Assembly (NCBI GenBank): GCA_040222015.1
Contig: JAVJWO010000087.1
Location: forward strand, 1 to 12,330
Length of the DNA stretch: 12,330 nt
Origin: Coleofasciculus chthonoplastes F2-STO-03
GTDB lineage: Bacteria > Cyanobacteriota > Cyanobacteriia > Cyanobacteriales > Coleofasciculaceae
Direction of reading: 5' to 3'
The first letter of the stretch is position 1. Each line of letters opens with the position of its first letter. The translations under genes were made by a program, and so were the position numbers. The notes under the pieces are model-generated. The model was not told where the DNA came from, searched no databases, and saw only the letters and a list, made by a program, of their open reading frames with translations. Positions 1 through 12,330 of this stretch are shown one piece after another.

Positions 1-50
1 GATACCTGGGCTTCCACGCGATCGCACCTCCTCTATCCCCAGCGTGCGAT

Positions 51-78
51 AGCGAAGCGAGTAGAGCCTACAGCAGAT
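51..78 (+). mobile_element. 28-bp mini-insertion splitting a HIP1 site (small dispersed repeat-like)
   Basis: CCCAGCGTGCGAT[AGCGAAGCGAGTAGAGCCTACAGCAGAT]CGC, compared with the empty paralog CCCAGCGTGCGATCGC at 299-314. Confidence 0.7.
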
Positions 79-212
79 CGCGCCTCCCTCTTTCCCCGGA
101 TACACCATCTCACCAGGAATAAAAGCGATTCCCCACCAAAGTGCGATGGAAGCTTATCCAGGAAAGCATATAACCGCTCAAAAAACACTGTTTGACACCG
201 GGAATTGAATAA

Positions 213-275
213 AGGGCGGACCCGATCAAATTAAGCGGACACCGTTGTTAATTGATGCAAGCGGGTCGCCCCTAC
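213..275 (-). repeat. GTAG-type REP-like hairpin
   Basis: GGGCG(G)ACCCG...CGGGTCGCCC inverted repeat followed by CTAC (GTAGGGGCG on the minus strand). Confidence 0.65.
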
Positions 276-388
276 ACCCGAATCAAAGGTGATAGTTTCC
301 CAGCGTGCGATCGCACCTCTCTCTCCCAATTTGCGCCAATCCCTGATCAAAAGAGCGATCGCCTAAAACACACCTCCATTTTGAGTCA

Positions 389-452
389 GGGCGGGCGCGA
401 GTTGAAAAGTTATCACAAACATCAAAATTAAACGGCTCGCGCCCGCCCCTAC
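389..452 (-). repeat. GTAG-type REP-like hairpin
   Basis: Perfect 13-bp inverted repeat GGGCGGGCGCGAG (389-401) / CTCGCGCCCGCCC (436-448), followed by CTAC. Confidence 0.75.
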
Positions 453-503
453 AAATACCTGGGCTTCCACGCGATCGCACCTCCTCTATCCCCAGCGTGC
501 GAT

Positions 504-531
504 AGCGAAGCGAGTAGAGCCTACAGCAGAT
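504..531 (+). mobile_element. Second copy of the 28-bp HIP1-splitting mini-insertion
   Basis: Identical to 51-78 at offset +453, so probably copied with the tandem duplication. Confidence 0.7.
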
Positions 532-681
532 CGCGCCTCCCTCTTTCCCCGGATACACCATCTCACCAGGAATAGAAGCGTTCCCCACCAAAGTGCGATG
601 GAAGCTTATCCAGGAAAGCACATAACGCTCAAAAAACACCGTTTGACACCGCCAATTGAATAAAGGGCGACCCAATCCTCT

Positions 682-741
682 GTAGGGGCGGGTTTTACTA
701 CTATCTTTTCGGTTGCACCTCGATGTGACTAAACCCGCCCT
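682..741 (+). repeat. GTAG-type REP-like hairpin nested inside another REP-like hairpin (664-783)
   Basis: GTAGGGGCGGGTTT (682-695) ... AAACCCGCCC (731-740), lying between the arms GGGCGACCC (664-672) and GGGTCGCCCCTAC (771-783). Confidence 0.7.
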
Positions 742-950
742 GTTTCTCTAGTTGTTAATTAATGCGGTGCGGGTCGCCCCTACACCCGAATCAAAGGTGA
801 TAGTCTCCCAGGGTGCGATCGCGTCTTCCCTTTCCCCAGATAGCCCCGATAATTGCGATCGCCTGAAACACGGTAGGATAGCACCGACGTGCGCCCTGAT
901 CTAGCTGTGAACTTAGGATCTATAAACCGCCCAATATATATACAATACAA

Positions 951-976
951 CTCTGTAAACTCAATCGTTTACAGGG
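951..976 (-). terminator. Probable intrinsic terminator or processing hairpin downstream of tRNA-fMet
   Basis: On the minus strand CCCTGTAAAC-GATTGA-GTTTACAGAG forms a stem followed by T-rich sequence, 15 nt after the tRNA 3' end. Confidence 0.55.
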
Positions 977-991
977 CTTACCTTTTGAATT

Positions 992-1068
<77 letters not shown>

Positions 1069-1079
1069 TCGCTTTAAAC

Positions 1080-1109
1080 AGCATAACACCTATTTCCTAA
1101 ATGTGGCAA
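1080..1109 (-). promoter_or_regulatory. Putative sigma70-type promoter of tRNA-fMet
   Basis: Minus strand TTGCCA (1109-1104), 18-nt spacer, TGn-extended TATGCT (1085-1080), 11 nt before the tRNA. Confidence 0.55.
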
Positions 1110-1143
1110 CTCCAAGCAAAAAAGCCTAGGTGCGGTAGTACAA

Positions 1144-1185
1144 ACAAAGGACAAAGGACAAATGACCAAGGACATAAGACAAATG
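1144..1185 (+). repeat. STRR2-like heptamer array (6 units, ACAAA(G/T)G-like)
   Basis: ACAAAGG ACAAAGG ACAAATG ACCAAGG ACATAAG ACAAATG. Confidence 0.8.
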
Positions 1186-1192
1186 GCCCAAT

Positions 1193-2149
1193 TCAAAAAC
1201 TCATCGAGAGTTCGCCAATAACCTCTAAACGTTTGAACTCTCCTAGCTGCATAAAGGTTTCCGCCAAACTTTCCGCCACGGCGGGACTAATCCAACCCAT
1301 TTGCTTCAAAAGCTGAATCGCTACCGCATATTTAGCGCGTTTGGCTCCATCCATGACTTTAATTGTCATACCCAGCCCTTCACCCACACGACCGATACAT
1401 TGAACCCCTTCTGATCCTGCTTTACTCACCAGTTCACCTTGAGTCAATCGCATTAATTCCGTATCAAATACTCCTTCTCCTGCCACTAAGGTAGGATGAT
1501 GGGTCATTGCCCGAACAATTCGCTCCATTGCCAAATTGTCACCAGAAGCGAGTTGAGCAAAGAGGGTGGCGATTTGAGCGAGTTGCAAAAAATACGTCGG
1601 TGCCCCACAGTCATCGTGTGCCAAAATCAACTCTTCTGGTGGCATCCGCATCAATTCCGCGACTTTACTCAAAACAAGTCGTTGAACGGGGTGATTGTAC
1701 TGTAAATAACTATCAATAGACCAATTGCGTTGGCGGCAGACAGCAAGCATACCTGCATGTTTGCCAGAGCAGTTGTATTCTAAGGCACTTTGCTTGCCCG
1801 GAGGAATAGGACATTGCAAGGCTGATGGGTCAACATCGCAGCGCCAAAGAATCTTAAAAACCTGACGAACCTGTTCCAGATGACCTTGGTGGGAACTACA
1901 AATAATTGCCAAATCCCGGTCGTTAAGATTATATCGTTCCAGGGTTCCCGTTGTAGTAACTGCCAGAGCCTGAAACGGTTTGAGTGCCGAACGAATAAAG
2001 GTTGATGTTTCTGAATTGCCCGCTACAGATAGCACACGCCCTCGCTCGTCACAAAGGACAGCTTGAGCGTGGTGGATGGATTCGGCTATGCCTTCCCGGA
2101 GTAAACGGACTTCGATCGCTGGTGCTTGATTACGTTTTACCCTTGTCAT
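1193..2149 (-). CDS. L-asparaginase II family protein
   Basis: 318 aa; family motifs RSALKPFQAL, SSHQG, NCSGKHAGML, DDCGAP, SKAGSEG. Confidence 0.9.
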   Translation of the reverse strand: MTRVKRNQAPAIEVRLLREGIAESIHHAQAVLCDERGRVLSVAGNSETSTFIRSALKPFQALAVTTTGTLERYNLNDRDLAIICSSHQGHLEQVRQVFKILWRCDVDPSALQCPIPPGKQSALEYNCSGKHAGMLAVCRQRNWSIDSYLQYNHPVQRLVLSKVAELMRMPPEELILAHDDCGAPTYFLQLAQIATLFAQLASGDNLAMERIVRAMTHHPTLVAGEGVFDTELMRLTQGELVSKAGSEGVQCIGRVGEGLGMTIKVMDGAKRAKYAVAIQLLKQMGWISPAVAESLAETFMQLGEFKRLEVIGELSMSF

Positions 2150-2188
2150 TCGTTATTCGTCATTGGTCATTGGTCATTGGTCATTTGT
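2143..2188 (+). repeat. STRR2 heptamer array (TTGGTCA-type) overlapping the asparaginase start codon
   Basis: TTGTCA TTCGTTA TTCGTCA TTGGTCA TTGGTCA TTGGTCA TTTGT. Confidence 0.85.
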
Positions 2189-2282
2189 AAGAGTTTAGGG
2201 AATATTGGCAGAAATTAATAGTGTTGGGTTTATTTCCACCAACCCAGTTAATCGTTTTGAGGAAAAACCAAACCATAAATTA

Positions 2283-2783
2283 TCAAGAAAGAGTCCATAG
2301 CAAGCTGCCACTGATGATAAGAATAGCGATAATGCCCAATGTTCGTTGCAGGCGTTGCAGAATGGGCTGAACTTGATAGGAGACGATCAGGCGATCGCGA
2401 CTCAGGACTTCTGGCGGCTTCGTCCAGGTTTGACCATCATACCAGCCGGACTCTTCATAGCCGATGGTTTCCTGAGATAAGCGATCGCACACGTAAGACC
2501 AACCTAAGTAAAGTCGTAGTAACACCAATATCAAAAACACGCCAGCACCTGCGCCACCCGCCAAAATAAACTGTACCAGATGCTGGTGCGGCGCAAAACT
2601 AGCGGCGGCGACTGGACCCGCTATTAACCAGCTTAAGCCCCAAACCCAAGCCAGCTTGAGTCCATAATTTCTCAATTCTAGCTTCGCCCAACGGAAAAAC
2701 CAAGAGTCTTTTAGTTGTTGGTACTCATGAATCGGTTGTTGTTCTGTCGGTACGGGACAGAAAGAAACGGACGATTCCCTCAT
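2283..2783 (-). CDS. ycf36: CGLD27/Ycf36 (DUF1230) family membrane protein
   Basis: 166 aa; N-terminal CPVPTEQQPIHEY, hydrophobic helices, LRLYLGWSYV and YEESGWYDGQTWTKP signatures. Confidence 0.9.
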   Translation of the reverse strand: MRESSVSFCPVPTEQQPIHEYQQLKDSWFFRWAKLELRNYGLKLAWVWGLSWLIAGPVAAASFAPHQHLVQFILAGGAGAGVFLILVLLRLYLGWSYVCDRLSQETIGYEESGWYDGQTWTKPPEVLSRDRLIVSYQVQPILQRLQRTLGIIAILIISGSLLWTLS

Positions 2784-2797
2784 AGTCTTTGTTCAGG

Positions 2798-3235
2798 TTA
2801 CGATTGTTGCGAGTTGAATTCCACATATTCGGCGTGACCCCAAAATGCTTCTAGATTATAAAACTCCCGTTCCTGGGGCAGCATAATGTGAACAATCACC
2901 TCACCGTAATCCTGAAGCAGCCAGCTTCCATCGGCTTGTCCTTCGGTTCGTAGAGGACGCCGTTGCCAAGTCGTTTCCACTTGATCTTCAATCGACTGAG
3001 AAATCGCCCTCACCTGTACCCGTGAAAAGCCTGTTACAATCACAAAATAATCAGCAATATAGGAAACATCTGCCACGCGCAGGATGACAATATTGTCGCC
3101 TTTGCGATCATCGGCAGCTTGAGCAATAGTTAATGCCAAATCGGGTCCAGTTTTTTGCTCTTGATTGTCGTTGACAAATAAGGTAGATGAGCGTTGAAAT
3201 TGATCTTTTGTCATTTGTTTTTTGTCATTTGTCAT
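2798..3235 (-). CDS. rsfS: Ribosome silencing factor RsfS (Iojap)
   Basis: [33 protein letters not shown] and [10 protein letters not shown] motifs. Start is ambiguous (3235 or 3214) because both ATGs lie in a heptamer array. Confidence 0.93.
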
Positions 3236-3240
3236 TTGTT
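3207..3240 (+). repeat. STRR2 heptamer array (TTTGTCA) over the rsfS 5' end
   Basis: TTTGTCA TTTGTTT TTTGTCA TTTGTCA TTTGTT. Confidence 0.8.
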
Positions 3241-3294
3241 AGAGTTTGATGATTTTTTATAAAACGTAACATTTTTCGGTTGATGTCCATTGAC

Positions 3295-3882
3295 CTACTG
3301 AGTCAATTCTGGTTTTTGGCTAAAGCGTTGCACCGCCCAGTTCCGAGTTAAGATCATGCGGGGGTGAATCAGGCGACGGGTATTGAGCAGGTGTTTGACA
3401 CAGTAGTCGCACGTTAGCCAAACGGCTTTGTGCAGATCAACGCGAGCAATTTTCCGCAAATTTTCTAACTCCGGTGTATTGCCACGACCTGGTTCCAGGC
3501 TATCGGCTAAAAACACAACGCAGCTCATCTCACTCATTTCTGGGTTTCCTAACGTGTGCAGCGCGATCGCATTGAGTACAGCGTCCTCTTGGATAGCGAA
3601 CTGCTCTTTAGCCACGATAGCACTGACATCAGCATGTAACAGATGGGGAGTTGCCGCACAGATTGGATCTATATCGATACCTCCCTCCTTAGCCATTCGC
3701 AAAAGTCGCTCTGGCTTAAAGTATTTAGCCAGATCATGCATCAATCCGGCTTGAGCGGCTTGCTCCACATTTAAATGATAATGTCGAGCTAATTCCATAG
3801 ACATCTGCTCAACCCTCAGGATGTGCTGCATCCGGGCTGTCGGAACATTATCGTCTAGCCAGGTTAAAACCTGATCCCGCAT
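3295..3882 (-). CDS. yqeK: HD-domain bis(5'-nucleosyl)-tetraphosphatase YqeK
   Basis: RMQHILRV, AGLMHDLAK, LLHADVSA, IALHTLG and VFLADSLEPGR motifs; directly upstream of rsfS, a conserved arrangement. Confidence 0.88.
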   Translation of the reverse strand: MRDQVLTWLDDNVPTARMQHILRVEQMSMELARHYHLNVEQAAQAGLMHDLAKYFKPERLLRMAKEGGIDIDPICAATPHLLHADVSAIVAKEQFAIQEDAVLNAIALHTLGNPEMSEMSCVVFLADSLEPGRGNTPELENLRKIARVDLHKAVWLTCDYCVKHLLNTRRLIHPRMILTRNWAVQRFSQKPELTQ

Positions 3883-3946
3883 TCGGTCACCAAACTCCTC
3901 AAGGCTAAGATTGACTCTATACTATAGGTATTGAATCCATTTTATC

Positions 3947-5275
3947 TCAACGCTTCTGAAGGGAAGCAAAGAGTTGTTCATAGCGATCAAGCGCTCGGTC
4001 AAACGCATAATTTTCTTCGGCATACTTTCTGCCTTTCTCACCCAAAGCTTTGACTTTTTCCGGATGGAGATAGAGATCCAAAATTTCGGCGGCTAAATTT
4101 TTGGGATCTTCGGGTTTGACCCTAATACCACCGCCACTGCTTTGAATGGCACTGGCGGCTGTACCTTCGGCTGGCACCGAGGCGATGATGGCACGACCGC
4201 TTGCCATCAAAACCGGAATTTTTGAGGGCATATTAAAGTCAATAACCTTGTGCTTTTGCAAGACCAAGCCCACGTCGGCGGCGGCTAGCATTTCCGGGAG
4301 TTTTTCGCGAGGTTGAAACGGTAGCAGAAGAACATTGGTGGCTTTACAGGTTTGTTTATATAGCTGGAGTTGTTGCAAGGCTTTGGCTTCCGCTTTTAGC
4401 TGCGATCGCGCTTTCTTTTGGATCTCAATTTGCCATTCTACCAGCGCCCTCGCTTCTTCTTGCTGCAATCGTTCTAAAGCTTTTTCTTCTCCCACAATGA
4501 CAATGGCAATTTCGGGAATGTGGCGCAGGCGAATCGAAGCCTGGATAACGGTTTCTATGCCTTGACTTAGCGCTATATTCCCGGAGTACATCACCACAAA
4601 CTTGCCGTTGAGTCCATGCTCTTGACGGAATGCATTCGGTTCTTTAGGTAAAGGTTTGATGAAATCAACATTCACCCAATTCGGAATCAGCTCAATTTTG
4701 CTTTCACTGACTCCCTTCTTCTGCAAGTTTTTAATAAACCCATCAGCAATAACACTAATTTTGGTCGCTGTCCGGTAGGCAAATTTTTCCAAAATCGAAA
4801 AGATGCGAATCAGCTTGGGATTGGTCAGAATTTCCAGGTGTACAGCAGCATCGGGTAAAATATCCTGAAGATTGAGAACAACTGGAACCCGGTGTAGCCA
4901 TCCTAGGAGTGCTGCGGGTACGGCAACGGGTAGTGGTGGTGCTGTCAAGAAAATGATGTCGGGGCGTTTACCCTTTAGAGCATGGACAAAACTCGTCGCC
5001 ACAAAGCTAACTTCCAATAATAATCGGTCGATTAAACTGGGTTCGGGGCGAATCCAGACATAGCTGCGCTGAATCGCTACACCGTTGATAACTTCTGTGC
5101 AGTATAATTTTCCTTGGTAGTCTTTATAGACTTCTTTTTGAGGATACCAAGGCATACCCGTAACCACCCGAACTTGATGTCCTCGTTTCACTAACCCCTC
5201 AGCGAGTTCGGTCATCAGTGGGGCAATGCCAATGGGTTCGGGAAAATAGTTGTAGGAATAAATCAGAATTCTCAT
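3947..5275 (-). CDS. GT4 family glycosyltransferase, WcaI-like
   Basis: 442 aa; YSYNYFPEPIGIA, VVTGMPWYP, LNLQDILPD, IPNWVN, YSGNIALSQG and MPSKI motifs. Confidence 0.9.
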   Translation of the reverse strand: MRILIYSYNYFPEPIGIAPLMTELAEGLVKRGHQVRVVTGMPWYPQKEVYKDYQGKLYCTEVINGVAIQRSYVWIRPEPSLIDRLLLEVSFVATSFVHALKGKRPDIIFLTAPPLPVAVPAALLGWLHRVPVVLNLQDILPDAAVHLEILTNPKLIRIFSILEKFAYRTATKISVIADGFIKNLQKKGVSESKIELIPNWVNVDFIKPLPKEPNAFRQEHGLNGKFVVMYSGNIALSQGIETVIQASIRLRHIPEIAIVIVGEEKALERLQQEEARALVEWQIEIQKKARSQLKAEAKALQQLQLYKQTCKATNVLLLPFQPREKLPEMLAAADVGLVLQKHKVIDFNMPSKIPVLMASGRAIIASVPAEGTAASAIQSSGGGIRVKPEDPKNLAAEILDLYLHPEKVKALGEKGRKYAEENYAFDRALDRYEQLFASLQKR

Positions 5276-5429
5276 AAATTTTAGGAAAGCAAGTAGGACT
5301 TACCCAGTTGGGGCTAATTTTTTCGCCAAACTAGCCGAGTGCCTATCAATCAGGATATCTAGGCTTATGTTCAAGGACATTGCACGGCTCAATTGCTAAG
5401 GAAACACCATTATTGTATAATCTACCTAT

Positions 5430-5465
5430 TGTAGTTGCCTTTATCAGTGTAGTTGCCTTTATCAG
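5430..5465. repeat. Perfect 18-bp tandem duplication
   Basis: TGTAGTTGCCTTTATCAG twice (5430-5447, 5448-5465), between the kinase gene and the glycosyltransferase gene. Confidence 0.9.
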
Positions 5466-5514
5466 AATGTCCCATAGTAAGAGTAAGTGCAATCAACCTA
5501 CAGGCTAGATAAAT

Positions 5515-5964
5515 TCAATGGCTCACTGGTACGAGTCGTTTTCCCATAAACAAACAATTGCGCTGATCAGATAAGCGTTGATAAAATAGTTCATCCGTGA
5601 ATTGCTCCATCAAAATTAATCCTCTGCCTGTTTCATCTAGAAGGTTACAGCCTTTTTGGTGTAAAGCGTCCAACTTAGCCTGCAAATCGAACGGTTGTCC
5701 GTGATCCCAAATCCGCATCTCTAAGCGGTCAGCAAATATCTTCAGTTCCAGCTCAATCGGTGTAGTGTGAGGCAAGTGGCGATGAGCATGGTGAACCGCG
5801 TTGGCGAAGGCTTCGTCTAGTGCCACTTTACAATCCCCGCAAAATTGGTAAGGAAATTGGCGCAAAGCTAGCCGATCAAACCAGGCGAGAATTTTAGCAA
5901 CAGCGTTGATGTCTGTGGCTACCTTGAGGTGCGATTGTTTAAGGGGTTTGTCATGGTGCATCAA
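5515..5964 (-). CDS. RsbW/SpoIIAB-like anti-sigma factor / Ser kinase (HATPase_c)
   Basis: ALDEAFANAVHHAH (N box), IWDHGQPFD (G1 box), ETGRGLILM (G2 box). Confidence 0.88.
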   Translation of the reverse strand: MMHHDKPLKQSHLKVATDINAVAKILAWFDRLALRQFPYQFCGDCKVALDEAFANAVHHAHRHLPHTTPIELELKIFADRLEMRIWDHGQPFDLQAKLDALHQKGCNLLDETGRGLILMEQFTDELFYQRLSDQRNCLFMGKRLVPVSH

Positions 5965-5987
5965 TCGAAAGCCAGTCCCATATTTTT

Positions 5988-6959
5988 TTAAGCCGCGCCA
6001 CTATTTTTAGAAAAAACCACTAAAATTGTTTTGATAATTAATTTGACATCATACATCAAGCTCCAGTGATGCTGGTAGCGTAAATCTAAGTCAATGATGT
6101 CCTTAAAGTTGTGGATTTGATTTCGCCCATTGACCTGCCACTCTCCTGTCATACCAGGTTTGACATCTAAACGCTGCCATTCTGGTACCTCATAGTAATC
6201 TACTTCATCGGGTGTTGGGGGTCGAGTTCCAACCAAACTCATTTCCCCTTTCAGGACATTGACAAATTGAGGCAGTTCATCAAGGCTACTTTTCCGTAAA
6301 AACCGACCGACTCGTGTCACTCTGAGATCAGGGGCATTTTCATCCAACGGTTTAATTCTAATTTTACCCTTACTAATATCTTGACTCCCGACATACATGG
6401 AGCGGAACTTCAAAATCCGAAATTCTTTGCCCATCCACCCCTTACGGATCTGACTGAAGAAGATAGGACCTCGTGAATCAAGTTTGATGGCAATAGCAAT
6501 TGGAATAAACAGTAGTGCGGTAATTCCTAAGCCAACGATTGCGCCGATAATATCAAGTCCACGTTTGATCCCAGAGCGGGTGGAAGGGTGAGTGGGTGGT
6601 AATACTGGTGGCTGACTTGATTCAAACAGGAGTTCCACTGTTAGAATTTGATCGAGTCCCGTCATTTTCAAAACTGCCATGACCGGAGTGCTAACATTGG
6701 TGAGTACCAGTTCAACCTCTTTACTGGTCGCATTTTTGTAATTGTTCACCAACGCCCCAATCCCACAGCTATCGATAAAGGTCGTTTGACGAAAGTCTAA
6801 AATAATTTTGGGCGGCAGGGGGTGATTCTGAAAAATTTGCTGGAAGGTTTCTTTGAAAGCCACAGCTTCAAGCACACTCAGGCGATCCGGAAGTTGCATG
6901 ACGGGAGTTTCATGCAATAGTATTACTTTAAAATCCGCTTCTGACATTGAGTCACCCAT
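5988..6959 (-). CDS. STAS (anti-anti-sigma) domain fused to a bacterial sugar transferase (priming phosphoglycosyltransferase) domain
   Basis: N-terminal IILDFRQTTFIDSCGIGALV (STAS); C-terminal KRGLDI, a TM helix, KFRSM, RVTRVGRFLRKSSLDELPQF, GEMSLVGTRP, KPGMTGEWQVNGR. Start may be 6947. Confidence 0.9.
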   Translation of the reverse strand: MGDSMSEADFKVILLHETPVMQLPDRLSVLEAVAFKETFQQIFQNHPLPPKIILDFRQTTFIDSCGIGALVNNYKNATSKEVELVLTNVSTPVMAVLKMTGLDQILTVELLFESSQPPVLPPTHPSTRSGIKRGLDIIGAIVGLGITALLFIPIAIAIKLDSRGPIFFSQIRKGWMGKEFRILKFRSMYVGSQDISKGKIRIKPLDENAPDLRVTRVGRFLRKSSLDELPQFVNVLKGEMSLVGTRPPTPDEVDYYEVPEWQRLDVKPGMTGEWQVNGRNQIHNFKDIIDLDLRYQHHWSLMYDVKLIIKTILVVFSKNSGAA

Positions 6960-6985
6960 AACAACCTGTATTTTTTGTATTCACC

Positions 6986-7007
6986 TGTGTTCCTGATGTG
7001 TTCCTGA
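6986..7007. repeat. 11-bp perfect tandem repeat in a divergent promoter region
   Basis: TGTGTTCCTGA twice (6986-6996, 6997-7007). Confidence 0.7.
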
Positions 7008-7077
7008 CCAATATTGTGTCGTACAATTGCTAACTTAACCGAAAACTCACTTGAATTTACCGATCCAATGTCAAAAA

Positions 7078-7860
7078 ATGTCAGCTAAGACTGGACTCAC
7101 CGCACGGCTCATTGAACTGTTTTCTGCCATTCAAGGTGAAGGACTCAATGTTGGTATCCGTCAATTATTCATCCGTTTGGCTCTGTGTGATTTGCGCTGC
7201 CATTTTTGCGATAGTCAGAATACCTGGACAGTTCCAGATTTAGCGGCTGTGGAACAAACTCCCGGAAATCGGGACTTTGAAGCTCATCCTAATCCCGTAA
7301 CCGTTGATCAGTTAATGACATGGGTTGAGCGGCAAAATTATCCAGGACTCCATGAAAGTATTAGTGTAACAGGTGGCGAACCCCTGTTGCAGGCTTCCTT
7401 TTTAAGAGAGTTTTTACCCGTGGTACGACATCAAACCGGGTTACCCATCTATTTGGAAACCGGTGGACATCGTCCGGAGCAACTAGCCCAGATTTTACCC
7501 TATTTAAATAGTATCGGTATGGATATGAAATTGCCGAGTGTAAGTGGGGAAGAGTGTTGGCTCGCTCATCGTCAGTTTTTACAACTTTGTCTGGATGCAG
7601 ATATTCAGTTTTTTGTCAAGCTGATTATTTCCCAAACAACGAACACCGCCGAACTGGAGTTAGCCGCCGAATTGGTTGCAGCGTGTAACCCCAGTATTCC
7701 CGTGTTTTTACAACCTGTAACGCCCCTAGCTAAACCCCATCATGCGCCAATAATCCCGCCAATGCCGACTCAAGTTTTAGAATGGCAAGGGTTGATGAAG
7801 CGCCATCTCAAATCAGTGCGCGTCATCCCCCAAACCCATAAGATGATCGGTCAGCTTTAG
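7078..7860 (+). CDS. queE: 7-carboxy-7-deazaguanine synthase QueE (radical SAM)
   Basis: ELFSAIQGEG, CDLRCHFCDS (CX3CX2C), SVTGGEPLLQ, YLETGG, VFLQPVT, C-terminal RVIPQTHKM. ATG at 7078 preferred over TTG at 7051. Confidence 0.9.
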   Translation: MSAKTGLTARLIELFSAIQGEGLNVGIRQLFIRLALCDLRCHFCDSQNTWTVPDLAAVEQTPGNRDFEAHPNPVTVDQLMTWVERQNYPGLHESISVTGGEPLLQASFLREFLPVVRHQTGLPIYLETGGHRPEQLAQILPYLNSIGMDMKLPSVSGEECWLAHRQFLQLCLDADIQFFVKLIISQTTNTAELELAAELVAACNPSIPVFLQPVTPLAKPHHAPIIPPMPTQVLEWQGLMKRHLKSVRVIPQTHKMIGQL

Positions 7861-8501
7861 GCTCTGGATTCCCGTTTGCTTTTCGCTTCGGCTTTGGCTT
7901 TAGCAGCACTTTTTTTCAATGCGGCTAGGCGAGCTTCGTAGCGGCGACGTTGACGGCGACTGGGTGTAACTTCAACTAATGTTTTTAAGGCACTGCCTAG
8001 GCTCTTGTAGGCGTTGGGGAGAGTGTAACCAAAGCGAGTAGCCAGGGCGATCGCTTTTTCGTCTGCCTCAATTTCTGCCTTGAGAGTTTTCTCCCCGTTG
8101 TTTTTCTGATAGAGTCTCCATCCAGAAACACCACAGAGGGCGAGTGCCAACAGCAGTAGCAATCCATCTTGTACCCAAAGTTCCCCAACAGCCCCTCCCA
8201 AACCAATGGCTAGGGCTGCCATTTCCCACCCTTCTTTGGGAATCGTATCATTCTGAATCCGGGCAACTTCGTGCCAAAATAGGAGATTACGTTGGTCAAG
8301 GGCAAACTGCTCCCATTTCACTAAGTCAATTTGCACCTCCACCTCATCGCTACCAATTTCTTCGGTGCGTAACAAAGGAGGATTGACCTCGGTTGTTCCT
8401 TCCACCATGACCCAGCTTTGCAATTCTGGGGGGAGTAAGGTTTTTAGACGCCGGAGTTCACTCATCTCGGCTTTGGCAGAAGAGGTTGCATAGGATGTCA
8501 T
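7857..8501 (-). CDS. Conserved cyanobacterial protein, DUF3318-like
   Basis: 214 aa; ELRRLKTLLPPEL, RNLLFWHEVARIQ, two hydrophobic segments, EADEKAIALATRFGY; GGAGG upstream of the ATG. Confidence 0.8.
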   Translation of the reverse strand: MTSYATSSAKAEMSELRRLKTLLPPELQSWVMVEGTTEVNPPLLRTEEIGSDEVEVQIDLVKWEQFALDQRNLLFWHEVARIQNDTIPKEGWEMAALAIGLGGAVGELWVQDGLLLLLALALCGVSGWRLYQKNNGEKTLKAEIEADEKAIALATRFGYTLPNAYKSLGSALKTLVEVTPSRRQRRRYEARLAALKKSAAKAKAEAKSKRESRA

Positions 8502-8562
8502 AGATCTGCCTCCAGGAAACTTAAACCAATTAGTAAGGGTATCATTTGGCAGTATAGCGAGA

Positions 8563-8700
8563 TTCGTCCTCTGCCTTGTTTCGATTCCGGTGTTAGGTAA
8601 CTTCCCATGCTTCCAGACGTTTCACCGGAGGAGTCTCTAACTCTCACCACAATACTGATTCCGCCACCCCGTAGTTACCACACCGTAGCGCCAGATACGA
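8563..8700 (-). ncRNA. Candidate structured RNA immediately downstream of ffs (family not recognised)
   Basis: CGGTGTGGTAACT (8685-8673) pairs with AGTTACC-TA-ACACCG (8602-8588); an outer TCGT..TCTG / CAGA..ACGA stem and two inner hairpins; no ORF. Confidence 0.4.
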
Positions 8701-8703
8701 GAA

Positions 8704-8797
8704 GACCCGGAGTTCACGCCTATCCCAAGCATCTCGTATTGCTGCTACCTTCCGGTTCTGACAAGGTTTGAGCGTTGGGATTGCATGAATCCGAGTC
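8704..8797 (-). ncRNA. ffs: Signal recognition particle RNA (4.5S, small bacterial type)
   Basis: Minus strand contains TGTCAGAACCGGAAGGTAGCAGCA (helix 8 with GGAA tetraloop) inside a long hairpin closed by GACTCGGATTCA / TGAACTCCGGGTC. Confidence 0.95.
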
Positions 8798-8804
8798 ATT
8801 TACC

Positions 8805-8813
8805 ACTATAACA
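8805..8813 (-). promoter_or_regulatory. Extended -10 promoter of ffs
   Basis: Minus strand TGT-TATAGT, ending 7 nt before the ffs 5' stem. Confidence 0.6.
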
Positions 8814-8932
8814 GCTTTGAACCCCATTGATCAGTTGAGGGAGATATTTTCATCGCTTTACCTCGTGAGACTCCGGCTTCAGCGTTCGCTTGCGTGCGCG
8901 TAGCGCGTAAGCAAGCCGGAGAGGGATAGAGG

Positions 8933-10125
8933 TCAAACCGAACCGTTCGACGCGGCGAGGTTTGACAATCCAGTTGTAGGCACGACATTTCGACTTCGCT
9001 CAATGCGAACGATTAACCCCGTGCTTCGCTGCAACAACTGGACTTTTTTAGCAGTAAATTGCCCTAGTCGTTTCCAGTTAATATCGCTAACTGAAACCTG
9101 TTTTTTGGTGTCTCCAGAACACCAACCGGTGTAGGTCTTTCCGGCTTTTTCGGCTATAACCTTGTCACCCTTTCTGAACCCATGGCGGGTAACTGTGCCG
9201 CCATACTTGCGCCGTTTACCTCCCTTGGACGGAACACACAAGTGCAACTGTCTACGGCTAATTGGTGGTCTGCGGACTATTGCAAAGGGTGCAGGTGTGA
9301 TCTGAACATCGCCACACCATCCGCCATGTTTGGCATTGTCTGAGTGCCATTCTTGCCATCGGATGAACTCAAGCGCCGCCAAGGTTACACCATCAACAGC
9401 ATGGGTTGCAGGTGTCTGTTGATCCTTGTTTTTCTTGTCCTTAGCTAACCCTAGCCACTGTCTAAGTTGGCTAGTTCCATTGCCATCCCTTTGCCATCCT
9501 TGGTGAGTTGTGACGAGGGCTAATTCAGATAGCCAATTAAGCATTTGTCGCTGACCCACCATGACTGGAGAAAACCCAACGCCAGACCGAGCTGATTTGC
9601 GCCCGCTGGTTCTGTCCACATCAGCCATGACTAACACAAGCGTGAATGGCGCTAATGGGGAACAGCTTGAACAACTCTTTGACTACCCGTAACTCTAGCT
9701 GCTTGTTGGCTCGAATAGAGGGGGGTAATGGGTCCTTGTCTACGGTTATTAAACCTCTTTTGACGATGGCAGCGTTCAGAATAGGGTAGTTTCCGGTTAA
9801 TCCGTCTACCGCGTCTAGCTCGACGCATTACCCGTCGTAATTCCATCCGTTCCTTAACTGTTTTGAACGGTAAGACTAGATGCCCCATCCAAAGGGTGAA
9901 TAAACCCGACTGAACCCCGATCCCGGAATAAAGTTTCCCAGGATCTATGCCTACGGCTATAGGTTGAGTGTTTTCTTGAGTGTCAAAGGTTAGCTGGATG
10001 GCAAAGCCATCTAAGTCGTTGTGTACCACTTTGGCTTTACCCTCCTTTAGCCAACGTCTAGCGCGACTAGGTTTGGTGGGCATTAAAGGCTTACCCGACT
10101 TTGATAAAACTGGTACTCGTAGCAT
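8933..10125 (-). pseudogene. isrB: IsrB (RRXRR/PLMP, split RuvC, no HNH) RNA-guided nickase with two +1 frameshifts
   Basis: MLRVPVLSKSGKPLMPTKPSRARRW (PLMP), GIDPG (RuvC-I), Arg-rich bridge helix, THAVDG (RuvC-III), no HNH or CxxC block. A hidden third-frame segment LPPSIRANKQLELRVVKELFKLFPISAIH (~9729-9642) links track ORFs 9652-10227 and 8933-9637. Shifts near 9730 and 9638; repaired length ~396 aa. Confidence 0.85.
8985..9005 (-). repeat. SDR-like mini-element (core TGAGCGAAGTCGAA) in frame in the isrB C-terminus
   Basis: Minus strand CATTGAGCGAAGTCGAAATGT, exact reverse complement of 10154-10174; lies in the RIERSRNV peptide. Confidence 0.7.
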
Positions 10126-10372
10126 GGTGATAAACCTCACGAGTGAGTGTTTACATTGAGCGAAGTCGAAATGTAGTCCCTTCCCGCATCTAAACCAAGA
10201 TGTCCTAACCAAATAGCGACTTGACAAAAAGTCTTAGAGTGATCCGGACTAGGGAAGTATCCGGAAGTCTGTACCAGGTTTAGACTCAATGCGGATATTC
10301 AACGCTTACGTTGCTAGATTTGTCTCTAGCAATCCCTAACAGAGAAGCGATAGCTAGGTTAGGGTTGTTGAA
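10126..10372 (-). ncRNA. Omega-RNA (HEARO-like) scaffold upstream of isrB
   Basis: Stems CCCTAAC/GTTAGGG (10334-10364), TTGCTAGA/TCTAGCAA (10311-10332), TCCGGA-tacttccctag-TCCGGA (10243-10265) and long-range TCTAAACC/GGTTTAGA (10189-10196 with 10277-10284). Loop CTTCCC is complementary to downstream GGGAAG, a possible pseudoknot. Confidence 0.75.
10154..10174 (+). repeat. SDR-like mini-element (core TGAGCGAAGTCGAA) in the omega-RNA 3' part
   Basis: TACAT-TGAGCGAAGTCGAA-ATGTA, a core flanked by a 5-bp inverted repeat. Confidence 0.7.
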
Positions 10373-10635
10373 TCGGCAATGATGCACCATTCGTGAAGTT
10401 GGTATTTGACACAGTGATTTGCCACCAACGGATCTCCCTCAACGATCGCCTGTGCTTCTTGTTTTGAACTTGCTTCAAACAGGAGCATTCCTCCTCCTTT
10501 CTCCGCCCAGTAACCTGTTTTGGCTTGATGTCCTTTGGCAATCAAGTCTTGGACGTAGGCTTTATGAGCCGGAACATATTGGTCAAACGTAGGTTTATCG
10601 ACGATGCCTTCTTCTATCTTGACGAACCAGGGCAT
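10354..10635 (-). CDS. YciI family protein (last codons supplied by the inserted element)
   Basis: 93 aa; VPAHKAYV, GGGMLLFEA, DPLV and YQLHEW motifs. Confidence 0.85.
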   Translation of the reverse strand: MPWFVKIEEGIVDKPTFDQYVPAHKAYVQDLIAKGHQAKTGYWAEKGGGMLLFEASSKQEAQAIVEGDPLVANHCVKYQLHEWCIIADSTTLT

Positions 10636-10648
10636 TGGCTTTTTCCCA

Positions 10649-11197
10649 TCAAAACCGCAAATAGTACATTATCTCAGATATCAGGTCTGGGGGAAGGGCA
10701 AGGCGTCGCTGGAAGTCGGCTAAATTACGATAGTTACCCCTCTCTTGCCGATTTTGCACGATCGCTCTGGCAAAAAACAAGTCAACCCCAGGAATTCGGC
10801 TCAGTTGTTCCACGGATGCTGTATTCGCCGGAATCGACACGGGTGTTGCTGGACTTTCGGCGTCATAGTAACAAAAGCTGAGAATGGGTTGTAACGGCTG
10901 CAGTCGCGCCACAGGGATACTTAACGCCGCCGCAATATCCTCCAAACAGCAAAACTGTACCCCACTATTTGCCAATTCCACCAGCGATCGCGCTTGATGG
11001 ATAGATATTCCTGGTAATCTTAGCCAGTCATCCACCGTCGCTTGATTGACATCAATTCTCATCCCCAGCGCCACCGCCACCTCTATTTCTTGCGCTGATT
11101 GCAGCCGATAGTAAGGATCACTCTGAATCCGGGTTTGGATTGAGCGCCAGGTTGGGTTTAATCGATCCGTCGATAACAGCCAGTCAAACAGTGCCAT
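10649..11197 (-). CDS. Helix-hairpin-helix (ComEA-like) DNA-binding protein with two HhH modules
   Basis: IDVNQATVDDWLRLPGISIHQA and ANTASVEQLSRIPGVDLFFARAIVQNRQERGNY. ATG at 11197 avoids overlap with the upstream gene. Confidence 0.85.
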   Translation of the reverse strand: MALFDWLLSTDRLNPTWRSIQTRIQSDPYYRLQSAQEIEVAVALGMRIDVNQATVDDWLRLPGISIHQARSLVELANSGVQFCCLEDIAAALSIPVARLQPLQPILSFCYYDAESPATPVSIPANTASVEQLSRIPGVDLFFARAIVQNRQERGNYRNLADFQRRLALPPDLISEIMYYLRF

Positions 11198-11207
11198 CTT
11201 CTTTTTT

Positions 11208-11603
11208 TCAGGCGATACGATCCAGTAGTTGGCGACGCTTTTGCTCAAACTCATATTCTGACATCAATCCCTCCTGACGCAGCTTGTCCAGTTGTCGCAG
11301 TGCATCCGCGATCGCACCCACTTGCGCCGGATCAACCTCTGGGGATTGAATGGGTATCGATGTCCCGGTTGATATCAAATTCCCATTAAAATTTTGGTCG
11401 AATTGCTCCGAGTTTTGCAAAAGATACCACACTCCTTCAATGGCACTCGCCACTCTGGGAATCTGAGTCCAAGACAACAACAAATACACCACTCCCCACC
11501 AAGGTTGCCCCAGATAAAATTTGTGGAGTCCAGAAATAGGTGTCACTACCCCGCTAAACGCCAGTAAGGAAGCGACTTTTCGACTTTTCGGCTTGGTCAA
11601 CAT
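11208..11603 (-). CDS. TM2/NINE domain membrane protein with C-terminal SHOCT domain
   Basis: KSRKVASLLAF..GLHKFYLGQPWWG (TM2/NINE) and LRQLDKLRQEGLMSEYEFEQKRRQLL (SHOCT). ATG 11603 chosen; the upstream extension runs through low-complexity DNA. Confidence 0.85.
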   Translation of the reverse strand: MLTKPKSRKVASLLAFSGVVTPISGLHKFYLGQPWWGVVYLLLSWTQIPRVASAIEGVWYLLQNSEQFDQNFNGNLISTGTSIPIQSPEVDPAQVGAIADALRQLDKLRQEGLMSEYEFEQKRRQLLDRIA

Positions 11604-11719
11604 AGTGGTTCTAACACCAGACGAAAGGACACCGTTATCAATCAAGAAAGAGGAACGCCATACTTTTATGATAGAGAGATGCTGCTCAATACTACTGACA
11701 GGAATCTCTAATTTCCTTT

Positions 11720-11769
11720 CCTCTCCCCCCTGCACCCGCACCCCCACACCCCTACTCCCTTGCATCCCC
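11720..11769 (+). repeat. Degenerate C-rich short tandem repeat (CCCCTGCA/CCCCACA-like)
   Basis: CTCTCCCCCCTGCACCCGCACCCCCACACCCTACTCCCTTGCATCCCC in an intergenic region. Confidence 0.5.
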
Positions 11770-11864
11770 AATACGGATAACCGAAGTTTCCTCTAAGTGC
11801 AACACTGCACTAGAATATGACTGGAAACGGCAGTACAACCCACTCGGTTGATCGGGTAAGAGCT

Positions 11865-12188
11865 ATGGGGTTTTTTGATTCAGATATAGTCCAACAAGAA
11901 GCTAAACAACTGTTTGAAGATTATCAGTCCCTTGTCCAATTGGGAGGCAGCTACGGTAAATTTGACCGAGAAGGGAAGAAAATTTTCATTGATCAGATGG
12001 AAGCGATGATGGAGCGCTATCGAATTTTTATGAAGCGCTTCGAGTTATCCGAGGATTTTATGGCTCAGATGACAGTTGAGCAGCTTAATACACAACTTGG
12101 TCAGTTTGGCATCACGCCTCAGCAAATGTTTGATCAAATGCAAATGACGTTAGAGCGGATGAAATCGGAACTGGAACAACAGTCTTAG
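11865..12188 (+). CDS. Conserved cyanobacterial protein, DUF1825-like
   Basis: MGFFDSDIVQQEAKQLFEDYQ..YGKFDREGKK..RFELSEDF; ATG at 11865 gives 107 aa. Confidence 0.82.
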   Translation: MGFFDSDIVQQEAKQLFEDYQSLVQLGGSYGKFDREGKKIFIDQMEAMMERYRIFMKRFELSEDFMAQMTVEQLNTQLGQFGITPQQMFDQMQMTLERMKSELEQQS

Positions 12189-12197
12189 AAATAAACT

Positions 12198-12232
12198 ACC
12201 CAGACCTGCTAAGAGCTGAGGTCTGGGTTTTT
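12198..12232 (+). terminator. Probable intrinsic terminator (possibly also an IS200/IS605-like end hairpin)
   Basis: Perfect 10-bp stem ACCCAGACCT/AGGTCTGGGT followed by a T-run, 9 nt after the stop codon. Confidence 0.6.
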
Positions 12233-12268
12233 AGTAGCCCTGAAGTCATCAAACAAGCTAAGACTTCG

Positions 12269-12290
12269 GCGTGAGCGCTCAGTCGAACGC
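12269..12290 (+). repeat. SDR-like mini-element variant (core TGAGCG-CTCA-GTCGAA)
   Basis: GCG-TGAGCGCTCAGTCGAA-CGC; same core ends as the copies at 8985 and 10154, with self-complementary flanks extending to TTCGGCG/CGCTGAA. Confidence 0.6.
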
Positions 12291-12330
12291 TGAACATACT
12301 TAATAGTTCGGCTTAGCTTGCACGATAACC

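Follow-up and report, generated by a model that had tools for sequence, protein, structure and literature searches.

A probable non-autonomous IsrB element at the 3' end of yciI in Coleofasciculus chthonoplastes F2-STO-03

On the minus strand of the sequence analysed here (contig JAVJWO010000087.1 of assembly GCA_040222015.1, positions 1 to 12,330; this whole 12,330-nt stretch is referred to as the window), the interval between yciI and ffs is occupied by a 1,519-nt element that runs from 10372 to 8854. With high confidence, this is a non-autonomous OMEGA element of the IS200/IS605 family, composed of an omegaRNA scaffold and a broken isrB gene; continued activity of the window copy is far less certain than its identity and architecture. 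The element belongs to a known kind, IS200/IS605-type OMEGA, whose guide, TAM and donor-joint logic has been published, and introduces no new principle. The features discussed below are collected in Table 1.

The boundaries of the element can be read from genomes that lack it. All eight same-genus relatives compared have no element at the yciI site (yciI identity 89-99%). In six of them (L026-L031), the empty allele reads GCCGA/ATGA, with the slash marking the insertion point, and yciI ends in ...IIAE-stop, which is the GCC GAA TGA site that the first-pass annotation had predicted; in the other two (L025 and L032), GCCGA or GCTGA is followed by ATAA. Read on the minus strand, the occupied junctions are ...TGG TGC ATC ATT GCC GA/TTCAACAACCC ... 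GAGGTAAAGCG/ATGAAAATATC, as originally described. Because the empty alleles read GCCGA/ATGA, a single boundary pair is fixed: only 10372/8854 regenerates GCCGAATGA, and an alternative boundary one base earlier (GCC GAT GAA), which the annotation had allowed, is refuted. The 3' flank of the element (ATGAAAATATCTCC...) corresponds to the empty alleles base for base. The proposed lack of a target-site duplication is likewise borne out by comparison of the empty GCCGA/ATGA with the occupied GCCGA-element-ATGA. The insertion is young, being absent from all eight relatives, one of which is 99% identical in yciI.

Similar bridging of the empty site is seen in contigs X2 and X4, which come from two RNA libraries, derive from relatives that are approximately 94% alike, and span the yciI site without the element. 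The RNA-library contigs that match the locus have small word shares (0.06-0.11), and the four that were compared consist of pieces of relatives and of other copies and one empty-site bridge; none of them bears on where an RNA of this strain starts or ends, or on its level. Six more clean empty sites, corresponding to insertions in relatives (L067, L068, L072, L074, L092 and L105), were found in G000 by blastn.

Table 1. Features of the yciI-ffs interval, with coordinates in the window and the basis of each assignment.
Feature	Position	Strand	Basis
yciI ORF, present reading, 93 aa	10354..10635	-	ORF list; PF03795; relatives end ...IIAE-stop
Presumed guide source, last 20 native yciI nt before the element	10373..10392	-	Scaffold-start position
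Non-autonomous IS200/IS605-type IsrB element	8854..10372	-	Empty sites in 8/8 relatives and termini common to paralogues
omegaRNA scaffold, transposon RE side	10126..10372	-	First element base to isrB start codon; RF02033; alignment
SDR-like insert of ~21 nt, 3' part of scaffold	10151..10172	-	Not in L055 nor most copies
isrB pseudogene, first frame; PLMP/RRXRR, RuvC-I	9652..10125	-	ATG at 10125; PF14239
First single-base insertion (frameshift), common to C173	9730..9733	-	DNA alignments with intact C216, C178, L055
Second single-base insertion and substitutions at HYE codons; this copy only	9635..9641	-	DNA alignments
isrB pseudogene, third frame; RuvC-III HAVDG, TAM-interacting domain with KRLGQ	8933..9637	-	Translation
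SDR-like in-frame insert of 24 nt near isrB 3' end	8987..9010	-	3' arm of I1 (8978-9010)
Subterminal hairpin 1, TAM-side (LE) end	8932..8966	-	Compensatory stem changes among copies
Subterminal hairpin 2, TAM-side end	8871..8921	-	Covarying among copies
ATGA target/TAM tetranucleotide, host DNA	8850..8853	-	Single copy in both empty and occupied sites
ffs (SRP RNA), downstream neighbour	8701..8797	-	RF00169, 62.8 bits

The yciI gene survives the insertion nearly complete. Its product is YciI-like by Pfam score (28 bits against PF03795, with a curated cut-off of 24), and its native part, 10635-10373, comprises 87 codons and the GA that begins codon 88. The junction falls within codon 88 (GA/T), which agrees with the claim that the element sits in the last yciI codon, and D replaces E. 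The remaining STTLT-stop (10369-10354) is element sequence, and the replacement tail DSTTLT-stop is therefore composed as had been stated, with the frame still open: yciI retains 87 of its 88 codons and gains a five-residue added tail. The native stop codon is the TGA within the ATGA that now follows the element, and 56 nt separate the element end from ffs.

The same ends recur throughout the family. In all copies examined, the 5' end is TTCAACAACCC with at most one mismatch, and the 5' flanks are unrelated. ATGA follows directly after the right end in 26 of 26 cases from this and related genomes, in line with its annotated position directly 3' of the junction, and in 19 of 19 cases in a second, overlapping set; the five copies in this genome that have both ends all possess the same termini and the ATGA flank (5/5). 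The last base of the 5' flanks varies (a, a, g, a, a, c), so that only one side has a fixed tetranucleotide. Similarity among the copies thus begins at TTCAAC and ceases before ATGA, as anticipated, and the common termini and ATGA flank are not explained by chance. The contrary outcomes that the annotation had named (a different reading at empty loci, different ends in other copies, or no ATGA flank) were looked for in these comparisons and did not appear. The 26 genomic flanks also suggest that ATGA is the TAM here.

No terminal inverted repeats were found between the two termini of the element; the TAM-side end instead holds two subterminal hairpins. The loop of the second is GCTTCGCT in other copies, and in the window copy it contains a 24-nt insert at 8885-8908. 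This is one of three small inserts that the window copy has relative to its closest copy, L055. The closest full-length copies in the genome are 81-83% identical to the window element, and an ORF-less mini copy of 391 nt (C208) is 95% identical to it over the scaffold. For C208, a close counterpart of the flanks, representing an empty site, was not found among the 20 relatives searched.

The protein encoded by intact copies supports the annotated identity of the element. The first frame in the window scores 129 bits against PF14239 (PLMP/RRXRR), with GKPLMPTKP present in the translated sequence, and an intact paralogue scores 174.5 bits. The intact paralogue P0001 matches DtIsrB (8DMB) over residues 2-370 (E 7.5e-47), whereas IscB chains align with it over residues 4-119 only, and no HNH family was detected in P0001 (E<=1) or in the window fragments. 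GIDPG of P0001 pairs with VDPG of DtIsrB and THAVDG with THANDA; the alignment leaves the position of the Glu (HYE) ambiguous. The conserved KRLGQ aligns with KRIGQ of DtIsrB, which is taken as containing R323 and Q326; according to PMC9581776, these two residues recognise the TAM at its G and A. Taken together, PLMP/RRXRR, the lack of HNH, the 8DMB match and the structured scaffold described below uphold the assignment as an IsrB/omegaRNA element.

In the window copy, isrB is not an intact ORF, and is split into three frames of 191, 68 and at least 234 amino acids. A frameshift had already been recognized in the first-pass annotation; it was confirmed, although there are two rather than one, and the stretch that encodes HYE in intact copies is rewritten here. 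Comparison of 22 elements shows that in 15 the longest open frame is at least 397 amino acids and the first insertion is missing. Four full-length copies have shorter frames (249 amino acids in the window, 313 in L066/C173, 293 in L072 and 291 in L077), and L005, L079 and L081 are truncated or mini copies. The genome also contains two intact isrB paralogues, C216 and C178.

A single-base insertion that recurs in identical position in two copies with only 81% overall identity, followed in the window copy by a C run, might be read as a recoding site, at which programmed frameshifting would yield full-length IsrB. This is scarcely credible: the window copy would require a second shift approximately 90 nt further on that is found in no other copy, 15 of 22 elements have the long frame without any such insertion, and the site, from its sequence, is not a known slippery heptamer. 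Since one frameshift is common to the window copy and C173, frameshifted copies have moved, and the element therefore does not need an IsrB of its own to do so.

The element also has no transposase of its own, with neither the ORF list nor a profile search revealing a Y1 (HUH) TnpA inside it. To judge from its gene content, it is non-autonomous twice over, lacking tnpA and having a broken isrB, and any activity would therefore require both IsrB and TnpA in trans. Elsewhere in the genome there are 17 matches to PF01797 (TnpA). At four tnpA loci (C214, C178 at 67.6 kb, C58 and C204), the tnpA-proximal end resembles the TAM-side end of the element in its build: a hairpin, C(G/T)CTATCCCTC, a second hairpin, and GACTCCCGCGA or GTCTCACGAG, with the terminus approximately 5-7 nt further on. 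NTGA follows this end in those three that were read (C214, C178 and C58). These loci differ from the IsrB element in having tnpA and no IsrB scaffold, and in that the flank is TTGA (C214, C178 and C58) rather than ATGA, a difference that counts against them as the source of TnpA. Mobilisation by TnpA in trans is a plausible route for the window element.

The first ~250 nt of the element are a structured RNA, as indicated by compensatory changes in 30 of 52 consensus pairs in an alignment of 22 copies (A1), and the scaffold helices of the window copy are intact. RF02033 (HEARO) matches 10372-10168 at model positions 1-211 (32.1 bits, E 2e-4), starting at the first element base; the score is far below the Rfam gathering score of 83, and by that criterion the scaffold resembles HEARO without being a member. 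As with HEARO, the RNA lies upstream of an IscB-family ORF, although the protein here is HNH-less.

The scaffold start places the presumed guide at the 3' end of yciI, probably made by yciI read-through. This would agree with IscB, for which bioRxiv 10.1101/2023.03.14.532601 describes guides encoded outside the transposon end, transcription that enters from outside, and co-orientation of the elements with the upstream gene. A guide length of 20 nt is likely by analogy with DtIsrB (PMC9581776). The 20-mer and the 16-mer of the guide each occur once in the genome, followed by TTCAAC and not ATGA, and because both are unique the element has no self-target. A promoter and terminator scan of 8600-11300 gave 0 and 0 predictions, compared with 2.6 and 2.7 expected from shuffled sequence, a result that is uninformative for cyanobacterial promoters.

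Two of the inserts that set the window copy apart form an inverted repeat, I1 (33 nt, 88%), which brackets isrB with arms at 10149-10181 and 8978-9010; the ~21-nt scaffold insert is its 5' arm. I1 was considered as a functional long-range helix of the omegaRNA or mRNA and rejected as a core feature, given that both arms are small inserts that are not in L055 or most of the 22 elements. The 19-nt core of I1 recurs at low copy number, as a dispersed repeat, in each of the nine genus genomes (9/9), with no matches to a reversed control. Small dispersed repeats were reportedly the subject of a study by Elhai et al. in 2008. It is possible that I1 has a part in producing ORF-less mini copies such as C208.

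Combining these observations, we propose the following mechanism. TnpA acting in trans would have inserted single-stranded element DNA directly 5' of ATGA, without target duplication; on the strand of the transposase, the insertion point would be 3' of TCAT. The ATGA includes the yciI stop codon. Transcription running out of yciI would then produce an RNA in which the last ~16-20 nt of yciI, as guide, are fused to the scaffold from the first element base. With this RNA bound, IsrB would be directed solely to the element-free allele, where a match to the guide precedes ATGA, and would nick it. According to the published donor-joint logic, such a nick would help the element to be copied back in once it has been excised, or to be copied into a sister chromosome that lacks it. 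The protein for the window copy would have to be supplied by the intact paralogues C216 and C178 of the same genome. Loading of the window scaffold in trans is uncertain, because that scaffold shares no more than ~74-80% identity with its counterparts in the intact paralogues. Read-through transcription, guide length, trans-complementation, nicking and homing are all proposed here from the arrangement of the locus and from published systems.

The damage to the window copy also admits a different reading, in which it is a dead relic: an immobile, non-functional fossil in which RNA-guided activity and transposition have ceased, so that the geometry of guide and TAM is merely history. Two frameshifts with a rewritten HYE region, three small inserts relative to L055 (in the scaffold and the TAM-side hairpin among others), and the lack of a close full-length source in the genome, where full-length copies match at 81-83% at best and a scaffold identity of 95% is attained only by the 391-nt C208, all point in this direction, and either the 24-nt insert in the TAM-side loop or the ~21-nt scaffold insert could impair TnpA recognition or IsrB binding. 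We nevertheless regard this reading as doubtful, if a serious possibility. The insertion is young, frameshifted copies have transposed, as the frameshift common to C173 indicates, the scaffold helices are intact, and the genome has intact IsrB and TnpA genes.

The position of the element at a host stop codon is not isolated. Among family ATGA sites, 11 of 25 fall on host start codons and 4 of 24 on host stop codons, and no description of such a pile-up was found in the literature searched. Tentatively, ATGA may steer insertions, or selection may retain them, on the start (ATG-A) or stop (A-TGA) codons of co-oriented expressed genes, with yciI one case of such codon-boundary docking. If so, the element would lie inside a host transcript, the external guide would be transcribed, and no codon would be destroyed, so that the choice of TAM would be linked to guide transcription and host tolerance; insertions at start codons (folD, pdxH, a Mur ligase and others) would need host expression through or from a 1.5-kb element. 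The adjacency of family members to host start codons, together with the open yciI frame and the location of this copy, which has the yciI stop codon on one side and the ffs promoter region on the other, could also be taken to mean that the element is a domesticated regulator, whose RNA or read-through serves the host, for instance by modulating yciI or ffs, and not its own retention. That is very improbable, as the insertion is present at this locus in one of nine genus genomes, conservation is not seen, and the 52 nt upstream of ffs are the same as in the empty alleles.

Viewed as an OMEGA element, the window copy has close parallels among characterized systems. It shares PLMP/RRXRR, a split RuvC, the lack of HNH and a C-terminal TAM-interacting domain with the DtIsrB-omegaRNA complex, CwIsrB and DsIsrB. 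In PMC9581776, DtIsrB (from Desulfovirgula thermocuniculi) has an NTGA TAM and a 20-nt guide and nicks ATGA targets, and two cyanobacterial IsrBs have NTG TAMs; ATGA fits a TAM of this NTGA/NTG type. In these systems, as here, the ORF is preceded by a long 5' omegaRNA. The differences are that DtIsrB has ~350 amino acids compared to ~395 here, that the window copy is frameshifted, that the scaffold here has lineage-specific small inserts, and that the TAM here is taken from genomic flanks.

The ISGst IscB and TnpB elements of Geobacillus, as described in bioRxiv 10.1101/2023.03.14.532601, are similar in several respects: the guide is just outside the RE, the donor joint is scarless, the TAM lies beside the LE and is identical to the target of the transposase, elements are co-oriented with the upstream gene, most copies lack tnpA, and ORF-less PATE-like derivatives occur, to which the 391-nt C208 corresponds. 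They differ in that IscB is a double-strand cutter whereas IsrB is a nickase, in the use of an AT-rich pentamer rather than ATGA, and in that the host here is cyanobacterial. The accessible part of a review (PMC13565253) likewise treats IsrB as a nickase, and reports homing as shown for TnpB and IscB, not IsrB. This genus, in which young insertions are numerous and the corresponding empty sites exist, is suited to asking if a nick suffices for homing, and a single genome combines paralogues both intact and broken with candidate transposases and a mini copy that has no ORF. The yciI locus itself, with its element, guide source, TAM and empty alleles all readable, illustrates cleanly and in a natural setting the OMEGA donor-joint logic as it applies to a nickase, IsrB.

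The yciI region was searched across 60 relatives. In the same-genus genomes, yciI is present in 8/8 at 89-99% identity and the element in 0/8, and these empty yciI-ffs sites bear out the first-pass annotation, which had proposed an element with an empty site in yciI and whose quoted junction sequences are exact in the window. Six of the eight alleles (L026-L031) read ...ATTGCCGA followed directly by ATGA, ending the protein in IIAE-stop. The other two, from the closest relative (L025, genome G003) and from G008 (L032), have ATAA instead and would be without a TAM (the ATGA 3' of the element). The window's 3' flank matches the relatives' sequence past the empty site, and a comparison of occupied and empty sites gives no target duplication. 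An alternative left boundary one base earlier, previously entertained, is excluded, as only the boundary pair 10372/8854 regenerates GCCGAATGA, for an element of 1,519 nt. The empty site is also bridged by two RNA-library contigs, from environmental relatives. In the empty site of L027 (G005) there is a 16-nt tandem duplication made of the last 5 nt of yciI, ATGA and 7 further bases.

Genes and open frames in the window
Feature	Position	Strand	Basis
ComEA-like HHH_3 gene	11254-10649	minus	
yciI	10635-10354	minus	PF03795, 28 bits (cut-off 24)
RRXRR/PLMP-domain ORF, first frame	ATG 10125, breaks off 9652	minus	PF14239, 129 bits
Second open frame, downstream of the RRXRR ORF	9637-8933	minus	
ffs (SRP RNA gene)	8797-8701	minus	RF00169, 62.8 bits
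tRNA gene	995-1068	minus	62.4 bits
DUF3318 gene	8501-7857		Pfam
Radical SAM gene	7051-7860		Pfam

The element is mobile, occurs in several copies and has constant ends. The window's genome (G000) contains three other full-length copies, on contigs C173, C216 and C178, that are 79-83% identical, as well as fragments. As had been anticipated for the genomic copies, their termini are common: all start with TTCAACAACCC and end with ...GTCTCACG(A/C)G plus 6-10 nt, and the 5' flanks are unrelated to each other. ATGA lies 3' of 5/5 own copies with both ends, of 26/26 right ends when related genomes are included, and of 19/19 right ends from named public loci, which share genomes with the 26 and are not independent of them. 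Clean empty sites for relatives' insertions are found in G000 at six more loci (L067, L068, L072, L074, L092 and L105), and the closest named IsrB loci, at 82-89% identity, are in Coleofasciculus MAGs. The TAM-side end (LE) has two hairpins, with stems preserved by compensatory changes. A mini copy (L005, G000:C208:23903-23513) is 391 nt long and lacks an ORF. It retains the TAM-side end, and its omegaRNA scaffold shares 95% identity with that of the window copy. The join, inside the repeat arms, includes a 23-nt tandem duplication, and the copy lies on the stop codon that ends an open frame of 224 codons. At L073, the relative's occupied site is without ~30 nt that in G000 (C22:53947-53978) separate the 5' flank from the ATGA start codon and themselves begin with ATGA.

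The sole match in a permissive Rfam search is HEARO (RF02033), whose model positions 1-211 cover 10372-10168, beginning on the first element base. The scaffold is like HEARO, yet not a member by Rfam score (32.1 bits, well under the gathering score of 83). An alignment (A1) was built from 22 of 24 recovered scaffolds, leaving out L069, whose insertion is that of L004, and L062, whose 369-nt region contains a large insert. In its consensus structure, 30/52 pairs change on both sides with pairing kept, so the scaffold is a genuine structured RNA, of the omegaRNA type. An insertion hot spot lies at A1 columns ~275-360, between GGGAAGGGACT and the Shine-Dalgarno region (L070, L077, L003, L079); depending on the copy, it is occupied by the repeat arm, by heptamer-repeat arrays or by a nested insert of 45 nt.

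Intact proteins are encoded by C216 (395 aa from ATG) and C178. The C216 protein, P0001, matches the DtIsrB structure 8DMB over residues 2-370 (E 7.5e-47). With IscB chains the match is limited to the N-terminal ~115 residues of P0001, and a domain search found no HNH family in the protein at E<=1. Its KRLGQ aligns with DtIsrB KRIGQ. In PMC9581776, DtIsrB R323 and Q326 are described as recognising the TAM's G and A. The R and Q of KRLGQ are taken here as their equivalents because this Q is the only Gln in the stretch, an assignment that fits the predicted xTGA TAM. The longest open frame reaches at least 397 aa in 15/22 elements examined, the remaining seven being four full-length elements with shorter frames and three truncated or mini copies. 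The window copy of isrB is broken, with one extra base at ~9733-9730, common to C173, and a second at ~9641, in a rewritten stretch where intact copies have their HYE codons. The window copy and C173 are only 81% identical, yet have the same break, which shows that copies broken beforehand have transposed and hence that the element can move without an IsrB of its own.

The element contains no tnpA. Among 17 PF01797 matches in G000, four IS605-type loci (C214:18850-19800, C178:67350-68320, C58:1-1000 and C204) have a tnpA-proximal end built like the element's TAM-side end. TTGA flanks this end at C214, C178 and C58, the three loci where it was read. Mobilisation in trans is plausible, given these similarly built ends and the lack of a tnpA in the element. 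In two of the similar-ended tnpA elements the hairpin loop holds an insert of ~23 nt, and an in-frame stop is present in the C58 copy.

A 33-nt inverted repeat (arms 10149-10181 and 8978-9010) brackets isrB and is made of two ~21-24-nt inserts (10151-10172 and 8987-9010); a third, of 24 nt, enlarges the loop of hairpin 2 in the TAM-side end (8885-8908). All three are absent from most copies, including the closest, L055 (87% identical). Their 19-nt core has 1-13 dispersed occurrences per genome in all nine genus genomes (reversed control, 0), and they are similar to the small dispersed repeats known from cyanobacteria, reportedly the subject of Elhai et al. 2008.

Insertions of this family appear to sit on codon boundaries above both naive and "tolerated-site" backgrounds. 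In 4/24 unique insertions (window 8850-8853, L005, L068 and L100), the TGA of the TAM serves as the stop codon for an open frame at least 90 codons long, and in 11/25 (L004, L055, L060, L067, L068, L070, L073, L074, L075, L079 and L080) its ATG opens a co-oriented frame of the same minimum length. Pfam domains begin near residue 1 in nine of these 11 downstream ORFs (FolD, PdxH, Mur ligase, inositol monophosphatase, OMP decarboxylase, GDSL, SIS, TPR and TPS). In the background of all ATGA sites of G000, 1.05% coincide with such a stop and 12.9% with such a start. With a null of "tolerated" sites only, from a crude gene map, the shares are 1.9% and 18.5%, and the binomial P values of 0.001 (stops) and 0.003 (starts) against this null are subject to crude gene calls, related genomes and only rough modelling of purifying selection. 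No account of this habit was found in the literature searched; the original HEARO paper is said to have perhaps mentioned integration beside ATGA or GTGA.

The presumed guide, as a 20-mer or a 16-mer, has one copy in the genome, followed by TTCAAC, and so would have no self-target there. The observation made in the first-pass annotation and most of its interpretation hold: in a probable Coleofasciculaceae cyanobacterium, this is an IsrB OMEGA element of an already known kind, young, non-autonomous and in part decayed. As described in bioRxiv 10.1101/2023.03.14.532601, IscB elements are co-oriented with the upstream gene, their guide is encoded just outside the RE (the scaffold side) and needs transcription entering from outside, and the target of the system is the scarless donor joint. 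By analogy, the guide source would be 10392-10373 of yciI, transcribed from outside. The order at the window locus, namely co-oriented yciI, guide source, scaffold, isrB, LE and ATGA, matches that of the published IscB elements exactly.
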